Virus record (IMG/VR): IMGVR_UViG_3300048854_000060
Coordinates: 6,604 to 70,603 of that record
Reading direction: 5' to 3' (one strand)
Length of the DNA: 64,000 nt
From: a virus
Lineage: Duplodnaviria > Caudoviricetes
The notes beneath the pieces were generated by a model, which did no database searches, was not told where the DNA came from, and saw nothing but the letters and a program-made list of their open reading frames with translations. Both the position numbers and the translations under genes were made by a program. Below are positions 1 to 64,000 of this stretch, piece after piece (the first letter of the stretch is position 1; every line of letters begins with the position of its first letter).

Positions 1-264
1 TTCGACGCTATCTGCCGTAACAGTCGAGGCGACGGTACAAGCCGCATCGATAGTCGGCTGGATCTTCTTCAATGCAGCCGCACCCTTTGTGACGGTGGCG
101 TCGTTAGGATTGACCGCGGCGAGCGCAGCAATGTTTGCCTCTGCCGTCTTGATCGGCGCACAAAGGACAGAAGCGATTTGAGCCGGTTGCATAGCAGTCG
201 TTGCGCAGCCAGCGAAGACGAGCGCGGCGAAGCCTGCCGCAAGCAGCATGAGTTTGGATTTCAT
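1..264 (-). CDS. Lipoprotein (partial, runs off window), possible spanin/lysis accessory
   Basis: Translated by hand: MKSKLMLLAAGFAALVFAGC..., lipobox-like FAGC; follows a holin-like gene. Confidence 0.65.
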   Translation of the reverse strand, partial: MKSKLMLLAAGFAALVFAGCATTAMQPAQIASVLCAPIKTAEANIAALAAVNPNDATVTKGAAALKKIQPTIDAACTVASTVTADSVE

Positions 265-288
265 GGTGAGAACCTTCGGGAGAGGGGA

Positions 289-498
289 TTACTGAGCGGG
301 AGGGGTGGCGTCGGGTTTCTTTGAGCCGGAGTTAGTCACGACGTGGTATAGGCCCAAGCCGCCGAGACCAATCTTGATGTTCTCGACATAGTCCGTCGCG
401 GGCACTTTGCCGGTATAGACGAGGTATGACCATGCTGCGAACAGGACGCCGCCGACCACCAACTTTTGCATTGCGGGAGAGATGTTGCTGAAGTTCAC
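289..498 (-). CDS. Small membrane protein, putative holin
   Basis: 69 aa with two hydrophobic segments and a charged tail; lysis-region context. Confidence 0.55.
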   Translation of the reverse strand: MNFSNISPAMQKLVVGGVLFAAWSYLVYTGKVPATDYVENIKIGLGGLGLYHVVTNSGSKKPDATPPAQ

Positions 499-938
499 GT
501 GTGCTCCTTAAGTGGAATCTCGTCGGGCGAGAAGACGAAGTCGGCCCGCTTATTTCTTTGCATTACAAAGATAGGGTACGGAAGCATGTGGATGCCGTGG
601 TCCTTGGCGCGGTGGTGCCTCTCACACAGGACCATCATGTTGTATTCGGAGTCGATGAAATCAGACGGCTCCTTGTAGGTCGACCAGTCAAAAGTCGGAT
701 GCAACACGCGCATCTTGTCGAAGTCGATTCCGTCTGCATCGGCCCACTCGGCGTGGAAGTGATGCACTTCTCGACCTTCTTTCGAGCCGCATACCCAACA
801 AGGGGTATCGAGAACGGCCACGAGGTGGTGTTTGGTCTTGCGGAATAGAGGAGACTCAGTGCGCGGAGGATGGTCCGGGTAATAGCGGTCGATCTCAATC
901 GACTCGTGCTGTTCGTGCTCGTGTTTGATTGCAGGCAT
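495..938 (-). CDS. HNH-like Zn-binding protein
   Basis: CWVCG...EVHH...YNMMVLCERHH...H pattern; start moved to ATG 938, just past the terminator U-tract. Confidence 0.55.
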   Translation of the reverse strand: MPAIKHEHEQHESIEIDRYYPDHPPRTESPLFRKTKHHLVAVLDTPCWVCGSKEGREVHHFHAEWADADGIDFDKMRVLHPTFDWSTYKEPSDFIDSEYNMMVLCERHHRAKDHGIHMLPYPIFVMQRNKRADFVFSPDEIPLKEHT

Positions 939-982
939 AAAAAAGCCCGCAAGCGCGGGCCTCATAAGGGAGTGGGACTAGA

Positions 983-1267
983 TCAGGTGACTTGCAGCAG
1001 GAACCACTTGCGATTCGTGGCGCCAGTGCTATCGGTGATGACGCAAGCAATCTCGTATGCAACGCCGGTCGTACCACCAGATAGCCAGAACACGACTTGC
1101 GTTCCTTCGATGACGCCGGCTTGCGATAGCGTGATGCCTGTCGGAACGGTGATCGTTGCCGATACCAGCGTTGCGCCGGGCGCCAACTCCGCCGCCCATT
1201 CGAATGCATAGGGGAGCGTCGCTATCGGATCTTTCGGCGAAATCCTGTTGCTTGGAAGGCCAACCAT
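983..1267 (-). CDS. Phage fibre-tail adaptor-like protein
   Basis: KDP..TLPYAFEW and FWLSGGTTG.AYEIAC.ITDS pattern; follows a fibre-like gene. Confidence 0.6.
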   Translation of the reverse strand: MVGLPSNRISPKDPIATLPYAFEWAAELAPGATLVSATITVPTGITLSQAGVIEGTQVVFWLSGGTTGVAYEIACVITDSTGATNRKWFLLQVT

Positions 1268-1296
1268 AGTGAGTTCCAGAATGGCCGTGCGGCCTG

Positions 1297-3006
1297 TTAT
1301 CCGACTTTGAACACGCGCGTTTCGGGTGGTACAACGTATGTCCGCGTCTCGCCAGCGACCGTGAAGAGACGGTTCTCTGTGTAGACGTGGAAGACCGCGG
1401 GATTGACATCGGGCGATGTGATGACACCCGACGCGGCGCTACTGTTCGACTGTTGGGTGCTAGCGGCGCTTCCTACGACTGCGCTTGTAACGCGACCGAT
1501 TGCACTAGAAACGTTAGGCTGCTGCGCATCGTTGGCGGCACCGGTGACGCTCACCATGCCAATGGCGAGTGAGATGTTGCCGGCCTGCGTGGAGGCTGCG
1601 GTGCCAGCAAGTGGCGGCCACCCGATCAAGCCCGTTGCAGCAGTGACGTTGACGGCCTGAAGAGATGCCGACGATCCACGAATGGCGATACTGCCGACCG
1701 CCAGCGAGACGTTTTTACCCTGCGTCGATGCGCTGACTCCGGAGACGGCAACACTTCCGGTTGATGCGGAGACGTTAGGCGCTTGAGTACTCGCCGCACT
1801 GCCTTGAACGATGTTGCCGATGGCACCAGATGCGCTCGAGACATTCGGCGCCTGGGTGCTGGATGCTGCGCCAGCGATTGCGACTGCGCCAAATGCTGCC
1901 GAGATATTCGATGCTTGCAGAGATGCGCTTGCACCAGATACACGAACTGAGCCAGCCGCACTGTCGGTGTTGGGAGTCTGATTGGACGCCGCGGCACCGC
2001 CGACAACAACGGACCCGACGACAACACTGATATTCGATGCTTGAGTCGATGCCGCGACGCCAGAAACGCGCGCCGCACCGGATGCCGATGAAACATTGAC
2101 GGACTGACTACTTGCTGCGGAACCACGGATAGCAACAGAACCGCTTGCAGATGAGGCGTTCTTTGCTTGCGCGCTGGCGGACGAACCTGAAACAGCGATC
2201 GAGCCCGCGGCCGTCGAAACGTTGGCCGCCTGCGTTGATGCGGCAGCGCCGGTTACGCCAGTGCTGATGGTCATGGTTAGCCGGATTTGACCGCGCTTTC
2301 CTGACCCGCCGCTATTCGAACCCCACCCACCGCCTCCCGCACCGCCGCCAGGCAAACCGCCATCGCCACCGACCGTGCCACCACCATTGCCTGCTGCGCC
2401 GCCTCCGCCCCCGCCTCCATTAGCGTTGTCTGCCCCAACGCCGCCGCTGCCAGCGCTTGTCCCAGCCGTACCGCCTGCGCCGCCGGCTATGCCGTTATCG
2501 CCAGCGCCCCCGGCTCCGCCGTTTGTGGTGCTGAATGCCGCACCAGCAACCCCTGCACCATCGGGGCCGGCACAACCACCACCACCGCCGCCACCCATGC
2601 CGCTCGTATTGGTGCCGGCGCCTCCGTTGCCGCCCGGAAACTTCACCGTGCCGACTACGCCGGTTGTCGTTGCACCTATGCCGCCAGCCGCGGTGTTTGT
2701 GCCGCCACCACCGTTAGCTGAACAGATCGCATTTGCGAGCGTCGTGCCGCCGAATCGAACGCCAGTTCCATTCGTGCCGTTGACGTTGTCGCCGCCAGTG
2801 CCGATGGCGTAGGGGATAGGCCACGTCAGGCCTGTGACATTCGAGACGCTTGAATAGCCGCCGCCACCGGACCCGCCACCAGATGCGGGCGGGTTGTTGC
2901 CAGAGCCGCCAGAATCGCCAAAGCACTCAACCTTGTCGAGACTGACGAATCCCGCCGGCTGGGCGAAACTCGTTCCCGATGTGAGAGTGACAACTGTCTG
3001 CGCCAT
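1297..3006 (-). CDS. Virion fibre-like protein: Gly-rich N-domain plus 13 tandem ~21-aa repeats
   Basis: Repeats of GxAASTQAxNVSxAxG counted in the translation. Confidence 0.7.
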   Translation of the reverse strand: MAQTVVTLTSGTSFAQPAGFVSLDKVECFGDSGGSGNNPPASGGGSGGGGYSSVSNVTGLTWPIPYAIGTGGDNVNGTNGTGVRFGGTTLANAICSANGGGGTNTAAGGIGATTTGVVGTVKFPGGNGGAGTNTSGMGGGGGGGCAGPDGAGVAGAAFSTTNGGAGGAGDNGIAGGAGGTAGTSAGSGGVGADNANGGGGGGGAAGNGGGTVGGDGGLPGGGAGGGGWGSNSGGSGKRGQIRLTMTISTGVTGAAASTQAANVSTAAGSIAVSGSSASAQAKNASSASGSVAIRGSAASSQSVNVSSASGAARVSGVAASTQASNISVVVGSVVVGGAAASNQTPNTDSAAGSVRVSGASASLQASNISAAFGAVAIAGAASSTQAPNVSSASGAIGNIVQGSAASTQAPNVSASTGSVAVSGVSASTQGKNVSLAVGSIAIRGSSASLQAVNVTAATGLIGWPPLAGTAASTQAGNISLAIGMVSVTGAANDAQQPNVSSAIGRVTSAVVGSAASTQQSNSSAASGVITSPDVNPAVFHVYTENRLFTVAGETRTYVVPPETRVFKVG

Positions 3007-3032
3007 ATGAACGCCTCAGTTGGCGGGATTGC

Positions 3033-3446
3033 TTATTGGCCGTTGGTCAACGTCCATGAGGTCACGGATACTGTCTGTCCCGTTGCGATGCTGGTTGTGC
3101 CGGTCAGGTTCAGATCGGCTCCAGACGTGCCGACGCTCCCGTCGATCAGCGCAGTGCCGCCCGATGTGGTGAGGCGATACCAGGTGGCCGCCGTGCCAGC
3201 ACCAGCACCCGCAGTACCGGTGCCATTGCCAATCGCGCCGACCGTGAGGACGCCGGCCGATGCAGTACCGAAGGTCGCCGCACACGTATGGGTCGAAAGC
3301 GCCACTTGGGACGTAACCGCCGTGTCGGGTGATGCGGGCTGCGTGCCGCTATAGAGCGTGAGGACGGCAGAAGCGCCGGCAGCGGTGCTGATTGCCGTTT
3401 GTTGCGATGTACGGAGTGCCGCGCTGTACTTCAGATTTGAGGCCAT
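3033..3446 (-). CDS. Virion structural protein (fibre-module associated)
   Basis: Ala/Gly/Thr-rich beta protein of a type commonly found before phage fibre genes. Confidence 0.55.
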   Translation of the reverse strand: MASNLKYSAALRTSQQTAISTAAGASAVLTLYSGTQPASPDTAVTSQVALSTHTCAATFGTASAGVLTVGAIGNGTGTAGAGAGTAATWYRLTTSGGTALIDGSVGTSGADLNLTGTTSIATGQTVSVTSWTLTNGQ

Positions 3447-3527
3447 TCATTTCCTCTGGACGTAAAAAAGGCCGCTGGGCGGCTTATGCGTGATACGAAT
3501 ATTTGGCAAATATGCGCGAGACAGATA

Positions 3528-3977
3528 TCAGGAGAGGTCGAGCGAACTGAGTCCGTGAGCCTTGATGATCGAAACGATCTTCTGCGCATAGAGCGGGTCG
3601 GTGGCGTAACCTGCTGCGGCGACGGCCTGAGCGAATAGAGCACCAGTCGTGTAGGCGAATGCAGGCTGATACCGCTTGTTCGTCAACAGGAACTGCGCAT
3701 GGTCTGTGATCGAGCCCAGCCAGTCGGAATACGCGCGAAACTTGGCCGTAATCATCACCGTTTTGCCGTTGACCACCTCGTGCGTGATCTGCGTCGTGAC
3801 TGGGCCTTTCCACGAAGGATCGGCCTTGATGCCGAACAGGTTCATGCCCGGAGCGTGAGCGCCCCACGCAGACTCCAGAGCACCTTGAGCGACAGTGAAG
3901 CTGGCCGGGATTTTTGTCGTCTTGGCGGACGCTTTGGCAGCAGGGGAAACTGCCTTGATGAAGTCGTCGGGAGTCAT
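3528..3977 (-). CDS. Endolysin, GH73 glucosaminidase (FlgJ-like)
   Basis: AQGALESAWG, NLFGIKA, FRAY and GYATDP.Y motifs. Confidence 0.9.
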   Translation of the reverse strand: MTPDDFIKAVSPAAKASAKTTKIPASFTVAQGALESAWGAHAPGMNLFGIKADPSWKGPVTTQITHEVVNGKTVMITAKFRAYSDWLGSITDHAQFLLTNKRYQPAFAYTTGALFAQAVAAAGYATDPLYAQKIVSIIKAHGLSSLDLS

Positions 3978-4303
3978 TTGTCGGCCTTCGTATCAATTTT
4001 CTTGTGCATCTCAGCGAAGCCGTCCCGGGTCTCTTTCGAGTTTTGGTTGACAGCTTCGATGAGGCGCTCAATTGAACGCTCGAGACTGCCTACCGCCTTT
4101 GTCAGTTCGGTTTGCGTCACGTAGTGCTCCGCCACATAAAGTCGGTGCCCCTCAAGGGATTTGGAAACCTCCTTGATCGCCTCTCCGTGTTCCTGGATGA
4201 CTTTGTCGCGCGCCGCTTCTGAGCGCTGCCACAGCCACGCAAATACACCGCTCACCGCGGCAAAACCCGCGCAACCAACCTCAACAACGGCGGTGAAATC
4301 CAT
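3974..4303 (-). CDS. Holin-like protein (N-terminal TM plus coiled coil)
   Basis: MDFTAVVEVGCAGFAAVSGVFAWLWQR then helical region; overlaps endolysin start. Confidence 0.55.
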   Translation of the reverse strand: MDFTAVVEVGCAGFAAVSGVFAWLWQRSEAARDKVIQEHGEAIKEVSKSLEGHRLYVAEHYVTQTELTKAVGSLERSIERLIEAVNQNSKETRDGFAEMHKKIDTKADK

Positions 4304-4368
4304 TCGAATCCCGAAAATGAAAAAACCGCCTCGGTGGGCGGCTTGGTGGTCTGAATATTTTGTCGAAA

Positions 4369-4410
4369 CACAACAAATATGTTGCACAACATTCGTGTTG
4401 TGTTTATACT
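4369..4410 (+). promoter_or_regulatory. hicAB sigma70 promoter with two tandem palindromic operators
   Basis: TTGCAC(4382)-17-TATACT(4405); CACAAC-N6-GTTGCA (4369-4386) and CACAAC-N6-GTTGTG (4385-4402). Confidence 0.75.
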
Positions 4411-4439
4411 GACTTCACTGACACAAACAACGGAGGGGT

Positions 4440-4619
4440 ATGAAATACAGCGAGTTTAAGAAGTGGCTCAAAAAGCAGGGCGCGACGTTCACGCCAGCCA
4501 AAGGTAGCCACTTCCGGGTAACTCTTAATGGCAAAACGACTATCTTCCCGGATCACGGATCAAAGGAAATCGGTACGGGGCTGGTCGAGACGATTAAGAA
4601 ACAACTCGGATTGAAATGA
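4440..4619 (+). CDS. hicA: HicA mRNA interferase toxin (59 aa, missing from ORF track)
   Basis: MKYSEFKKWLKKQG...KGSHF...PDHGSKEIGTGL..I.KQLGL; RBS GGAGG. Confidence 0.93.
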   Translation: MKYSEFKKWLKKQGATFTPAKGSHFRVTLNGKTTIFPDHGSKEIGTGLVETIKKQLGLK

Positions 4620-4689
4620 GGGAGGTGGCCCGAAAGGGCTGCTTCTCCAACTCGCTCTCATGCACCTCAGTACACGGAATGGAGTCCAT

Positions 4690-5109
4690 ATGTACGCGTA
4701 TCCTGTAAAAACCAAGCTGGACAGCAACGGGGAGTTGCTGGTTACCTTCCCGGATATACCGGAAGCAATCACGACCTCGGCCACTGCTGGTGATGTTGTC
4801 CGATTCGGAACGGAAGCGCTTGAGAGCGCGTTCGAGATCTACTTTGACGAGCGACGGGAAATCCCTGAGCCATCCAAGCCAAAGCGCGGACAGATGACTG
4901 TTCAGCTCTCTGCTTTGGTAACGGCCAAGGTTCTTCTTGCCAATGAGATGGTTCGACAAGGCGTGCGCAAGGCTGACCTTGCCAGGCGGCTGAACGTCCA
5001 CGGCCCCCAAGTCGATCGACTCCTGGATACCCGCCATTCGTCCAAGATCGATGCAATCGAGTCCGCGTTCGAGTCCTTGGGCAAACGGCTGGAAATTTCT
5101 GTCGCCTGA
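4690..5109 (+). CDS. hicB: HicB antitoxin with C-terminal HTH
   Basis: LVTFPDIPEAIT and KADLARRL...QVDRLLD..H.SKID motifs; downstream of hicA. Confidence 0.93.
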   Translation: MYAYPVKTKLDSNGELLVTFPDIPEAITTSATAGDVVRFGTEALESAFEIYFDERREIPEPSKPKRGQMTVQLSALVTAKVLLANEMVRQGVRKADLARRLNVHGPQVDRLLDTRHSSKIDAIESAFESLGKRLEISVA

Positions 5110-5128
5110 CACAGCCGCGCCCAACACC

Positions 5129-5160
5129 AAGCCGCCCAGCGAAAGCTCGGCGGCTTTTTT
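5129..5160 (+). terminator. Intrinsic terminator after hicB
   Basis: GCCGCC...GGCGGC stem, GAAA loop, T6. Confidence 0.8.
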
Positions 5161-5175
5161 GTTGTGATTTATCGC

Positions 5176-5204
5176 TTGACGAATGACCCCAATGGGGCTA
5201 ATAT
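5176..5204 (+). promoter_or_regulatory. sigma70 promoter with palindromic spacer
   Basis: TTGACG-17-TAATAT; spacer contains CCCC-AAT-GGGG. Confidence 0.65.
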
Positions 5205-5306
5205 TTTCAGCACAGGGCGGCCTTTCCGGCAACCCGCCATCTCCGAAAGGAAGAATCGTGAAATACTCTTTTCGTGCCGCCGCGCGCACAATTGGACGAA
5301 CCCTTC

Positions 5307-5603
5307 ATGCTCTACAAGGCCCTCACGACCGACGACTTGGCACGCCTTCAGAAGGGGTTGGGCTTTACCGGTGCCCAGATGGCCAAGTTGCTCGGCGTAT
5401 CAAGCGACAAACAGTACCGGAAATACACGGGCGGGAAGAAGCCGCGCGTGGTGAGCATGCACATGCTGTTCTGGGCTATGGCGCATCGCGTTCTCAAGCA
5501 GAAAGACATCGAGACCGTGTACGACGCGATGCGAGAGGCCGGAGCGGTGCTCGACCCCAACGCCGATCCTGCCCCGGAGCAGGATGGAGAGCCGCAGCCA
5601 TAG
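5307..5603 (+). CDS. XRE-like HTH transcriptional regulator
   Basis: LGFTGAQMAKLLGVSSDKQYRKYTGG helix-turn-helix. Confidence 0.75.
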   Translation: MLYKALTTDDLARLQKGLGFTGAQMAKLLGVSSDKQYRKYTGGKKPRVVSMHMLFWAMAHRVLKQKDIETVYDAMREAGAVLDPNADPAPEQDGEPQP

Positions 5604-5605
5604 CA

Positions 5606-6325
5606 ATGACGCTCGGCTGCGCTGCTGTGAGTGCGCGGGCTGAGTCGTTTTTCCAGATCGAAGCGGGCCTTGGCGTGACCTCAGCGCAGAAGGTCGGAGA
5701 TGGAATTTTCTATTCCAAGGGCTTCAGCCATTCAACGCCGAACGGATCTTGGGGCGGTCGCGCCGGTATCGTCCTGAATCTCGTTGACGCGCCAGTCCGC
5801 TCCATCATCCCCGGCCTTCGTGTACATGCCGACTACTACAACTTCGGCAAGGTCAAATGGTCCAGCATGAATCCGCAGGACAGCGCCGACTTCTCCAGCA
5901 TCGGGCAGCAGGGCGGCTACAACGTCAAGACCGGATCGTGTGTCGACGACAATTGCGGTGTGTTCCGCAAGTTTGATAGCACTGGCGGAATTCAGGCAAT
6001 AGCTATCACGGTTGAACCGTTCTGGAACATAGGAGGCGCCTGGCAACTCGGCGTCGAAGCCGGTCCCGCTCTGTATCGCGCAACATGGACGTCTGTCGCA
6101 ACGGCGATGTCAGATGGACGATTCGGGCCAGCTGGAACACAGGAAACCTTGTCGCATCAGCCGCGGGTGCAACTCGGCGCGCTCGCCGGCGTCAGCCTCT
6201 CGCGCGGCCCATTGTCACTCCGCGCCAACTATCTCTATGCGCCCGTAGCCTACAAAGCTGACAGCTCCGATGTGCCGGCCGGGATCAAGGGCGAGTTTAT
6301 GCTCTCGCTTAGCTATGCGTGGTGA
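5606..6325 (+). CDS. Outer-membrane beta-barrel protein (Ail/Lom-like moron); start uncertain
   Basis: Signal peptidase site ARA|ESFF, alternating beta strands, terminal aromatic (SLSYAW). Confidence 0.75.
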   Translation: MTLGCAAVSARAESFFQIEAGLGVTSAQKVGDGIFYSKGFSHSTPNGSWGGRAGIVLNLVDAPVRSIIPGLRVHADYYNFGKVKWSSMNPQDSADFSSIGQQGGYNVKTGSCVDDNCGVFRKFDSTGGIQAIAITVEPFWNIGGAWQLGVEAGPALYRATWTSVATAMSDGRFGPAGTQETLSHQPRVQLGALAGVSLSRGPLSLRANYLYAPVAYKADSSDVPAGIKGEFMLSLSYAW

Positions 6326-6421
6326 GTAGTAATTTTCGCCCGATGTCTAGCAAGTTTCGGTAATATCCATCGTTTGATCGGCCCGAATCGCGCCCGCGCA
6401 CATCTTATAAACTGGACGAAA

Positions 6422-6547
6422 ATGAACCAAGCTAAACGATTGAACACCAAAAATACGGCAGTACCAGAAAAACCCACGCGGGCTCAGTATGCGATCGCCG
6501 TTCTCGTTATCGCACTGATGGTGCTGACTTTCGTCCTGTACACCTAG
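6422..6547 (+). CDS. 41-aa single-TM peptide
   Basis: MNQAKRLNTKNTAVPEKPTRAQYAIAVLVIALMVLTFVLYT. Confidence 0.55.
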   Translation: MNQAKRLNTKNTAVPEKPTRAQYAIAVLVIALMVLTFVLYT

Positions 6548-6555
6548 AGGCTACA

Positions 6556-6651
6556 GTGAAAAATAAAGAAAGATGGATAAAGGCATTTCTAGTGCTCATA
6601 TGCGTAATAGCCATTCTCTTTATCGCTAACTCTGGCTCTTTTTCGCTGTAG
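6556..6651 (+). CDS. 31-aa single-TM peptide
   Basis: GTG start with GAGG RBS; MKNKERWIKAFLVLICVIAILFIANSGSFSL. Confidence 0.5.
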   Translation: MKNKERWIKAFLVLICVIAILFIANSGSFSL

Positions 6652-7794
6652 TCAGCGTGGGATGGACACGGACCAATCAGGGGGAACCGTAAGTTCGTAA
6701 GAACCTTGCGCCTCAGTGATCGACCATGTCTTCCAAACGCCCGCCTGAAAGTGCGTTGCACTAGCAAGCAGGATCGTTCCTGCAAACAGTGCTGCGGCTC
6801 TAGCAATGGTTCTGCTGCGCGCGGTCGCGGCTGACAGGATCGCCGCCCATCCGAACATCAGAATTGGAATATATAGGTAGCGGCTTCCTGCGCCGTACCA
6901 TACGAACTCCGTGGCGTATCCATTGACCCGGTGCGCTCCAAGTGCCCATATAGAAATGCCGACCGCGCAGATGAAGCCGCCAGCCATGGCCGAATCACTA
7001 CCGGCGATGATAATCATCAGCCAGGCGGCCATCATCCAGCCAAGCCAAAGCGGAGCGTGACCTGGAAGCAGATCTGCGAATAACTCTCGCGGCACTCGGT
7101 GCAACCAGTCGACATGGCCCGCAGGCGGCGTTGCCGCGGGATGCGTGAGCATGACCCAGGCTTGCCCGGCTACTGCGGCGAAGTAGAGTGACAGCCACAC
7201 GATATGTTTTGGCGTCAAGGCTTTCCGTTTCCAGATGGCTACGAGCCCCGCAGCAGGTGCGACCAACACACCAAACGGCCCAGTCAAGGCCAGTGCAGCA
7301 GTAGCTGCGGCACGTGGTGCGATCCATCGTGTTGAGGCATCAAAAAGACATTCCCAAAGCAATATTATGAGCGCCGGGAACATCATCCATTGCAGGTTAG
7401 TGATCGACAGAAGAACCTCACCCTGTTGCGGAGAGAGGACTGATGCCAATCCAATCGGGATCGCTATAACAGGGATTGGAATGACGTAAGCGATATAGGC
7501 GCAAGACGCCGCCGTCAATATCAGGCTTGCTGCCACAAACACGTAAGGAGCAGCACTGATCGGCGACAACATCAACTGCGCATATGCGATCAGCCGCGGC
7601 AACAGATGCAGATAGCCGGCGTAGTCAAACAGGATGGAGTGCGCGCCTAGTTGATGCGCTTGGGCGATGAATACGCTCGCGTCTTCCGCCCACAGAAAAC
7701 CATGGGCGAGTCGATCGGGAGCCCGGAACCAGATAATAATTATGGCGAGAAAAAAGACAAGCGCAGCTCGAGCGCGGGGGCTGATGGTGTTCAT
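6652..7794 (-). CDS. Polytopic membrane protein, GT-C/Gtr-type surface-glycan modifying transferase
   Basis: About 10 hydrophobic segments; periplasmic LWAED..F...YAGYLHLLPR loop typical of this family. Confidence 0.65.
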   Translation of the reverse strand: MNTISPRARAALVFFLAIIIIWFRAPDRLAHGFLWAEDASVFIAQAHQLGAHSILFDYAGYLHLLPRLIAYAQLMLSPISAAPYVFVAASLILTAASCAYIAYVIPIPVIAIPIGLASVLSPQQGEVLLSITNLQWMMFPALIILLWECLFDASTRWIAPRAAATAALALTGPFGVLVAPAAGLVAIWKRKALTPKHIVWLSLYFAAVAGQAWVMLTHPAATPPAGHVDWLHRVPRELFADLLPGHAPLWLGWMMAAWLMIIIAGSDSAMAGGFICAVGISIWALGAHRVNGYATEFVWYGAGSRYLYIPILMFGWAAILSAATARSRTIARAAALFAGTILLASATHFQAGVWKTWSITEAQGSYELTVPPDWSVSIPR

Positions 7795-7801
7795 GGCCGG
7801 G

Positions 7802-7830
7802 AAGATAGCAAACCCCCGGCATGCCGTCCA
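7802..7830 (-). promoter_or_regulatory. Moron promoter, probably leaderless
   Basis: TGGACG-17-(TGc)TATCTT ending 7 nt before ATG 7794; no SD. Confidence 0.5.
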
Positions 7831-7859
7831 TGAAATTCCAATGACACGGCGCCCGACAG

Positions 7860-8045
7860 CTACAACTCCTGAACCTCAGGAGCCGTATAAACCCCGTCGA
7901 TATATGTGCCGCCAATCTGCATCGTGTCAGATTGGATTGCTGTACATCCTTTTGGTGGCATCCAATCGGATGACCCATCCCAGAGTACGCTGTTGATAAT
8001 CGCGCCGGATGCGTCTACTACAGCATAGGATTTGATTTCATTCAT
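7860..8045 (-). CDS. Small tail-fibre assembly-like protein
   Basis: YAVVD..G.IIN.VLWDG motif directly after tail fibre. Confidence 0.6.
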   Translation of the reverse strand: MNEIKSYAVVDASGAIINSVLWDGSSDWMPPKGCTAIQSDTMQIGGTYIDGVYTAPEVQEL

Positions 8046-8046
8046 G

Positions 8047-9105
8047 TTAAGAGTACTCGTAGATCACAATAATGCCGGGCGCACCTGCGCCGCCTGGCTG
8101 GCCGGCAGTGCTGGCAGTGTTCACGCTCGCACCGCCGCCACCTCCACCGAACCCCTTTGCTGACTGACCAGCCGAGACGCCCTGGGTATTATTTCCTCCC
8201 GTCCCCATGCGCGAACTGCCGCCACCACTACCGGCCGCCAGAGCGCCGCCACCTAAAATGGAGAAGTTCGCGCCCTGACCCGGAATGTTTTCGAGCGTCA
8301 CCGAACCAGCCGGTAGCGAAACGGTTGCGGCTGCTGGACCGAGCGCACCGTTGAACGGGGTAAGCGATCCCTGTGCCGCAACGACGCCACCAGCTAATCC
8401 CCCCGGGCAGGAAATTATCGAGCCGAACGAAGTTGCTCCACCCGCCCCGCCAGCGCCACCAACGGCCCCAGCGGATCCGGCAGCCCCAATAGTTACCGGA
8501 ATGCTGGCGGGAAGCCCTTGCGTGAGCATCGATGCGGAATAATAGCTGCCGCCCGATCCGCCAAGCCCCATCGACGACTGCGCGGCCCCGGTGGCCGGAG
8601 CGCCGTTGCCGCCAGCGCCAGCCGCTTGAACACACACGATGATCGTTGCGACCGACGATGAGGAAATACTGTATGTGCCACTAGCCGTAAAGGTGCGAAT
8701 GTTTAGGAGGCGACCAGGATTGACCTGTTGAAACTGCGGCGCCTGATTTGCCGATGTCGCAGGAGCAACCGCAAACGGGTCGTTCGGATTGCCCAGCGCA
8801 GTCGCAACCGTTCCAGCGGTCGGCGCACAGAACGTATAGTCCCCGACGTTCCAGTTGAGCGCGCCTGTGCCTTCCTGGGCACGGGTAACCGTTAAGGAGA
8901 CGCCTGAGATCGCCGTAACATAGACAATCTCGTAACTCTGCCCAGTGGCGGCGTCATTGAGCGTCAGCGGCATGATCTGCCCGGCCGTCAGCGTCGGTAG
9001 ATTGGCGCTACTGGCAAGCGTCACTGTGGTCGACCCCGAGCCAGACGACGGCAACGCCGCGGCAAGCTGGGTATTGACGTTATTGGCGATGACGTATTGC
9101 GTCAT
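8047..9105 (-). CDS. Tail fibre protein with Gly-rich C-domain
   Basis: EIVYVTAISG..LTVTRAQEGT.A..W anchor; start reassigned to ATG 9105. Confidence 0.8.
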   Translation of the reverse strand: MTQYVIANNVNTQLAAALPSSGSGSTTVTLASSANLPTLTAGQIMPLTLNDAATGQSYEIVYVTAISGVSLTVTRAQEGTGALNWNVGDYTFCAPTAGTVATALGNPNDPFAVAPATSANQAPQFQQVNPGRLLNIRTFTASGTYSISSSSVATIIVCVQAAGAGGNGAPATGAAQSSMGLGGSGGSYYSASMLTQGLPASIPVTIGAAGSAGAVGGAGGAGGATSFGSIISCPGGLAGGVVAAQGSLTPFNGALGPAAATVSLPAGSVTLENIPGQGANFSILGGGALAAGSGGGSSRMGTGGNNTQGVSAGQSAKGFGGGGGGASVNTASTAGQPGGAGAPGIIVIYEYS

Positions 9106-9188
9106 TTGGTGGGCCCAATAGAAAAAGCCCGCGCGCGGCGGGCCGTAGAAACGAAGAGTCCGCTCAGGGGCGGTAAAGGATTTTTTTG

Positions 9189-10937
9189 CTACAGCGGTCC
9201 AGATCCGCCAATCTTCCAAGCAGTCCCATCAAAGAAGATGTTCTGAACGGTACCGGCTGTGGTCAATTGCGCGATCGTGGCACTTGTATCCACATCCTGA
9301 ATTACTACATTGAATGCGCCCGTTGCAGACGCTTGCCGCTGGAATACAAACGGTGCCTGAAAGTCCGAGATATTTGCCTTGAGCGGAAGTTGATAAGTTA
9401 TATTGGCAGTTAGAGGCGTCGAAAAAATAGTCAACAGGGGATCGGCATACCCCATTGCATAACTTGCCCCGCTCGCGACAGTGGAATACTTGTGGCTCAG
9501 GATTGGCACATAACTATAACCGCCGCTATACGGCGCCACCGCACCCTTCGTCAGTAGATGCTGGCCGTTCAGCGTGACTTTATTTGTCACCCAGAAGTCG
9601 GCAGCGGATATTACTGAACTGGCATTCGGACTCGTCGTTGTAACATTGGAAAGTACTGGGGTAGCATGAAACCAGAGAGTCCCACAACTCACCACGGATA
9701 TAAACGTGGTGTTGAGAAGAAGGTATGCGCTTTTGAACTGGCATCCAGTTAGTGAGTACTCAACGCGAAAGCTTTGACTATTGTTCAGAACGCACGGTGA
9801 GTAAAAGTAACACCCAATAAATACCCCCGCCAATGATGTCGTTCCTCCCGACACATAACATGATGGCGTAGCAAGGTTATTGCCGTCGAGATCAAATTCG
9901 CAACCGCGCCACCGCGTCGCGTTGGTGGCGCCGAATCGCGTGACCCCGAGATCGGTCTGCGTGACGACGAAATTCCAACAATGAAGGTCTACAAAATCCC
10001 AACCCGAACAGATTTCGATATTGACGTTGGCCTTCGCGTTGTCAAACGCCCGGCAGCGCTCCAGGATACCATCTGCGTTATTGTTCAGGCCCGGGGAATT
10101 CACATAGAGACCGTGACCGCCATTGGCATAGAAGTCGCATCCGACCCAATTGTTGTTATTGAGGGAAGAGGTGACGTTAGTGCCATTCCGCACTGCGCCG
10201 GCCTGCATATGCCCGTGCCCCGCAGCATTAAACACATTCATTCGCTCAAACAGCGAATTCCAGTGTTGCGTAATGAGGCCAGCGGTCGTCGCGAATCCAT
10301 TCAGATCGATATTGAGATCGTGAATATGAATAGGCGAATTCACACCGTTGACGTTGTTCAGCCACTGGACTGACGCAATGCCATAAGCCGCGTCCGTACC
10401 AGCTGCAATTTTTTTCAGTACCCCATTTTGCCCGTCAAGGACAATGGCATAGGTCCGCGAAGGATCAGATCCAGTACCGGCATACGGTGAAGGGCTGGGC
10501 AGCGTCAGATTGGTGAACCCGTACACTTTAGCGGGAGACAGCATCCCGACTGCGCCGGCACCGAGCGCATTAAGCCACGACTGCAATGCTATCGTATCGT
10601 TGGTCGTACCATCGCCCTTCGCGCCGAAAAACTCCGGATAAATCGGAATAAGGTTTAGCGTCGAAGATACTGGCAGCGATCCGGCGCCTGATGCCGACGA
10701 GGTAAATCCATTAAAGATCTGGACTGTCCACTGCGCGATCTTCGTCAGCGTAGTCTGCAACAGCCCAGCACCGCGACTTATGGGCGCCGTCTCCGCGCCA
10801 GTCAGAGTGCCAGCATCGGTCGCGGTTCCATCCAGAATTTGCACCACGTCGGATTGCGACGCTGCACTTGCGAATTGCGCGTTCAGTTGGGCCGCGGTCA
10901 ACACCTGACCGGACACGAAATTAGACTCGACAGTCAT
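9189..10937 (-). CDS. Tailspike/depolymerase, pectate-lyase-like beta-helix
   Basis: YPEFFGAKGDGTTNDTIALQ motif followed by Asn-rich beta-helix sequence. Confidence 0.8.
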   Translation of the reverse strand: MTVESNFVSGQVLTAAQLNAQFASAASQSDVVQILDGTATDAGTLTGAETAPISRGAGLLQTTLTKIAQWTVQIFNGFTSSASGAGSLPVSSTLNLIPIYPEFFGAKGDGTTNDTIALQSWLNALGAGAVGMLSPAKVYGFTNLTLPSPSPYAGTGSDPSRTYAIVLDGQNGVLKKIAAGTDAAYGIASVQWLNNVNGVNSPIHIHDLNIDLNGFATTAGLITQHWNSLFERMNVFNAAGHGHMQAGAVRNGTNVTSSLNNNNWVGCDFYANGGHGLYVNSPGLNNNADGILERCRAFDNAKANVNIEICSGWDFVDLHCWNFVVTQTDLGVTRFGATNATRWRGCEFDLDGNNLATPSCYVSGGTTSLAGVFIGCYFYSPCVLNNSQSFRVEYSLTGCQFKSAYLLLNTTFISVVSCGTLWFHATPVLSNVTTTSPNASSVISAADFWVTNKVTLNGQHLLTKGAVAPYSGGYSYVPILSHKYSTVASGASYAMGYADPLLTIFSTPLTANITYQLPLKANISDFQAPFVFQRQASATGAFNVVIQDVDTSATIAQLTTAGTVQNIFFDGTAWKIGGSGPL

Positions 10938-11152
10938 TTTTTTTCCTGAAACGCAAAAACCGCCCGCAGGCGGCTTGTCAATTGATGGTCGTAAGCCAGA
11001 TGCCGCCGGAATCCCTCGCAGAGCAGCGGCAGACGTAACCGGAGGTGCTGTTAGCGCTCAACCCGGAGGGATGACGTAAAGACTTGGTTTTTTTGGGCAA
11101 CTCAAAGAGCCCGCACAGAACAAACCATGGGCGCCAAAGTGCCGATGTACCT

Positions 11153-11920
11153 TTACGAGAGGAGCGATTCATCCAGAATGAAGGTGGAATCGAGGCGGTA
11201 CGGCGGAATGATAAAAACGACGTTGAATTTGACCTGAAATGGCAATGCCAGATAGCCTTCGTCTAGAAGCGCCTGAAAAGTCTGAGCGATAGGACTCGCC
11301 GGCACGCCGATAGTCAAGGAACGGGCAGCCAAAGTCTTTCGGGACTGCCTTGTGTTGTAGGGCAACGTGTTGTATGCGGACGACCCGAACGGACCGGAGA
11401 AGCCAGATGAATTCCGGCTAATGCTGACCTTTTGAAAGTAGTCAGCCGGAATATCCGTGCCATTCGCCCCAAAGAGAAATCGCGCCACCCTCCGACGCAA
11501 CCATTGGATCGACATCTGCCGACCATCGCCCAGATATAGATGCCAGGTTAGAACACGCTTGTAAATATCGTCGCTGGCAACCTCTGTGGTCCCAGAATGA
11601 ACGCGTTTCCCAACGTTGTACGCGAGGGTGTTATACGGGACAGTGTTGTATGAACCGTAGCTTCGCGTCGTGAGCGTTGAAATGACAGGCCGCGGAATTC
11701 CATAAATCCCCAGGCCGATCCAGTCCAGGAGTGGGCCAGCGATATTGGGCGATGTATAGACGCTTAGCGGCGTTTCCAGAAACCAATTCAGATAACCCTG
11801 CGACAGCGAGTTGAAGGAAGCCACGAAGGCCTGAAGGCTTTCGTCGTCGCTATACTCGTTGTAAAGGTAGCTCGGTATGGAATTCTGTAAAGGCTGCGTA
11901 GCAAATGATTCAATTTGCAT
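11153..11920 (-). CDS. Baseplate wedge protein (DUF2612-like)
   Basis: LLDWIGLGIYG..RP, DDIYKR.L motifs; follows baseplate J. Confidence 0.7.
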   Translation of the reverse strand: MQIESFATQPLQNSIPSYLYNEYSDDESLQAFVASFNSLSQGYLNWFLETPLSVYTSPNIAGPLLDWIGLGIYGIPRPVISTLTTRSYGSYNTVPYNTLAYNVGKRVHSGTTEVASDDIYKRVLTWHLYLGDGRQMSIQWLRRRVARFLFGANGTDIPADYFQKVSISRNSSGFSGPFGSSAYNTLPYNTRQSRKTLAARSLTIGVPASPIAQTFQALLDEGYLALPFQVKFNVVFIIPPYRLDSTFILDESLLS

Positions 11921-11923
11921 CGC

Positions 11924-13132
11924 CTACCCCTGCGTAACGGTGACACCGCTGGCCGACGCGAGCATGTAGCTCTCAGGATCGCTCAGGATGATGCTCGTCC
12001 CAGCCTCCGGCGTTACGACAATGCCATTAATCGTCACCGTGAACGTCAATGTAGTGAGGTTATGGGTAGCCAATGCGCTCGCAACAGCACTCTGAAACGC
12101 GTTCTGCATCTCAAGCAGATTGATCGGTTGGCCGACGACAATGCTGTTGATATAACTCTGGATGGCGGGGGCGCCCAACTGGTTAACCTGCTCTCCTGCC
12201 GTGAAGTTCGGCAGGTTGGTGTTCCAGATCGTTGCGACGGTCACGACTTGTTGGGGCGGATTGACGTATGTAATGTTGTACTGATTCGGCGAATCCGTAA
12301 TCGTGACCGTAACGTTCCGATCCGTCGTGTTCGACCCGACGATAGTGGAAAGATCGAGAGTGCCCGCATAGATTGCTCTTGCCACCTGATACGGATCACC
12401 TCCGCCGCAGAGAACTTCCCAGCCAAACGTGGATTGCAGGATCGATACCAGCCTGGGAGTTACTCCCGGAACATCCGTCAATAGCGACTGAATGTATGCT
12501 GGCGTGCCTTGGCCGGCGACCTGATTGCCCTGAATGATCCGCGAACGGTAGCTTTGCACGCTCTCCGCGGATGTCGCTGGCGTCCCCGCTTGCGGGTTAG
12601 TCACTGTCATAGTCGCGCTATATGGACTAGGCAGCGAAGTTACAATCTGTGTGACGGTGTTTTGAGGAACGGAAAATGTTCCGCCCTGCGTCGCCACGGC
12701 GAGTAGGGGATTTGTGGAACCCCCGGTGCCGATCACGCCGCCATCTTGCACGACATACTGGTTTGTGCCATCGCCCACGACGAAACCTGCCGGAATAACA
12801 TAGCCCTCGGCGCTAACGTCCGTGAAGACGACCAGAACATTGGTATTATTGGGCGTTCCTTGCGCAATCCCCAGCATGATTCCTTGCTGCGCAAGGATGA
12901 AAGCGTTCGCTCCATATGGGGTAACACTATTCACTGCGTCCACACGGGCCTGATCCATCGTGATCATTGCGCCGACGTCAGTGGACGACACGTCTTCGAT
13001 GAGCAGACCGGGTAGATTTGCCGTGTAATCTGGAACGAGTGCCGCGACGCCGTTAATCAGCGCCTCGCGCAGCGTATCCGGGGCGGTCGGCATCGGACCA
13101 GCAGGCCCCATTACGAGTGGAATCGTGCTCAT
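11924..13132 (-). CDS. Baseplate J/gp47 family protein
   Basis: ESVQSYRSRI..G..VAGQGT..YI..LL.DVPGV motif, size, synteny. Confidence 0.85.
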   Translation of the reverse strand: MSTIPLVMGPAGPMPTAPDTLREALINGVAALVPDYTANLPGLLIEDVSSTDVGAMITMDQARVDAVNSVTPYGANAFILAQQGIMLGIAQGTPNNTNVLVVFTDVSAEGYVIPAGFVVGDGTNQYVVQDGGVIGTGGSTNPLLAVATQGGTFSVPQNTVTQIVTSLPSPYSATMTVTNPQAGTPATSAESVQSYRSRIIQGNQVAGQGTPAYIQSLLTDVPGVTPRLVSILQSTFGWEVLCGGGDPYQVARAIYAGTLDLSTIVGSNTTDRNVTVTITDSPNQYNITYVNPPQQVVTVATIWNTNLPNFTAGEQVNQLGAPAIQSYINSIVVGQPINLLEMQNAFQSAVASALATHNLTTLTFTVTINGIVVTPEAGTSIILSDPESYMLASASGVTVTQG

Positions 13133-13476
13133 GTGGCGACTGTTGTGGAAAGTATGGCGCCGCTGTGGCAGACGACAGAGACGTTGTATTGCGGAGGGAA
13201 TGAGCCGGCGACGCGAACGATCGTCAGAGACGCGAAGTACTGTGCGTACTGCTGCTGTATGTTTTGAACGTAATAGTCCGGAAACACCTGCGTCATTATC
13301 GTTTGCTGCTGTGGGATTCCTGTGTTTGCGTAAAACGGTGACTCGTTAAGATTAAGTTTCAGCGCCTGGCACAGTGCAGTCAGATAGCAGCTATCCGAAT
13401 AGCCATTGCTGTCCGTGGTAACAGCGACCCATGTCTTCGAGCCGTCTTCGTTGGTAATTCGGCCCCAAACTCGCAT
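13129..13476 (-). CDS. Baseplate wedge/sheath initiator (gp46/gp25-like)
   Basis: LKLNLNESPFYAN.GIP motif; synteny. Confidence 0.7.
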   Translation of the reverse strand: MRVWGRITNEDGSKTWVAVTTDSNGYSDSCYLTALCQALKLNLNESPFYANTGIPQQQTIMTQVFPDYYVQNIQQQYAQYFASLTIVRVAGSFPPQYNVSVVCHSGAILSTTVAT

Positions 13477-13500
13477 TTACGTGACCTTTAACTTTTAGCC

Positions 13501-14199
13501 ATGCCCGACCCGAGACCATCGAGCTTTTTCACGCACCAAAGCCTCGCGCAGTTATCGCGCGAATATCTGGTGATCGTGCTATTCCTGAAGAGCCGATCGG
13601 ATGCATTCCGGTGGGCGTTTGACGTCGCCAGCAAGGCAAGTCTGTTTGCCGAACGTGATCTGGAGACGATGGAAATCTATGTAGCGGGCTTCGCCTCAAC
13701 CTTTGAGGGCGCTGTTCAGGCGATGGACCTGATTCATTACGTGCGGGGCTGGAAGGGGACTCACTTCTATGCTCAAGGCCGGATGGTCATCGGAGAAATG
13801 CAGCAGGCGTTTCACCTCGAATCCGTGCTGAAATGCTTTGCTGATTCGTGCGCTGCCCGAGACTATCGCGCCCACTGCTTCAGACTGATAGATAGCCCGT
13901 TTGATCCCTTGGCACCCTATCGAACGTTTGACCACGTCGGCCCATACTTCAGGCACTTCGAGGCAAAGGCTGAAGATGGGACGTACGTCTTTCCGTGCAG
14001 ACACATGCTGCAGTGGTTTAGAGCGCAGAAAGACCATCCGGCATCAATTCCGGATCAGATTCAGGCGGAAGGCGTCGACAAAATGTGCGACGTTTGTCCG
14101 CGATTCGATCCTGACGAGTTCGGGGTAACTGCCATTAAACGAAGAGACCGAAAATTACCCAAAAGATCGAAAAGACCGGCAAGGAATATAAGGCTATGA
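13501..14199 (+). CDS. Uncharacterised Cys-containing moron, antisense to tail operon
   Basis: 232-aa ORF with C..DSC, HC, FPC and CDVCP motifs. Confidence 0.75.
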   Translation: MPDPRPSSFFTHQSLAQLSREYLVIVLFLKSRSDAFRWAFDVASKASLFAERDLETMEIYVAGFASTFEGAVQAMDLIHYVRGWKGTHFYAQGRMVIGEMQQAFHLESVLKCFADSCAARDYRAHCFRLIDSPFDPLAPYRTFDHVGPYFRHFEAKAEDGTYVFPCRHMLQWFRAQKDHPASIPDQIQAEGVDKMCDVCPRFDPDEFGVTAIKRRDRKLPKRSKRPARNIRL

Positions 14200-14335
14200 G
14201 GCTGATCGGATGGCTTGCCATCCTCAGTTCACCAGTCCTGCTTTTCTCGCACCATGGAGCGCTGTCAGCGGCGGCGCTGATGATTGGCATTGCCGTAACG
14301 ACATTGGCGCGCGTTGGCGCATGGTGGAATCACGG

Positions 14336-15019
14336 CTAATTTTGCATCGGGTCTGTTACGCCACCGCCATTCTGTACATTGGCATGGTTGTGCCCGTTCA
14401 CCGCCCCATTCGGCAGGATGACGTCAGGAGCTTGAATCGGAAGCGTCGATACAGCTTGAGAACCGCCCCACGTGAATGTCTGACCGCCCACAGTCAGCGT
14501 AATGCCCGATTCATTGACGACGAGTGTTGTTGTGCCGGCCGTGATCGTTGTGCCGCTCTGGTCAGTCACGATTGATGAAGTGGGCCCTTGGGTCGTGCGA
14601 ATGATTGCCCCGTTCGGACCTTGCACTTGTGCTGCGTTTTGATCGATCGGCCCGGAGTTGGCATTGCTAACCGGCACAAACACCAAAGCCGACAGATTGC
14701 CGCGGCGGCGTAAATCAGCCGTGCCGCCGCCGATTCCCGATACTCCTCCGAGATACGCGTCAGCGGGCATGGTCACGCCAGTGTCTCCAACTTGCGTTGG
14801 CATACGCATCCATTCGCTTTCGGCCTTTGGGATCGTGATAGGCGGCAGCGTCCATGGCGCGCTCGTCAGTTGAAATTCGACGGTAACTATCGATCCATTC
14901 ACTGCCGTCACCCGACAGGGCAGCGCGCGGCCCAGCGTGCCGATCGCCTGCTGGGCTTTGGTAACAGCAGTCTTGTTTAGGTTCTGCTGTAACCAGAGTT
15001 TGGAAAAATCGTCGCTCAT
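14336..15019 (-). CDS. Baseplate central spike (gpV/Gp138-like)
   Basis: LPCRVTAV, PTQVGD.G OB-fold; C-terminal HNH..VQ.GG metal-binding tip. Confidence 0.8.
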   Translation of the reverse strand: MSDDFSKLWLQQNLNKTAVTKAQQAIGTLGRALPCRVTAVNGSIVTVEFQLTSAPWTLPPITIPKAESEWMRMPTQVGDTGVTMPADAYLGGVSGIGGGTADLRRRGNLSALVFVPVSNANSGPIDQNAAQVQGPNGAIIRTTQGPTSSIVTDQSGTTITAGTTTLVVNESGITLTVGGQTFTWGGSQAVSTLPIQAPDVILPNGAVNGHNHANVQNGGGVTDPMQN

Positions 15020-15990
15020 GATGGTTTAAGCGGCAGGCATTTGACAACGGTACACCAGCTTCCGCCCTCAGGAGCCCGGTACGAGCCAATGTGTCGAATT
15101 TCGCTGATCTGGAAGCCGCCTTGAAAGGACGTCTGATATTTGTGACTGCTAGGATTTGCCTGTTGGGTTGTGCCGACTATGCCCGGAAGATTCTGAAGAC
15201 CCTGCGGCATATTGATGACCGACCCCACCTGAAGATCGCCACGCATGACGAACTTGCAGATCATCACGTTATCGGCTATCCACGTGGGTTGCCCGATAAA
15301 GTCGTTGAAGGACACTTGCACCACCGGAGGCGAGTAGGTGTCGTCCCAGACCAGAATACGACCATTCTGGATCGTGATACGCACGCCACTGTAGTCAGAG
15401 CCGAGAAATTGACCCTTCGTTATTCCCATTACCAACTGGGCCAGATCCTCGAGCGTCGAACTCATGTGAGGTTCGTCGTGGCTTTGCACGATTTTATCGC
15501 TGATGCTGACTGAAAGCGGTACGTTCGGATAAGCGACCGACAGGGTATTCTGCAGCGCCTGAGAGAGGGGTTGCCCAGCCTTCCAGTTGAGAACGATATT
15601 TCCTGGTGCGTTAATTGTGTATGGAGACGGCGCAATCACAAGGTCGAGCCGCTGGTCTATCCCCTCCCAATTGCCGTACGCCTGGAATACGCTTGCGACG
15701 GCCAGCGTGCCAGCCTGCTTTGGGTTAGCCAGCGGCAGACCGGTTTGCATTCCACCCTTAATGGAAATCTGCATGCCGGCGAACTGATTCGCTTGTGCGA
15801 GATCCGCCAATGGAACGCCGTGTACCGTGAGCACGTAAATATTCGTGAGCGCTGCGTAATCAGCGATCTGAAAATCGAACTCAATGTCCTGCGCTGCGGG
15901 GTTAAAGGCCCCTCCGGGATGCGATGTCCACTGGCGAGCGGGCTTTGATGCCCCTGGCGGCGTCAATGTAATGTCGTAATATCTGGTCAC
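15016..15990 (-). CDS. Baseplate hub protein
   Basis: Size, synteny, FIGQPTW and IRH.G motifs. Confidence 0.7.
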   Translation of the reverse strand: MTRYYDITLTPPGASKPARQWTSHPGGAFNPAAQDIEFDFQIADYAALTNIYVLTVHGVPLADLAQANQFAGMQISIKGGMQTGLPLANPKQAGTLAVASVFQAYGNWEGIDQRLDLVIAPSPYTINAPGNIVLNWKAGQPLSQALQNTLSVAYPNVPLSVSISDKIVQSHDEPHMSSTLEDLAQLVMGITKGQFLGSDYSGVRITIQNGRILVWDDTYSPPVVQVSFNDFIGQPTWIADNVMICKFVMRGDLQVGSVINMPQGLQNLPGIVGTTQQANPSSHKYQTSFQGGFQISEIRHIGSYRAPEGGSWCTVVKCLPLKPS

Positions 15991-16265
15991 GGCGTTACTT
16001 CGAAGTTGCCAGTGTCTTCACGATAAAGAATGACAGAGGTGCTGAATATGCCCGGGGCAAGCGGGATGTCCGCGTTAAGCGGAGAGCCAACCAATGCCCC
16101 GTACCAGATGACATCCCCAGCCTGATCAGTGAGTTGAAAGTAATAGCGTTGAGCAACGAGACTCCACAACACGGCGCCACTATACGCAACGCCATCAAGC
16201 GTGAAGATGGCGGAGAAGGGTGGCGAGATCGTTCTGTTCAGGTTAAACGGTATCAACGTGGCCAT
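15987..16265 (-). CDS. Baseplate plug-like protein
   Basis: 92 aa between hub and tube-cap genes. Confidence 0.6.
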   Translation of the reverse strand: MATLIPFNLNRTISPPFSAIFTLDGVAYSGAVLWSLVAQRYYFQLTDQAGDVIWYGALVGSPLNADIPLAPGIFSTSVILYREDTGNFEVTP

Positions 16266-16266
16266 G

Positions 16267-17028
16267 TCATTGCGTCAGAAAGTTGTTGACCGCACCTGCT
16301 ATATTGTTCACCCCCTGGACCGCACCTTGCGCAGCAGAGCCGACTGCAGTAGCGGCGCTTGACCAGATCGACGTTCCCGCGGCTCCCGATGGAATGATCT
16401 GCTGCCCTCCGGTCACCTTGCTAATCAGAGAGTTCTGTGCGGACAGCGCATCATTTTCAGTGACGAGCGGTTTGATGAAGTCCATTTGCCACATAATTTG
16501 CTGCTGACGGCCGCCTTCGCCACTCGTCACATCCTGCATGCCGGTCATGATGCAGTTGGTGTAGATGAAAGACGGCGTGGCAATGTGGTAAGTGCCGCCT
16601 GCAGCGTTGTGAGCCCTAAGTGACGTGCGCAGAGAGGTGAAAATTGCCAACTTCGACAAATATCCTCCGGCGTCTTTGACGGGCGCAATCATTAGCAGCG
16701 AAACAGCAAGTGGTTGCTCGATGATCGCGTTGGCTGCCACAGACTGGTTTGCGAACGGAAATGTGGCCACCGCGTTTGAAATTACGGTGGCGCCGGGCAC
16801 GGGCACAAACCTCGCGTAAAAATCGTCGAGCCCTGGAGACTGACCATTGATTGCGCCGGAAATCACGCCTCCGGCCAGCGCCGCCAACTGGCCGGTCAGT
16901 CCGATGATCGGCATCATTCCGCCAAGCGTGTTTGCGACGATGCCCCCATTCAGGATGATGGGACTCACCTGAAATGAGAGGTCGTAAATACTTCTCACGC
17001 CAGAAGAAACGGTTGTCGAAAGGCTCAT
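16267..17028 (-). CDS. Baseplate/tail-tube initiator protein
   Basis: Directly after tape measure; TPS.IY.NC....QD motif. Confidence 0.6.
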   Translation of the reverse strand: MSLSTTVSSGVRSIYDLSFQVSPIILNGGIVANTLGGMMPIIGLTGQLAALAGGVISGAINGQSPGLDDFYARFVPVPGATVISNAVATFPFANQSVAANAIIEQPLAVSLLMIAPVKDAGGYLSKLAIFTSLRTSLRAHNAAGGTYHIATPSFIYTNCIMTGMQDVTSGEGGRQQQIMWQMDFIKPLVTENDALSAQNSLISKVTGGQQIIPSGAAGTSIWSSAATAVGSAAQGAVQGVNNIAGAVNNFLTQ

Positions 17029-18857
17029 TGGGCTGCGGCGGCGTTAGCTTGTACCGCCACGCGGGCGGCAGTGTTGTTAGTAACTGAGACTTGCACTTTG
17101 GCCGGCTGTTGACGTGCGAGAGCGCCGACTATCTTGTTCAGGTAGTCCTTGGTTTCGCGAGGCAAGCCTTCCTGCCAGTTGGAGCCGTTTTTAGCAATAT
17201 CGCGATCGAGATTGCCCGGCCCCCAGTTGTACGCCGCGAGGGCCTTGCTTACGTCGCCGCCATATTTCCGACTTAGATCGCCGAGATATTTGCCTGCGCC
17301 TGTAGCAGCCTGGCGCATATCGAATGGGTCTTTCACGCCGTATTGATCGGCAGTCGGCCCCATAAACTGGAATGCCCCCTTGGCGCCGGTCCGTTGATTG
17401 ACGGCGAGAGGATTCAATCCGCCACCGACTTTTCCGGTGCTTTCGACATTTCCGACCATTCCAAGCAAGCCGGGGGCCAGTTTGTTCTGCTTTTCGATGT
17501 CGGAGAAATAGGACGGAATTACGTTGCTCTTCGACTGTACCCATCCCCCCAGTTTGTCGACGGCATCGGGCTCAACCTTGCCCCATGCTTGATCTAGATC
17601 AGGTGTTTTTGGTGGCGTGTTGCTGGAGGGCGCACTAATCCCAAAAAACTTTGCTGCGGCGCGGATTTTTTCGGCTACCAGCCCGATCAGCCCAGCGAAA
17701 TCCCTCATGTCCTGCCTGAATTTCTCAGAGCCAAGATAGTTGGAAACTGTGCCAATTCCATCCGCGAGAGATTGAAGATTCTTCGGCGTGAAGACTTCCG
17801 TAATTAGTCTCTCCGCATCCTTGCCTATGACATCAACAAACTTTTGAAGGTCAGGCGCCAGTGCGACCAACTTGTTCTTCAGAGACGTCTCTATGGTGTT
17901 ACCAGCATCCTTGATCTGGCGCAGAAATCCATACCACGCGTCGGTGTCCTTGTCGCTTACATTGAAGCGCTTTTGATCCTGCTGATATTGCCCGTACGCC
18001 CGCTCCAACTCGCCGCGAGGCGTATTACCCTGCTGGCGAACCATGTCCAGCGAGAACCCCGACTGCGGCAGGCCGGTTGTTTGCAGATTTTCAGCGGTAC
18101 GCATCGAATCAGGCGTGTTCGCCCACCAGTCATGCGCCTTCAGGGCGAGTTGCGCGGCGAGTTGATCCGGTCCTTGCGTGCCAGTCTGCTCTTGCGAAAT
18201 ACCAAGCGCTCGAGCAAGCCAGGTCCGTCCGTTGAAACTGTTTTGAGCGTTCGCCACCGAACCCAATACAGAAGGGTCGATGTAGCGCCCAAAGTCCTGA
18301 TTGAACGCTGTGTACTGACCAGAATTAATACCCAACGCCCGCGCATTACCCTGCGTGTCGACTGCCGACGAAGCGAGTTCGCGCAATCCCAACCCACCGA
18401 GTATGCCGCCCAACCCTGCGATCCCTCCAGCCAGGGCGCCCAACTTCAGTAGATGCTTGCCGATACCGAAAACGGAATCTGATACCTTCTTGCTATCCTT
18501 TGCCATTTTCGAGAAGGACCGGGCGCCCCGGTCAGCCTCGTCAGCAAATGACTTTTGTGCCTTTGTGCCCTTTGTTACGTTCGCGAGCAAATCGGCATTT
18601 GCTTTTGATGATGCGCGGATTTCCTTGACAATAACATTAGCCTGATACGCAGCGAGGGTAGCGGCGTCGACGTTTTTATCTGAAAGGTCGAGCAACTTCT
18701 CCATTGCTTCGCCAGCATCGTCGATGGCTGCATTGGTATCGCTCCACGAACTGGAGCTTTCCTCAATCTTGGCCTCGTACTGTTTGTAGAGGTCATAGAA
18801 GGCCTGGAAATTGCCTTCCGGATCGATGTCTACCTGAATGACGCTCTTTGCGGTCAT
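17025..18857 (-). CDS. Tape measure protein with lytic transglycosylase (SLT) domain
   Basis: Helical N-part; VES, GAKGAFQFM..TA and ALAAYNWGPGN GH23 motifs. Confidence 0.9.
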   Translation of the reverse strand: MTAKSVIQVDIDPEGNFQAFYDLYKQYEAKIEESSSSWSDTNAAIDDAGEAMEKLLDLSDKNVDAATLAAYQANVIVKEIRASSKANADLLANVTKGTKAQKSFADEADRGARSFSKMAKDSKKVSDSVFGIGKHLLKLGALAGGIAGLGGILGGLGLRELASSAVDTQGNARALGINSGQYTAFNQDFGRYIDPSVLGSVANAQNSFNGRTWLARALGISQEQTGTQGPDQLAAQLALKAHDWWANTPDSMRTAENLQTTGLPQSGFSLDMVRQQGNTPRGELERAYGQYQQDQKRFNVSDKDTDAWYGFLRQIKDAGNTIETSLKNKLVALAPDLQKFVDVIGKDAERLITEVFTPKNLQSLADGIGTVSNYLGSEKFRQDMRDFAGLIGLVAEKIRAAAKFFGISAPSSNTPPKTPDLDQAWGKVEPDAVDKLGGWVQSKSNVIPSYFSDIEKQNKLAPGLLGMVGNVESTGKVGGGLNPLAVNQRTGAKGAFQFMGPTADQYGVKDPFDMRQAATGAGKYLGDLSRKYGGDVSKALAAYNWGPGNLDRDIAKNGSNWQEGLPRETKDYLNKIVGALARQQPAKVQVSVTNNTAARVAVQANAAAAQ

Positions 18858-19152
18858 GCTGGTCCTCGCAACGCCTCTAGCAGGTATCTTTCCCGATATT
18901 CGCGGGGAGATTCGAAGTTGAAGTTATGCCGCTCGGCCAACTCGGCGAACCCCTCGGCACTGGCAAAATTCAGGACGGAATCGACGATGGTTTGACGGTT
19001 GTAGCGGCGACTGCCGTCGAGTTCGGCAAGGAAGCGGCGAACTCCGTAAGCGCTAAGGATGTAATCGACGAGTTCAGCAGGGAAGCCGTCACTTGCGAAA
19101 TTATCTGACGATCTGCCTTCCGCGCCATTGCAACATGGCAGGAGAAAAAAAC
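18854..19152 (-). other. -1 frameshift extension (G-T) of tail assembly chaperone
   Basis: T TTT TTC heptamer at 19150-19144; -1 frame stays open to TGA 18854, which overlaps the tape measure ATG. Confidence 0.75.
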
Positions 19153-19614
19153 GATGGACGCTTCCACCTCCTGCCAGTCTTCCAGATCAATCTTGCCGCT
19201 GTTGATTGCAGAATCCACCGGCAGGTATTCCCATCCGTTGGGGCCTGGGCACAGAATGGTTGTCAGTCGCTTGATTTCAGCGAAGAATGCCCGTGTTGCG
19301 TCGTCCTTTGGTTGACCGTTGTCATCGAAATCTCCCCGGCTTTCTGCATCACGCAAGCCCTCGTCGCGCATCGTCAGCGCCGCAATACGCGGGCCGGCCG
19401 ACATCAGATAATGCTTCCCCTTCGCCGCCATTGCCGACTTCGTTGCCGCAAGGACGCGGTAGTTCGCGTCAAAGACCGCCCTGGAAATGGTAGTGTGAAA
19501 CGCATACATGCGCACCACATCTTCTGAGACATCCTTGCCGTCGACTTTCGTGGTGACACGCTCAGTCGCGACCGGAATAACGAGATTCCGGTTTTCGTCG
19601 ATTTTCATGCCCAA
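18970..19614 (-). CDS. Tail assembly chaperone (G)
   Basis: Located between tube and tape measure genes. Confidence 0.75.
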   Translation of the reverse strand: MGMKIDENRNLVIPVATERVTTKVDGKDVSEDVVRMYAFHTTISRAVFDANYRVLAATKSAMAAKGKHYLMSAGPRIAALTMRDEGLRDAESRGDFDDNGQPKDDATRAFFAEIKRLTTILCPGPNGWEYLPVDSAINSGKIDLEDWQEVEASIVFFSCHVAMARKADRQIISQVTASLLNSSITSLALTEFAASLPNSTAVAATTVKPSSIPS

Positions 19615-19641
19615 TCCTTCATTGAGATTCCCTTATGAGGA

Positions 19642-19694
19642 GCTGCGGCAGTCGGTAAGGGGCCGACGTTCGGATCGCGTATCCTAGCCGCAGC
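19642..19694 (-). ncRNA. Candidate three-way-junction RNA element
   Basis: 8-bp closing stem GCTGCGGC/GCCGCAGC plus two inner hairpins. Confidence 0.5.
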
Positions 19695-19701
19695 AAACTG
19701 A

Positions 19702-20145
19702 TTAAAAAGCGTTCCACAGATCCGAGTTGACGTAGTACACGCCGCGGATAGTCACGGCGACAACCGGGTCAGTGCCATCGAACGCGCCGTTTCGGATCGT
19801 TCGCACGACGGCCTCTTCCAGCGTAATTGCCGGATAGACCGACGAGTCCGAGTGTGCAGTCACCGTGCCGAGAAAGCTGTTAGCTTGCACCTGCTGGAGC
19901 CACGTCGCAGACAGGGATTGCGATCGAAGCAGTCCCATCGTGATCGTTGCCATGACGAATGGTTCTGGCGAACGCACCGCTCCCGTGGCCGTCTCGATCT
20001 GCTCGACGAAGTTGCCTTCGAACTCGGCGTTAATCATCGACTTGCCGAGGTAGGGCGCAGTGGCATTCAGCGCCGTATTGCTCGGAACGATTAACGACGT
20101 CCGTACGCGGTTGATGACGCCTTGCTGAATTTTAGGATTTGGCAT
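19702..20145 (-). CDS. Tail tube protein
   Basis: 147 aa directly downstream of sheath. Confidence 0.8.
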   Translation of the reverse strand: MPNPKIQQGVINRVRTSLIVPSNTALNATAPYLGKSMINAEFEGNFVEQIETATGAVRSPEPFVMATITMGLLRSQSLSATWLQQVQANSFLGTVTAHSDSSVYPAITLEEAVVRTIRNGAFDGTDPVVAVTIRGVYYVNSDLWNAF

Positions 20146-20155
20146 TTAGCGCACC

Positions 20156-21481
20156 TTATGCGAACTGCACCGCGTCGATGAAGAAACCGATGGTCAGGAA
20201 TCCGTTCTGACCAACCGCAGTCGCCTGGAAGCCGTTGTAAATGCCGGCCTTATAGTCGTTCGGGTTCTGCGTGGTGTATGTGACAAAGTCGGTCGCCGTG
20301 ATCGTTATGCTCTGGGCACAACCGAAGGAGACCGCGCTGTTTGCGACGTTCTGCGCCACAGCAAGCAGCGTGTTGATGCCATGCTGGTTGTAGAGCAGAG
20401 GTGGATTCTGGTTCGAACCGTTAATGACCGCTGCGGCGAGGGCCTGTTTGACCTGGATCTGGAACCAGTCAATGCCATACCACCACGACGCCTGCGAGCC
20501 GTCCATCGTCGTACCCTTAAACAGGGTCGCCGTCGAAATACCGCCCTCGGCACCAGTCAGAATCAGATTGCCGAAGTTGGTCAGAACGGTGTTGATGCTT
20601 GCGCTATTTCCCACCGGCGACCATGGCGTGACGCCGAACGCGAAACGATACGACATCGGCGCAAGCTGATTTGCCGCGGCAGGCTTGTTGACCAGCCATT
20701 GATAGAACGGCATTGCAGCCTGGAACTCTTGCGATGCTGCAGTCGGGCTCGGAACAACCGCGAACACCGATTTCTGTGTGGCGTAGTTCGGCAGATCCGC
20801 TGTATTCGTCGTGACGAAGAAATACGTCTTTGCAGACGGATTCGCGTACTGCGATGCCATGAAGTTCAGCGCGGAAACGAGATTCGAGGCGCCTGCCGCA
20901 CCGGTACCGCCGCCACCCGAAAAAGTAACGCTCGGCGCTGCGGTGTAGCCTGAACCGGGGTTGGTGATCGTCACTGCGACCACCTGGCCGTTTTGTACAA
21001 CCGCAGTGCCCGTGGCAGTTGTGCCCGTAGTCGGTGCGGCAAATGTCACTGTCGGGGCGGACGTATATCCCGAGCCGCCAGCCGACAGGATGACGCTACC
21101 TACTTCATCCTTCGAGAAATCCCACGCAGCCGGGACCAGGTAGGCATAGAACACGTTGGGATTCTGGACAATCCATGCTTCCAGTAGCGCAATTTGCGCA
21201 TCAACGCCCGTGGCCGTGCCGAGTTCAAGTACGTAAGCGCCGACAGCCGAACCTTGAGCGAAGAATGACGTCCCCATGTGAATGAGTTCGGTCGCATTCC
21301 CTGCACCGGTCGCAAGGTCTTCAATGTCCGACAGTTGGCCACAGAATTGATAAGTGCCCGTCGTCAAGCCGGTGCCGCCGAGGGAGATGAGCGCGCCGCT
21401 TTGCTGAAGTTGAGAGGGCGTCGGCGCCTCAGTAACGACGACGTTAAGATTAACGATCGTCGGGGTAATAGTGGTTGCCAT
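20156..21481 (-). CDS. Tail sheath protein (DUF3383-like)
   Basis: WYGIDW.QI, LLYNQ.GIN.L C-terminal sheath motifs. Confidence 0.85.
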   Translation of the reverse strand: MATTITPTIVNLNVVVTEAPTPSQLQQSGALISLGGTGLTTGTYQFCGQLSDIEDLATGAGNATELIHMGTSFFAQGSAVGAYVLELGTATGVDAQIALLEAWIVQNPNVFYAYLVPAAWDFSKDEVGSVILSAGGSGYTSAPTVTFAAPTTGTTATGTAVVQNGQVVAVTITNPGSGYTAAPSVTFSGGGGTGAAGASNLVSALNFMASQYANPSAKTYFFVTTNTADLPNYATQKSVFAVVPSPTAASQEFQAAMPFYQWLVNKPAAANQLAPMSYRFAFGVTPWSPVGNSASINTVLTNFGNLILTGAEGGISTATLFKGTTMDGSQASWWYGIDWFQIQVKQALAAAVINGSNQNPPLLYNQHGINTLLAVAQNVANSAVSFGCAQSITITATDFVTYTTQNPNDYKAGIYNGFQATAVGQNGFLTIGFFIDAVQFA

Positions 21482-21499
21482 TTAGGCGCGCTCCGGTTA

Positions 21500-21811
21500 T
21501 TAGATATACTCGACCGCGACGACACCGCCCGTGCCGGGATCGACGACGAGGCCGTTCGTGTAAGCCATGTCGAGCGAGACAACGCCAGCAGGCACCCACG
21601 GCGTGGCGCCAACCTGGAAGAGCGCCGTAGCGGTGACACCACCGGCCGTCGTGGCCGCGTCATAGACGCCGACAGCGCCACCGGTCGCGACCGTAATGAC
21701 TGAGAGTTTCAGCGCACGTCCTGCGCCAGTCTTGATGACTGTCTTTGTCGTGATGTTGAGCTTGGTTTTGGCGTTGCTGATAACCTGAACTGCGATTGGG
21801 CCTTGGGGCAT
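21500..21811 (-). CDS. Small virion structural protein
   Basis: Beta-rich 103 aa in morphogenesis operon. Confidence 0.55.
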   Translation of the reverse strand: MPQGPIAVQVISNAKTKLNITTKTVIKTGAGRALKLSVITVATGGAVGVYDAATTAGGVTATALFQVGATPWVPAGVVSLDMAYTNGLVVDPGTGGVVAVEYI

Positions 21812-21877
21812 TTTCGATTCCTGGAAAAGAAAAACCCCGCTCGCGGCGGGGTGGGATAGCTAGTCGGGCATGCCCCG

Positions 21878-22822
21878 CTAGGTGGTGATAGAACTGAATC
21901 CGGCAGAGAGAATCATGCGCCGGGCAATCGCATCAGCAGTTGACTGCAGATACCAGGCCTCGATGTCGATCGTCTTTTTCATGGCGATGACGTTGAGTTC
22001 TGACTGCGTGCGTTTTTGATCCTTGACCACAGGCGAATTGCGAAATCCAAACGCGTCGGTGTTGATCGAATACTCGATCAGCGACACCAGATACTGAATT
22101 GCCTGTTGATTTGTGAACCCATACAAGGTGAGTCGCACACGATCAAGCGCGAGTTGCGAGCTGGCCAGATCGTGCAGCGGTGACGCGCCAGTCCCGGGCT
22201 CGACTGTCCCGGGCCAATCATAGGCGGGGAACGTAGGCGCCTCGGTCATATTCGGCTCGATGTGAGCCGTAATGTATGGAGGGACAATATTCGCCGGCAC
22301 GACAAAGGATGGGTAGACCGGCGCGTAGCCGTTCTGGCTCAACCATACAGGAAGGCTGTTTGATACGATTGGTTCGACGGGCAAAGCGCCGGGGTTATCG
22401 ACGATCTGTGACGACAGGGCTGGGTAGACTGCATTCCCCAGGTAGTGATACAGATTGGCTTGCTGGTAAAACGACCCTCGAGCATTGAACGAGAAACGTA
22501 TATCGTCAAACGTGCCGATGAAAAGGTCGGTCGGCGCCGCGGCGTTGAAATCGTCTATCCTGCTGAGCGCCGTCAGAATGACGCGATTGACGGCGATCGT
22601 TTCGTCTTCGTTCTGTTGCTGGTCGGTTGAATAATGCAGCGAGCCTTGAACTGTAACGGTCTCCCCGGTGTTCACCCAGAACACATAGCCATCGACTGGG
22701 AGCACCGTCTGCGCATAGCGCGTGAATACGATGGTCTGGTTAAGCGATAGCGTGTTGACGCCTGCTGCCAGACTGCTCGCCAATTCCGACTGATTGCCTA
22801 GAGATTCTGCGATCGATGGCAT
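21878..22822 (-). CDS. Head-closure/tail-completion protein
   Basis: Synteny in neck region; two-domain size. Confidence 0.6.
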   Translation of the reverse strand: MPSIAESLGNQSELASSLAAGVNTLSLNQTIVFTRYAQTVLPVDGYVFWVNTGETVTVQGSLHYSTDQQQNEDETIAVNRVILTALSRIDDFNAAAPTDLFIGTFDDIRFSFNARGSFYQQANLYHYLGNAVYPALSSQIVDNPGALPVEPIVSNSLPVWLSQNGYAPVYPSFVVPANIVPPYITAHIEPNMTEAPTFPAYDWPGTVEPGTGASPLHDLASSQLALDRVRLTLYGFTNQQAIQYLVSLIEYSINTDAFGFRNSPVVKDQKRTQSELNVIAMKKTIDIEAWYLQSTADAIARRMILSAGFSSITT

Positions 22823-23409
22823 CAGGAAATCCAGGCAAGGAAATGAGCGCTATATGCGCCGGTGTCGATGAACGACTCACGTCGCGGGTTGCCTTTTGCG
22901 TATGGATGCTTCAATCGATGATTGACCCCATTGATTGCTGCCTGGGTAGGCACCCCATCAACGCCCATATGCTCAATGGCACCCGATGCCAGAAATTGCT
23001 TGAACATGGCGGTAACAGCTGACTCCGCCGAGGCAAAGGGATTCGATGCCGGCGCACCGCCCATCATCATGTTTTCCAGCGCGCCAGCAAGCGAGTTTTC
23101 TAACTCTTTGGCGATGTCAGGCAATCTGGCAAACGCGAACGTGTCCATCACGCCATATTTGGCTTCGAGAATCTCCGCTACCTGTCCGGTCGTTTGTGTG
23201 CCGCCAGTCGGCTTCGGCTTGACTGGCTTGTTGGCCTTCCCCTTGCGCGGCCTGGAGACCTTTTCAGTTTGCGCTTCGTTGGCGTACGGCACATCGATGA
23301 TGCCGAGATTTAACACAAGCCCGTGAGGTGCATTTCGCGCAAATACTTTGGGTGCAGCATAACTACCACCACCATCGGCTTGCGGTTTCGCGTAGTCTCT
23401 GGCAGCCAT
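22822..23409 (-). CDS. Neck/virion morphogenesis protein
   Basis: FIDTG motif, synteny. Confidence 0.6.
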   Translation of the reverse strand: MAARDYAKPQADGGGSYAAPKVFARNAPHGLVLNLGIIDVPYANEAQTEKVSRPRKGKANKPVKPKPTGGTQTTGQVAEILEAKYGVMDTFAFARLPDIAKELENSLAGALENMMMGGAPASNPFASAESAVTAMFKQFLASGAIEHMGVDGVPTQAAINGVNHRLKHPYAKGNPRRESFIDTGAYSAHFLAWIS

Positions 23410-23417
23410 GCTTTACC

Positions 23418-23921
23418 TCAAGAAATGCCCCACACAGCGCCCAAATCCTGCTGCATGCTCAGCCACTGGCGGCCGTAAGGGTCTTTGAGTGCCTGCAATT
23501 GGCCAAGGGTGAGGCCGCTCAAAAATTCAGGGGCGAGCAGGGATTCGGAAGTGGCCTGATCGGCCGATGATTGAATCGTTCCGCCAACGAATCCGGTCAG
23601 GTTCCACTGGGCCCGCAACGTCTGGAAGAATGTACCGCCAGGAACATCCGGGCACCAGTTGATAAGAAACGATGTCGCCAGGAGGTACACCGCAAAACAG
23701 TAATAGTCCTGCCCGATTGCATACAGCACGAGCAACGTCTTTTCTTCCGCATAACTCAACGCCCACGGGATGTAAGGACTGCCCGCTGGCAATGCGGAAG
23801 TTGGGATTCCCGCGATGGTCTGCAGGAATGTCGTCAGGTCGGCGACATTAGGCGCCCTCTGAGTTTGCCACGGGGCGAGCGCGCCCATGCCGGGTAGAGG
23901 AGGAAAGCAGGGCGTGCTCAT
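23418..23921 (-). CDS. Head-tail adaptor (DUF4054-like)
   Basis: C-terminal L..PYGRQW motif; synteny. Confidence 0.65.
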   Translation of the reverse strand: MSTPCFPPLPGMGALAPWQTQRAPNVADLTTFLQTIAGIPTSALPAGSPYIPWALSYAEEKTLLVLYAIGQDYYCFAVYLLATSFLINWCPDVPGGTFFQTLRAQWNLTGFVGGTIQSSADQATSESLLAPEFLSGLTLGQLQALKDPYGRQWLSMQQDLGAVWGIS

Positions 23922-23929
23922 AGGGGCTC

Positions 23930-24442
23930 TCAGTTACGACGGGGACGACCGCGGCGGCGTTCCTGCGGCTGGGGTTGATCTTCCCCAACGCTGATGACTT
24001 CATTGATAGTCTGGTCGACACCTTTTTGCTCGACTTCTTCGATTTCGACTGCGAATTCCGCGATCTTCGAATCAGTCTCCTGCGCGGCGCGGCGCAGAAG
24101 GTCATCGGCAGATGCAGCCGATTCCTTGCGGATCTCGCGCGCCTGATCGACCAGAGCGTCTTCGTTGTTGGCCATCCCTGTCACGAGCCGATCAAGCGGA
24201 ACGGGCTTGTCAAACTGATAGCATTGGCCGATGAATCCGCCGGTCGAATCGATTTCCGCGACGGAAATCAGGCCGTACATCTTGTGCTGGTTCACGATGC
24301 TCTCGTGATCTGCGCGAGAGCCTTCCGGGTACACATTCACCTGCTTTCCCGGCGGAATGTCGACCGAGATCGGACGCGATGTGCGCTCCACCCAGAAAAG
24401 GAACTGGAAGTTGTGCTTTGTAAGATTTGCAACGAATAGCAT
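23930..24442 (-). CDS. Capsid-associated hypothetical protein
   Basis: Follows major capsid gene; RRGRPR tail. Confidence 0.6.
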   Translation of the reverse strand: MLFVANLTKHNFQFLFWVERTSRPISVDIPPGKQVNVYPEGSRADHESIVNQHKMYGLISVAEIDSTGGFIGQCYQFDKPVPLDRLVTGMANNEDALVDQAREIRKESAASADDLLRRAAQETDSKIAEFAVEIEEVEQKGVDQTINEVISVGEDQPQPQERRRGRPRRN

Positions 24443-24538
24443 GACAATTTCCCTGTTGATTTATCCCTGTATGAAGGCCTGCGGAAACGTGACAGGGGGC
24501 ACGCTTGTCGATTGCGCAATCTATCCGCAGGTTGACCT

Positions 24539-25558
24539 TTAATAGCCGGCCGAGATCAGCGTGAGAGCTTCAGGACGGGTCGACCAACCCGACGTCGAAC
24601 GCAGTTCCGAGACAACATCTACAGCACCAGCGGGAAGCGGCGCGATGATTTCGGTCGGTGCGGCACGGTCCACCAACTGCAGGGCGCAAGCATCGAGTCC
24701 CGGGGTGAGTTCGGCGAAAGCGTTGGTGTTGATGCGGTGAACGCGGTTCTTCTTGACTTCCGGCATGGAGATGATGATCAGGTCCGTGCCACCCGCGCCC
24801 TTGCCTTGCAGCGTGTCGTCACACGTCCAGGAGATCTCATCCTTGTTGCGTTCAGCCAGGTTGTCGACCGTGCCGCGGATCGTTTCCGAACCTGCTCCTT
24901 GACGCTGGAATTGCGTCAACTGGACGATGCCGTAGTAGCTGATCGCCTGCATGATCCGCTGCGTGGTCAGGATCGTGAAGCGCGCCGGAACGCCAACGCT
25001 CATCGTGCGCGTCTTGATTGCGGCGATCTGCTGCGCGAGGAAAAACGCCAGCGACCCGTTGTCGTAGGACGAGATGGTCGTGTTGCCGTTCGGGTCCGCC
25101 GGCAGGTTCAATGCCGTTGCGCCGTTCGTGTTCAGCAGGCCTTCGCCGTTCGCCGGGTTTGCGCCATACAGCAGCAGATTGCGCTGTTGCTGGAACGTGC
25201 CCTGACGCATGGCGAGACGGTGCGCTTCGACGGTCGACGCACCGACGCGACCGAGTGCAGCCGTGTCGTGATGGTCATATTCCGCGCGCGAGCGGATCAT
25301 GTACGTCGGCGTGCTGATTTCGTTGTACACAACCGTGCAACTCGGGAGTTGGTTGGAAACGAACTGGCCTGTGTTGACCTGCGTGCGGACGTCGAGACGC
25401 TTGATGTAGACAGCAAGGTCGCCTTCGCCGAGACGAACGAGCGGATCACCGGTTGCGATCGTGTCGAACGCGCCCGACGCCTGCTGATACTGAAGAAGAA
25501 TTTCGGGGACCAGAAAGTGCGGATTTACCCGAATCTGTGCCGGTACGAGATTGGCCAT
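24539..25558 (-). CDS. Major capsid protein (DUF2184-like, HK97 fold)
   Basis: 339 aa; YG......GLLN motif; position after decoration protein. Confidence 0.85.
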   Translation of the reverse strand: MANLVPAQIRVNPHFLVPEILLQYQQASGAFDTIATGDPLVRLGEGDLAVYIKRLDVRTQVNTGQFVSNQLPSCTVVYNEISTPTYMIRSRAEYDHHDTAALGRVGASTVEAHRLAMRQGTFQQQRNLLLYGANPANGEGLLNTNGATALNLPADPNGNTTISSYDNGSLAFFLAQQIAAIKTRTMSVGVPARFTILTTQRIMQAISYYGIVQLTQFQRQGAGSETIRGTVDNLAERNKDEISWTCDDTLQGKGAGGTDLIIISMPEVKKNRVHRINTNAFAELTPGLDACALQLVDRAAPTEIIAPLPAGAVDVVSELRSTSGWSTRPEALTLISAGY

Positions 25559-25567
25559 GTTTTAACC

Positions 25568-26455
25568 TCAGATTTGAATGAGGGCCGTGTAACCGGAACG
25601 ATTCCAGGTTGCCGCGCCAGTGGTGGGATTGAAATTGACCGTCATGCTGTTGCCGGCATTGACGTCGAGAATCTTGACCGGCAATGCACCGGTGCCGTAG
25701 TTCAGCACCTGCGTACCCGCGATCGTCCCGATTGCGCCAGACGCAGCCGTCACCTGATAGCTGAAGTGCTGGTTGTCGGTGAATGCGGTAACGACCTGAT
25801 TGCCATTAACGAGCGATGCTCCGCCCGTGCCGCTATTGGTCGCACCACTGATGTTGATCAGGTCGCCCACGCCAGCCACCGGCGAAGCCGCTGCCATAAC
25901 CACTGCCACCGTCCACACACCGCCCGAGAACGTTGCTGTTTGCGACGTGATCGAGTACGTCGCGGTCGACGCGTCATACGGCTGCAGCACCTGGTTATTG
26001 AAGTCCCACGACACGTTTTGCGTGATCAGGTTGCCGTTCAGCGACACGAGCGACGGGTCCATTGCGACGGCGATGCGAGCGCCCGAGCCCATCCGGAAGA
26101 ACGGGACGGTCATGCCCGACGCGCCTGCAGTCGGAACCGGGCTTTGCGGCGAACCCGGCCATGCATATGCGTTGTTGAAAACCGAGAAGCCGGTAAGGTT
26201 GCCGACCGCGGTAGCGGCGACGATCGTGCCGCCTTGCGTGCGGTCGTAACCCGTCGACGGAGCAACGCTTTCCGAGATGGCCATGCCGCCCCAGACCGGG
26301 CCAGTCGCATTCGCCGAAAGCGTGCCGATAGCAAGCGCCCAGCGGGTTGCCGGGTCGTCCATATAAACGCCTTGGACATAACCAGCGCTTTGTACCGAAA
26401 ACGAGCCTGCGGCGTTCGTAGTCGCGTACGGGTAGAAAGGCGTATTCAATGCCAT
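25568..26455 (-). CDS. Head decoration/cement protein with inserted beta domain
   Basis: Between protease/scaffold and capsid genes. Confidence 0.7.
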   Translation of the reverse strand: MALNTPFYPYATTNAAGSFSVQSAGYVQGVYMDDPATRWALAIGTLSANATGPVWGGMAISESVAPSTGYDRTQGGTIVAATAVGNLTGFSVFNNAYAWPGSPQSPVPTAGASGMTVPFFRMGSGARIAVAMDPSLVSLNGNLITQNVSWDFNNQVLQPYDASTATYSITSQTATFSGGVWTVAVVMAAASPVAGVGDLINISGATNSGTGGASLVNGNQVVTAFTDNQHFSYQVTAASGAIGTIAGTQVLNYGTGALPVKILDVNAGNSMTVNFNPTTGAATWNRSGYTALIQI

Positions 26456-26520
26456 GATTTTCCTATCCAGAAATGAAAAAAGCCCGCTCAGTGGCGGGCC
26501 TCGTGATTGCGACTACTTGG

Positions 26521-28404
26521 TCAGTGCTTGTTCGGCAGATTGATGTCGCCTTGCATCCGCGGCGAGCGGAAGTCATCCATCCACGCATTCGGGCGACCAT
26601 AAAACGTCGTGATCTTGTGGCCGGTGCCCGTATCGCGGGTCACGGCACGCAGACCTTCGGACGGGGCGCTCACCGGATTGATCGCGGCGACTTGCGCATC
26701 GGCGTAGATCGCGGATTCGGCAATATCGAAAACCGACGCATCAAGCTTCGACAGATCGACGTCCTTCCATGCCGAACTGTGCGCTTTCATCGGAGCGGCG
26801 AGGCGCTTGCGATAGGCCAGGAGGTCTTCGCCGTTCAGCGGTCGGTTTGCCGATTTGCCGAATGCCGAATAAATGCTGTCGGCCTTTGCCTGCGCATCAG
26901 CCATTGCAGCGTACTCCGCGTCATTCAGCGGCTTCGGCGTCAACTTGGCAGTCTGCACGAGCAGGGTTTCGAGTTGCGAGACGCGGGCGAGCAGAGCAGA
27001 CTTTTCGGAGTCGGCCTTGGCGGCCTCTTCCTTTTCCTTCTCTTCGGCGTCAGCCTTTGCCTTTTCCTCGGCTTCCTTCTCCGAGTCCGCCTTCTTGTCG
27101 CCAACCGGCAGTTCTTCACCCGGCATCGCATCAGCCTTCGGCTTTTCGAACGAGTCCATGCGCTTGGCGATCGAATCGACAGCCGACATCAGCTTGTCCC
27201 ACTTGTCCGAATCGGCCTTCGATTTTTCCTCTTCGGCGTCAGCCTTGGCCTGTTCTTCCGCGTCGGCTTTAGCTTTCGCTTCGAGTTCTTCTTTCGCCTC
27301 GGCGTCCGCCTTGGCCTTCACGTCTTCATTCATGTCAGATTCCTGAACGTTAATGGTAGATACGCCAGTTGGCGGACCGCCCTTGTCCCACACGCCAACC
27401 TCGCAGATCGCGATGTGGTCGAGCAGTTTTGGGTTTCCCTCTATAAGACCCTTCTCACCGTTGTCGAGGGTTACAACAGTGTTTTCAATCTTCGGGTTCC
27501 GGAATACGACGTTCGGAGATGTGGACAACTGCTCAGTTGACATGAGCGTCGCAGTTGCCTCGTCATAGATCCGGACGATGGCCCAGACCTCGTCACCCTT
27601 GATATACGGCAGCATGACCGAGCCGACCGACCGCTTCTTGAATTCCTCGGAATTCAGGTTTGCGTTCTCGGGATGGTCGACAATCACTGGCAGGCCATTG
27701 CAGCGCGCCAGAAAATCTTCGTTCAGATATTCATCGGGTGGCCGAAATACGTATTCCTCGTCTTTTGACCGGTACGAAACCCCGGTTCCGGTGATACGGA
27801 TGTCGAACATCCACATGTTGACGAAGAACTGCGGCGATGAATATTCGCCCGCCACCATCGCGCGCGCCAGATCCGTCTCCGTCATGTGCGCTTTTCGGAT
27901 TGCCTTGAACGCTTCCGATTCCAGCACAAACCGGCAACCAGGGTGAAGCGGTTCAGGCCACGTTCCGAGCGGCGACCAGAGGAATTCGGTACTTTCATCG
28001 CTTAGCGCGACATCGAAGGGTCTGCTCGCGTGATAGAACGTCGTGAACTCGACCGATCCATCATTTGTCGTGCCGAGTTCAATAAGCTTGTGCGGCTCAT
28101 ATCCTGTTTCCTCGACCGTTTCCCGACGCGCCGATTCTTCGGCGGTTTCGCCGTCTTCCGTCTTGCCGCCGGGCAGCGCCCATTCGCCGGGGTGATCTCC
28201 ACCATTTCCACGGCGCAGGAACAGCACCGATCCATCCGCGACGATCAGCGTGCCTGCGGCTTGCATGGGTTCGGAGTCAGCTTTTCTTTCGCCGGCTACG
28301 CTATACGCGATCGCGGCGGCCTGTTTCGGGTCTTTGCCGTCGCTGATTTCTGTCTCGATGTTCTTGCTGATCGTCTCTTGCGATGGTCCTTGTTCAAGTG
28401 GCAT
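26521..28404 (-). CDS. NUDIX hydrolase - prohead protease (DUF2213) - scaffold fusion
   Basis: Intact Nudix box [22 protein letters not shown]; PVIVDHP and DHIAICE.GVWD; KAKADAE repeats. Confidence 0.88.
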
Positions 28405-28405
28405 A

Positions 28406-29236
28406 TCAGGTTCTCATTGCGGCGATCTTGGCGCGCGCCCCTGCAAGCGACTCGCGACCCTTAGCGGTAACCATGTCTTCGGGCAAATCGCGGATGGCGT
28501 AAATCCAGGTGGCGAAGCATGAACAGAACACTTCCTCGCCGACCTTGGTGATGTCGTCGTAATAACCAGCGGGGCCGGGTTTTACCAGGCCCTTGTTTTT
28601 CGCCCAGCTCGAGCGGAGCAGAAAAACCTTCTGGTCGCGCTCTTTGTGGTCGACGCGGTACGAATAACCGCGCCGACGCCACTGGCTGTTCCAGCGCATC
28701 GCAATTGCACCGCCATCCGTAGCGATGATCTCGTTTAGATTCGCCGTGAACTTGTGCGACTGGTCAATGAGCACCCGACGTTCCTCGAAGGGCAGGGAGG
28801 TCAACGCCTTGCGGATGTTTTCCTTCACATCCTTGACTTCCACGGCTCGACTGCCGCCCGCAGGAACCGACGAGGCCCATCCAGCGAAGCGCTGCACGGT
28901 CTTTTCGACCATTGCTTCGCGATTGAGCTTGATCAGATTGCGCGAGACCATCATGCGCCGGTCCAGTTCGGTTCGCAGCTTCGGCTTGAGGCGATCAACC
29001 GTGAAACGCGAAATGCCGATGTGCGTCTTGACGATCTGGCCGTCTTCGATCATCCGCTTGTAGATGCCGCTCAGGGTCCTGTTCAACGTTTCATTGAGCA
29101 CGCTCTCAGGCACCAGCGATTCGGCGGCAGACCTACGGATCAGATCGGTCCAGTAGGCCAGCCGCTCGACACTGTCAAATCCGTTCTCTTCAAAATCCTT
29201 GATGGCGGCGGTGACAGTTTCGAAAAAGGTGGCCAT
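28406..29236 (-). CDS. MuF/SPP1 gp7-like minor head protein
   Basis: R.DHKERD.KVF and PGE-like VGEEVFCSC motifs; after portal. Confidence 0.8.
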
Positions 29237-30651
29237 CAGGCTTCGGACGAGAAAGGTTTCGGCTCGTTGGGCTCTTGCGCCGGGACGGGAGGCTCATAAT
29301 CAGCCAGCGCCTCGTAGTCAAGGACGATCGGATTCGTGAACAGGTGCTTGGACTCGTTGATATTGTCGGAGGCCCATTTGATGAGGCGCGCCTTGTTCTC
29401 CGGGTCCATTTCAGGCATCAGCACTTCCATCGCCGCGATGATGCTTTTCAGCTTCACATCCTCGACTTCGACGAGCTTTGATTCGGGCTCGACCAGCAGG
29501 GAAGGCCACTCCGCAGCAAAGGCATTTTTCCACTGGTAGAACGCCTCGTTGTATGAGACGCCCTCGTATCCGGGAATATCAGCCTGAATGGTCTTGTAGA
29601 ATTCCTCGGTCCACGCCAGCCGCATCACGATCTGATCGAAGAACTCGAAAAGCGGCTGCGCCGTCTTGCGCTCATTGTCGATATAGCGAACGATGTCCTT
29701 GGCGTCTTCTGTTCCCTCGCCAAACCCCTCAGCGTATGACTCAGAATTCAGCAACTTGGCCGGCTGAGGGACAGCAGCAGCGATATTCTCAAGAATGTTC
29801 TTGCGGGCCGTCGTAAGCGCGCCGTCAGCATTCAGAAGATTCAGCGTCTCAATCTCTTCTTCTGGCGTGATGTTGATGACGTTGTTGGTCTGCGCTTCCT
29901 TGACGACATTGCGCTTGATGCCCTGAAACACGGCCATAGCGCGGTCAGCGATTGAGCCGGCAGGCTTCATCTTGGCCACGATCACGCCGACCTTGCGGGC
30001 AACCATGTCGTCGGCGACCATCGTCTGCACGAACGATTTCAGCGGGTAGAGCGCGCGCTGATAGACCGAACGCCCCGTGTAGCCAAACGCCGAATTGGTG
30101 TATTCGATGTACAGTGGCGCCTCGTTGAAAAATACGAGACTGCGCGACGGGTGATATTCCTGGCCGGCTGCCGTGACCATCGTCGGCTTCTGAAAGTCTG
30201 CGGCGGACGGATCCTGATTCAGCACCAGGGAGCCCGCAGTGTTCAGCGGATCAAGCGCATTAAAGTAAAGATCGAGTTTGGAAAGATCTTCTGGCCTGAT
30301 TGGGCTGTTTGTATCGACATCTTTTGCCCCATACACCAGCGCAGAAGCGCCGTAGATCTTCCCGAGCCGCCAGGTATTGGCGATATACGTGTCGGCGTTG
30401 ATCTCCCGCCATTTCCGCTCGAAAGCCTCTCGTACGCGCTCTTCCGGGCTATCCGGAATCGAAATCTTCCGCGCCTGGCTCATCGCTATCTTGATCGGCT
30501 GATCGACGATCTTTGCCCCGAGCGGGTGATATGCGTAAATCTGCTTGGCTAACTGGTAGCTAGGCTCTGCACCCGGAACAATCTCATCCGCCATTAGCAG
30601 GTCAAGAAGGGGGGATGTCAGGCCCGACCCCAGAATATTGATCTCTGCCAT
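29236..30651 (-). CDS. Portal protein (DUF1073-like)
   Basis: 471 aa after TerL; HPSR, G.SV.Q motifs. Confidence 0.85.
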   Translation of the reverse strand: MAEINILGSGLTSPLLDLLMADEIVPGAEPSYQLAKQIYAYHPLGAKIVDQPIKIAMSQARKISIPDSPEERVREAFERKWREINADTYIANTWRLGKIYGASALVYGAKDVDTNSPIRPEDLSKLDLYFNALDPLNTAGSLVLNQDPSAADFQKPTMVTAAGQEYHPSRSLVFFNEAPLYIEYTNSAFGYTGRSVYQRALYPLKSFVQTMVADDMVARKVGVIVAKMKPAGSIADRAMAVFQGIKRNVVKEAQTNNVINITPEEEIETLNLLNADGALTTARKNILENIAAAVPQPAKLLNSESYAEGFGEGTEDAKDIVRYIDNERKTAQPLFEFFDQIVMRLAWTEEFYKTIQADIPGYEGVSYNEAFYQWKNAFAAEWPSLLVEPESKLVEVEDVKLKSIIAAMEVLMPEMDPENKARLIKWASDNINESKHLFTNPIVLDYEALADYEPPVPAQEPNEPKPFSSEA

Positions 30652-30665
30652 TTAGATACCGTGAG

Positions 30666-31943
30666 TTAAAAACCGTCCGGACCGCCCAGACCAATGATTA
30701 CGCCGTACATGAAGCCGTCCGCGAGGTCATCAGCGCGTTTGTGGGCGTCTTTGTCGCCAATGCGATAGCCAACGACCTGGGAGACGAGATGATTTTTCGT
30801 TTGCCCTTTGTACTCAACGACCTTATCGAGAGCGTATTGAGAAAACTTAACTTCGCCGCGATAGACAGACCCCGAGCATGCCACCGCCCGGCCGTCCTTG
30901 CCGATGCTTGTGATATCGCCATTGATCGCCTGGGCAGGCCAGCCAACACGGGTGGAGTGCTGGTTAAGCGTGATACCCGATGCCTTGTCTTCGATGAAAG
31001 CGCCCAGCGAACCAGCGCGCGCCTTTGTGACGCCAGCGTAATACTCAAGTTGCTTGAAGACGTTCGGCAACCAGGTCACCAGCAAGTCCGAATTGATCTG
31101 GACGATTTCCCAATCTAGAACGATGAGAGGGTGACCGGTATGCTTGGAGAGTGCGAAATAAACGACCGCTGTCCCGTCGTTGCCGCTCCCATCCTTCATT
31201 GCGCTGTCGATGATCGCGAACACGCCGTCACAGTGCGCAGGGAAAGGAACGCCTTTACCGTCGACAGTGAGCTTCGCGTATTCGAAGAACGCGACTCCGG
31301 ACCAGTCAACGAACTTAGCCTCAAATTCCTGCTGCCAGACAAGCGGGTGATTATTTAGCCGCTCTTTTTCAAGTTCATCCGGCGGGACATACGGGTTACT
31401 GCTTGTCGGAGCATGAAACTGTTCGAAGCCCAGGTTCTCGTCGTTGCAGACCCGATAAAAGAAGTTCTCCGGATCAACTCCGTTTGGGGTAGAGAACACC
31501 CAAACGCTACCGCGACGAGTCAGCAAAGTCGGTTTGATCGACTTTTCCCAGATCTTCATCATCTGGCCGTTCTTCGTGAACGCTGCCTCGTCGATCATTA
31601 CCAGGTCATATTCACGACCGCGGCCAGCCAGCTCGTTATCGTCTAGCTGCCAGAAGTCAACGAGTCCGCCAGTTTTGGTGCGGATCGTTCCTTCGTTTTT
31701 GCTTGCGCGCCGCTTGATCGGCTGGAGAATGTCTAGCAGTTCGTCATACGGCTCCAGAAGCTGCTTGTGCTCAGGAGTGAAGAGGCCTACCTTGCGCCCC
31801 TTGGCGGCAGCATCGCCGCCCATCGTGACCATCTGTTTCGTCTTGCCCCAACGGCGGCCGCATCGGACTGCATTCAGGCGGGTGCGTCGTTTGTAGATGT
31901 CCACCTGTCCGGCGTGAAGTGTCGGCAGGTAAATATCGGGCAT
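30666..31943 (-). CDS. terL: Terminase large subunit
   Basis: CGRRWGKT Walker A, IDEAA Walker B, DDLAD nuclease motif. Confidence 0.95.
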   Translation of the reverse strand: MPDIYLPTLHAGQVDIYKRRTRLNAVRCGRRWGKTKQMVTMGGDAAAKGRKVGLFTPEHKQLLEPYDELLDILQPIKRRASKNEGTIRTKTGGLVDFWQLDDNELAGRGREYDLVMIDEAAFTKNGQMMKIWEKSIKPTLLTRRGSVWVFSTPNGVDPENFFYRVCNDENLGFEQFHAPTSSNPYVPPDELEKERLNNHPLVWQQEFEAKFVDWSGVAFFEYAKLTVDGKGVPFPAHCDGVFAIIDSAMKDGSGNDGTAVVYFALSKHTGHPLIVLDWEIVQINSDLLVTWLPNVFKQLEYYAGVTKARAGSLGAFIEDKASGITLNQHSTRVGWPAQAINGDITSIGKDGRAVACSGSVYRGEVKFSQYALDKVVEYKGQTKNHLVSQVVGYRIGDKDAHKRADDLADGFMYGVIIGLGGPDGF

Positions 31944-31998
31944 TTCTTGCGCTTCTGAAAAATGAAATGAGAACGCGCCGCAAGACGAAAAGCGGAAA

Positions 31999-32424
31999 CT
32001 ACTCAGGCAACCCGCCGTGGATAGTCACATCGCCCGAATCGGATTCTTCTTCTTTCGCGACCCCATACTTCTTAGGAAGAAGTTTCGACATCAACCACTT
32101 GCGAGTATCGACGCGCAGTCTCCTGTGCTCGATCATGTCGCCCTCGGTGATCTCGATTCCGGTGGCTTTGCTGACTGTCTTTTGACCAATCTCAGGCGTA
32201 TCGGCTATCTCAAGAATCTCGTCCGCCATCGCCTCGGCCTGCATCTCGCGTGCGCGCGCGTACTGGTCGCGGAAGACGGCGCGTTTTTCATCCGCCAACC
32301 AGCGCAGAACCGTTGCCTTATTGGGCATTCCGGGCTGTTCGCATATCTGACGCAGGGATTTTCCCTCGATCAGTTGTTCGCAGATGCTGGTCGCGATTAC
32401 CGTTGTGTAAGTAGATTTCGCCAT
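31999..32424 (-). CDS. terS: Terminase small subunit
   Basis: GKSLRQIC...MP...TV.RWL HTH; RLRVDTRKW.MSKL.PKKYG. Confidence 0.9.
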   Translation of the reverse strand: MAKSTYTTVIATSICEQLIEGKSLRQICEQPGMPNKATVLRWLADEKRAVFRDQYARAREMQAEAMADEILEIADTPEIGQKTVSKATGIEITEGDMIEHRRLRVDTRKWLMSKLLPKKYGVAKEEESDSGDVTIHGGLPE

Positions 32425-32448
32425 AGCCCTAAATGGGCATGTGGGCCC

Positions 32449-32811
32449 TTACGAGACCAACCACACGGGGATCGCGCCGTTGGCGTTGTTCTGCTGATTG
32501 GGATACGCCGCAGCGTGCGCCGGAAGGCTTGTCGCATCCCAGACGGGGATAGCGCCGCCATCTTGGCCTTGATCGTTTGGAAATGGCCCGTCGCCTGTCG
32601 GTGCACTCACCACACGAACAGGGATCGCGCCATCGGCGTTGGATTGGTCGTTAGGCCACGGGCCCGAACCCGGCTGCGCAACGAAGACGACTGGTATGGC
32701 GCCGTTTGCATTGCTCTGAGCGTTGGGCCAAGGACCACTGGATGGCTGGGCCACGACGTAGACGGGGAGCGCGCTGGCTGCCTGATTCTGTTCATTTGGG
32801 TAGGTCATCAC
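32449..32811 (-). CDS. Small five-repeat protein
   Basis: Five PNxQxxxxGAIPV units at 24-26 aa spacing. Confidence 0.8.
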   Translation of the reverse strand: MMTYPNEQNQAASALPVYVVAQPSSGPWPNAQSNANGAIPVVFVAQPGSGPWPNDQSNADGAIPVRVVSAPTGDGPFPNDQGQDGGAIPVWDATSLPAHAAAYPNQQNNANGAIPVWLVS

Positions 32812-34028
32812 GTTCCCATCTGTTCGGCGTCAGTGCGCTCATAGAACCGCCCGCCGATCATCGCGTGATCCCGCAGCTCAACGTATTCAAACTGCGTGTG
32901 TTTCTTCTGCGTGTCGACGTGACACAGCATGAAGCCCAACGCCCACTTTTCGCCGGCGCAGTATGTCGCCGCGCGGGCGTGGCCGCAGCCTAGCTGATGC
33001 CATTCGCTCGATCCGAACTGCGGCGAGTAGAAAGGCCAGACGATGTGCTTGTGGTGATGTCCATTGAATCCCGGCACGCCCATGTTCCGGCCTTCAGGGA
33101 AGTGATGCGCCATCAGGCAGTCGTACATGACATGGTAGTTCTTCGCCAGCTCCTGCTTCATGTCTCGCTCGCTGAACGCGGCAAGATCCATCCGGGCGAT
33201 ATAGTTCACTTGGTAGGCGTCAAGGCCCAGAAGCCTCGGCACGGTGAAGCCGTGCAGATCAGACAGGACAACCTTGAGCGCGGGCGTCGCTTCGCCGAGG
33301 TGGCGGATCAGGCGCGCTTCGTGGTTGCCCTCGATGTAGATGATTTCCGTTTCCGGGCACGACACACGGATGTCGTTCAGGAACGCATGCAGCCACTTGA
33401 TGCGGCCGATCACATCCCACTCGCGCGGATCGACGCCGTACTTGCCGAATTCGGGCAGGTCCAGTGCGTCGCCGTTAATGACGACCTTCTCGGGCTGGAC
33501 GCGCTTCGCCGTGTCAATGAAGCAGCGGCGCCAGAAGGGATCACACTCGATGTCGTGAATGTCCGATGCGACGAGAACTGCCTGGAAACGCTTCGAGCTG
33601 GGGCGCAGATAGGCGTCTTCCCATCCAGACTTTTCGACATTCATGCGGCGCTGCACGTCCTTGCTGGCGTGCTTCGCAATTGCTCGCTCCAATCCATGCG
33701 CGTGGCGGGACAGGACAATACCGGCCTGGCGCTTGAACTCGTGGAACGTGCCGAAGTGCCTATTCCATGTGGACTCGGAGATGTCCGAGTGCACGCGGAA
33801 GTAGTTCCGCGAGATAACCTTGTCTTCGTCAATCTTGGCGATGCGCTGAAGCTCGGCGATGCAGTCGTCTGCAGTCCAGTCAGCCTGGAATTTCCGCTGA
33901 TTTTCGGACAGAGGCGCCGCACCGCGGATCCGCCCACGCAGCGTGCTTTCCGGAATACCCAGCGCCTTGGCAGCGGCATTGACGCTCCCGTGGTCCTTCA
34001 CGGCTTTCAGCAAGTCGTTAGCTTCCAC
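32808..34028 (-). CDS. HTH-fused calcineurin-like metallophosphoesterase
   Basis: SDIH, NGD..D, GNHE, GHHH motifs; N-terminal HTH. Confidence 0.85.
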   Translation of the reverse strand: MEANDLLKAVKDHGSVNAAAKALGIPESTLRGRIRGAAPLSENQRKFQADWTADDCIAELQRIAKIDEDKVISRNYFRVHSDISESTWNRHFGTFHEFKRQAGIVLSRHAHGLERAIAKHASKDVQRRMNVEKSGWEDAYLRPSSKRFQAVLVASDIHDIECDPFWRRCFIDTAKRVQPEKVVINGDALDLPEFGKYGVDPREWDVIGRIKWLHAFLNDIRVSCPETEIIYIEGNHEARLIRHLGEATPALKVVLSDLHGFTVPRLLGLDAYQVNYIARMDLAAFSERDMKQELAKNYHVMYDCLMAHHFPEGRNMGVPGFNGHHHKHIVWPFYSPQFGSSEWHQLGCGHARAATYCAGEKWALGFMLCHVDTQKKHTQFEYVELRDHAMIGGRFYERTDAEQMGT

Positions 34029-34037
34029 GGTTTCCCC

Positions 34038-34250
34038 TTAAGAACTTAGTTTTGGTCCAAAATCGCCGCACCACACATCGGGCGCCGTAATCGGAAAGGT
34101 CGAAATGATCTCGCCTTCGCTGATGTCGAAGACCGGTACTGGCGGATGACGCCGACAGGTGATTACTTCATCTCCGAAGTGCGCGAATCGGCACTCACGG
34201 CAAATCTCGGTGCGCTCGGCGACCGCGATAACCTTGGGTTTGCGAGCCAT
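34038..34250 (-). CDS. Small Cys-rich protein
   Basis: CxxC...C...WCG pattern. Confidence 0.7.
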   Translation of the reverse strand: MARKPKVIAVAERTEICRECRFAHFGDEVITCRRHPPVPVFDISEGEIISTFPITAPDVWCGDFGPKLSS

Positions 34251-34289
34251 CGAGCCACCAAAAGAAAAAAGCCGCTCTAGGCGGCAATC

Positions 34290-34700
34290 TCATCTGAAGA
34301 TGAGAAGGGGGTAGGCGAGAGCTACAGCGTTCGGCCCGCATGGCGCAGTGGCAGTCTATCGACTCGCGCGGCCTTTTCGGTTCACCCTCACGACTGGCGG
34401 CTCAATCTCGTAAATGGAGACTCGTGCCAGCGACGCGTACTGGCATACGCGGAGCCGCCATGCGTGAAGCACCTCGTTTCGTGAGGCATCCGACGAGCCC
34501 AGCGATAGGCCGCTCCAATTAACATTGCGGGCAATACCCGCCCCTTGGCTTGTCCGGTCTCTGCTCCCGGCATGTTCTGTTGCAGTGGGGCTACACAATC
34601 AGCGATTCCGCCGACTCCTGCCGCCCGAGAGATACAAATAGGCGCCTCCGCCGCCCGTTTTCTACAACCAGCCCGACACTGGCTGACGGCGGAAGCGGGG
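34290..34700 (-). ncRNA. Structured non-coding segment in late transcript
   Basis: No credible ORF; 9-bp TGGCGGCTC/GAGCCGCCA (34396/34452) closing two hairpins; an 11-bp stem near 34640-34695. Confidence 0.45.
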
Positions 34701-34702
34701 GA

Positions 34703-34816
34703 TCACGCCTTAGGCAATTTGTCGCCGCGAGGCCGAATATCTTCGCTGCCGATACCAGATTGCGTACCTTCGTCGCCGATGCCGTCCCAACCTTCAATCG
34801 TTGCGTCGCCACCCAT
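34703..34816 (-). CDS. 37-aa acidic peptide
   Basis: RBS GAGGTG; MGGDATIEGWDGIGDEGTQSGIGSEDIRPRGDKLPKA. Confidence 0.55.
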   Translation of the reverse strand: MGGDATIEGWDGIGDEGTQSGIGSEDIRPRGDKLPKA

Positions 34817-34817
34817 A

Positions 34818-34925
34818 TCACACCTCAGTCGTATCAATTAGCCAGTCTGCCCATTCGGTATAGCCTTGCGCCAGACCGATATGAACCGTCGATAGCCAAA
34901 GCATCCATGCGGTTAGTGGGTTCAT
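34818..34925 (-). CDS. 35-aa Trp-rich peptide
   Basis: ATGA overlap with upstream ORF; MNPLTAWMLWLSTVHIGLAQGYTEWADWLIDTTEV. Confidence 0.5.
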   Translation of the reverse strand: MNPLTAWMLWLSTVHIGLAQGYTEWADWLIDTTEV

Positions 34926-35041
34926 TTCACCGCGGCCCGCAACTCGTCCAGCCGCGCGACGAGGCTCGCCTTCAGCGCTTCGTCTATTCGCATGCGCTGA
35001 ATGTCCTGCTCGATGCTGTCGATTAGCTGGTTTGCTTCCAT
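34922..35041 (-). CDS. 39-aa helical peptide
   Basis: MEANQLIDSIEQDIQRMRIDEALKASLVARLDELRAAVK; coupled to next ORF. Confidence 0.5.
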   Translation of the reverse strand: MEANQLIDSIEQDIQRMRIDEALKASLVARLDELRAAVK

Positions 35042-35110
35042 TACTTTCTCGAATTCTTCCGGGGTTGCTCTCCCGGCAGAGCGGCATTGCGCCACGGCGG
35101 GGCTAACGGG

Positions 35111-35320
35111 CTACCGGGAAGCAGCCGCGGGGAGATCAAATAGGGCTTCTGCGGCTTTGCGGGCCTCGCTCCACTCGCCATCCGTCTTTCTGGATCGGAG
35201 CGTCAGAATGGGCCGCTTCTGTTCTTGCTGGGCTTGCCGTTTCTCGCGCGCCTGCTTGGCTGCCAATATCTCCATTGGATCGCCATACATGTGCGATTCG
35301 AGAGCGGTTGAGCGTGGCAT
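35111..35320 (-). CDS. Hypothetical protein, first late gene
   Basis: ORF just after tR'-like terminator. Confidence 0.6.
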   Translation of the reverse strand: MPRSTALESHMYGDPMEILAAKQAREKRQAQQEQKRPILTLRSRKTDGEWSEARKAAEALFDLPAAASR

Positions 35321-35330
35321 GGCGAGAAAT

Positions 35331-35356
35331 AAAAAAGCCCCGCATCAGCAGGGCTT
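35331..35356 (-). terminator. tR'-like terminator
   Basis: GC stem plus U6, about 35 nt downstream of the late promoter. Confidence 0.75.
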
Positions 35357-35391
35357 GTTTCGGCCAAGCACAGTAACTCAGCCTTTCCGAA

Positions 35392-35420
35392 ATCATATGG
35401 AAACTAGCCCTTTTACTCAA
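35392..35420 (-). promoter_or_regulatory. pR'-like late promoter
   Basis: TTGAGT-17-TATGAT downstream of Q; direct repeat TCAACC(G/A)CTG at 35417 and 35432 (candidate Q-binding element). Confidence 0.7.
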
Positions 35421-35451
35421 CCGCTGTTTTATCAACCACTGAGTTTAGTAT

Positions 35452-35844
35452 TTAGAGCCCCGCCAGCATTCGATGATAGGCGCGGTGAGCATTCGTGCGG
35501 AACGTCTTGACCATCTTGTGCATTCCCTGCTCGGTGACTTCCAGTTCGTCGGCCAACAACTTGAGTGGGCGCACGCGGTGCAGGTAGTAGCAATAGAAAG
35601 CCAGCTTCGGTCGACCTTCCGGCATCCCAAGTAGGGCGAGATTAAAATAGCTGGCACTCGCGCTTAGTTCTGCATCCGGAATTTCCCCGCCCGGCAGGTT
35701 CTGCAATCGCACCAGAAGATTTTGCGGGACGGGCGGAGCCCAGATGCGTCGCGACCGATGCCATGATGCCCACTTCACGCAAAACTCGTGGATGCGCTTA
35801 TCCTCGCTCTGAGCTATGACTTTGCCTTCGGTGACCACGTCCAT
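35452..35844 (-). CDS. Late antiterminator Q-like protein
   Basis: C-terminal HTH; sits before promoter-terminator unit. Confidence 0.7.
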   Translation of the reverse strand: MDVVTEGKVIAQSEDKRIHEFCVKWASWHRSRRIWAPPVPQNLLVRLQNLPGGEIPDAELSASASYFNLALLGMPEGRPKLAFYCYYLHRVRPLKLLADELEVTEQGMHKMVKTFRTNAHRAYHRMLAGL

Positions 35845-35966
35845 ATGAACCCCGCAACACGATATATAGGTAGAGAAACCGAAACGCACACAACTAATGG
35901 CGCTTATTATACCATGGCAACGTTTCGCACTACAAATGAAAAGCATTGTCAATCAGCAAGTTGCGA

Positions 35967-36347
35967 TCACTCTTCCGGCACTTCATCGCCGTATTTCGTC
36001 GCCACGTATGCGCGCATTGCAGCAATAAGTGGGGCGCTGCCCTTTTGGTGCGCGACGATCATCTGATCCGAGCAATGTGTTGAGCGCCAGGCTCCTTTTC
36101 CATCCGCATATAGGTCAATCAATTCGCGCTCAATAATCGGGCCACCGTGCGACCAGTTGCTGGACGGGCTCCATCTATCGCCGGATGCGTGAACCTCAAA
36201 ACCTGCTGCGTCATGTACCGGGTGAAAGAAAAAACACTCTTCGTCGTAGCCCTCGCCATATTCGGTGAAGCGAACCTTATCGCCGAAACCGAGCGCTTTA
36301 GCGACCCACAGATCCAGTGCAGGGCTAGTCAATTCCGTTACCTTCAT
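35967..36347 (-). CDS. NinX/DUF2591-family protein
   Basis: LD.WVAKA, WSPS.NW..GGPIIERE, PLIAAMR motifs. Confidence 0.8.
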   Translation of the reverse strand: MKVTELTSPALDLWVAKALGFGDKVRFTEYGEGYDEECFFFHPVHDAAGFEVHASGDRWSPSSNWSHGGPIIERELIDLYADGKGAWRSTHCSDQMIVAHQKGSAPLIAAMRAYVATKYGDEVPEE

Positions 36348-36556
36348 TCCCCCTCCAATCCCGTCAAATTAATAAACCGGTAATCCACTCCGTTTTCTGC
36401 TGGCGGCACAACTTCCGGCACCTGCTTATCCCCATTCCTCCGCCTCAAAGTAGGTGCCACATACCGTGGTCGGTGCGTGAGAAGCAAGAGAAGCGGAATA
36501 CCGACTGATAGAACGCCAGCGCCGTAGCAAACAATGCAGAGGATGGCTGTTTTCAT
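36344..36556 (-). CDS. Small membrane protein
   Basis: N-terminal TM; coupled overlaps. Confidence 0.55.
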   Translation of the reverse strand: MKTAILCIVCYGAGVLSVGIPLLLLLTHRPRYVAPTLRRRNGDKQVPEVVPPAENGVDYRFINLTGLEGE

Positions 36557-36684
36557 TTGCTCACCTCAACCGAACAGGTTCCAGCGGGGCCGATGCACAA
36601 CTTGAAATCGATCAGGTTCGCGCTCCCAAGAAGCCAAAGCGCGACGACGATGATGCCGATGCCCTCGAAGATAACGTCGATCAT
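36553..36684 (-). CDS. 43-aa membrane peptide
   Basis: MIDVIFEGIGIIVVALWLLG...; ATGA overlaps at both ends. Confidence 0.5.
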   Translation of the reverse strand: MIDVIFEGIGIIVVALWLLGSANLIDFKLCIGPAGTCSVEVSK

Positions 36685-36926
36685 GATTGATCCTGATAGC
36701 AGGCCGGGCAGCCGTCATGATGAAAATGAAGTGGTTCGCCATGCGGACAAACTGCTTCGCCACACGTAAAGCACTCACCATCCGGGCAGTGCGCGAGCAA
36801 CTTATCGACCATCGCACTGAGCCGATCCCTCTCCGCCGCCACCTTTTCATACTCAGAGTGCAAAACGTAGATGCCGTTAGGGCATTCCATGCTGCTTGTG
36901 CCGTAGCGCTTGACGGGATGGGTCAT
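36681..36926 (-). CDS. Cys/His-rich hypothetical protein
   Basis: C...C..C...C.HG...HFHHDGCPAC. Confidence 0.6.
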   Translation of the reverse strand: MTHPVKRYGTSSMECPNGIYVLHSEYEKVAAERDRLSAMVDKLLAHCPDGECFTCGEAVCPHGEPLHFHHDGCPACYQDQS

Positions 36927-37378
36927 GCTTCGCTCCTTGCCGCGTCCATCTGTGCTCGCACATCCTCCGGAACATTCCATCCCGCCACAGACCAGCATTC
37001 GCACATATCCGGGTATCTCGCTTCAACGGCACGCACAAGGGATTTCTCATGGTCTCGGAAAGCTTGCCACGCAGCATCGCGTACAGCCTTCTTGGGCTCG
37101 ATCGATAGATGAAACGACTCCTTGGTTCGCCTCAGTTTTTCGTGCAATTCATCTATCTCGCGCAGAATTGCATCCTCTGCATCGAGCATATTTCTGCGCT
37201 CCCTCTCTAGCGCGGCGCCTGCAATATCCCGACGACTTGCGAATTCCGACTTTTCAGCCAGCGACTTTGCAGCATCAAGCTGGTTCCGATACTCGCGTCG
37301 ACGCGCGGCGAAAGCGCGGTCTCGGACTTTCTGCGCTGCCTTGTTCGCGGCCTTTTGCTCCGGTGTAAGTTTGCTCAC
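36923..37378 (-). CDS. Hypothetical coiled-coil protein
   Basis: ORF with coupled overlaps. Confidence 0.6.
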   Translation of the reverse strand: MSKLTPEQKAANKAAQKVRDRAFAARRREYRNQLDAAKSLAEKSEFASRRDIAGAALERERRNMLDAEDAILREIDELHEKLRRTKESFHLSIEPKKAVRDAAWQAFRDHEKSLVRAVEARYPDMCECWSVAGWNVPEDVRAQMDAARSEA

Positions 37379-37992
37379 GCTGCCTCCTTTCGTTGTTCAA
37401 TCCGCCGCTCCAACCTGCGAGCCTTTTTGTTCATCACCTTCTTGAGCCGTTGCAAGTACTCGATCGACCATTTGGCCGTCCACTGCATCGATTCGATCTC
37501 TTCAACGCGGTTGATGCCGATTCGCTCAACGAGACCTTTCCTGTAGTTGACGGCCGAACCTCCCAATTCACGGTTACAGCGGGTGCATTGGGCCGCCAAA
37601 TTCGGCAAAAAGTACCTTAAGTGCGGCGCGCTCCCGACTGACCTATAGTGTCCAGCGTCCATCGTCCCGCCGAACTTCTGCTGCGGCCTGGCGCCACACG
37701 AAATGCATCCATGTCCCGCCAGAATGTCCCGCAGCCTCGCCACCTTGTTGACGACCGCCTGGCATTCGGCAATCCATTCGCGGCGCGTCTTGAGCTTGGC
37801 TTTGCGCTCTGCGAGCGACTTCCTCTCCTCGCGATTGGCTCGGGCGGCTTTCTGCGCTTTCTGCTTTTCCGTCAGAGCGATTGCGCAGGGAACGGAGCAG
37901 GCTTGCTGCATGCTGCGCGCGGGCTCGAACACAACTCCGCATGACCGGCATTTCTTTTTCCTTGGCACACGGTTCAATTTCGCTCTCTCCAC
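37375..37992 (-). CDS. ninG: NinG/Rap-family endonuclease
   Basis: CRSC, CISCG, DAGHYRSVGSAPHLR, QC..CN motifs. Confidence 0.9.
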   Translation of the reverse strand: MERAKLNRVPRKKKCRSCGVVFEPARSMQQACSVPCAIALTEKQKAQKAARANREERKSLAERKAKLKTRREWIAECQAVVNKVARLRDILAGHGCISCGARPQQKFGGTMDAGHYRSVGSAPHLRYFLPNLAAQCTRCNRELGGSAVNYRKGLVERIGINRVEEIESMQWTAKWSIEYLQRLKKVMNKKARRLERRIEQRKEAA

Positions 37993-38104
37993 ATTTCCGC
38001 AAGCATGAGCACCAGATAGACGGCAGTACTGCCCATAGCAAACGGCATAGACATGTGCGGCGAACACGTGATCACCAGCAGGATTGTGTATAGCTGGCTG
38101 TTTT

Positions 38105-38524
38105 TCATGCCGCACCTCGCGCCAACTCGTCATATCCCTGCGGCGCTGGATCAGACCACTTCACGTCTCGCTCAGCACCGAAGGCGTACATGAGTTCGAC
38201 CAGATCGCTCATCTCGCGAATCGTCATGTTTCGCGTGCGAGCGCCGATCACAACAAAGCCGCCATCGATCCCGGGAACGGCTTTCTGCTTCTTCAGCGCC
38301 GCCGTCAAAACGTCTTTCCACTCTTCGGACGTAAGATGCTGACCGTACCATTCGACTTGACGCGAAACATCGGCCAGCATCGCCCACATCTTGGCGTTCT
38401 GATCGAGCGACCGCGTGCGTGGCTTGATTTCGCACACAAACCCGTCAGGCGCGTTGATGACAGCCCGGCTTGCCATCTGGCGGGCAGTCGGATGAACTAG
38501 GCGGAAGACTTGTTTGTCGCTCAT
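38105..38524 (-). CDS. ninB: NinB/Orf recombination protein
   Basis: RSLDQNAKMWAML.DVS.QV.W.G motif. Confidence 0.88.
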   Translation of the reverse strand: MSDKQVFRLVHPTARQMASRAVINAPDGFVCEIKPRTRSLDQNAKMWAMLADVSRQVEWYGQHLTSEEWKDVLTAALKKQKAVPGIDGGFVVIGARTRNMTIREMSDLVELMYAFGAERDVKWSDPAPQGYDELARGAA

Positions 38525-38799
38525 GTTTCCGCCTTCAGATACGCAATAGCCTGAAGGCAGTCCGCACGGCTCTTCTCCGGCGTCGCTTTGGCATAGCTGA
38601 TACCCGCCTGCCAATCCCGCCCTGCCATCATCTCGGCAGCAATTTCGACGATGCATTCATAGCGATCCCGCCGGCTACGAGAACAACTCTTCAGCGTTCC
38701 GTCATAGCTAAGCGTGGCCGCATGCACCGAAGCCAGGTAGGAGGCGACGCGCATCCAGTAATCGCGCTCACGTTCGATCTTTTTGAGTTCGTCGCTCAC
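38521..38799 (-). CDS. Hypothetical protein
   Basis: ORF track; coupled overlaps. Confidence 0.6.
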   Translation of the reverse strand: MSDELKKIERERDYWMRVASYLASVHAATLSYDGTLKSCSRSRRDRYECIVEIAAEMMAGRDWQAGISYAKATPEKSRADCLQAIAYLKAET

Positions 38800-39464
38800 G
38801 AGAACATCTCCGTCATATTGATAATCGTCAGCGCCCGGTTAAACACGGCGCCCGTGTCGATGAACCTGACATTGCCGAGCGTCGTCATACGCTGCATTGG
38901 AGTGTGGCCAACGATCAACTCAACGAGATCCGGCACGCCGTCATCGCGCTCGTGGGTAACGCGGTCCCGGCTCCACATGCACATGTTGCCGATCGCTTCA
39001 AGCTGGTATCCATCGTCGACGGCCGCACGGAAGTCGGCCCATGTCGCGTGCGGGCAATCTGCGTGTACGATGCCCACCAGACCTTGCGGAAAGTCGATGT
39101 CAATGCCGAGCGGCATGCACGAGAATGCGTCGGCGTACTGCTGGCGCACGAATGGCGGGTTACTTATGTTCCAGCCACCGCCATTGGCGTTGTAGCCGTG
39201 CGGATCGAGGTGTCCAGCAGCCCAATCAATTGCCATTTGCTCGTGATTGCCCCGAACCGCGTGAAACCACGGCTCTGCGAGCCAGTCGAGAGCCTCATCG
39301 GATTTCGGCCCGCGATCGACGAGATCTCCCACTGAGAACAGGCGATTCTTCGCCGGATCGAATTTGACCTCAGTCAGCACCATGCGCAGCTTGTCGAACT
39401 CACCATGAATATCGCCGACTGCGAAGTCGCGGCCTAGTGCGTTTATGCCGAAATGTTCAATCAC
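38796..39464 (-). CDS. Ser/Thr protein phosphatase (lambda NinI/PrpA-like)
   Basis: GDIHG, GDLVDRGP, GNHE, GHTP, IDTG motifs. Confidence 0.93.
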   Translation of the reverse strand: MIEHFGINALGRDFAVGDIHGEFDKLRMVLTEVKFDPAKNRLFSVGDLVDRGPKSDEALDWLAEPWFHAVRGNHEQMAIDWAAGHLDPHGYNANGGGWNISNPPFVRQQYADAFSCMPLGIDIDFPQGLVGIVHADCPHATWADFRAAVDDGYQLEAIGNMCMWSRDRVTHERDDGVPDLVELIVGHTPMQRMTTLGNVRFIDTGAVFNRALTIINMTEMFS

Positions 39465-40048
39465 GATTGCCCCTCATGCGCCAGAAACTCAGCATTCAAC
39501 TCAGCGCGCAGCGCATCAAACACCTTCAGGTGCAGCGCTGTGACGTCACCGTCATTAACCAGTCGGCGCATGGTTTCGTAGTAGCCGGATAGCGCAGTTT
39601 CGGAACGATGTTCAGGAATCGACGAGCCACCATGTTCCGGCCGAACAATGCGCCACACGACACCGCCCATCTTTTGCACCGCTGCCAACTCGTTGGGAAA
39701 TCGGCAGTCATCTACGACGACGAGTTGCCCGGAATTGATATACGCCGCCGCGTCTTCCTGCCACAGCCCAGCCCAGAAGTTGACGCCGATATGGTCGCGG
39801 CCCCATTCCGTGCCCAGCGTTACCATTGCGTGCCGGGGCGTCTTACCGCACAACAGATCGCACGGTACTTCTTTGCGCGACCCTTCGATTTCCTCGTCGT
39901 CAAGTCCGATCGCGCGCAGCATGGTCTTCAGCGGGCCGGCGAACTTGACGAGCCGGTAGCTGTGCACTTTCATCAAGTACTCGGCCACGGTCGATTTGCC
40001 AGCGCCAGCGTTACCCACCAGGGCGATGATTTGGGGAAGGTCTCTCAT
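39461..40048 (-). CDS. Deoxynucleoside monophosphate kinase
   Basis: G.AGAGKST P-loop; TPR..M..LGTEWGR; DD.RF.NE; H.SE. Confidence 0.88.
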   Translation of the reverse strand: MRDLPQIIALVGNAGAGKSTVAEYLMKVHSYRLVKFAGPLKTMLRAIGLDDEEIEGSRKEVPCDLLCGKTPRHAMVTLGTEWGRDHIGVNFWAGLWQEDAAAYINSGQLVVVDDCRFPNELAAVQKMGGVVWRIVRPEHGGSSIPEHRSETALSGYYETMRRLVNDGDVTALHLKVFDALRAELNAEFLAHEGQS

Positions 40049-40380
40049 GCTGCCTCCGCTGCTGAATTGATTTTGGTTTGACAAAATACCCAGCCGATGA
40101 AATAGACGATCGCCAGTGCCACCATGCCCGTATAGATCGACAGCCCAATCACGAGGACAGTTGATGCACATGCATATGCTCGAAAAATCATTCCTTGTCG
40201 CCTCTTAGTTTGGAACGCCTTCGTGTCGGCGAAGAGGCCGACCAACAGAAGTAGCAGCGCGAACGTCCAAAGCACGAACATCAGAAAGGTCCTGGCCTGC
40301 GGAATTCCCGCCAATTGCCAGGCATAAAAGCAGCCAAAGATCAGAGTGTCAGTGGCGAATGCGTAGATCCATTTATTCAT
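40045..40380 (-). CDS. Membrane protein
   Basis: 3-4 hydrophobic segments. Confidence 0.65.
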   Translation of the reverse strand: MNKWIYAFATDTLIFGCFYAWQLAGIPQARTFLMFVLWTFALLLLLVGLFADTKAFQTKRRQGMIFRAYACASTVLVIGLSIYTGMVALAIVYFIGWVFCQTKINSAAEAA

Positions 40381-40994
40381 GCCTGCTCCTTGTCCAGTCC
40401 GAGATAGGTGCGCCAGTAGACTTTGCCTTCCGGCGTCTTGAAGCCCCAGCTATTCGTGCGGGAGCCCATTGCAAAAATTGACCGTGCGATCGTGTTGGGC
40501 GGCAAAATCAAGCGATGGAAGTCAGCAGCCTTACGGAAGATCACCGCACCCGGGCCACGCCAGTAAATGCCGAATCGCTCATAGCACTCATGCATCCGGG
40601 TTTCAGCCGGATCAACGGTGCCGCTCGCCATCGCCGCCAGTAACAGGGCGTATGTCGGAAGGTATTTGTTCGCGTATTCGGTCGGCTCGAATACTTCCCA
40701 ATAACCGCCCTCCAGGACGATCGAGATTGACCACGAGGGATGGTCATGCAGATGTCGATCGGAGTCGCTGCGCAAGATCGTGTGAGCGCGAACGGCGATG
40801 TTGCGGCACACCCAACGATAGAGCGCTGACGACTTAGGCCAAAAACCTGCGTTCCACAGCGGGTTGTCCCCGTTGCGCTCAGGGCTGCGATAACCTAGAA
40901 CCCAATCGCGCAGCATGTAACCCTCGAGATCGTAGTAGGGCGTGCAGCGGGCTCGCTCGTGCAACCACAGCAGAGGTTTAACCAGCAACTTCAT
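40377..40994 (-). CDS. Cupin-like hypothetical protein
   Basis: H.I..SD.DRHLHDHP.W..S..L.GGY.E and FHRL motifs. Confidence 0.6.
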   Translation of the reverse strand: MKLLVKPLLWLHERARCTPYYDLEGYMLRDWVLGYRSPERNGDNPLWNAGFWPKSSALYRWVCRNIAVRAHTILRSDSDRHLHDHPSWSISIVLEGGYWEVFEPTEYANKYLPTYALLLAAMASGTVDPAETRMHECYERFGIYWRGPGAVIFRKAADFHRLILPPNTIARSIFAMGSRTNSWGFKTPEGKVYWRTYLGLDKEQA

Positions 40995-41172
40995 TCGTGG
41001 CCTCCTTCTCTTCCTTAGTAGTGTTGTGGGCTAGAGCGCGACGCTGCGCGTCCTGCAGGATCCGGCAGAATTTGTCGACCGAGCAAAAGATCCCGGCATT
41101 CGCCATGATGTCGATCATTTCGCGGTGGCTGAGACCAATGACGAGCTGGGTTGGGGCGGGTAGGGTAGTCAT
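40978..41172 (-). CDS. Hypothetical protein
   Basis: 64-aa ORF, ATGA overlap with MTase stop. Confidence 0.5.
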   Translation of the reverse strand: MTTLPAPTQLVIGLSHREMIDIMANAGIFCSVDKFCRILQDAQRRALAHNTTKEEKEATNEVAG

Positions 41173-42239
41173 GCAACCTCCAACATCAAGCCGGTCTGAC
41201 GAAGACGGTCTTTCTGCAATGGCTGATAGTCTCGATTCAATTCGCACCCCACAAAACGCCGACCAAGATTGGATGAGACTTGCCCGACCGTTCCAGAGCC
41301 GAAGAAAGGATCAAGTACAGAGTCGCCAGGACGGCTCCCAGCCATCACGCAGCGCGCGGCAATCTCTTCGGGCATAACTGCGAAGTGCGCACCGTCATAT
41401 CCCGTTGGCGGGACGAACCAGACGTCGCGCATCATTGCTGGCATGCTTTGCTGTTCTTCCTTGCTCATCGCATCCCAGCGTTCATTGAACCCCGCATGCT
41501 GGCGAGAATGGCCGCGCTGTTTGTCCGAGCCCGATACCGCCTTCATCGTGCCGTTTGTTTTTCCTCCCCCATTGGCTCGATGACTGCCCCGCTGGGCTTG
41601 GGTGTCTTGCGCGAGCCGGACCAGCGATGATTCTCGCGGAGGCGTTTTTATCGCATCGAAGTCGCTGAAATATTGCGCGTTCTTTGCGAGCAGAAACACA
41701 TGCTCATGGGAGGATGTGGGGCGATCCGACTGACTTCCCGGCATCCCATTTGGCTTGGCCCAGATAACATCGGAGCGCAGATACCAACCATCGGCCCGCA
41801 ATGCGAACGCCAGCATCCACGGAATTCCGATCAGGTCTTTTGGCTTGATCCCGGAGTCGGGAAAGCCATTCCTCGCTGGCGATGCAGTGCCATGCTTTTG
41901 CTCGAGATCCGGGCGTGCCGCGTTCGTGTCTGCGCCTCGTCCGCGTGCACCCCGCGAGCCCGCGTAACTGTCGCCGATGTTCAACCACAGAGTGCCGTCG
42001 TCTGCTAGAAGGTCGCGTGCTGCGCGGAACACGTCGACCATGCGGGAGATGTATTCGTCGGGTGTGTCTTCCAGTCCGATTTCTAGACTCTTGTTGGGGC
42101 TTTCATCTGGCAGGTATGAGCGCAGCCCAAAGTACGGCGGCGACGTGACGATCGTCTGTACCTTCACGCCGTCAGCGATCATTGCGCGCATCGTGTCGCG
42201 GCAGTCGCCAAAGTGACACTTGTCAATCCACTGTTTCAT
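41169..42239 (-). CDS. Orphan amino-methyltransferase, beta class (probably N4-cytosine)
   Basis: TSPPY near N-terminus; DPFFGSGT near C-terminus. Confidence 0.9.
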   Translation of the reverse strand: MKQWIDKCHFGDCRDTMRAMIADGVKVQTIVTSPPYFGLRSYLPDESPNKSLEIGLEDTPDEYISRMVDVFRAARDLLADDGTLWLNIGDSYAGSRGARGRGADTNAARPDLEQKHGTASPARNGFPDSGIKPKDLIGIPWMLAFALRADGWYLRSDVIWAKPNGMPGSQSDRPTSSHEHVFLLAKNAQYFSDFDAIKTPPRESSLVRLAQDTQAQRGSHRANGGGKTNGTMKAVSGSDKQRGHSRQHAGFNERWDAMSKEEQQSMPAMMRDVWFVPPTGYDGAHFAVMPEEIAARCVMAGSRPGDSVLDPFFGSGTVGQVSSNLGRRFVGCELNRDYQPLQKDRLRQTGLMLEVA

Positions 42240-42424
42240 TCCATGCCCCCAATTTCGCGCCAAACGTCATGCTCAAGAATCTCCGAGCCCCGAACCACCT
42301 TCCATTCATCTTCGTATCGGATCTGTTCGGCCTCTTCCAGCAGTGAGCCGTCTTTGAATCGCCGCTCGACCTCAAACCAGCCGTCGCGCTCTGGCGGCGT
42401 TGCGCATGTTTTCCAGGCGGTCAT
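42236..42424 (-). CDS. Hypothetical protein
   Basis: ORF track; coupled. Confidence 0.5.
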   Translation of the reverse strand: MTAWKTCATPPERDGWFEVERRFKDGSLLEEAEQIRYEDEWKVVRGSEILEHDVWREIGGME

Positions 42425-42972
42425 TAAGCGGCCTCCCTTTCATGGTCGTCCCAGAGGTGGTGGTAAATGCGACCAGATTCACCATTCGGTGCCTCAACAA
42501 GCCCGAGTGCGGCTGCGAAAGGATTTCGTTTCTTTTCGCTCTTGGCCTTGCGAATGCTCAAAGGACAAGGGGCATCCGGTTCATTTCCGTAGGCATATAT
42601 CGGCGTGCGCTGACCGCCGGTTTGTCGAGGGGGCATCCGGTCGACGATGTACAGTTCTTTCCGGTGCAGGCTGATAAGTTCCGCGACCCGCTGCTGAGTA
42701 ACGTTCAGTCGAACGACAAGTTCATTCACCGTCAACTGTTCAGCCTGCAAGATGGTCTTCATCCGATCCCATGTGGGAGTAGGGCGATACTCGCCGTGGC
42801 GAGGCGGTCGCAAGAGTTGCAGTTCCTTGGTTGCACGACACCTGATTGCCGACCACGAATGGCGGGGGAGTGCCGCACAAATCTCTTCTCGCGAAAGGGT
42901 GGTGCCGTAGTGCAGGCGAAGAATCCGGTCTTCGCTGACCATCCATTCGGCGTGTGATTTTTTTCCAGGCAT
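42424..42972 (-). CDS. Putative DNA-binding protein (Myb-like plus HTH)
   Basis: W...ED..L..HY and T..EL...L motifs. Confidence 0.55.
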   Translation of the reverse strand: MPGKKSHAEWMVSEDRILRLHYGTTLSREEICAALPRHSWSAIRCRATKELQLLRPPRHGEYRPTPTWDRMKTILQAEQLTVNELVVRLNVTQQRVAELISLHRKELYIVDRMPPRQTGGQRTPIYAYGNEPDAPCPLSIRKAKSEKKRNPFAAALGLVEAPNGESGRIYHHLWDDHEREAA

Positions 42973-43448
42973 TAGGATGCCTCCCCATGCTTCCAGTACT
43001 CCCGCTCGACAATCTTCGTTGCGGCATCCACTTCGCCAATCGTCGCCATGCGGAGCTGCTGGCCCCAAAGTGCGATCGCTTCTTCGACCGCCACCTGGTC
43101 GGCGTGCGAGACAAACCCCAACTTGCCGGTCGCCTCGTATCCTGGAATCATGCGGCGCATGGCTTCATGTGCTGCGTTGAACGTATCGAGTGCTTCGGCG
43201 CCGAGGCCACCTTTGGCAAACAGCCACCCCTGATTCAGGCAGTTAGCCAAAGTGTCCCATTGACTTTTCTGGCCATAGCCACGCGTCACTGCATCCAGTG
43301 AAGTCAATGCCGCCATTTCAAACTCGCCGGCAAACGCCTCATTGACGTCCTGACGCAAGACCTTGAATCGCTCGAGCGCGATCATGCAGGCGTTCGGGTT
43401 GACCATGCGCGGGCGGTAGGCCTTGCGCGGTTTCTGAGATTTCGACAT
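42972..43448 (-). CDS. Hypothetical phage protein
   Basis: MSKSQKPRKAYRPR start with RBS. Confidence 0.65.
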   Translation of the reverse strand: MSKSQKPRKAYRPRMVNPNACMIALERFKVLRQDVNEAFAGEFEMAALTSLDAVTRGYGQKSQWDTLANCLNQGWLFAKGGLGAEALDTFNAAHEAMRRMIPGYEATGKLGFVSHADQVAVEEAIALWGQQLRMATIGEVDAATKIVEREYWKHGEAS

Positions 43449-43459
43449 TGCTTCCCCCT

Positions 43460-43810
43460 TCAGAACTCTTCGACGGCCCATCCGCCGCCATCCTTTTTTG
43501 CCTTGGCCTTAACGGCCACGAACCGGAACGGGTACTGATCGGCTGCGATCTTGATCTTTGCCCGCGCATCGTCTTGCCAGAACCCCTTTACTTCGTGACA
43601 CTCCATCGCGCCGTCAGACAACATCACCGCGAAATCCGGCGTGTAGAACGTGTTGTCCGCGAGTCGGAGCTTCACGCCTTCGAACCGATACCACGCGATT
43701 TCTCCAGCATGTTTGCGATCTGCAAGAGCCTTGTCGTACGCGGCTTCAGTCTTGTTCATCGTGCCGGCCTTCAGCCGTCCAAGGGCTTGCATAGATTTGA
43801 GGCCGCTCAT
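43460..43810 (-). CDS. PD-(D/E)xK endonuclease (DUF1064-like)
   Basis: YTPDF...HEVKG motif. Confidence 0.85.
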   Translation of the reverse strand: MSGLKSMQALGRLKAGTMNKTEAAYDKALADRKHAGEIAWYRFEGVKLRLADNTFYTPDFAVMLSDGAMECHEVKGFWQDDARAKIKIAADQYPFRFVAVKAKAKKDGGGWAVEEF

Positions 43811-44064
43811 GCATCCACCGTTTCTTCAAGTTCGCCCACATAGGGGTGAGCAATGCCATGAGTTGCGCAGAAAACAGCCAGTCCGCGCCCATGATCTTCG
43901 TCGTAACCGGCTCTGTGAGCTGCAGCCAGCGATGACAGGTAGTGAGTGAACTCCGCCGGCGACTCTCGCAGCGCCGTCTTGACGTAATCCTTCATGCGCT
44001 GTCCCCACGTGTAGTACCAGGACAGATACTTGAGGTCTTCCAGCATTTTTGGCGTGATCTTCAT
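43807..44064 (-). CDS. Hypothetical protein
   Basis: ORF track. Confidence 0.55.
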   Translation of the reverse strand: MKITPKMLEDLKYLSWYYTWGQRMKDYVKTALRESPAEFTHYLSSLAAAHRAGYDEDHGRGLAVFCATHGIAHPYVGELEETVDA

Positions 44065-44066
44065 TT

Positions 44067-45026
44067 TCAGAAATCCTCCAGGCTGACGGCCGCACCGTCG
44101 ACCGGATATTTCCGTGGGAGTTGTCCCCGGTGCTCGACGTACTGCATGGACGCCACGTCAAACCAGAATCCGAAGACGCCTTCGTAATCCCCATTTCGCT
44201 GCTTCTCAATCGAGAGGTAGCAGTCCGGCTCACCCATCACCAGATCGGCTTCGTCTCGCTTCAGCTTCAACTTCTCGCTGCCGACCGCCTCTTTGCGCTT
44301 GTTGCGCCATACGATGAATAGGTTGTCTGCCAGATCGGTAATCGATCCGCTACCTTTAATGTCGAACTTGCCGGGCCGTTCGTACTCGGTGCCACCTTTC
44401 TTGACGTGTGCAATCAGATGGACATGGGTTCCTGTGTCCTGGGCGATCGCCGTCAGCGCATTAACGAAGTCCTTCTGGCCGTTGTAATCGTCATCACCCG
44501 GTACACACTTCATCAGGTTGTCGATAACGAAGTGCTGGATGCCGTAGGTTTCGACCGCATAGCGGACCACCGCGAGCATCTTGGCGGGCTTGACGCTGCC
44601 CGTATGGTCGTAGAGCCACAGGCGGTCATCGGTCCAGCTATGCATGCTACGTATGAACTCGGCATCGGGCCTTGCGTCGCCGGCCGCCTGGCGGACCATG
44701 CGCAGCATCGTTTTCTCTGGCTTCATTTCGAGCGATGCGATGCACACACGCTGGTTTTGCAGACAAAGATCAAGTGCCACTTGGCTCGTCAGCATTGACT
44801 TTCCGTGCCCGTTGATGCCGCCCCAGATAGTCAACTCGCCCGTGCGGAAAGCGAACCGGCCTTCGCATTTCTCCCAGCCCAACTCAACCAGCGGGGCAGT
44901 ACTACGCGCATACAGCGCGTCGACTACTCCTTGCGCCCACTCGCTGGCGGGGCGAATTTTATGAACGTCTTCCGGCTCCGACATGTAGTCGGACAGATTG
45001 ATGGTTGCGCCGTCGATTACTTGCAT
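44067..45026 (-). CDS. SF4 (DnaB/T7 gp4-like) replicative helicase
   Basis: GINGHGKS Walker A, IDNL, HVKK, IKGSGSITDLADN. Confidence 0.92.
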   Translation of the reverse strand: MQVIDGATINLSDYMSEPEDVHKIRPASEWAQGVVDALYARSTAPLVELGWEKCEGRFAFRTGELTIWGGINGHGKSMLTSQVALDLCLQNQRVCIASLEMKPEKTMLRMVRQAAGDARPDAEFIRSMHSWTDDRLWLYDHTGSVKPAKMLAVVRYAVETYGIQHFVIDNLMKCVPGDDDYNGQKDFVNALTAIAQDTGTHVHLIAHVKKGGTEYERPGKFDIKGSGSITDLADNLFIVWRNKRKEAVGSEKLKLKRDEADLVMGEPDCYLSIEKQRNGDYEGVFGFWFDVASMQYVEHRGQLPRKYPVDGAAVSLEDF

Positions 45027-45437
45027 TCAAAACCCCATCTTCACGAATTCGCGGGTCTGCCAGGCGAACCACGGCAGCAACTCAATACCCATTGTTTTGT
45101 TCGTCAACTTCCGGTGCGAATCGGCATACTTTTCGGGAAAGTCGAAATACACCTGAGCGCCCGTCTTCAATTCCACATCCCACAACGAAAGCGTCTTCGG
45201 ACGTTCGTTGCGGATTGCCTTCAGTTGCTGGGCTACTGTCTGGCCCTGACGGGCAAATGCGATCAAGTCGAGTCCCACAACCCAACGCCAGTCGTATTCG
45301 CGCTCCGGCTTTGCGTACACCGTGGCCCCGTTGTCCTCGTTCTCGATTCGGCCGATGAACGAGATCAGAACCCATTGCGCCGGCTGCTTCCCATGCTTGC
45401 GCATCTCGACGATCTGACTGGCGTTTGCAGCAATCAC
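45027..45437 (-). CDS. Hypothetical protein in replication module
   Basis: Between initiator and helicase. Confidence 0.65.
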   Translation of the reverse strand: MIAANASQIVEMRKHGKQPAQWVLISFIGRIENEDNGATVYAKPEREYDWRWVVGLDLIAFARQGQTVAQQLKAIRNERPKTLSLWDVELKTGAQVYFDFPEKYADSHRKLTNKTMGIELLPWFAWQTREFVKMGF

Positions 45438-46159
45438 AGGTATTTCTCCGAAGGCAGCGTTGAGGTTTTAGGCGGGGCAGAACCTATCTGCCCGATATAG
45501 CCTGCAAACTTCGTCGCGTTGAACAGCGTTTCGGGCCGCAGGTACTTCGACCACTTCGGGTCATCGATCCACTCGATAACCTTGGCATCAATCACTGCTT
45601 TGCAGTCGTCTTCCGTCGCACCCTCATCGAGTCGAGCGCGAATGAACTTCAAGCTGGACTCCACAGGCTGATACGCACGTCCCGCCTTTTCGTTCAGGTA
45701 TTCCAAAATCTGCTTTGCAGTGTCGGGCTTGCCCGACGTAATACCGTCTTCGTCTTCGTCTTCGTCTTCGTCTTCGTCTAAGTGAGCAGTTGCAGGAACT
45801 TGCTTAGCAGGTGCTAACGGTTGCTTAGCGGTAGGTATCGGGTTCGGGCATTTGCTTTCTTTTGCACGTACCTGCTGGCGAAAGTCTGCAAGCTCTAAGT
45901 ACTGCTTAGCGGATACTTCGTAGACCAATGCGAGATCAGCCTTTTGAACCTCTTCAAGCCATTGCGCCACATCAGAATCGCTGACGGTATCTAAACGAAG
46001 CGGATAGCATGCGGCCCGAAGCAACTTCGGATTTGCGGAATAGCGCCCGAAGTCATCCACGACTGACATGAGTCGACGATAGAAAACTTCGGCCGCAGGC
46101 GAGAGCAGATCGACACGCTCGCTCGTCAAGATTCCTTCCCGAAGAATTCGAACTGGCAC
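45434..46159 (-). CDS. Replication initiator (conserved phage C-terminal domain)
   Basis: YLNEKAG..Y...I.ARL...YLRPETLF..KF.GY. Confidence 0.85.
   Translation of the reverse strand: MPVRILREGILTSERVDLLSPAAEVFYRRLMSVVDDFGRYSANPKLLRAACYPLRLDTVSDSDVAQWLEEVQKADLALVYEVSAKQYLELADFRQQVRAKESKCPNPIPTAKQPLAPAKQVPATAHLDEDEDEDEDEDGITSGKPDTAKQILEYLNEKAGRAYQPVESSLKFIRARLDEGATEDDCKAVIDAKVIEWIDDPKWSKYLRPETLFNATKFAGYIGQIGSAPPKTSTLPSEKYL
45745..45779 (+). repeat. (CGTCTT) x5.8 microsatellite encoding a poly-DE linker
   Basis: Directly visible. Confidence 0.9.
45801..45910. repeat. Candidate replication-origin iterons
   Basis: TGCTTAGC at 45801, 45822, 45903; variant TGCTAACG at 45812; inside initiator gene as in lambda O. 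Confidence 0.55.
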
Positions 46160-46399
46160 TTACTTCCCCTTCAACAAATAAGCCTGCAGCCGCCTGATTG
46201 CCTCACCAGCCATGCGCGTAGCCGGCGTATCTTCACGGCACATCTGCATGCGATGTAGCAACTCAGACAGCGCTGCCAGATCAGGATCAGCAATCGGAAA
46301 GGCCTCAGTGCGCGATCTGGACGACTCAATCGCCGCGACGACCTGTTCCGCGTACGAAAGCTGCCCCGGCTTGTTGAGATCGAACATTTCGCACCTCAT
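46160..46399 (-). CDS. Hypothetical protein
   Basis: ORF track. Confidence 0.55.
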   Translation of the reverse strand: MRCEMFDLNKPGQLSYAEQVVAAIESSRSRTEAFPIADPDLAALSELLHRMQMCREDTPATRMAGEAIRRLQAYLLKGK

Positions 46400-46579
46400 G
46401 GTTAGTGCCCCAAGATCAGTAATCCCGCGCTGCAGGCAACGATTCCTGACAGCAGGACGATGCCTCCAACAACAATCAACGTTTTCATGCTTCTGCCTCG
46501 TTTGCCGTTAGTACAACTATCTGGTGGTAGTGCGCCGGTCAAATCGGCCGGCGCCTGCTTCAGTGTTTCGGTTCCTGCA

Positions 46580-46774
46580 TCAACCCGTAGCCCGATCGTC
46601 GCAATCGCCAAAATACCGGCGTGGGTCCCTGCGAAGCTCTTCTACGTCCCATTCTGGTAGTGGCTCATTCGACTGCCACTGTCCAGCTTTCCTGCCCCCT
46701 ACGAATCGCGTGTATGTGTTGGTCTTCGTATCAATCACCAACAACGCAACGCGGCTCGAACCTCGTTTTGTCAT
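46580..46774 (-). CDS. Hypothetical protein
   Basis: ORF track; overlap with cII-like stop. Confidence 0.5.
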   Translation of the reverse strand: MTKRGSSRVALLVIDTKTNTYTRFVGGRKAGQWQSNEPLPEWDVEELRRDPRRYFGDCDDRATG

Positions 46775-47187
46775 GCGGCTCGTGCCCCCCTCTCTCTGGA
46801 TAATTGCTCCTCAACCAGACGCGCAACCAGCGCCTCCATCCCAGCCGGTAAATCCGGCTTTTCTAACATTTCGTCTAACTGGCGTTCGCGCATTTCCGAG
46901 TACTGCTGGATAGCCTTGTTGGAACAAAGGCGTTGCAGCAGCGTTTCCTGATCGCGATCCAAGCGTCCGATGCCCATCTTTACTTTGGCGAGCTGCGGAC
47001 GTTTGAACCCGAGATAAGCGGCGATTTCGCCTTCCTGCAATTTCCTAATACGGCTTTCGAGGCAGAGACATACAGCGTCGCTGTAGTCCTTGCATGACTC
47101 GATCAACGCCTTATCGAGTTCACGAAGCGGAGGGATATGTGTCAGGACCGGAAGTGCGTCCTGAGCCATCTCATAGAAAGATTTCAT
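46771..47187 (-). CDS. CII-like regulator
   Basis: HTH (EIAAYLGFKRPQLAKVK); position after cro. Confidence 0.6.
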   Translation of the reverse strand: MKSFYEMAQDALPVLTHIPPLRELDKALIESCKDYSDAVCLCLESRIRKLQEGEIAAYLGFKRPQLAKVKMGIGRLDRDQETLLQRLCSNKAIQQYSEMRERQLDEMLEKPDLPAGMEALVARLVEEQLSRERGARAA

Positions 47188-47304
47188 GGCGTCTGGTTGA
47201 ATTTCCTGCTGGTTCTTCTTGAGTTTCCCGTTGAAACTGGGGCCAAATGAAGGCGTCGCTAAGGACGCCTAAATCGCAAAACTATGAAAACGAAAACTGA
47301 ATTA

Positions 47305-47640
47305 CTAAGCAGCCAACTTTGCTTCTTTGATCTTCCGGTTAGACGTGCCGCCAGGATTGTTTTGGGCGTCGTCGCTGGCCTTGACTCGTTCTACAATGTC
47401 GCTGTCGGCGATCGACTGCGCCGAGCTTCGGATGTATGCCCAATCGACATCGGGTCGAAGGTCTTCCACACGGACAACTCCCGCAGAAGCCTTCTCGATC
47501 TCAATGGCCAAAGACTCAGCACACCGACGTTGCTTGTAGGCGATCTGCCAGAGATACGCGACGGAGGTTCCGACCTGAGCGGCGAACGCATCGCGCTCCA
47601 CTTTGGTCAGTCCTTTGAAGTAGGTGTGAAAGGTATCCAT
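47305..47640 (-). CDS. cro: Cro-like repressor (YdaS family)
   Basis: FAAQVGTS.AYL.QI.Y..R...LA..IE.AS.G.V..EDLRPD.DW. Confidence 0.85.
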   Translation of the reverse strand: MDTFHTYFKGLTKVERDAFAAQVGTSVAYLWQIAYKQRRCAESLAIEIEKASAGVVRVEDLRPDVDWAYIRSSAQSIADSDIVERVKASDDAQNNPGGTSNRKIKEAKLAA

Positions 47641-47648
47641 GGCTATAA

Positions 47649-47710
47649 CGATAGCATTTGCTGTCGTATAACGCAAGCACTTGCTCGCGAAACGATAGCT
47701 TTTGCAATCA
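47649..47710. promoter_or_regulatory. OR: three 18-bp operators with PR
   Basis: CGATAGCATTTGCTGTCG (47649), CGCAAGCACTTGCTCGCG (47672), CGATAGCTTTTGCAATCA (47693); minus-strand TTGCGT-17-TATCGT. Confidence 0.85.
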
Positions 47711-47744
47711 CAGCAAATGCTAGTTTTCGGATTTAATTCGGGCT

Positions 47745-48548
47745 ATGGATATCAATGCACACCGCCGGGCGCGGTTACAGGAATTAGTCGACCAACGAGC
47801 TGCCGGTAACGTCGAGGAATTTGCACGCACGCACCCGCTCGCAGTTGGGGCTACCCGACTGCGGCAGATGCTCAATCCGAATTATCGGAACGGCAGCGGG
47901 TTCAAGGAAGGCGCGGCACGGAAGCTCGAGAAGGCGCTGAATTTGCCCGACCTCTATTTCGACCGTGGCATCGAGAGCGCGTTGGCTGCGGAGCACGAAA
48001 AAAGTATCCCCGATGCCTCGATCAGCGCACCAAATAGTGGCGTGATTGTTAAATCGAATGCGAGCGACATAAGTACTCTGGATGCAGGAGACCTACCAAA
48101 TCCAACATCCGAAGAGTTCGCTTTCGTGCCCCAATTAGATATCGCTGCGGCCTGCGGCAATGGCCGGTTTGAGGATCACGTCGTGGTCAAGGGCGGTCTG
48201 GCGTTCAAGAAATCATTTTTGCGCGAGAAAGGCGTCCCAGAACATGCCGCCAGGATCATCCACGCGTCTGGCGGCAGCATGTCTCCAACGCTTCAGGATG
48301 GGTGCGTGGTGCTTTTGAACCTCGCTGATACCGAGCCGCGAGACGGAAAAGTATTTGCCATTTGTAAGCCTGATGACGGCTTGGTGCTGAAGCGCCTCAT
48401 ATGGGATTTCCACCCCTCCATGGGACGCCAAACGTGGATTTTGAGAAGTGATAACCCTGACAAGATCGCTCATCCAGATAAAGTTTTGCCGCCCGATGAT
48501 CGGACAATGATTGCCGGCCGCGCTGTTTGGAACGACAATCAGCTATGA
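47745..48548 (+). CDS. cI: CI repressor with S24 peptidase domain
   Basis: N-terminal HTH; A.CG.G cleavage region; G.SMSPTL.DG; LVLKRL. Confidence 0.92.
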   Translation: MDINAHRRARLQELVDQRAAGNVEEFARTHPLAVGATRLRQMLNPNYRNGSGFKEGAARKLEKALNLPDLYFDRGIESALAAEHEKSIPDASISAPNSGVIVKSNASDISTLDAGDLPNPTSEEFAFVPQLDIAAACGNGRFEDHVVVKGGLAFKKSFLREKGVPEHAARIIHASGGSMSPTLQDGCVVLLNLADTEPRDGKVFAICKPDDGLVLKRLIWDFHPSMGRQTWILRSDNPDKIAHPDKVLPPDDRTMIAGRAVWNDNQL

Positions 48549-48590
48549 TTGCGAGTCGCTAAAAACCACAAAACGGGGTAAGCAGCGAAG

Positions 48591-48833
48591 ATGAGCGACG
48601 ACGCCAAAGCGCGAATCGATAAGATGGAGTCGGACATAAACGAGATGTTTTCGGTTTATGGCGGCCTGTATGAAGGTGTCCGGGAAGTCGTTGTGGATAT
48701 CGTTGGGAAGGTCAAGGAACGCACCAACGAGGCACTTGAGGAGCGGGATCGCGAGCTTCTGGACATCGCACGACGATTGACTGATTTGATTAGTGCCGTG
48801 GCGGATAAAATAGAGAAGACTACCCTTGACTGA
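48591..48833 (+). CDS. Acidic coiled-coil protein in cI transcript
   Basis: ORF track. Confidence 0.6.
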   Translation: MSDDAKARIDKMESDINEMFSVYGGLYEGVREVVVDIVGKVKERTNEALEERDRELLDIARRLTDLISAVADKIEKTTLD

Positions 48834-49158
48834 AGCCGAAGAGTTGATACGGCGGATACGCAACATGCCTCCGCCGCCAAAAGGACCGGACATTGACGGG
48901 CAACGTAGTTCAGGGGATGATGGCGGCATGGAAGCACGGATCTCAGCGCTAGAAGCCGCCAATCTCGAGACTCGCGATCGACTCGCGAGGATTGAAACTC
49001 GCCTTGAAACTGTCGCAACCAAGGCCGATCTTGGAGACATGCGGACTGCACTTCATCAAGAAATCAATGCCCAAACATGGAAATTGGTGACATTCGTATG
49101 CAGTTTCGGCACCGCTTTGGTGGCGGTCACGTACTTTATTGCAAACCACGTCAAATGA
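48826..49158 (+). CDS. Coiled-coil protein with C-terminal TM (XhlA/DUF1640-like)
   Basis: MEARISALE...ATKADL...W..TM. Confidence 0.7.
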   Translation: MTEAEELIRRIRNMPPPPKGPDIDGQRSSGDDGGMEARISALEAANLETRDRLARIETRLETVATKADLGDMRTALHQEINAQTWKLVTFVCSFGTALVAVTYFIANHVK

Positions 49159-49229
49159 GTCCACGGCGCAAGCCGTCTTGAGTCTATCGCACTAAAGTGC
49201 GGCAGCGGCCCCGTTAGGGGCGTCGAACT

Positions 49230-49256
49230 AAGCCCAGCCCCGAACTGGGCTTTTTC
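49230..49256 (+). terminator. Terminator of cI operon
   Basis: AGCCCAG/CTGGGCT stem followed by T5. Confidence 0.75.
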
Positions 49257-49335
49257 ATTCCTCCGGACCTTACCCGACCTTATCCATCTTATGGTCAGTG
49301 CCGCAAGTTTCGTCAACCGGCCCCTGCGCCGGGTT

Positions 49336-49533
49336 TCATTTCTGCCTCTGCGCAAACCCCTCCCGCCACAGCGTGGCACCGACCGACGTCAATAGCGCCA
49401 GGTCATCTCCGTACCGATCCCAATTCTCCGACAGCCAGCCAGCAAAGCCCGCTATCGCTTCGTCTAGCGGTATCTCGGCACGTCCCTCGATGTTCAGACG
49501 TTCAAAGATGGTGATTACATCGTCTGGCGTCAT
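49336..49533 (-). CDS. Small hypothetical protein
   Basis: GGAGG RBS; MTPDDVITIFERLN... Confidence 0.65.
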   Translation of the reverse strand: MTPDDVITIFERLNIEGRAEIPLDEAIAGFAGWLSENWDRYGDDLALLTSVGATLWREGFAQRQK

Positions 49534-49594
49534 GGGGCCTCCGTATTCGACCTTCAGTCTAGAACACGTCGTCGACAAAAAATTTATCGTTCAG

Positions 49595-49636
49595 CGATAG
49601 CTTTTGCTTGCGTTAAACGAGAGCGTTTGCTATTGT
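49595..49636 (+). promoter_or_regulatory. OL: two 18-bp operators with PL
   Basis: CGATAGCTTTTGCTTGCG (49595), CGAGAGCGTTTGCTATTG (49618); TTGCGT-17-TATTGT. Confidence 0.85.
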
Positions 49637-49674
49637 TCACTCATCGCAGCAGCAACTACCTACTGGAGAGCGAG

Positions 49675-49818
49675 ATGAGCCAAGCGACATACAAGCTTTA
49701 CGAGCACACCTGCCGTGACGCCGGTTACTCGCCGCGCATCTCTCCTTGCCGTGCTTGCCTGTCGCAGATGTCGAAGAATGCCGTCGAGTTGGCGCAGCGC
49801 AAAGGCAAGCGGAACTAA
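49675..49818 (+). CDS. 47-aa first PL gene
   Basis: GGAGAG RBS; C...C..C, basic C-terminus. Confidence 0.6.
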   Translation: MSQATYKLYEHTCRDAGYSPRISPCRACLSQMSKNAVELAQRKGKRN

Positions 49819-49863
49819 AGGTCGAAACCGCCGCAGCTCATTGCGATGAAAAGGGGAAGGAAG

Positions 49864-50076
49864 ATGCTGAAAGACATGCACATCGGCGTTAGCCCGCTGA
49901 CTCAAAAGATCGTCGCGTATCGCGGAAAGAACGGGGTTGCTACGTCGAAGAGTGATGACCTGACGAGCGAGGCGGTTTTCTCAGTTGCTCATCTGATTCT
50001 GATGAGCGGCGAGCCGGTGACAACAGTTCTTGACGGTGAAGTGTTTGAACTTCGGATTCACGCTAAAGCGAAATAA
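49864..50076 (+). CDS. Hypothetical protein
   Basis: GGAAG RBS; IGVSPLT..I.A motif. Confidence 0.6.
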   Translation: MLKDMHIGVSPLTQKIVAYRGKNGVATSKSDDLTSEAVFSVAHLILMSGEPVTTVLDGEVFELRIHAKAK

Positions 50077-51340
50077 CTGTCTCCAACGTTAAGGCCTCGA
50101 GCCTTACCGATGCAGATAGCAACGCAGTAGAGGAACACAGGCGCAAGGCGTCGCCTGGTTGGGCAAGTGATCTTTAACCTGACTAGAAGGCATACCAGTA
50201 ATGGCGGGGCCAACGCGCTACCCCGGAAAAGATCGGCGCCTATCAGTGATCCGCCTGACCGACAGCTTCGGTTAAAGAACGGATCACTGATTGATAACCG
50301 CCGCACCTGAGCCGGAGCCAGCATAGCTGGGAGTAGCCGGAGTGGTGCGGCCACGCAGTTTCAGTGGAGCGCCCTAGAGATCCAGTGGGCGCGGCCTGAT
50401 GTGTCGGCAAATCCGGCGTCGGGCGACACGAGTGGTAGCGCACTCAAAATCAAAAACGCATAACGAGCGAACCGGTGTGAACTCCGGTGGCAGGGTTGGT
50501 GAACCTAACCTCCCTGTGATGTTTTCCCGAAGTGGCGATCGGGGTATAGGGCGCTCCACTGAGACTGAATCGAATTAGCCGCCGGCACGCGAAAGCGTGG
50601 GCTTGTTGGGGACGCCCGGTAGCACCCAACCCTCAAGTGAGCACGGGGAATTTTGCTGAACGACGTACAGCAAGTAGCTCATTAGCTCCGTCCGACTTGC
50701 CGCCGTTAGCGGCTCTGAATCCCTGAGCGCCCGGTAGATAGGGCGGCGCAACGCAAAGGTCCACGTCCCATGCGAAGCGCGGCTAAGACGTGGCGCCGGT
50801 GTGATAGCGAAACGCACTGACAGGCCGGAAAGTACGGTCCACCTGGCGCCAATGATGAGCGCGTCGCCGGACGATAGTAACCGGCATGAATTGATGGGTT
50901 GCGGTCGCGCATCCCTTAACCGGTGGCCTGGTAATCAGGGAACCCGCATCTTCCGAGTCTTGCAAGGCGTAGGCCCCGGGCACGGGACAGGAAGTCGAAA
51001 AGCGGAGAAATACGGGCGCAACAGTTGGGCGGCTGACACTCCGGAAAGACGGAGACTGATTTCTAGTGCCCCGGGTTGGACCACGGCGAACTTGTCTATT
51101 CGTGCGGTGGCGCAGTTCGATTCTGCGCAGGGGCGCCAAAGAAATTGCACCCAGGTAGATGGGCATCAAACCCCATCGGTGCGTGCGGCTCGCTGATCGA
51201 CGAGCAATAAAGACTTGATCTCCGCGCCCCTTAAAGTCGGGCTTGGCAAGCTGCGGATGGGGCCACACGGACGGGCGCCTTGCCGGACGCGTCGCCGGAT
51301 ACGTAACCGGCACCACGATTTCTCTTACAAATGCTGATTC
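50077..51340 (+). ncRNA. About 1.3-kb highly structured non-coding region
   Basis: No credible ORF; 16-bp and 12-bp perfect inverted repeats; many hairpins; repeated motifs. Confidence 0.65.
51068..51138 (+). ncRNA. tRNA-like element 1 (71 nt, CCA end, no D-arm)
   Basis: GCCCCGG/CAGGGGC-G-CCA acceptor; CGCAG-TTCGATT-CTGCG T-arm. Confidence 0.6.
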
Positions 51341-51411
51341 TCGCGAGTCGGTAGCGTTAAGGGATATCTGAAGCGGCGTTTATACCGATAAGTACTACTA
51401 ATGGAGTAATC

Positions 51412-51615
51412 ATGGCAACCAAGCAAGCAAAACCTGACTGGCTGAAAGCGAAAGTTCGCACATCGCGCATGACGATGGACATTGATGGCCCGCTCAAGTC
51501 AGCGCTGCCCGACATGATATACATGCTCGACGCAAAGGGACGCGAAGCGGTTATCGCAAAGATGCAAAGGCTTCACGCGGATATTTGCCAGCGCGAAGCA
51601 GAGCAGGCCGCCTAG
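51412..51615 (+). CDS. Hypothetical protein
   Basis: GGAG RBS; ORF track. Confidence 0.6.
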   Translation: MATKQAKPDWLKAKVRTSRMTMDIDGPLKSALPDMIYMLDAKGREAVIAKMQRLHADICQREAEQAA

Positions 51616-51778
51616 GATCCCACCATGCCCGCCCAGCGCGCAGTACACCGCCTGATGACGGTAGCAAAAGAGAAGTTACAGCACCTTGGCTTCGTCTACC
51701 GGATCGACCGGGTAACGCTGACGGGCAGGGTGCTTGATTCGGAGTATGTCCAACTCGATCTGATCGCGTGGTGCTGAT

Positions 51779-51985
51779 ATGGACCTCGACGCCTGGCGAA
51801 ACCGCCCCCTCACAGTCCGCACATTCGAGCATTGCGATAGCTGCTCGACGCTGAAGGAAGACGTCGAGACGCGAACTCACAGGAGTTATTGGCCGACATA
51901 CGAAATCAGCCTGAAATCGTGTGCGCCGTGCTTCGAGGCTGCGAAGCGCGAGGCGGCGGCCGAATTCAACGTAACGATTTGCTAG
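51779..51985 (+). CDS. Small Zn-finger-like protein
   Basis: CDSC...CAPC. Confidence 0.6.
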   Translation: MDLDAWRNRPLTVRTFEHCDSCSTLKEDVETRTHRSYWPTYEISLKSCAPCFEAAKREAAAEFNVTIC

Positions 51986-52104
51986 GAGACTGAAATGGAC
52001 AACAGCATCTATCTGATTTTCGCCGCATCGCTGGTTTTCGTTTCCGCGATCGCGTGGAGTTGCGCTCGTATGGGCAGTGAATCTGACAAGCGGATGGGAA
52101 TGAA

Positions 52105-52299
52105 ATGAAGAAGCAACGAGGTAATTCATCGGCAGGCTTCCTTTTGCTCCTGCTGTTCGTGCTTTCCTTTGCCGGCTGGCTCACGCACATCATTGACTGC
52201 CTAACGCACCAACTTTACGTGCTCCTGCTCGTCGGCGTGTTTGTGTTCCCGGTTGGAATCTTCCATGGGATTGGGGTTTGGTTTGGTCTCTGGGCATAG
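52105..52299 (+). CDS. Small membrane protein
   Basis: Two TM segments; FPVGIFHGIG.W. Confidence 0.65.
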   Translation: MKKQRGNSSAGFLLLLLFVLSFAGWLTHIIDCLTHQLYVLLLVGVFVFPVGIFHGIGVWFGLWA

Positions 52300-52308
52300 G
52301 GAGCAGCA

Positions 52309-52557
52309 ATGAAACGCATCGCATTGATTCTAGTCAGTCTCACCATGCTCTCAGCATGCACCGACGAGACTGCAGCGCGCAAAGCGCTTGAAGCATCTGG
52401 GTTCACTGACGTCAAGCTGACGGGCTATTCGTACTTCGGGTGCGACAAGAACGACACATTCTCGACGGGGTTTGAAGCCCGAGGTCCCCAAGGTCAATTC
52501 ACCGAAGGCGTCGTCTGCTCTGGCTGGATGAAGGGCGCAACGATCCGGTTTGAATAA
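52309..52557 (+). CDS. Lipoprotein
   Basis: LSAC lipobox; C.K.D...TGF.A...G...GVVC. Confidence 0.8.
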   Translation: MKRIALILVSLTMLSACTDETAARKALEASGFTDVKLTGYSYFGCDKNDTFSTGFEARGPQGQFTEGVVCSGWMKGATIRFE

Positions 52558-52832
52558 GGCGACTGACATGCAACCCAAAACCGATCTCGACGACTTTATC
52601 GAATTCACGCGCGCATGGCTCGACGAGCAGCAGAGCAAGCAGGATGCGCTAGATGAGGCGGCATGGCTCCGATTCCGCGCGAAGGTGCTGGGGCCGTTTG
52701 ATTGAATACTAAGCGACGGCCGCTGGAGTTTTGGTTATAAGCCGCAGCGGTGAGACGCCGCGACGAACTCAACGCGACACCTGCCGGGCCTGTAGTGGGC
52801 GCAAGGAGTGGTGCGACAGCCGGAGAGACGGC

Positions 52833-52983
52833 GCCCTGATGGATGCAGATGGCGGAATTGGTAGACGCAGGCGACTAGGGTAAATCGCAAATCGTTGATG
52901 AGCGAGGCGCCAGAACTCGGGATCGTAAAACCCGAAATCGCCGGCAGCTCCGGGTTCGAGTCCCGGTCTGCATCCATCAGGGC
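52833..52983 (+). ncRNA. tRNA-like element 2 (Leu-type D-arm, 63-nt anticodon loop, 17-bp acceptor stem)
   Basis: TGGCGGAATTGGTAGACGC; GGCGA/TCGCC; CCGGG-TTCGAGT-CCCGG. Confidence 0.8.
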
Positions 52984-53061
52984 CAAAGCGGATGTTGCGC
53001 GGAAGGCTGTACGAGTAAGCGCAGTGCAGCGAGTAACCCTGACAAACATTTCGGAGTACGT

Positions 53062-53277
53062 ATGGGACAGCATGCAAACGCCCGTGCCTGGGCAGAGTAC
53101 GAACGCCTTGACCGCAAGAGGCAGGAAGAGTCGTTTGAGGCCGAGCCGCCTTTGACCGAGGAAGAAAAGGTAGCCGCTTGGGATGACTCGTATTGGGAAC
53201 GCCTAGATGCTGTGGCTCGGTACGCAGCACCCGTTCGACATGTGGTGCTGTTCGATGAGATGGGGAGGGCGGGATGA
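53062..53277 (+). CDS. Hypothetical acidic protein
   Basis: GGAG RBS. Confidence 0.55.
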   Translation: MGQHANARAWAEYERLDRKRQEESFEAEPPLTEEEKVAAWDDSYWERLDAVARYAAPVRHVVLFDEMGRAG

Positions 53278-53501
53278 GCGAGATCAAAGACGGTGGGCCG
53301 GCGTTTCCTCGCCCGGCTGGTGACTACAACGGGACGAAGATCGGCAACGGAGCGCAGCGCGGTATCAGCGCGCGCGACTACTTCGCGGCCAAATTCATGC
53401 CGGCAATCTGGCAGAAGCATGAGCCGCTCAATGACTACGACTGCGCATTGCGCGCCTATCAAATGGCTGACGCCATGCTACGCGCCCGAGGTGCCGCATG
53501 A
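53274..53501 (+). CDS. Conserved phage protein (GGPAFP...RDYFAAK family)
   Basis: Characteristic motifs. Confidence 0.75.
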   Translation: MSEIKDGGPAFPRPAGDYNGTKIGNGAQRGISARDYFAAKFMPAIWQKHEPLNDYDCALRAYQMADAMLRARGAA

Positions 53502-53672
53502 GCGCCACCTACGAACGCACAGACGACTACGTCACGGTCATATCCGACGCCGGCCGCCAACGTCTCGCCGCCGAGCAGCGCGACAAGCAAGCCGAGATAC
53601 GAATTTGGACTTTGGGAGCCAGCATCGCGGCTATTGCCGGGCTGGTGCTTAAGCAGATTTTGGGGAGTTGAT

Positions 53673-53879
53673 ATGCAAACGCCTAAGAAGATGGATGACT
53701 TGCGATTCTGGAACACACGCGATGCATTGACGGAAGCCGAGCGCCAGGAAGTGCGCCGCAGCCGGCAACGTGAGGCGCTTGGACTCGGCGAGCCGCGCGT
53801 GTTTATCAGCGGCGCATATATCCCGCCGAGCGTCGCACGCCAGTTCCACCACATTGACTGGCTGCGGGGTGCAGCGTGA
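53673..53879 (+). CDS. Hypothetical protein
   Basis: GGGGAG RBS. Confidence 0.55.
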   Translation: MQTPKKMDDLRFWNTRDALTEAERQEVRRSRQREALGLGEPRVFISGAYIPPSVARQFHHIDWLRGAA

Positions 53880-54241
53880 GCGACTACTACATTGTCAGTC
53901 TGAAGCACACGCACCGCAATGACCGCTACGTCACTCTGTGGAAGCCCAATGACCGCGGCTATTGCTTCCGAACGACAAACGCCGGGCGATATGCAGAGGA
54001 AACCGTGCGTGCATCTCTTCGTTATTACAACTCCGGTTCGTCGATTGCCGTTCCATGCGATGTGATTGATTCGCGCCAGGTGATGACGACAGCCGACGAT
54101 CAGTTTGACGGTCCGGACGGACCCGCTTTTCTGAATACGGCAGCGAATTGGAAATTGCTTCTGGCGAACGTCATCGAGGCACCGCTATATCAACCCGAGC
54201 CCCAATACAAGGGCGCGCCAAGATACAAGGAGGCCGCGTGA
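53876..54241 (+). CDS. Conserved phage hypothetical protein
   Basis: Y...SLKHT...YVTLW.P...GY...AGRY. Confidence 0.65.
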   Translation: MSDYYIVSLKHTHRNDRYVTLWKPNDRGYCFRTTNAGRYAEETVRASLRYYNSGSSIAVPCDVIDSRQVMTTADDQFDGPDGPAFLNTAANWKLLLANVIEAPLYQPEPQYKGAPRYKEAA

Positions 54242-55446
54242 CTGCGTCCACAGAACTGACGGTTGCCGAGCAGCCGCAACAACTGATCACCATCGAGCCG
54301 ACGAAGTACGTCGAGCTTGTTTTTGAACCTTTCGCGAAGCGCCTTGCTAATGCAAAGACGCTGGCTGAGGCCGCGGAGTTCGACGTGACGACGACCGCTG
54401 GCATGGCGGTAGCCGTGAAGCATCGCGCGACTTTCCGCGAAATCCGTGTCGCCAGCGAGAAGGCCCGGAAGGAACGCAAGGCACCCATTCTGGAAATCGG
54501 CAAGCTGCTCGACAGCCGGCAGAAGGAGATCGAAGCGGAGATCGAGCCGTTTGAATCCCGCTTCGACGCCGCGATCAAGGCCGAGGAAAAGCGCAAGGAC
54601 GACGAGAAGATTGCGAAGGCTCTGGCTGAGTCGGCGCGGATCACGGCGATCCGCCAGAGCATTGAAGGATTGCGCGCGTATGCAACGTCCGCGGTCGGTC
54701 GTTCATCAATGCAGATCGCGGCGATGGTCGAAACGATTGAAGAAGTCGAAATCTCGCTGGAAACGCACCAGGAGTTTGCAGGCGAAGCGGAGTTGGCGAA
54801 GATCGCCACTATCCAGAAGCTGGGTGAGATGCTTTCGGCGCAGGTTGCACATGAGGCGGAACAAGCCCGAATCGCCGCAGAACGGGATGCGCTCGATCGG
54901 CAGCGTGCAGAGTTGGCCGAGCAGGAGCGCCAAGCCGCAGCAGCCCGGGCCGAGCAGGAATCCAAGGATCGCGCGGAGCGTGAGCGGATCGAGGCCGAAC
55001 AGCGGGCAGCGCAGGAAGCAGCGGCAGCCGCAATGCGAGCCGAGCAGGAAGCGCATGAAGCGCGTATGCGGGCCCAGCAAGAGGAACTCGATCGCCAGCA
55101 AGCAGAGATCGCCGCCGAGCGCCAACGTCAGGCCGACGAAGCCGCCCGGGTTGAGCGTGAGAAGCAGGCAGCGATTGCAGCCGAGGCCGCACGCGTTGCC
55201 GCCGAAGAACAGCGCAAGCGGGAAGAGGCTGAGGCGGCGGCTCGTGCGGAAGCGGAGCGAATCCAGGCAGAGAAGGATGCGGCCGAGGCGGAACGGCTGC
55301 GGCGGGAGCGCGATGGCTTCATCGCAAGTGGCCCCAGCAACGTGGAAATTATATCGGTCATTGCCAATCATTGGGGAGTTGAAGGCGCAATTGCACTGCG
55401 CTGGATCAAGACTCGTGACTGGCACCCCGTAGAGATAGCAGCGTAG
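54238..55446 (+). CDS. Long Ala/Glu/Arg-rich coiled-coil protein
   Basis: Translation; precedes recombination genes. Confidence 0.75.
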   Translation: MTASTELTVAEQPQQLITIEPTKYVELVFEPFAKRLANAKTLAEAAEFDVTTTAGMAVAVKHRATFREIRVASEKARKERKAPILEIGKLLDSRQKEIEAEIEPFESRFDAAIKAEEKRKDDEKIAKALAESARITAIRQSIEGLRAYATSAVGRSSMQIAAMVETIEEVEISLETHQEFAGEAELAKIATIQKLGEMLSAQVAHEAEQARIAAERDALDRQRAELAEQERQAAAARAEQESKDRAERERIEAEQRAAQEAAAAAMRAEQEAHEARMRAQQEELDRQQAEIAAERQRQADEAARVEREKQAAIAAEAARVAAEEQRKREEAEAAARAEAERIQAEKDAAEAERLRRERDGFIASGPSNVEIISVIANHWGVEGAIALRWIKTRDWHPVEIAA

Positions 55447-55495
55447 AGAGCTACCACCCATTAAATCTGTCGGAATCGCGGCGAAGGAGCCGGAC

Positions 55496-56002
55496 ATGGA
55501 CAAGCAAACAAAGACTCACTGGAAACGCCTCGTCAACCCGGACTATATCGGCGCGTATGCGTTGAACCCGGACGAGGACTTGACCGTAACAATTGACTAC
55601 GTGCAGCGCGAACAAATCACTGGTACGGGCGGCAAGAAGGAGGAATGCACGGTCGCGCACCTGGTTGGGCACAAGCCCCTCATTCTGAACGCGACGAATT
55701 CAAAGTCGATCAACAAGCTGTATGGCCCGTACATCGAAGACTGGGCCGGCAAGCAGATCACGCTGTACGCCAGCATGACCAAGCTGGCTGGCGATATGGT
55801 CGAGTGCTTGCGGATTCGACCCAATGTGGCGAGGCCGACCAAGCCGAAGATCGCGCCTGATCGGCTAAAGAAAGCTATCGCCTCGATCATCGCCGGGCAA
55901 TTCACGACTGAGCGACTGAGGGCGCAATTCGATTTGACCGATGAGCAGGAAAAGGACGTTGCCTCAGCCATCAAGACCGCCGTGGAGGGCACCAATGCTT
56001 AA
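55496..56002 (+). CDS. Putative recombination/ssDNA-binding partner of exonuclease
   Basis: LILNATN.K.I..LYG..IEDW.GK.ITLY motif; synteny. Confidence 0.55.
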   Translation: MDKQTKTHWKRLVNPDYIGAYALNPDEDLTVTIDYVQREQITGTGGKKEECTVAHLVGHKPLILNATNSKSINKLYGPYIEDWAGKQITLYASMTKLAGDMVECLRIRPNVARPTKPKIAPDRLKKAIASIIAGQFTTERLRAQFDLTDEQEKDVASAIKTAVEGTNA

Positions 56003-56627
56003 GGTTCGCTGCTCATCGCTGAGCAAGATCATGACGGAGCCAAAGAACAAGGGCGAAGTCCTTTCAGTCGGCGCTAAGACCTATGTAGAAGAACTCGCCA
56101 AAGAGTTTGTGTATGGATTCCAGCGCGTTATTACGTCAAAGGAGATGGAGAAGGGCCAACTGGTTGAAAACCACTCCATCGAGTTGATCAACGACGTGTT
56201 TTTCACAAGCTACGTGAAGAACACCGAGCGGCGTGAGAACGAGTGGATTACAGGCGAATGCGACATCTACGTCCCCGGGAAAAAGATCATCGACGTCAAG
56301 TCGCCCTGGTCACTCGCTACGTTCCCTGCCACGGTCTTCGCAGGACAGGACAAGGATTATGAGTGGCAGGGCCGCGGCTACATGATGCTGTGGGACGTTG
56401 ACCAGTTCGAAATCAACTACTGCATGGTCAATACGCCGGACGAGCTGATCCGGTTTGAAGATCCGGGGATGCACTACGTCGACCAGATTGACCCGTCGCT
56501 TCGAATCACTCGCGTGCCATACGAGCGCGATCGCGACCTTGAGGAAAAGATCAAGGTCAAGGTCGAGGCAGCCCGCGACTACTTCAATAAGGTTATCGAG
56601 ACGATCGGCCTTGAACACGCGGCTTAA
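55995..56627 (+). CDS. YqaJ/lambda-exonuclease-like protein
   Basis: G...E, TGECD....IIDVKS, YEWQ..GYM. Confidence 0.85.
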   Translation: MLKVRCSSLSKIMTEPKNKGEVLSVGAKTYVEELAKEFVYGFQRVITSKEMEKGQLVENHSIELINDVFFTSYVKNTERRENEWITGECDIYVPGKKIIDVKSPWSLATFPATVFAGQDKDYEWQGRGYMMLWDVDQFEINYCMVNTPDELIRFEDPGMHYVDQIDPSLRITRVPYERDRDLEEKIKVKVEAARDYFNKVIETIGLEHAA

Positions 56628-56755
56628 CCCTCACGCGCCCACCCAGCATCAGATGAAGCCATACGGCGTGAATCTCTGAGTCAGTCTGGATGGACGCGCC
56701 CCGAGCATCACTTTGAAGACGCCCATTGGGCTGATCTTCGAAAGTGGAGTGTGTT

Positions 56756-56783
56756 GCCCTGGCTTCGGCCGGGGCTTTTTTAT
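56756..56783 (+). terminator. Intrinsic terminator
   Basis: GCCCTGGC-TTCG-GCCGGGGC then T6. Confidence 0.8.
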
Positions 56784-56800
56784 TCTTGGCGGAGATCTAA

Positions 56801-57256
56801 GTGAGCTTCGACTACATCCAGAAATATTACGGCGTGCCTGCAGAGCGCGGCCGTCAGGTGACCTGCTACGGCGAGCATGGCGTGATCGTCGGTGCCGATG
56901 GTCACTATCTCTGCGTCGTCATCGACGGCGACAAGAGCGAGGAAGAGCGCCGCTATCACCCGACCGACAAGGTCGTGTACGGCGAGATCGTGGACGTTCC
57001 TGCGTTGCGCGAATGGAAATGCCTGTTGCCGCGCGACCGATGGGATGACTGGGATCACCCGAGCGTATTCACGGTGACTGCCAGCACGCGCAGTAAAGCC
57101 CGCTACAAGGCTTTCCGGGATCTGTGCGACTGCTACGACCTCAAAGGCAAAGACCTGATTCGGATCCGGGTGAAGGCCGTTCCGCGCCCGCGCGCCGCGA
57201 ATCCAACGAATGCCGCCCCGAACGATTTCGACATCGACGGCGATCTGCCGTTTTGA
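56801..57256 (+). CDS. Two-domain hypothetical protein
   Basis: FDYI..YYGVPA..G..V motif. Confidence 0.7.
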   Translation: MSFDYIQKYYGVPAERGRQVTCYGEHGVIVGADGHYLCVVIDGDKSEEERRYHPTDKVVYGEIVDVPALREWKCLLPRDRWDDWDHPSVFTVTASTRSKARYKAFRDLCDCYDLKGKDLIRIRVKAVPRPRAANPTNAAPNDFDIDGDLPF

Positions 57257-57290
57257 CGCCACACGAATAAACCCTTCTATTGAGGCGAGC

Positions 57291-58028
57291 ATGAGAGTAA
57301 CAACCGACGTTCTGGCCGTACTGGCATCTGCAACTACCGATGGTCACGCGCTGACGCTGACTGGCACCCTCGACCGCAGTCTGTACGAGCGCACAAACAA
57401 AGTCCTCGAAGCTGCCGGCGGAAAATGGAATCGCAAAGCTAAAGCGCATCTATTCGACATGTTGGCCGAGGATGCAATCGACCAGATCGTACTGACGGGC
57501 GAGATTACGGTCCCGCAAGATTTTGGATTCTTTCCGACGCCAGCAGACATCGTTGAGCGTGTTCTCGATCTGGCGGACATCAAGCCGGGAATGCAGGTTC
57601 TTGAACCCAGCGCAGGGCATGGAGCGATCGCCATTGCTGCTGCGAAGCGCGGCGCGGAAGTCCATATGTGCGAGTTGTTGCCGGCGAACGTGCAAAAGCT
57701 GCAGGGGCTTGACCTTGGCGGCACGTTGCACCACGCAGATTTCCTTTCGATGTCGCCCAACCAGTCATTCGACGCTATCTGCATGAATCCGCCTTTCGCA
57801 AAGCAGGCAGACATCAAGCATGTGATGCACGCACATCAGTTTTTGAAACCTGCTGGCCGCCTGGTTTCGGTTATGGCTGCCGGTGTGTTGTTCAGGACCG
57901 ATCGCCTCAATACCCAGTTCAACGAATTCGTGCGCGAGAAAGGCGGCTTCTTCGAAGAATTGCCAGAGGGAGCATTCAAGTCGTCTGGAACCATGGTTAG
58001 GACGGTCATCGCCTCGATCCCTGCCTGA
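57291..58028 (+). CDS. Orphan N6-adenine-type methyltransferase
   Basis: VLEPSAG.G motif I and MNPPF motif IV. Confidence 0.88.
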   Translation: MRVTTDVLAVLASATTDGHALTLTGTLDRSLYERTNKVLEAAGGKWNRKAKAHLFDMLAEDAIDQIVLTGEITVPQDFGFFPTPADIVERVLDLADIKPGMQVLEPSAGHGAIAIAAAKRGAEVHMCELLPANVQKLQGLDLGGTLHHADFLSMSPNQSFDAICMNPPFAKQADIKHVMHAHQFLKPAGRLVSVMAAGVLFRTDRLNTQFNEFVREKGGFFEELPEGAFKSSGTMVRTVIASIPA

Positions 58029-58051
58029 CCCACCACGTTACCGGCATAGAC

Positions 58052-58306
58052 ATGAAACGGCCCTGCTCGGATTGCATTCACAGCACGCGCGGCGAATACC
58101 CGAAGTGCCGGCATCCGAGAAATCTGCGTGCCGACCTTTTCGGAGAGTACCCGGTGTTTGTGCATTGCTTTGCCCATCGCGAGTTTGGAGGCGAAGACGA
58201 AGAACGGATGCCATCGATCTGCGGGAAGTCCGGACGATGGTTTGACAACGGCGAGACCCATCCGCGCAGCGCGCGAAGCAACCGAACAAGGAGTGAGAGA
58301 CCATGA
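58052..58306 (+). CDS. Cys-rich hypothetical protein
   Basis: CxxC..C..C..CG. Confidence 0.5.
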   Translation: MKRPCSDCIHSTRGEYPKCRHPRNLRADLFGEYPVFVHCFAHREFGGEDEERMPSICGKSGRWFDNGETHPRSARSNRTRSERP

Positions 58307-59334
58307 GCAATGAAGACGCAGTGCCGCTGACCGATGAGCAAATCGCCGCGCTGAAAGCCGCCGCACTGGCCGCGACCCCGCAGGACATCGACAGCGCACA
58401 GGACATCGAGCGCTTCCCGGATGGATCGCGCTATTGCACATGCCCCGCGTGTGATGGCGAAGGCCACGTTGACCTTGAAGCCGACTATTGCAATTACGAC
58501 GGCCATGCGCTCGGCGTGCAGTTCTACGGCATCGGCGACGCTCACAAGTTCGCCGAGGATTATTTCCGCGCTGCGAAGCCTGCGACGGTGCTGGCTCTGA
58601 TCGAGCGCTTGGAACGTGCTGAAGCCACCCCGCAGGCAGACGCCGCGATAGCTGCTGGAGAGGCGCGGGAGGCGGACGGACGCGAATCGTTCGAGGCAGC
58701 GTGGAAGCAAGAATATCCACTACATGGGGAGTCCGCCTTCAAGCGCAGCGGATTCAATCCAGACGCTTATGTGAACACTCGCGTTCAAGACGGCTGGCTC
58801 ATGTGGCAAGCACGCGGGAAAACGGGCAGCAAAGCTTCGCCGCTCCCTCGCGTAGCCGAGACTGTGCCGCCTGAAGTGATGGCCGCGCTCGACCGCATGT
58901 GCACGCCGCTCGACAAATCAGTCTTGAAAGGCGCCACCGCCGACGCCGACGCGCACAGCATGCGGATCATTCGAGACTACGTTCTGCGGGCCACTCCCCA
59001 AGCTCGTACGAACGTGGCGCTGACCGATGATGAACGCGAGGACTTGCAGGAGGCGCGCGAAATCCTCGAGAACATGCTGAGCAGCATCGAGGCGGACGGC
59101 AATTACTCGACCGAGGCGACCTGCACCTTCCTCAGACAGGCGCTCAATTGCTTGCCTGCCGCATCCCCCGCCGCAGGTACCCAAGACGAGAAGCGTTGCG
59201 AGTACTGCGACGGCACTGGCGATGTTCACAGAATCGATGGCGAATGGCGCGGCACTTGCACCGCGTGTGACGCCGCAGATAGCCAAACTGCCGCTCGTGC
59301 TGCAGATGGCGGGGAGCAGGGGGTGGAATCGTGA
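58303..59334 (+). CDS. Ead/Ea22-like modular early protein
   Basis: LKAAALAATP, AAKPATVLALIERLE; CxxC.G.G modules. Confidence 0.7.
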   Translation: MSNEDAVPLTDEQIAALKAAALAATPQDIDSAQDIERFPDGSRYCTCPACDGEGHVDLEADYCNYDGHALGVQFYGIGDAHKFAEDYFRAAKPATVLALIERLERAEATPQADAAIAAGEAREADGRESFEAAWKQEYPLHGESAFKRSGFNPDAYVNTRVQDGWLMWQARGKTGSKASPLPRVAETVPPEVMAALDRMCTPLDKSVLKGATADADAHSMRIIRDYVLRATPQARTNVALTDDEREDLQEAREILENMLSSIEADGNYSTEATCTFLRQALNCLPAASPAAGTQDEKRCEYCDGTGDVHRIDGEWRGTCTACDAADSQTAARAADGGEQGVES

Positions 59335-59412
59335 GCGTTCTAGGCTGGATCGGTGTCGCGACGCTGGTCGTCGCATTCATTTTCGCGATCATTATCTATG
59401 TCGGAGTCTGTA

Positions 59413-59913
59413 ATGACCGCAACGCCTGACGCGCCCACAACCATCGAGCGATTTGCCGAGCTTTTGAGCTACTCCCGAGAAACGGGCGAGTTCCGTTGGA
59501 AGTTTGACCAGCATAGAAGGAAGAAAGGCGGCATAGCGGGCATCCCGAATAGCGACGGCTATCTTCAGATAACGATCGACGGAAAGAAGTACCGGGCTCA
59601 TAGACTTGCATGGCTGTTTATGAATGGAGAGTGGCCAGCCCATGATGTCGATCATATCGACGGAAACGTGGCGAATAACCGCATCGGAAATCTTCGGATA
59701 GCAACCCGCTCCGAGAACAATCAGAACCTGAAAAAAGCGAAATCAAACAACAAGCTCGGCATCCTCGGAGTGATCGCGCACCAAGGAAGGTTCATGGCAA
59801 AGATCAAAGCGAACGGGAAGGTTCGCTTCCTCGGGTATTTCGATGATCCGCTTGTCGCCCATGAAGCCTATTTGAAGGCCAAGCGCGAGCTTCACGACTT
59901 CAGCACGATTTAA
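59413..59913 (+). CDS. HNH homing endonuclease (HNH_3 + AP2-like)
   Basis: YRAHRLAW, DHIDGN..NNRI.NLR, LGYF. Confidence 0.9.
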   Translation: MTATPDAPTTIERFAELLSYSRETGEFRWKFDQHRRKKGGIAGIPNSDGYLQITIDGKKYRAHRLAWLFMNGEWPAHDVDHIDGNVANNRIGNLRIATRSENNQNLKKAKSNNKLGILGVIAHQGRFMAKIKANGKVRFLGYFDDPLVAHEAYLKAKRELHDFSTI

Positions 59914-60855
59914 ATGGGAGCGATGATGACCAAAACGCAAATTGACGCGCTGATCGTAAAGCTGCGCGAACTGGCAACACCTTTCGACGGAGGAATCACT
60001 GGAGCAACGATGGTTGAAGCCGCAAGCGCGCTCGAACTGCTATCTGCAAGCAAACCTGCCGCTATCGACGGGCAAGAGGCCGTGGTGCAATCGGGCGCTC
60101 GCTACATTGTCATCGGGTACGGTGAGTCGGACTACCCGCAGGCCGCTTTCGCGGATAAGCCTGAGCAACTTCTGGACGCAGTGATGGGCATGATCTACAC
60201 GAGCCCGGCCGACGCCGACGAAGACTACCGCGCCGCGATGCTTAAAGACATTCAAGACGACGATGAATGGCACGAAGGCATCTGGCGCACTGAGTTCGAA
60301 ATCGGCGGGATCGTAATTTACGACCTTGGATACGACACTGCCGCCCCCTCGGCGGAACCTACCGCACAGCAGACGCTATCAGATGGCGCGCAATACTTCG
60401 CCTGCTATCTGATCGACAACTGCGAGAACGAGGTTGTCCGTGAGGAATCGGTGCAGGCATGGCTTGGCAAGATGCTCGCGAGTCCGCGCTATCACCCTGC
60501 CGCGCCATCGGTCGCGCAGGACGAGCGCGGGGCGTTTGAGGAATATCGGCGTGGCGTGAAAGAAGCATTCCACATTGTCAACATGATCAACGCCAATCGG
60601 CAAGGACGGACGGCAGAAGAAACATGCTCGTCCATCGTCCGCACACTGGCTGAAATGGTGAATAGCGGCGAAGCACCTGCCGCCCCATCGGTGGCCGCGC
60701 AGGACGAGCGCGGGGCGTTGGCTCAAGACCTATTCGATGCACTGAGCGATTTAAAGAAAGTCGGAAAAGGCTTCGTCGGCTGGCATTCCAACTACGGAAT
60801 CGCAATTGAAAAGGCGAATGACGTACTGGCACGCGCAGAAAAGGTGATGCGATGA
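59914..60855 (+). CDS. Modular hypothetical early protein
   Basis: Modules joined by AAPS..AQDERGA linkers. Confidence 0.7.
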   Translation: MGAMMTKTQIDALIVKLRELATPFDGGITGATMVEAASALELLSASKPAAIDGQEAVVQSGARYIVIGYGESDYPQAAFADKPEQLLDAVMGMIYTSPADADEDYRAAMLKDIQDDDEWHEGIWRTEFEIGGIVIYDLGYDTAAPSAEPTAQQTLSDGAQYFACYLIDNCENEVVREESVQAWLGKMLASPRYHPAAPSVAQDERGAFEEYRRGVKEAFHIVNMINANRQGRTAEETCSSIVRTLAEMVNSGEAPAAPSVAAQDERGALAQDLFDALSDLKKVGKGFVGWHSNYGIAIEKANDVLARAEKVMR

Positions 60856-62198
60856 ATGCAGATATTGAAGCAATGCTCGCGCGGTTCGGAGCCGATGGTT
60901 GCCGAGAAGGAAGTAGATCAATCGGCCACAGCGGCATTGATACCGGCGACTGGGAAGACTACGTCGAAGTGCCCGTTACCGCTCTGGAGCGCATTCGCGA
61001 GGGACTGGACCGCGCCGCAACCCCTGCCGCCCCCTCGGCGGATGCGCAGGACGAGCGCGGGGCGTTTGCGCAAGCCGCCGTACGGATGCTTGAAGGTTAC
61101 GCCGAATCGTACGATGCGATGGCGCGAGACAGGGACGGCAACGGGCTTGTAGCGTGCACGTCTGTTGCGTTCGATATTCGCCGCAACATGGCCGGATGGT
61201 TTGAAGCCCACGCCCCGGCGGCACAGCTAGCACAGACAACGCTTACCGATGAACAACGCGTTGCGATTCGCGAATGCATCGACTATCTGACTCCGGCCGC
61301 CAAACAGTTTTCTGACCTTGGGATACCCGGCATGGGAGATTCAAAGCACGCGCGATGCATTCGGACGCTTCGCGCCCTTCTGACCGCCGACGCCCGCGCC
61401 GCATCGACTTCCACCGATGCAGCAGCGCCAGCGCAATCGGGGAAGCCGGTGGCGGGCGAACTGGAAGCGTTCGAAGCATGGTTCAAAACGTCTGGGTTCT
61501 GGAATAACGCTATTACTGAAAAGGCGTGGCGTGCAGCCTGTGCGTGGATGCGGGAAACGAACGCCTCAGCGTGTGACTCGATTGTCGAGCAAAGCAAAAA
61601 TTCTCTGTTTCGCAGCGGGGCGAAGATCTGCGCCAGTCACATTCGAGACGGGGCACCCGAGCAGTGTGATGTTCCGCCTGACGGTTGGGTATGCTCGCGT
61701 CCGAAGGGGCATACCGGCCCGTGCGCTGCCACGCAATCTGCCGTGGTGCTGGACGATGAGCGGGCGCATCCGTTCGCAGAGCTTTGCGCGATGCTGCCCG
61801 CCGATGTGAATTGGGGCGATTCGCTGACGCCGGACATCGCTCGACATATTGCCCGCGCCGCATCCCCGCAAGCCACGGCGACGCTGCCAGCGGCGTTCGT
61901 CAACGGATACGAACTGCGCAACATGCTTCCAGACGATGAAAGCGCTGGGGCAGACCGTACGCCAGGCATCCAGCGGACACAGAGCCAGTTTAGGGATACG
62001 CCGCTTTATGCCGCCGCACAGCCAGCACAGACGGAGCGGGCGCTGACGGATGAGCAGATCATGTTGCTTGCCGACGATGCCGGCATACCTGCCGACGAGA
62101 CATGTCCCGACACCGTGCTTTTGAAATTCGCTCGCGCCCTTCTGACCGCCGCGCAGCCAGCAAGCGGAGGTGATCAGCAACAGGCGCAGGAGGGGTGA
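60852..62198 (+). CDS. Modular hypothetical early protein
   Basis: AQDERGAF and LTDEQ linkers. Confidence 0.7.
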   Translation: MNADIEAMLARFGADGCREGSRSIGHSGIDTGDWEDYVEVPVTALERIREGLDRAATPAAPSADAQDERGAFAQAAVRMLEGYAESYDAMARDRDGNGLVACTSVAFDIRRNMAGWFEAHAPAAQLAQTTLTDEQRVAIRECIDYLTPAAKQFSDLGIPGMGDSKHARCIRTLRALLTADARAASTSTDAAAPAQSGKPVAGELEAFEAWFKTSGFWNNAITEKAWRAACAWMRETNASACDSIVEQSKNSLFRSGAKICASHIRDGAPEQCDVPPDGWVCSRPKGHTGPCAATQSAVVLDDERAHPFAELCAMLPADVNWGDSLTPDIARHIARAASPQATATLPAAFVNGYELRNMLPDDESAGADRTPGIQRTQSQFRDTPLYAAAQPAQTERALTDEQIMLLADDAGIPADETCPDTVLLKFARALLTAAQPASGGDQQQAQEG

Positions 62199-62200
62199 TG

Positions 62201-62407
62201 CTATCCGCGCGTTCCATCAATGAAGAGGCGCGCGGCATGGAAGCCAAGCTCAAACGCCTCGTTCATCGACTGTGCCTCGCCGACGCCGCCGACTCTACGC
62301 AACGCGTCGGCACGCGCCCCTACGCGAACGTGAAACGGCCAGCTATCGGATCGTATCTCGTAGGCCGTAATGACCTGGACCAACTGCCCTTGGTAGTCGT
62401 ACTCCAT
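62201..62407 (-). CDS. Small hypothetical protein, antisense to early operon
   Basis: MEYDYQGQ... ORF. Confidence 0.55.
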   Translation of the reverse strand: MEYDYQGQLVQVITAYEIRSDSWPFHVRVGARADALRRVGGVGEAQSMNEAFELGFHAARLFIDGTRG

Positions 62408-62531
62408 GACGTTACGAATGCCCGTTTCGATCTGGCGCATAGCAGCCTCCCATTGAGAGCAACGTAAATCCTAGCATGACCGCAGCAGCACAACGAATGA
62501 TTGAAACCACGCGCAAACACTGGGGTGTGAA

Positions 62532-62738
62532 ATGAGCATCGTCACCAATACTGAGCTGGTAGATCTGACCGGCGGACTCACGCAAGGCGCCGCACAAACG
62601 CGCTGGATAAAGAAGGCGCTCGGGATCGACGCGCCGCGGAAAGTCGACGGCCACCCGTTGCTGACATGGGAACAGGTCAACCGAGAACCTGGCGTCTCGT
62701 CGCGCCGTACTGCACCGAAGTGGAAAAACGCCGCATGA
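62532..62738 (+). CDS. xis: Excisionase-like protein (DUF4224-like)
   Basis: EL..LTG.....AQ.RW; ATGA overlap with integrase. Confidence 0.75.
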   Translation: MSIVTNTELVDLTGGLTQGAAQTRWIKKALGIDAPRKVDGHPLLTWEQVNREPGVSSRRTAPKWKNAA

Positions 62739-63757
62739 GAAAGCCCGCGCGCGATGGGCTCCTGCCACGCATGGAGCCGCGCAAAACCAAAAAAGGCTTC
62801 ACCTACCGCTATCACCCGGTCGGCGGGAAGCCAATCAACCTGGGCAGCGACCGTGTCGAAGCGATCCGCAAGGTGCTCGACATGACCGGCGCCGGCGACG
62901 ACCTCGGCACGATCGCGCGACTGTGGGAGCAGTTTCAGGAAACTCCCGGCTGGAAGCGATATTCGCAATACACGCGCGCTGACTATACGCAGTGCTCGCT
63001 CAAGCTACTGGAGATCTTCGGCGACATGCGGGCATCGGACATCGACGCGACCGACGTCGCGCGCTATCTGCGGAAGGAGCGCGCCGATGCACCGGTCCGC
63101 GCCAACCGCGAGGCCGCACTGCTATCCAACCTGATCGGCCTGGCGATCGAGCGCGGCGAGGCGAAGCACAACCCCTGCCGTGAGGTGAAGCGCAATGAAG
63201 AGCAGCCGCGCACTGAGGCGCCCGAGCCGGCCGATTTCGCTGCGTTTGCACAATGGCTTTCTGCGCAGGGCGGCCAGCGCGCAATGATCGGCATGGCGGC
63301 CGAGTATGCCGCAGGCGCAGGGAATCGGAAGGTTGAGTTTCTGGACCTCGCGTGGCCGCAAATCGACCGGGGAGCCGGCCACATCCGGATCAAGCGCGCA
63401 AAGCAGCGCGGCAAGAAACGAGGCGAAGTGATTGAGCAGATCGAGATCACACCGCATATCACTCACCTGCTCGATCGGCTCGACGCCGTTCGCAAGAACG
63501 ATTGCCTGTACGTATTTCCAAACCGATCAGGCAACGCATACACGCAAGCCGGGTTCAAGGCTATGTGGCAGAAATTAATGGTCGAGGCGCTGAAAAAGAA
63601 AGTCATTGCGCACCGGTTCACATTTCACGACCTCCGGGCCTATTACGTGACCCAACACAAGGCGGAACGCGGCGCACTTCCCGACCTGCACGCCAACCCG
63701 GCGACGACGGCGCGCGTCTATGACAGAAGCCGGATTGTGAAGCGAAAAGCGCTGTGA
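62735..63757 (+). CDS. int: Tyrosine integrase
   Basis: G.R..E, HDLRA, H...TT.RVY catalytic set. Confidence 0.93.
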   Translation: MRKPARDGLLPRMEPRKTKKGFTYRYHPVGGKPINLGSDRVEAIRKVLDMTGAGDDLGTIARLWEQFQETPGWKRYSQYTRADYTQCSLKLLEIFGDMRASDIDATDVARYLRKERADAPVRANREAALLSNLIGLAIERGEAKHNPCREVKRNEEQPRTEAPEPADFAAFAQWLSAQGGQRAMIGMAAEYAAGAGNRKVEFLDLAWPQIDRGAGHIRIKRAKQRGKKRGEVIEQIEITPHITHLLDRLDAVRKNDCLYVFPNRSGNAYTQAGFKAMWQKLMVEALKKKVIAHRFTFHDLRAYYVTQHKAERGALPDLHANPATTARVYDRSRIVKRKAL

Positions 63758-63861
63758 AACGTGGGAACGAAGTTGGAAAAACCCTTAAGAATCAGTGGTC
63801 AGTTTACAAATTGCGTTCCCATCCATCGCCCGCAAACCCTTATGATTACTGTATGGATATA

Positions 63862-63911
63862 CAGGATTGTGATTCCTGTTGTCGTGGGTTCGAGCCCCAT
63901 CAGCCACCCCA
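63862..63911 (+). repeat. att core: 3' part of tRNA-His(GTG)
   Basis: CAGGA-TTGTGAT-TCCTG anticodon arm, T-arm, acceptor 3' strand and CCA; no tRNA 5' half upstream. Confidence 0.9.
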
Positions 63912-63937
63912 AAGAATTCAAGCAGTAACTGTTTTGC

Positions 63938-63976
63938 AAACGGCGTTGTGAGAAATCACAACGCCGTTTTTGTTTT
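63938..63976 (+). terminator. Host tRNA-His terminator
   Basis: 14-bp stem, GAAA loop, T-run. Confidence 0.85.
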
Positions 63977-64000
63977 GGCGCTCGTGCGGAGTTTGATCTC

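Follow-up and report, generated by a model that had tools for sequence, protein, structure and literature searches.

A boxA-led, untranslated array of structured RNA cassettes in lambdoid phages of Paraburkholderia

Antitermination in rrn leaders uses the elements boxB-boxA-boxC together with NusA, NusB, NusE, NusG, SuhB and S4, and the rrn boxA loads NusB/NusE, which results in Rho-resistant elongation on untranslated RNA. In phage lambda, whose corresponding arm has the order cI-rex-PL-exo, a boxB with a GNRA-like loop stands a few nucleotides after boxA and is bound by the arginine-rich N protein. The put RNA of HK022 (~70 nt, two hairpins) acts on RNA polymerase without boxA or Nus factors. 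Phage early leaders also give rise to small RNAs, as in the case of the P4 CI and P1 c4 immunity RNAs, which are processed from such a leader by RNase P. Large ornate RNAs of prophages are represented by GOLLD and ROOL (PMC12286853). The structured RNA cassettes described below form a real, previously undescribed and narrowly distributed family, found as a boxA-led untranslated array in lambdoid phages of Paraburkholderia; our literature search returned no description of this RNA element.

The island lies inside the lambda-like immunity and early region of a phage known from a 70.6-kb IMG/VR virus record, one part of which was studied (the whole stretch of 64,000 nt, called the window). The phage host is Paraburkholderia, as judged by the presence of the same elements in prophages of P. 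elongata 5N and of a Paraburkholderia sp. MAG. The surroundings of the island comprise the following features (related loci are given by L numbers).

47745-48548, + strand: S24-type repressor (Pfam and ORF calls), followed by two small genes
49230-49252: intrinsic terminator (terminator scan), after the repressor and the two small genes
~49608-49636, + strand: candidate sigma-70 promoter of the early-left unit (TTGCGT, 17 nt, TATTGT), read from the sequence in the divergent control region
51317-51411, + strand: conserved 5' leader of the first gene past the island (ORF 51412-51615), with 88% identity in L003 and 82% in L077
52706-53062, + strand: second, smaller untranslated island of the same operon (sequence; folding z -4.5; parts kept in L071, L074, L075 and L077)
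55941-56627: exonuclease, which together with a methyltransferase is reached by the rightward unit of small genes

Since the gene order corresponds to that of the lambda arm, "early-left operon" is a fair label, and the placement given by the first-pass annotation is borne out by the repressor, the terminator and the rightward unit running to the exonuclease. The same annotation had put the island just downstream of PL; it does belong to the early-left unit, but the candidate PL-type promoter is located ~440 nt 5' of it, with two small ORFs in between. This promoter was not called at 49608-49636 by the consensus promoter scan and is therefore treated as a candidate. In L039/L073 the same promoter block, GCTTGCGTTAxACG..GCGTTTGCTATyGTTCA, is found directly upstream of the island, and a terminator with a TTGACA-type promoter directly precedes the island in L005, L006, L037, L039/L073 and phage KL4. 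At the other end, blocks resembling the 51317-51411 leader precede the first ORF in L070, L071 and L074-L076. A small reverse-strand ORF (MTPDDVITIFERL..., 49336-49532), divergent from the candidate PL promoter and kept beside the same promoter block in L039/L073, may encode a regulator; the 100-aa plus-strand frame overlying it (49298-49600) looks spurious.

No credible gene is present between 50077 and 51411, in agreement with the earlier reading of the region as lacking a credible ORF. The only long frames, 50801-51196 (+) and 50783-51316 (-), gave no Pfam hit, and tblastn against 50,697 phage records returned nothing for them.

About 20 distinct related phage and prophage loci, from Paraburkholderia and soil viromes, were gathered via flanking proteins, pattern scans (conserved hairpin, M2), DNA searches and a T-arm scan. 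The DNA searches gave matches in 9 of 400 Burkholderiaceae genomes and in 5 of 213 Paraburkholderia genomes. In pairwise comparison, blocks of 80-94% identity are separated by unalignable or inserted stretches, and the region is a mosaic of cassettes, not one 1.3-kb RNA.

50116-50183, + strand: M1, rrn-leader mimic consisting of AGCAACGCAGUA, a hairpin and boxA UGAUCUUUAAC (50167-50177); boxA-like sequence in the corresponding place of at least 13 islands
50185-50298, + strand: M2, five-helix domain including a perfect 12-bp stem (13 sequences, covariation)
50301-50351, + strand: hairpin H, three stacked helices with the internal loop AG opposite G(A/U)GUAG (15 sequences)
50352-50572, + strand: M3, 22-pair closing helix around six or seven hairpins, after the linker GCAGUUU (homologs L029, L037, L002)
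50568-50714, + strand: M4, without support as structured RNA (only a 21-37 nt match to L005; folding z -0.6)
50715-50890, + strand: M5, GACA plus GAAAGUA-loop hairpin, and a terminal hairpin with ACGAnnGUAA loop (homologs)
50891-51065, + strand: M6a, mostly unsupported (folding z +1.3; only 50891-50940 matches L040 and L042)
51066-51140, + strand: tRNA-like element T (sequence and fold; conserved with its flanks in L084)
51141-51316, + strand: M7, paralogous to M5, whose first and last hairpins it shares (direct repeats D1, D13 and D15, and alignment)

By sequence comparison, four of these cassettes are conserved: M2, H, M3 and M5/M7. M3 shows 87% identity in L029 (Paraburkholderia sp.) and L037 and is found partly in L002. 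M5 is present in L003, L016 and L004, with its 3' half in phage KL4 and L043, and homologs of M7 are found in L041, L071, L081 and L084. M4 and M6a (50568-50714 and 50887-51065), together ~320 nt or roughly a quarter of the region, lack conservation, short matches aside, as well as unusual folding; the 3' end of M6a carries a GACA plus GAAAGA-loop hairpin (51033-51056), which is kept in L084. The cassettes are independent of one another and vary in order (L002-L006, L016, L019, L029, L037-L041, L070-L077 and L084), and the length of the islands ranges from ~360 nt (L006) to ~1.4 kb (L071). The relatives also hold blocks foreign to the window, for example domains with UUCGUGAAUGGCG/CGCCAUUCACGAA or GGCGUGGCGAUUG/CAGUCGCCACGACC as closing sequences; tRNA-like cloverleaves occur in some domains of the second kind. 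Cassettes are joined by a recurring linker, YUGCAGUUUU, and the GCAGU motif occurs 3.4 times per kb inside the islands vs 1.1 outside, with a strand bias of 38 vs 14.

A BLAST search of the region against phage records returned only a 65-nt match, in Burkholderia phage KL4 (L078), which has a related leader at the same position. The reverse-strand hypothetical protein AWD90817.1 of KL4 (L078 2283-2678; MH128984 7942-8337) overlies the terminator-promoter-leader region homologous to the 3' half of M5 and is probably a mis-annotated non-coding leader. Many hits of the hairpin H pattern in viral, genome and metagenome collections were discarded as chance matches in coding DNA of unrelated organisms.

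The conserved modules are folded as RNA, more than expected by chance. In the M2 alignment of 13 sequences, compensatory double changes are observed in 17 of the 31 pairs, and no shuffle matched this result. The 12-bp stem of M2 (50242-50253/50280-50291), reported as perfect by the first-pass annotation and found so here, is swapped wholesale for other perfectly paired sequence in L005, L039 and L071. The loops AGAAG, CAACG, GAAAAGAUCGG, CCUAUC, UAWAGAAC and GAUUGA of this domain are invariant. In the case of hairpin H, where the 7-bp stem noticed earlier is formed by CCGCACC (50301-50307) and GGUGCGG (50345-50351), pairing across 15 sequences is kept at 98.5%, vs 10-53% with slid partners (0 of 500 shuffles match), and double changes occur in 7 of 9 pairs. 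Both inner helices of H covary, the outer helix covaries in the combined M2+H alignment, and the internal loop is unchanged across all 15 sequences. The combined alignment (7 sequences) contains 46 pairs in 8 helices, with double changes in 22 of them; 96.5% of positions remain paired vs 26-41% with slid partners, and none of the 500 shuffles was as good.

The consensus fold of M3 has 65 pairs, and covariation is seen only in one variable hairpin, which stays paired. The perfect 16-bp inverted repeat recognized earlier is contained in longer arms (50356-50376/50547-50567, 21 nt, 95% complementary); the five hairpins said to lie within it become six or seven in the consensus fold, closed by the 22-pair helix. 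For M5, 5 of the 46 pairs are compensatory in 4 sequences. The evidence from compensatory pairs is strong for M2 and H; there is little covariation in M3 and M5 because these cassettes are too conserved. The RNA is read on the + strand. The M2 alignment contains invariant G-U pairs (e.g. in 13 of 13 and 12 of 13 sequences), and an invariant G-U pair would be an A-C mismatch on the other strand.

The boxA closing M1 is identical in its core to the host's own rrn boxA: the 10-nt core UGAUCUUUAA of the window boxA is the boxA core of four rrn leaders in the host genome G002, which carries the island. The host rrn leaders, retrieved via the 16S model, carry UUGAUCUUUAAAAA and read UUGAUCUUUAAAAAUUAACAG ~95 nt past each rrn promoter (four leaders); a search of the host with the E. 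coli boxA pattern gave nothing adjoining rRNA. In respect to position 2, phage and host rrn boxA both have A, unlike the gamma-proteobacterial consensus GYTCTTTAANA (PMC5725501). The boxA-like sequences GAUCUUUAAC, GCUCUUUAAC or GUUCUUUAAC occupy the equivalent place in the at least 13 islands mentioned above, and where a promoter is recognizable (L005, L006, L037 and L039/L073) boxA follows it by ~40-70 nt, with the cassettes next. The related leader of KL4 has no obvious boxA. Upstream of boxA there is a hairpin, whose stem sequence varies among loci with the pairing kept (judged by eye). Downstream, M2 opens in most homologs with a CCC-GNRA-GGG hairpin ~16 nt past boxA; in the window the corresponding hairpin is CC-AGUAAU-GG, ~18 nt downstream, with a loop that is not GNRA. 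No boxC (UGUGUGGG-like; GUGUGGG) was seen after boxA in the window, and GUGUGGG is present in the host leader. The phage part of the window contains the exact GATCTTTAA only at 50169 (+), and no second boxA was found downstream of the rightward promoter.

One Paraburkholderia rrn leader (L068, ~1270-1320) shares AGCAACGCAGUA with the start of M1, upstream of the common boxA, at a place where the other leaders have GCAGCGACGCAGAA. The M2 loop GAAAAGAUCGG (50226-50236) is complementary over 7-8 nt to the boxA GAUCUUUU (50167-50177) of the phage and of the host rrn leaders; a pairing of the loop, as AAAAGAUC, with boxA was considered and is not supported, as the loop does not compensate where boxA varies (L016, L038 and L070).

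The factor-independent, put-like antitermination suggested by the first-pass annotation is not upheld: an island that opens with a host-identical boxA core points to antitermination of the Nus-factor/boxA type, in which Nus loading would take place as on rrn leaders. Where 1.3 kb within an operon are free of ribosomes, Rho-resistant elongation of the boxA type would be needed. The earlier remark on the N gene holds, in that an arginine-rich N-like protein was not seen among the phage ORFs.

Element T (51066-51140) is made up of an acceptor helix of 5-7 bp, a single long central hairpin, a T-arm (GUUCGAUUC) and an encoded CCA, and has no D-arm; its folding z-score is only -1.4. The embedded tRNA mimic noticed earlier is therefore recognizable by its T-arm, acceptor helix and CCA, but tRNA-finding tools do not call it: ARAGORN reports 0 tRNA genes in the window, and the Rfam tRNA model gives no hit at E <= 10 in 49800-51600 or 52650-53100. 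The "tRNAs" predicted by ARAGORN in L002 and L016 were likewise not confirmed by the Rfam tRNA model. In the second island, a GACA plus GAGAGA-loop hairpin is followed by a tRNA-Leu-like element (52834-52983). This element combines an exact tRNA-Leu D-arm (UGGCGGAAUUGGUAGACGC) and a canonical T-arm with an acceptor helix of 17 bp, its anticodon loop carries an insert of 63 nt, and it has no Rfam hit.

Insert-bearing elements of a similar kind were encountered elsewhere. In 74 unrelated viral contigs (L086-L159) the tRNA-Leu D-arm is followed, after 60-90 nt, by GGUUCGAGUCC, the normal spacing being ~35-38 nt, and the tRNA model gives those checked 33-49 bits across ~115-130 nt. Some belong to phage tRNA clusters; a GAAAGA-loop hairpin stands ahead of some, resembling the one before the tRNA mimics of the window; in L140 a sub-threshold YrlA hit adjoins the insert-bearing tRNA-like element. 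Such RNAs may constitute a widespread class.

No described Rfam family matches the island. The tRNA, YrlA, GOLLD, ROOL, OLE, raiA, HEARO, C4 and other Rfam models gave nothing credible at E <= 10 in the region, and a scan of eight homologous loci gave nothing at E <= 0.1. The gathering-score scan of the window with Rfam 15 returned a single hit, an int-alpA RNA (RF02996, 48 bits) at 19630-19694 (-), on the edge of the phage late region. A Y-RNA reading was dropped, as there is no YrlA (RF02553) hit in the window or its islands and no Ro60 (TROVE) gene; TROVE is absent from the phage record and from four island-bearing host genomes, with control genomes positive.

In RNA libraries, contigs identical to 50195-50365 and 50701-50971 are present in a soil metatranscriptome, where DNA carry-over is possible and other phage genes are found at similarly low depth. 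In a root metatranscriptome contig, the end of M3 is joined directly to M7. The contigs show that RNA libraries contain relatives whose cassettes are ordered differently, and they do not prove transcription. Logan contigs carry no RNA ends, strand or level, and neither the higher depth at ~50397-50522 (one soil metatranscriptome) nor the uncovered stretches are taken as evidence. A short acidic-repeat coding stretch of the window (45745-45779) is matched by many unrelated metagenome contigs (depth 140 vs ~17), which is a low-complexity artefact.

With moderate confidence, we interpret the island as a part of the early-left transcript that is untranslated and protected by boxA, and that would yield several stable structured RNAs acting on host factors. 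The first cassette copies the leader of the host rRNA operons and ends in boxA; if it works as in rrn operons and in boxA-led CRISPR arrays, RNA polymerase would be loaded there with NusB/NusE and other Nus factors. Shielded in this way from Rho-dependent termination, the enzyme could traverse more than 1 kb of ribosome-free RNA, and folding of the nascent RNA would be helped. The cassettes that follow (M2, hairpin H, the helix-closed M3, M5/M7 and the tRNA-like element) may be split by host enzymes: RNase III at the closing helices of 13-22 bp, RNase E at the recurring GCAGUUUU linkers and RNase P at the tRNA-like elements. The step AG|UUU agrees with what is known of the preference of RNase E in Salmonella. 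Helices of RNase III substrate size (13-22 bp), GCAGU linkers and tRNA-like elements together suggest cutting into stable pieces, in the manner of pre-rRNA, and the outcome would be a set of presumably stable small RNAs acting on host factors. The array of processed RNAs put forward in the first-pass annotation thus fits the mosaic and its cassette-wise conservation, the cutting itself being something we infer, far better than the single large RNA offered beside it. Our leading guess is that the RNAs would act as decoys or sponges, with tRNA-directed or other RNA-binding proteins of the host as their targets. A more far-reaching version is offered only tentatively, as we hold it to be rather doubtful: an rrn-mimicking "RNA cassette array", exchanged between phages like protein-coding morons, whose processed tRNA-scaffolded or helix-closed RNAs would counter RNA-directed defences or RNA-binding regulators of the host in the role of decoys or sponges.

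The boxA, M2 and H could instead make up a cis-acting leader, either a composite nut-like or put/EAR-like antitermination element or a riboregulator of the downstream early genes, with the other cassettes as optional passengers. The 5' end of the island is always taken up by M1 and M2, which directly follow the promoter if one is visible, the shortest islands (L006, L045 and L049) consist of promoter, boxA, an M2-like domain, H and ORF, and the CCC-GNRA-GGG hairpin at ~16 nt from boxA in most homologs recalls the boxA-boxB spacing of lambda nut. However, unrelated domains take the place of M2 in L004/L002, L019 and L037, where boxA stays, the hairpin loop of the window (AGUAAU) is not GNRA, and neither an arginine-rich N-like protein nor a second site in the rightward operon was seen. 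A cis-acting leader would also leave unexplained another 1 kb of conserved cassettes and the tRNA-like elements. We regard it as unlikely, giving it roughly one chance in five.

Two further explanations are considered improbable. The conservation of helices by compensatory changes over many sequences and the strand-specific invariant G-U pairs argue against structures that act as DNA (single-strand origins, recombination or packaging signals) and against a region that is decaying filler, even though M4 and M6a look like filler and mosaicism with recombination at conserved junctions is a feature of lambdoid genomes. The promoter and boxA directly upstream, the tRNA-type T-arms, which are RNA motifs, and, weakly, the RNA-library contigs point the same way, and this explanation has a very low probability. 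Hardly more probable is that the whole island folds as a single large ornate RNA like GOLLD or ROOL, perhaps as a multimeric particle. A size of ~1.3 kb, many helices with conserved loops, AGUA-type motifs, phage origin and nearby tRNA-like elements would suit such an RNA, but its cassettes are swapped, lost and reordered among relatives, in islands of ~360 nt to ~1.4 kb, no conserved long-range helices connect them, and the Rfam models for GOLLD, ROOL, OLE and raiA gave no hit.

If the boxA-protected array is the correct interpretation, it adds covariation-supported RNA families (M2, H, M3 and M5/M7) that are absent from Rfam, it means that non-coding cassettes are shuffled between phages like protein genes, and it represents a phage borrowing the host rRNA antitermination signal for a long untranslated RNA, rather than for genes via N. 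The P. elongata 5N prophage and Burkholderia phage KL4 offer tractable systems, and anti-defence via tRNA mimicry is a possible role.

By mechanism, the closest analogies would be the rrn leader and boxA-led CRISPR arrays, with which the island shares a host-identical boxA core and a position at the head of a long structured untranslated transcript; a hairpin also precedes its boxA, and the embedded tRNA-like elements and long closing helices also resemble pre-rRNA. Unlike an rrn leader, the island is part of a phage early operon, shows no boxC and yields no rRNA. Lambda nutL is similar in having a boxA and in its genomic place, in the early-left unit past the cI operon with its terminator, but here N is not recognized, no canonical boxB stands beside boxA, more than 1 kb of cassettes replaces the N gene, and instead of the nutL/nutR pair the phage part of the window has only one site. 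Like HK022 put, the island is structured RNA close to where an early phage operon begins; it is set apart, by description, by its boxA and by a structured part that is far larger and modular. GOLLD and ROOL are likewise large, elaborately structured, phage-borne and found beside tRNA-type elements, whereas the island has no Rfam match and is a shuffled set of cassettes rather than one conserved fold.

tRNA-like domains that have a canonical T-arm and long closing helices (L016, L004 and window 52834-52983) are reminiscent of YrlA Y RNAs and of phage tRNA clusters, although neither a YrlA nor a tRNA model hit nor a Ro60/TROVE gene accompanies the tRNA-like domains of the window and islands. Compared with P4 CI and P1 c4, the island has no C4 family hit, the phage has an S24-type protein repressor, and no target repeats complementary to the cassettes were seen; the likeness lies in small stable RNAs that would derive from an untranslated phage early leader. 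By biology, these leader-derived phage RNAs and the phage tRNA clusters appear to be the closest analogies.

What the first reader, a model, noticed from the sequence alone, without database searches (positions are those of the whole stretch)
50817..52836. Recurrent GACA-[stem-GARAG(T)A-stem] motif, twice directly upstream of tRNA mimics
Seen: CTGACA-GGCCG-GAAAGTA-CGGTC (50817), CTGACA-CTCCG-GAAAGA-CGGAG (51033) and CGACA-GCCG-GAGAGA-CGGC (52814). Stems differ but stay paired while linker and loop are conserved, and each is followed by a strand pairing further upstream. Copies 2 and 3 precede the tRNA-like elements by 13 and 0 nt. Inference: a protein-binding or processing signal that works with the tRNA mimics.
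Basis: partly seen in the sequence, partly recalled or inferred. Interest (0 to 1): 0.75.

Follow-up and report, generated by a model that had tools for sequence, protein, structure and literature searches.

The report
Pan-phage GAAAGA-loop leader RNA hairpin
The three repeated hairpins are real copies of a small RNA hairpin that many unrelated phages place just ahead of tRNAs, tRNA look-alikes, small RNAs and genes; it is in no RNA catalogue and its job, probably to mark and protect the starts of separate RNA units, is untested.

Summary
Observation confirmed. All three hairpins lie where stated, on the + strand, in untranslated parts of one early-left operon. That is far more than chance gives: 4 such hairpins in 128 kb against 1.6 expected, three of them within 2 kb and each preceded by GACA.

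In 94 of 122 matches the three unconstrained stem pairs were complementary (about 5% expected). Strand bias was 146 to 2.

A covariance model built only from other phages scores copy 2 at 39 bits, copy 1 at 25 bits (7-nt loop) and copy 3 at 10 bits (a divergent paralogue of copy 2).

A T-arm lies 35-150 nt downstream of the motif in 16 of 108 cases (0.6 expected). Terminators, start codons and further motif copies are also enriched downstream. So it is not a private partner of tRNA mimics.

Rfam 15 has no match and I found no paper. This scan has already reported the same hairpin on other DNA.

Best reading (about 0.4): a cis-acting RNA boundary signal read by a conserved factor. Main rival: a boxB-like antitermination hairpin.

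The parts
50817..50839 (+). Copy 1: CUGACA + stem GGCCG/CGGUC + 7-nt loop GAAAGUA (variant with one extra loop base)
   Evidence: Model R1 gives 24.9 bits, E 3e-5. Homologues in KL4, L006/L015, L028 and L070 have compatible or compensatory stem changes.
51033..51054 (+). Copy 2: canonical member, CUGACA + CUCCG/CGGAG + GAAAGA, then A
   Evidence: Model R1 gives 39.3 bits, E 1.7e-9 over 51032-51057.
52814..52832 (+). Copy 3: divergent member, CGACA + 4-bp stem GCCG/CGGC + GAGAGA
   Evidence: Model R1 gives only 10.3 bits, E 0.65. It shares about 50 nt with copy 2, flanks included: alignment score 33 against 11.4 +/- 3.7 for shuffles.
51068..51138 (+). tRNA-like element 1 (acceptor, T-arm, encoded CCA, no proper D-arm), 13 nt after copy 2
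   Evidence: ARAGORN calls it only at the 80% threshold. No call at default settings or by Rfam.
52833..52983 (+). tRNA-Leu-like element 2 inside a 17-bp outer helix (52833-52849 with 52967-52983), starting directly after copy 3
   Evidence: Sequence reading, fold. The T-arm is picked up by relaxed ARAGORN.
50786..50887 (+). Conserved module holding copy 1: outer stem GACGU/GCGUC, inner stem, GNRA-type hairpin, copy 1, then 'hairpin B' (GCCGG-A...GUAA-CCGGC-A)
   Evidence: 89-94% identical over about 100-170 nt in L006/L015 and L028. RNAalifold shows compensatory pairs in copy 1 and hairpin B.
50861..50886 (+). Hairpin B, first copy (second conserved hairpin type, 5' boundary of the insertion)
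   Evidence: Pattern found in 23 IMG/VR loci. G-C to C-G and C-G to G-C swaps in L028 and L070.
51289..51312 (+). Hairpin B, second copy (3' boundary of the insertion)
   Evidence: In L070 a single hairpin B joins directly to the sequence that follows 51312 here.
50887..51288 (+). Swappable segment with copy 2 and tRNA-like 1, flanked by the two hairpin B copies
   Evidence: Absent from L070, replaced by 235 unrelated nt in L028.
50168..50180 (+). boxA-like word UGAUCUUUAACCU near the start of the untranslated RNA
   Evidence: Three mismatches to the rrn boxA, which is chance level on its own. It is conserved as TGATCTTTAACAA in L028 and similar in an E. coli prophage leader.

Best explanation
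The three hairpins are one canonical and two variant copies of a small RNA motif: (C)UGAC-R, a 5-bp G+C-rich stem closed by G-C, a GAAAGA loop, then usually A. Phages and prophages of many hosts carry it on the sense strand of their transcripts. In this phage it is transcribed as part of the long untranslated leader and spacers of the early-left operon. I read it as a cis-acting RNA boundary signal placed at the 5' edge of RNA units that fold or are used on their own. Here those units are two tRNA-like RNAs in swappable cassettes. Elsewhere they are true tRNAs, long-helix domains, terminator-ended sRNA-like units and the short 5' UTRs of genes. The conserved single-stranded GAC-R and the GA-rich loop would be read by a conserved factor, most likely a host ribonuclease or RNA-binding protein. 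That factor would cut or cap there, so the downstream unit gets a defined, hairpin-guarded 5' end. Shown: the motif, its pairing, its strand, its spread and what lies next to it. Inferred: the factor, the cleavage or protection, and the benefit.
For: Real and non-random in the window. Family membership by a model built only from other phages: 39.3, 24.9 and 10.3 bits. Pairing: 94 of 122 IMG/VR matches have all three unconstrained pairs complementary, against about 5% expected. Of those pair cells 81% are Watson-Crick and 8% G-U, across 41 different stem variants. RNA sense strand: 146 motifs on the gene strand against 2 on the other. On the inner pairs G-U outnumbers A-C 22 to 7. Local, per-unit placement: a T-arm follows in 16 of 108 cases (0.6 expected), a terminator in 10 (0.6), another copy in 13 (0.9), SD plus start codon in 28 (11.7). 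tRNA starts mostly lie 5-8 nt after the stem, also between successive tRNAs. Start codons peak at 20-39 nt. It is not a promoter: nothing upstream is conserved, and it lies 125-215 nt downstream of the predicted -35/-10 promoter hexamers that I read by eye in Simangalove and KL4. No phage protein family is shared by carriers, which points to a host factor or an RNA-only role. Rare in cells: a strong hit in 2 of 151 sampled Gammaproteobacteria genomes, one in a prophage-like immunity region.
Against: No known ribonuclease recognises GAC-R plus a GAAAGA hairpin. A purely protective hairpin would not need a fixed loop. Copy 1 sits inside a three-way junction of a larger module rather than before a unit. 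About 46% of family members have none of the four scored neighbours within reach. The IMG/VR pattern fixed the flank, the loop and two pairs, so the family's real variability is under-sampled.
Confidence: 0.4

Rival explanations
1. A boxB-like antitermination hairpin. The GA-rich loop folds like a GNRA loop with extra bases and recruits a factor (a phage N-like protein, or a host Nus factor or RNA polymerase as with HK022 put). That keeps RNA polymerase going through the untranslated, structured and terminator-bearing early RNA.
For: Same size and shape as lambda boxB: a 5-bp stem with a GAAAA or GAAGA loop (from my knowledge; PMC12550061, read, describes GNRA-like boxB penta- and hexaloops). 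In temperate phages it sits where nutL and nutR would. One position is after the cI-like repressor in the early-left leader (this window; KL4; an E. coli e14-like prophage; 15 loci). The other is in arrays between a Cro/cII-like gene and the replication genes. Terminators are enriched 17-fold just downstream. A boxA-like word heads the leader.
Against: No conserved boxA-like word lies next to the hairpin. The first ORFs downstream show no recurrent Arg-rich N-terminus, and no protein family is shared. Copies repeat before each tRNA at a fixed 5-8 nt, which a processive modification of polymerase would not need. Many carriers have it before capsid or scaffold genes or inside tRNA clusters. In this window no copy is seen in the rightward early operon.
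Confidence: 0.22
2. An RNA-only folding device. A fast-folding hairpin insulates the downstream module from upstream sequence, and its GNRA-like loop docks on the neighbouring helix (tRNA acceptor stem or long stem).
For: It directly abuts long helices: 0 nt before the 17-bp helix here, before an 18-bp helix in L025 and before a long stem in Simangalove. It lies 5-8 nt from tRNA acceptor stems. No partner protein was found.
Against: Many copies precede plain 5' UTRs with no helix to dock on. The conserved single-stranded GAC-R and the trailing A are not explained. No receptor motif was identified.
Confidence: 0.15
3. A DNA-level element. It would be a REP-like hairpin with a conserved 5' tetranucleotide, or a short shared linker at which phage modules recombine, with no role as RNA.
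For: The segments carrying copies 2 and 3 are swapped or absent in close relatives. Hairpin B flanks one such segment as a direct repeat. The layout, a tetranucleotide plus a palindrome, recalls REP elements (from my knowledge).
Against: The strong bias to the transcribed sense strand (146 to 2) and the G-U pairs fit RNA. Spacing to tRNA starts and start codons is fixed. Arm sequences vary freely while the loop is fixed. No transposase or nuclease family is shared.
Confidence: 0.08

Closest known systems
Lambda-type nut-site boxB hairpin (lambda GAAAA/GAAGA, P22 GACAA, phi21 CUAACC loops)
   Same: A 5-bp stem with a purine-rich loop that begins with G and ends with A. The stem varies while the loop is fixed. 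It lies on early-operon RNA next to the immunity region in temperate phages, sometimes ahead of terminators.
   Different: The loop is six bases (seven in copy 1). The conserved flank is GAC-R touching the stem, not a boxA 8-10 nt upstream. No N-like protein was found. It occurs in several copies per operon, before tRNAs and late genes, and in phages well outside the lambdoid group.
HK022 put RNA
   Same: A cis-acting early-leader RNA that needs no phage protein. It sits at the same map positions as nutL and nutR.
   Different: put is about 70 nt with two long stem-loops. Regex searches of the HK022 immunity region for hairpin-B module words found no likeness; the GAAAGA hairpin itself was not searched for there. 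The motif here is 22-26 nt.
Theta (minimal HDV-like) ribozymes at phage tRNA 3' ends
   Same: A small phage RNA element that keeps company with tRNA genes and would serve RNA processing.
   Different: Theta ribozymes lie downstream of tRNAs and are nested pseudoknots of 50 nt or more. This is a simple hairpin upstream of tRNAs, too small to be a known ribozyme.
REP elements (5' tetranucleotide plus imperfect palindrome, acted on by RAYT, stabilising mRNA)
   Same: A short intergenic palindrome with a fixed 5' tetranucleotide. It is transcribed and could block exonucleases.
   Different: REPs are cellular, have variable loops and come in hundreds per genome. This motif has a fixed loop, comes in 1-4 copies per 10 kb of phage DNA, and is rare in the cellular genomes sampled.

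Membership tests
   Copy 2: 39.3 bits, E 1.7e-9. Copy 1: 24.9 bits, E 3e-5. Copy 3: only 10.3 bits, E 0.65.
   Copies 1 and 2 have CUGACA plus 5 bp. Copy 3 has CGACA plus 4 bp.
   Copy 2 meets both. Copy 3 has GAGAGA, also seen in L142 and L161, and is followed by G. Copy 1 has GAAAGUA followed by C. The homologues of copy 1 have GAAAGCA, GAAAGGA and GAAAGAA.
   All three copies are on the + strand of the early-left operon. Copies 2 and 3 precede tRNA-like elements.
Lambda-type nut site | boxA word a few bases upstream of the hairpin | tested here: not met
   No conserved position upstream of CUGAC in 80 contexts. The only boxA-like word here is 650 nt upstream of copy 1.
Lambda-type nut site | Phage N-type protein with an arginine-rich N-terminus | tested here: inconclusive
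   No recurrent Arg-rich first ORF and no shared family near the motif. Whole genomes of the carriers were not searched.
Lambda-type nut site | One site in each of the two early operons | tested here: not met
   Three copies in the leftward operon. No credible copy on the - strand early operon.
ANTAR dual-hexaloop target | Two hairpins with hexaloops carrying A at position 1 and G at position 4, the second overlapping a terminator | tested here: not met
   The loop is GAAAGA (G1, A4). Terminators lie 15-25 nt away and do not overlap. The ANTAR consensus is taken from my own knowledge; of PMC8934654 only the abstract listed was seen.
Intrinsic terminator | U-tract directly after the stem | tested here: not met
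   Position +1 is A in 78% of cases. The next positions are only mildly T-rich, 35-46%.
Any Rfam 15 family | Match at gathering score, or at E up to 10 in the region | tested here: not met
   Nothing in 49500-53500. Nothing at the motif in 26 carrier loci.
tRNA (for the two neighbouring elements) | Called by ARAGORN at default settings or by Rfam RF00005 | tested here: not met
   No call. Called only with ARAGORN thresholds lowered to 80%.

The most novel reading that the evidence does not exclude
The hairpin is the recognition mark of a general 'punctuation' system for phage RNA. One conserved cellular factor, or the RNA itself, would use it across bacterial phyla to define the 5' ends of tRNAs, tRNA mimics, small RNAs and mRNAs cut out of long phage transcripts. 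A second hairpin type ('hairpin B') would serve as an interchangeable alternative.
Probability: 0.25. Interest if true: 0.8.

Novelty: new variant of a known kind. Interest (0 to 1): 0.6.

Why it matters
A 22-26-nt RNA hairpin with a fixed loop and flank is shared by phages of Burkholderia, Ralstonia, Stenotrophomonas, Xanthomonas, Erwinia, Bacteroides, Rhodobacter, Bacillus and E. coli prophages, and it is absent from Rfam. That implies a common interaction between phage RNA and some conserved cellular machinery that has not been described. Knowing the partner would explain how phages organise long untranslated early RNAs and tRNA clusters. It would also help annotate phage tRNA-like genes and small RNAs, and might yield a compact, portable RNA part for processing or stability. 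For this window, it turns a local curiosity into three members of that family, two of them on cassettes with tRNA mimics that are exchanged between close relatives.

Tried and rejected
1. Known RNA families. Rfam at gathering score and at E up to 10 gave nothing.
2. Hammerhead, hairpin-ribozyme and K-turn or C/D-box readings of CUGA and GAUGA words. By eye the cores do not fit (G8 and A9 are missing, and no GAAA follows the stem), and KL4 lacks the GAUGAG word.
3. Promoter or transcript-start reading. No conserved -10 or -35 upstream, and the motif lies 125-215 nt downstream of the -35/-10 hexamers I read by eye.
4. The UGA of CUGAC as a gene's stop codon (read-through or frameshift site). The frame ending at it is not open upstream.
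5. N-like partner. No Arg-rich first ORF and no shared protein family.
6. HK022 put. Regex searches of the HK022 immunity region for hairpin-B module words showed no likeness.
7. Literature by sequence words and by 'GAAAGA hairpin phage tRNA'. Nothing relevant.
8. A scan of bacterial genomes with the hairpin-B pattern. Mostly chance hits inside genes; true modules only in two Pectobacteriaceae prophages.
10. Relatives by whole-genome kinship.
11. The model R1 hit at 38456-38488. It is antisense to a coding region and has a 13-nt loop, so I take it as chance.
12. Two 'ssRNA' records were among weak BLAST hits but I could not inspect them. Small IMG/VR contigs with the motif showed no long ORF of replicase size in their ORF lists; they were not searched against protein families.
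Full report
**What is in the window.** The window is most of a 70.6-kb IMG/VR virus record. A cI-like repressor gene (47745-48548, +) and its terminator (about 49230) are followed by a + strand early operon. That operon runs through small ORFs to an exonuclease (55941-56627) and a methyltransferase. Inside it, 50077-51411 and 52706-53061 have no credible ORF.

Hairpins of this form occur 4 times on both strands of the window against 1.6 expected. Three of the four are these copies: all + strand, all preceded by GACA, all within 2 kb. A looser definition gives 7 against 1.3.

Copy 2 lies 13 nt before a 71-nt element with an acceptor stem, a T-arm and an encoded CCA. Copy 3 abuts a 17-bp helix that encloses a tRNA-Leu-like D-arm and T-arm. 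Neither element is called a tRNA by ARAGORN at default settings or by Rfam. Copies 2 and 3 are paralogous over about 50 nt, including the flank GGGCGCAA..AGU.

**Close relatives.** Two IMG/VR contigs (L027, L028) and a third (L070) are mosaic relatives. A roughly 100-nt module around copy 1 (50786-50887) is conserved in L028, L070 and L006/L015, and more loosely in Burkholderia phage KL4. In KL4 it lies in the leader between the repressor gene and the early operon.

In these homologues the copy-1 stem changes compatibly: GGCCG/CGGUC, GACCG/CGGUU, GGUCG/CGGCC, GGCCG/CGGCC and GGACCG/CGGUCC. The loop stays GAAAGNA.

Next to copy 1 lies a second conserved hairpin, 'hairpin B' (GCCGG-A...GUA-A/C-CCGGC-A). 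It shows G-C to C-G and C-G to G-C swaps, occurs twice here (50861, 51289), and is found in 23 other IMG/VR loci.

In L070 a single hairpin B is joined directly to the sequence that here follows 51312. So 50887-51288, which carries copy 2 and tRNA-like 1, is an inserted segment bracketed by hairpin B repeats. L028 has unrelated RNA in its place, and also in place of the copy 3 plus tRNA-like 2 segment.

**The motif is pan-phage.** One L025 hairpin (CCCUGACG-GCCUG-GAAAGA-CAGGC, followed by an 18-bp helix) prompted a scan of IMG/VR with CTGACRNNNCGGARAGACG.

- The three stem pairs left free by the pattern are all complementary in 94 of 122 matches; chance gives about 5%.
- Over 109 non-redundant instances there are 41 stem variants. 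Of the pair cells, 81% are Watson-Crick and 8% G-U.
- Every position outside CUGAC-R, stem, GAAAGA, stem, A (78%) is unconserved, so no promoter or boxA is attached.
- Relaxed copies lie 146 times on the same strand as the anchor and twice on the other (67). That strand is the sense strand of the downstream genes.
- GenBank phages of Ralstonia (36 records), Stenotrophomonas, Xanthomonas, Erwinia, Rhodobacter, Bacteroides and Bacillus carry it in unannotated gaps. So does an E. coli e14-like prophage.
- Only 2 of 151 sampled Gammaproteobacteria genomes have a strong hit, one of them beside Cro/cI-like genes.
- Rfam has nothing at the motif. I found no paper.

A covariance model built from 82 members, none from this window, scores copy 2 at 39.3 bits, copy 1 at 24.9 bits and copy 3 at 10.3 bits. 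The 100% pairing reported is circular, because that set was chosen for paired stems. The unbiased figure is that.

**What lies next to it.** Counts are for 108 non-redundant instances, compared with random places in the same loci.

| Downstream neighbour | Observed | Expected |
|---|---|---|
| T-arm 35-150 nt downstream | 16 | 0.6 |
| Intrinsic terminator within 70 nt | 10 | 0.6 |
| Another copy of the motif | 13 | 0.9 |
| SD plus start codon within 50 nt | 28 | 11.7 |

- tRNA starts lie mostly 5-8 nt after the stem, also between successive tRNAs of a cluster.
- Several of the tRNAs are tRNA-Leu-like genes with long insertions, with Rfam matches 104-154 nt long. They resemble tRNA-like 2 here.
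- Start codons peak 20-39 nt after the stem.
- In temperate phages the motif lies in the early-left leader after a cI-like gene (15 loci). It also occurs in arrays of 3-4 between a Cro/cII-like gene and the replication genes.
- In Ralstonia phage Simangalove three copies lie in one 540-nt leader, the first about 125 nt downstream of -35/-10 promoter hexamers that I read by eye.
- The UGA inside CUGAC is not a stop codon of upstream genes.
- No protein family is shared by the carriers, and the first ORFs downstream have no recurrent Arg-rich N-terminus.

**Reading.** The fixed loop and flank with a freely covarying stem, the sense-strand bias and the G-U pairs make this an RNA signal. The per-unit placement at fixed short distances from tRNA starts and start codons argues for a local role at the 5' edge of RNA units. 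A once-per-operon change of RNA polymerase would not need that. I therefore prefer a boundary (processing or protection) signal read by a conserved host factor, at about 0.4.

The boxB-like antitermination reading (about 0.22) is supported by the shape, the nut-like map positions and the terminators downstream. It fails the tests for an adjacent boxA, an N-like protein and a site in both early operons. An RNA-only folding or docking role (0.15) and a DNA-level element (0.08) remain possible.

**Relation to earlier notes of this scan.** After I had found the family, a look-up showed that other agents had reported the same hairpin on other DNA (e1-5347100, e1-5319112, e1-5714857, e1-4387279). 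My results agree with theirs. The notes are not independent evidence.

Another note (e1-3259792) describes a boxA-led structured early RNA that shares words with the copy-1 module. I found a boxA-like word at 50168 that is conserved in L028.

New here, as far as I can tell:
- The 7-nt-loop variant embedded in a conserved module with hairpin B.
- The cassette nature of the two hairpin plus tRNA-mimic units.
- A hint that hairpin B and the GAAAGA hairpin occupy equivalent places. An E. coli prophage has the GAAAGA hairpin where Pectobacteriaceae prophages have hairpin B, each followed by the same CACAACAGGUAAGAGC.

Noticed in passing
window 50861-50886 and 51289-51312; L003-L025, L061-L069: A second conserved hairpin, 'hairpin B'. 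A short stem G(G/A)CGC...GCGUC abuts GCCGG-A-(4-5-nt cap ending in G)-U-A(A/C)-CCGGC-A. It occurs in more than 25 phage contigs, often as CACCAGGGCA...CGGGCGC upstream, 20-60 nt before a gene start or small terminator. It covaries in L028 and L070. Not in Rfam.
   Followed up: partly
window 50887-51288 compared with L070 and L028:4675-4910: The segment with copy 2 and tRNA-like 1 is bracketed by direct repeats of hairpin B. It is absent from one close relative and replaced in another. The copy 3 plus tRNA-like 2 segment (52727-53109) is likewise replaced in L028 by RNA with two other T-arms.
   Followed up: partly
L193:5018-5043 compared with L011:9670-9695 and L051: An E. coli e14-like prophage has the GAAAGA hairpin where Pectobacteriaceae prophages have hairpin B. 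Both are followed by CACAACAGGTAAGAGC. This suggests the two hairpin types are interchangeable.
   Followed up: partly
L139:6983-7060, L125, L133, L126, L193:5260-5330: After some motif copies comes AUUGCUGUGUGUAGUCUUGGC plus a terminator hairpin. I did not compare it with an RprA sequence here.
   Followed up: no
L091:8504-8607, L166:291-416, L171:4099-4252: tRNA-Leu-like genes with long insertions (Rfam tRNA matches 104-154 nt long) lie a few bases after the motif in unrelated phages. They are the same kind of element as tRNA-like 2 of this window.
   Followed up: no
window 50168-50180; L028:3972-3984; L193 about 4643-4658: The boxA-like word (GUGAUCUUUAAC) near the start of the early-left leader recurs in a relative and, in similar form, in the E. 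coli prophage leader.
   Followed up: partly
window 19630-19694 (-): Rfam int-alpA RNA (RF02996), 48.1 bits. It is the only Rfam match in the window.
   Followed up: no
L027:5357-5436: In a relative, ARAGORN calls a tRNA-Ile 150 nt after the homologue of the 70-aa gene. That is the position where this window starts its 1.3-kb untranslated RNA.
   Followed up: no
L077, L085, L087, L099, L100, L109, L172: Two or three tandem motif copies, 24-36 nt apart, end directly at the Shine-Dalgarno sequence. The genes that follow have acidic N-termini and lie directly ahead of a large ORF; I guess they are scaffold and capsid genes, but no family search was run.
   Followed up: no

Follow-up and report, generated by a model that had tools for sequence, protein, structure and literature searches.

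What is a 71-nt segment with the 3′ end of a tRNA and little of its decoding half doing in the middle of a long phage leader? The segment lies at 51068-51138 on the plus strand of the window analysed here, a 64,000-nt stretch that makes up most of a 70.6-kb IMG/VR virus record. It had been proposed, from the letters of the DNA, to be a tRNA mimic that could be processed like a tRNA but was unlikely to decode, possibly serving as a decoy for anticodon nucleases or synthetases. The comparisons of sequence and predicted fold below suggest that the segment is genuine, though rare: a non-decoding module that derives from a tRNA and is set in a conserved phage leader RNA. The leading model at present is that it would serve as a processing handle.

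This is a temperate, lambdoid phage of the Paraburkholderia/Burkholderia type, and the lambda-family integrase that it encodes (62666-63757) shares 91% identity with those of Paraburkholderia prophages adjoining tRNA-His. A textbook att fragment at 63884-63911 comprises the last 28 nt of tRNA-His (T arm, acceptor 3′ strand and CCA), exactly matching the tRNA-His of locus L008, with the tRNA-His anticodon arm readable farther upstream, from about 63860; the phage integrates at tRNA-His. On the plus strand, a CI-like repressor gene (47745-48548) is followed by two small genes, a terminator (49230-49252), small ORFs and then a leader that has no credible ORF over about 1.3 kb (50077-51411). Beyond it come the early genes, those for an exonuclease and a methyltransferase among them, and after these the integrase. 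Because this plus-strand order mirrors the cI-rex-terminator-PL arrangement of lambda, the tRNA-like element can be placed in an untranslated early-left leader. Near the start of the ORF-free leader is a boxA-like sequence (50169-50178, plus strand), which was found in 8 of 19 related leaders, two of which have a 13-nt form that we take to be the canonical boxA; boxA marks Nus-factor antitermination leaders. Two ORFs spanning the element, one on the minus strand (50783-51316) and one on the plus strand (50801-51196), were rejected as genes, with no PHROG match and with conservation that stops at the RNA block. Searches of Pfam and PHROGs were uninformative for the neighbouring small early ORFs, and no tRNA-related enzyme genes linked to the element were found nearby.

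Every part of the anatomy listed in the original prediction was found in the 71 nt, which can be read directly from the sequence. The acceptor 5′ strand (51068-51074) pairs with 51128-51134 at 6 of 7 positions, all six of them Watson-Crick, with C-G at pair 3-70 and a G.A mismatch at pair 6. The acceptor 3′ segment (51128-51138) goes on to a G discriminator (51135) and a genome-encoded CCA (51136-51138); both acceptor strands, like the T arm, were assigned from the sequence and a shuffle test. The T arm (51111-51127) consists of a 5-bp stem (51111-51115 with 51123-51127, a sixth pair being possible) and the canonical 7-nt loop TTCGATT (51116-51122). A D stem is absent: between the acceptor and the central hairpin there are 6 nt alone (51075-51080), a linker with GG within it where the D arm would be, seen both in the sequence and by ARAGORN. 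In the position of the anticodon arm is an irregular hairpin (51081-51110), assigned by folding and by comparison with the second known copy of the element, in locus L003. The single long hairpin with an 8-nt loop that had been described for this part can form, but the MFE and centroid folds retain just its inner 5-7 pairs. The 8-nt loop is without the usual U33/purine-37 frame, and ARAGORN reads a 2-base or a 4-base ‘anticodon’ in it. On the 5′ side, a U-rich spacer (51055-51067) forms the leader of the tRNA-like element, placing a U at position -1, and is partly pairable with the 3′ trailer, which is A/U-rich after the CCA. G73 and C74 are potential pairing partners of positions -1 and -2, and a leader-trailer extension helix is predicted around the element in the window and is weak in L003.

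With ARAGORN as the tRNA detector, 0 tRNA genes were reported in the window at default settings, and Rfam gave no match of a tRNA model to the element at the gathering threshold or at E <= 10, even when 86 nt only were searched. ARAGORN called the element only at a lowered threshold (-ps80) and, in its -mt mode at the default threshold, as a D-armless tRNA with a 4-base ‘anticodon’, a mode that returned 14 calls, mostly spurious-looking, in about 60 kb of comparable DNA. No tmRNA was found by ARAGORN in the window, and the beta_tmRNA model, which has a threshold of 84, scored 8.1 bits, with the T arm alone matched. The element is not a canonical tRNA: the T arm, acceptor and CCA are present, but the detector score, the D arm and the 7-nt U33/purine-37 loop all fail. 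The earlier judgement that it was unlikely to decode has held up on the same grounds, namely the missing D arm, the 8-nt loop without the U33/purine-37 frame and the lack of a call by tRNA models.

How far the resemblance exceeds chance differs between its parts. In 300 dinucleotide shuffles, counting both strands of a 64-kb window, the pattern of a T arm followed by 7 nt, any base and CCA had an expectation of 0.033. Adding a match to the 5′ acceptor strand, with G.U allowed, brings little gain (0.02 expected per window), and the all-Watson-Crick 6/7 acceptor match was estimated by hand at about 0.05. The fold of the 71 nt is about as stable as those of shuffled sequences (z = -0.34). The 3′ tRNA half (T arm, 7 nt, G and CCA) is a real signal, clearly above chance; the 5′ half and the central hairpin, taken alone, are not significant. 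A second match to the T arm plus NCCA, on the minus strand at 56173, looks like a chance occurrence.

The element is rare, with L003 the sole other carrier found across the collections searched and two near-identical copies known in all. Exact sub-patterns of the element recovered only L003 and chance matches from IMG/VR, and a pattern joining the T loop to the conserved RNA region that follows (module D, see below) gave 7 matches in the metagenome collection, all unrelated. BLAST of the element against the other fetched loci (about 1.5 Mb) yielded nothing further, and the tRNA-like part was without a match in the INPHARED phage collection and, by BLAST, in 613 Burkholderiaceae and Paraburkholderia genomes and five related hosts. 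A 25-mer from the T arm and acceptor had no exact match in a set of one genome for each of 185,579 species. Between the window and L003, the tRNA-like element differs at 1 of 71 positions and the adjoining conserved sequence at 13 of 127 (one-sided Fisher p = 0.015), the single change from L003 being G to A at 51106, a position that is unpaired in the originally proposed fold. The low substitution could mean a more recent exchange of the sub-segment, and not selection.

The most informative context for the tRNA-like element is an arrangement of hairpin plus tRNA. A small hairpin consisting of UGACR, a 4-5-bp stem and a GARAG(U)A loop occurs three times in the window, always on the plus strand and in the early-left operon. 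Copy 1 (50817-50839) has a GAAAGUA loop and belongs to a stretch (50817-50886) that is matched by Burkholderia phage KL4; copy 2 (51033-51054), with UGACA, a 5-bp stem and a GAAAGA loop, ends 13 nt before the tRNA-like element; and copy 3 (52815-52832), with a GAGAGA loop, abuts a second tRNA-shaped element. IMG/VR contains at least 119 exact copies of the 18-nt form seen at 52815-52832, and the exact 20-nt variant of copy 2 is present in 23 IMG/VR contigs. The stem covaries between copies and loci, and upstream of the hairpin there is usually a joined covarying helix enclosing a variable hairpin. No Rfam family covers the motif, and a literature search for the hairpin sequence found nothing. 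Its carriers are highly diverse, with no ORF family common to more than 7 of about 120 loci, and on this ground a phage protein partner for the hairpin was rejected.

Of the 121 listed 18-nt copies, 8 have a bona fide tRNA on their own strand that begins 2-12 nt past the hairpin, against an expectation of 0.056 that was derived from the tRNA density of hairpin loci (P about 2e-15). A ninth case was seen in L194, where a tRNA-Ser starts 5 nt past the exact 20-nt variant of copy 2. Most copies are followed by ORFs, not tRNAs, and the hairpin therefore does not need a tRNA. As to the nature of the hairpin itself, identity with HK022 put or the annotated HK639 put-like RNA was rejected for want of any sequence likeness; a put-like function is possible, and the similarity to boxB and put elements is one of placement only. 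A sigma-70 promoter with UGACA as its -35 was likewise rejected, the -10 positions being poor by inspection and the tRNAs starting too close behind.

Other tRNA-shaped RNAs stand behind the same hairpin. The second one in the window (52833-52983, plus strand) follows copy 3 with no gap. Its D and T arms are good, its anticodon loop is enlarged by an insert of 56-63 nt, and a perfect helix of 17 bp closes it. It is called by ARAGORN -i at the default threshold, and its fold is more stable than those of shuffles (z = -2.95). In locus L038 the outer helix is the same, with inner pairs that covary, and it encloses different cargo. A search of IMG/VR for the junction between the D arm and the anticodon stem of the second element found no copies. 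A hammerhead reading of the UGAUGAG...GAAA repeats in and around this second element was discarded, as the helices misfit by inspection and there was no Rfam ribozyme match. Behind the hairpin in L066 are an acceptor and a T arm only. In L076, and behind the second copy in L135, the acceptor, D and T arms are all present and the anticodon arm is interrupted by 23-36 nt of inserted sequence. All of the non-canonical examples keep the acceptor/T-arm half and lose or remodel the decoding half. The tRNA-like element at 51068-51138 fits this class of hairpin cargo, starting 13 nt downstream on the same strand, with the acceptor and T arm kept and the lower half remodelled.

Directly 3′ of the tRNA-like element is module D (51146-51312, plus strand), a conserved structured RNA of 167 nt. 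It was found in 16 distinct sequences (IMG/VR prophages and two Burkholderiaceae genomes), most of them without the tRNA-like element, and also in the Burkholderia phages phi644-2, Bups phi1, vB_E192a and vB_PL1. In 3 of these 4 named phages the module is intergenic and unannotated, and in Bups phi1 two hypothetical-protein CDSs lie under the match. RNAalifold gave 34 pairs for the module, 11 of the 34 with compensatory double changes, and because several pairs are G.U in part or all of the sequences and would be A.C on the other strand, it is read from the plus strand. The slot 5′ of module D holds the hairpin and the tRNA-like element in the window and L003, a four-way junction of about 105 nt closed by a helix of about 20 bp in ten records, the hairpin alone, 15 nt away, in L036, and two further sequence types in the remaining relatives. 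Since the contents of the slot differ among relatives, the 71 nt look like an insertion between the hairpin and module D. Phage phi644-2 is among the relatives with other cargo in the slot.

These findings bear on the function first proposed for the element. Processing by RNase P and 3′ nucleases would suit its anatomy. A decoy for anticodon nucleases or synthetases found no support: a normal anticodon loop, the part that such nucleases recognise, is exactly what is missing, which makes an anticodon-nuclease decoy implausible. The context points instead to a module embedded in cis within a leader RNA that is long and structured.

The explanation that we tentatively favour, at somewhat less than even confidence, is that the element derives from a tRNA, of which it keeps the top half as a non-decoding module, and would act in cis as an RNase P-type processing handle in the early-left leader. 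Bacterial RNase P recognises the acceptor/T-arm half of its substrates, with a preference for U at -1, and it also binds their 3′ RCCA; A/U-rich trailers are RNase E sites in pre-tRNAs. Under this model, RNase P would recognise the tRNA-like top half and cut at 51067/51068, RNase E and 3′ exonucleases would act at the A/U-rich trailer past the CCA, and the cuts would part the upstream leader, with the hairpin at its end, from module D and the early genes; processing might also free a stable 71-nt RNA. The handle reading is favoured by the U at -1, the encoded GCCA, the kept top half and a place that is the same as that of real phage tRNAs behind the same hairpin, and further by a 3′ half (T arm, acceptor 3′ strand and GCCA) that exceeds chance, the other tRNA-shaped RNAs behind copies of the hairpin, the modular slot, the lower divergence from L003 and a position on the plus strand of a covariation-supported RNA region in an operon laid out like that of lambda. 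It is weakened in several respects. With two near-identical copies known, covariation provides no test of the fold, detectors fail, stability is near that of shuffles, pair 6 is G.A, and most hairpin copies precede ORFs. Positions -1 and -2 can also pair with G73 and C74, and in known pre-tRNAs such pairing can shift or weaken RNase P cleavage. A bolder proposal, which we consider improbable, is that 51068-51138 and 52833-52983 together represent an undescribed phage RNA class of non-decoding tRNA top halves behind a near-universal leader hairpin, in which obligatory RNase P cleavage would free an RNA-polymerase-riding, put-like antiterminator hairpin or release a stable tRNA mimic that titrates toxins or defences aimed at host tRNAs.

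A serious, if unlikely, alternative is a decaying phage tRNA gene, in which loss of the D arm and enlargement of the anticodon loop by one base would have left a functionless relic. Such a relic would be expected where real tRNAs stand, which is the position of the element behind the hairpin, and the failure of tRNA detectors, the G.A mismatch in the acceptor, a stability not above that of shuffles and the occurrence in 2 records only are all in keeping with decay. The conservation of the element speaks against it, however, as no other segment of the shared block is so well conserved as the tRNA-like part (1/71 against 13/127), and so does the way in which it departs from a tRNA, with the top half intact and the lower half remodelled. 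The same pattern appears independently in L066, L076, L135 and 52833-52983, and the perfect 17-bp clamp of the last is hard to explain by decay.

It is improbable that the element works in trans as a stable tRNA mimic, acting as a sponge or decoy to occupy enzymes that read the acceptor and T arm (for example tRNase toxins that act on the T loop or the acceptor stem, toxins that modify tRNAs, the CCA-adding enzyme or EF-Tu), and so spares the host tRNA pool during phage growth. No linked genes for tRNA-related enzymes were found, the carriers number only two, and without anticodon-loop mimicry it would be a poor decoy for anticodon nucleases. What makes a mimic conceivable is the intact top half with its encoded GCCA, together with an early-expressed operon and a variable, cargo-like slot of the sort typical of counter-defence loci; moreover, the contact-dependent toxins of Burkholderia include tRNases that cut the T loop or the acceptor stem.

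Very improbable, too, is a chance resemblance, unrelated to tRNA, in a GC-rich structured RNA region. The z-score of the fold (-0.34), the weak match of the 5′ strand, the many false calls in the mitochondrial mode of ARAGORN and the chance-looking minus-strand match at 56173 would all suit an accident. With 0.033 matches expected per window, however, an accident would also have had to fall at the exact place where tRNAs follow the hairpin in other phages, and a second, much stronger tRNA-shaped element stands behind the next hairpin copy in the same operon. Hardly credible, and rejected as a host-derived att scar, is a site-specific recombination scar in which the 3′ part of a host tRNA gene was left by an old integration or excision and acquired its 5′ acceptor strand by chance: only the 3′ part is statistically significant and a true fragment of this kind (63884-63911) lies in the same window, both being then followed by a similar short A-rich trailer, but no host counterpart was found (no exact 25-mer in 185,579 species, one genome each, and no BLAST match in 613 genomes plus five related hosts), the element is 11.5 kb from the integrase and not beside it, the true att piece is identical to the L008 tRNA-His, and a place right behind the hairpin fits phage-borne tRNAs.

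Were the favoured reading, a working RNase P handle, correct, it would tie together three observations, none of which is explained by itself: a long leader RNA, structured and boxA-bearing, that is conserved in Burkholderia/Paraburkholderia lambdoid phages, including phi644-2; the small hairpin that is near letter-identical in more than 100 unrelated phages and absent from Rfam; and the recurrence of tRNAs or their look-alikes right behind that hairpin. A handle of this kind would also be a simple case of temperate phages shaping their early transcripts with host tRNA-processing enzymes, and would show tRNA genes recycled into structural RNA parts. Should the element be merely a decaying tRNA, it would still mark the cargo slot and help to define the context of the hairpin.

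Among known systems, the tRNA-like element belongs to none of the following: tRNA, the tmRNA domain, att fragments, mascRNA and C4/CI RNA. The phage tRNAs behind the hairpin (L081, L082, L089, L122, L130, L135, L151 and L194) share with it the same strand, a spacing of 2-13 nt, the acceptor and the T arm, and some have an encoded CCA, but they are full cloverleaves called by ARAGORN at default settings, with those of L081, L082 and L089 also detected by Rfam, whereas the tRNA-like element is called by neither. Fragments of tRNA 3′ ends at att sites, such as the phage's own at 63884-63911, likewise have a T arm, an acceptor 3′ strand and a CCA without a complete tRNA; the tRNA-like element differs in being without a host tRNA counterpart, away from the integrase and equipped with a pairing 5′ strand. 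D-armless mitochondrial tRNAs have in common with it a D-replacement loop and the acceptor, anticodon-like and T arms, but the element here is in a bacterial virus, its loop implies a four-base ‘anticodon’, and the ARAGORN mode that detects it is unspecific. With the tRNA-like domain of tmRNA it shares the acceptor, T arm, CCA, a stemless D loop and, where the anticodon arm would be, a long helix, but not G3.U70, a tag reading frame or pseudoknots.

Other comparisons concern tRNA-like modules within larger RNAs. The YrlA-type bacterial Y RNAs also carry a non-decoding tRNA-like module in a larger structured RNA; the ends of YrlA emerge on the anticodon side, whereas those of the element here emerge on the acceptor side, and there is no Rfam match to YrlA for the tRNA-like element. 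The C4 RNA of phages P1/P7 and the CI RNA of phage P4 are small structured RNAs that RNase P cuts from an untranslated early-operon leader, with repeated motifs around them, and the tRNA-like element likewise lies in an early-operon leader amid repeated motifs. It differs in having no Rfam match, to C4 or to another family, and in belonging to a phage with a CI-type protein repressor; an inverted-repeat search for loop-complementary repeats found no partner for it, and by eye there is a 4-nt complement to the hairpin GACA only. Finally, mascRNA, from the 3′ end of MALAT1 (RF01684), is eukaryotic and unrelated in sequence, its model matching only the 17-nt T arm of 52833-52983 (14.8 bits). It is a tRNA-shaped, non-decoding RNA in a long non-coding transcript, where it is cut by tRNA-processing enzymes and defines RNA ends, and the likeness to the element described here is that of a tRNA-shaped, non-decoding fold within a long non-coding transcript.

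Module D, a 167-nt structured RNA at 51146-51312 of the window, showed good covariation and was conserved in lambdoid phages and prophages of Burkholderia and Paraburkholderia, among them phages phi644-2 (at about 4640-4810 of the fetched locus L058), vB_E192a and vB_PL1, where it carries no annotation; it is not among the families in Rfam. In the position just 5' of it, where the window carries the non-decoding tRNA-like element, most relatives instead carry an RNA of ~105 nt with a four-way junction and a closing helix of ~20 bp, as found in phi644-2 (about 4520-4630), on the minus strand of another comparison locus (L030, 1642-1758) and in 6 other distinct sequences. One hairpin of the four-way junction (GGCUGA loop, 5-bp stem) also stands behind the widespread leader hairpin described below in two unrelated loci, L079 and L190. 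Separately, in L038 an ORF follows the equivalent cargo slot, some 2130 nt 3' of module D; judged by eye, its start looks like a GIY-YIG homing-endonuclease motif.

The 3' end of module D is itself one copy of a repeated motif, in which a UGAUGAGCG-like string is followed by a GC-rich hairpin with a loop ending in GUAA. Copies lie at 50853-50886 (matched by Burkholderia phage KL4), 51281-51312 and 52896-52935, with a weaker one at 49999-50019. A further repeated element, the UGACR-stem-GARAGA hairpin (50817-50839, 51033-51054 and 52815-52832), has no Rfam family and is not mentioned in searchable papers; its 18-nt version occurs in at least 119 exact copies in IMG/VR, carried by very diverse phages, and the hairpin stands immediately 5' of tRNAs far more often than expected. 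Hairpins of this type were also seen in series, two back to back in each of L188 and L192 and at least six in tandem, about 25-35 nt apart, at about 2050-2260 of L059, from an uncultured phage.

A second tRNA-shaped element (52833-52983), with a class-II-like D arm and a T arm, was called by ARAGORN -i at the default threshold. Its anticodon loop carries a structured insert of 56-63 nt, which contains one copy of the GUAA-loop motif, and its acceptor is prolonged by a perfect 17-bp helix, so that the element has no free CCA end. An IMG/VR search with one 21-mer from its D-arm/anticodon-stem junction returned no other match.

Just downstream of the integrase lies the 3' part of a tRNA-His (about 63860-63911), of which 63884-63911 is identical to the tRNA-His adjoining the related prophage integrase in L008; this piece is the true att-site fragment of the window prophage. 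An Rfam int-alpA RNA match on the minus strand (19630-19694; 48.1 bits, over the gathering score) is far from the integrase, and the ORFs downstream of it had no match in Pfam.

Finally, the leader contains a boxA-like sequence at 50169-50178; L032 and L035 have one as well, some 337 nt before module D, and in two relatives it takes the 13-nt form that we regard as the canonical boxA. These sequences suggest that the early-left operon is subject to Nus-dependent antitermination.
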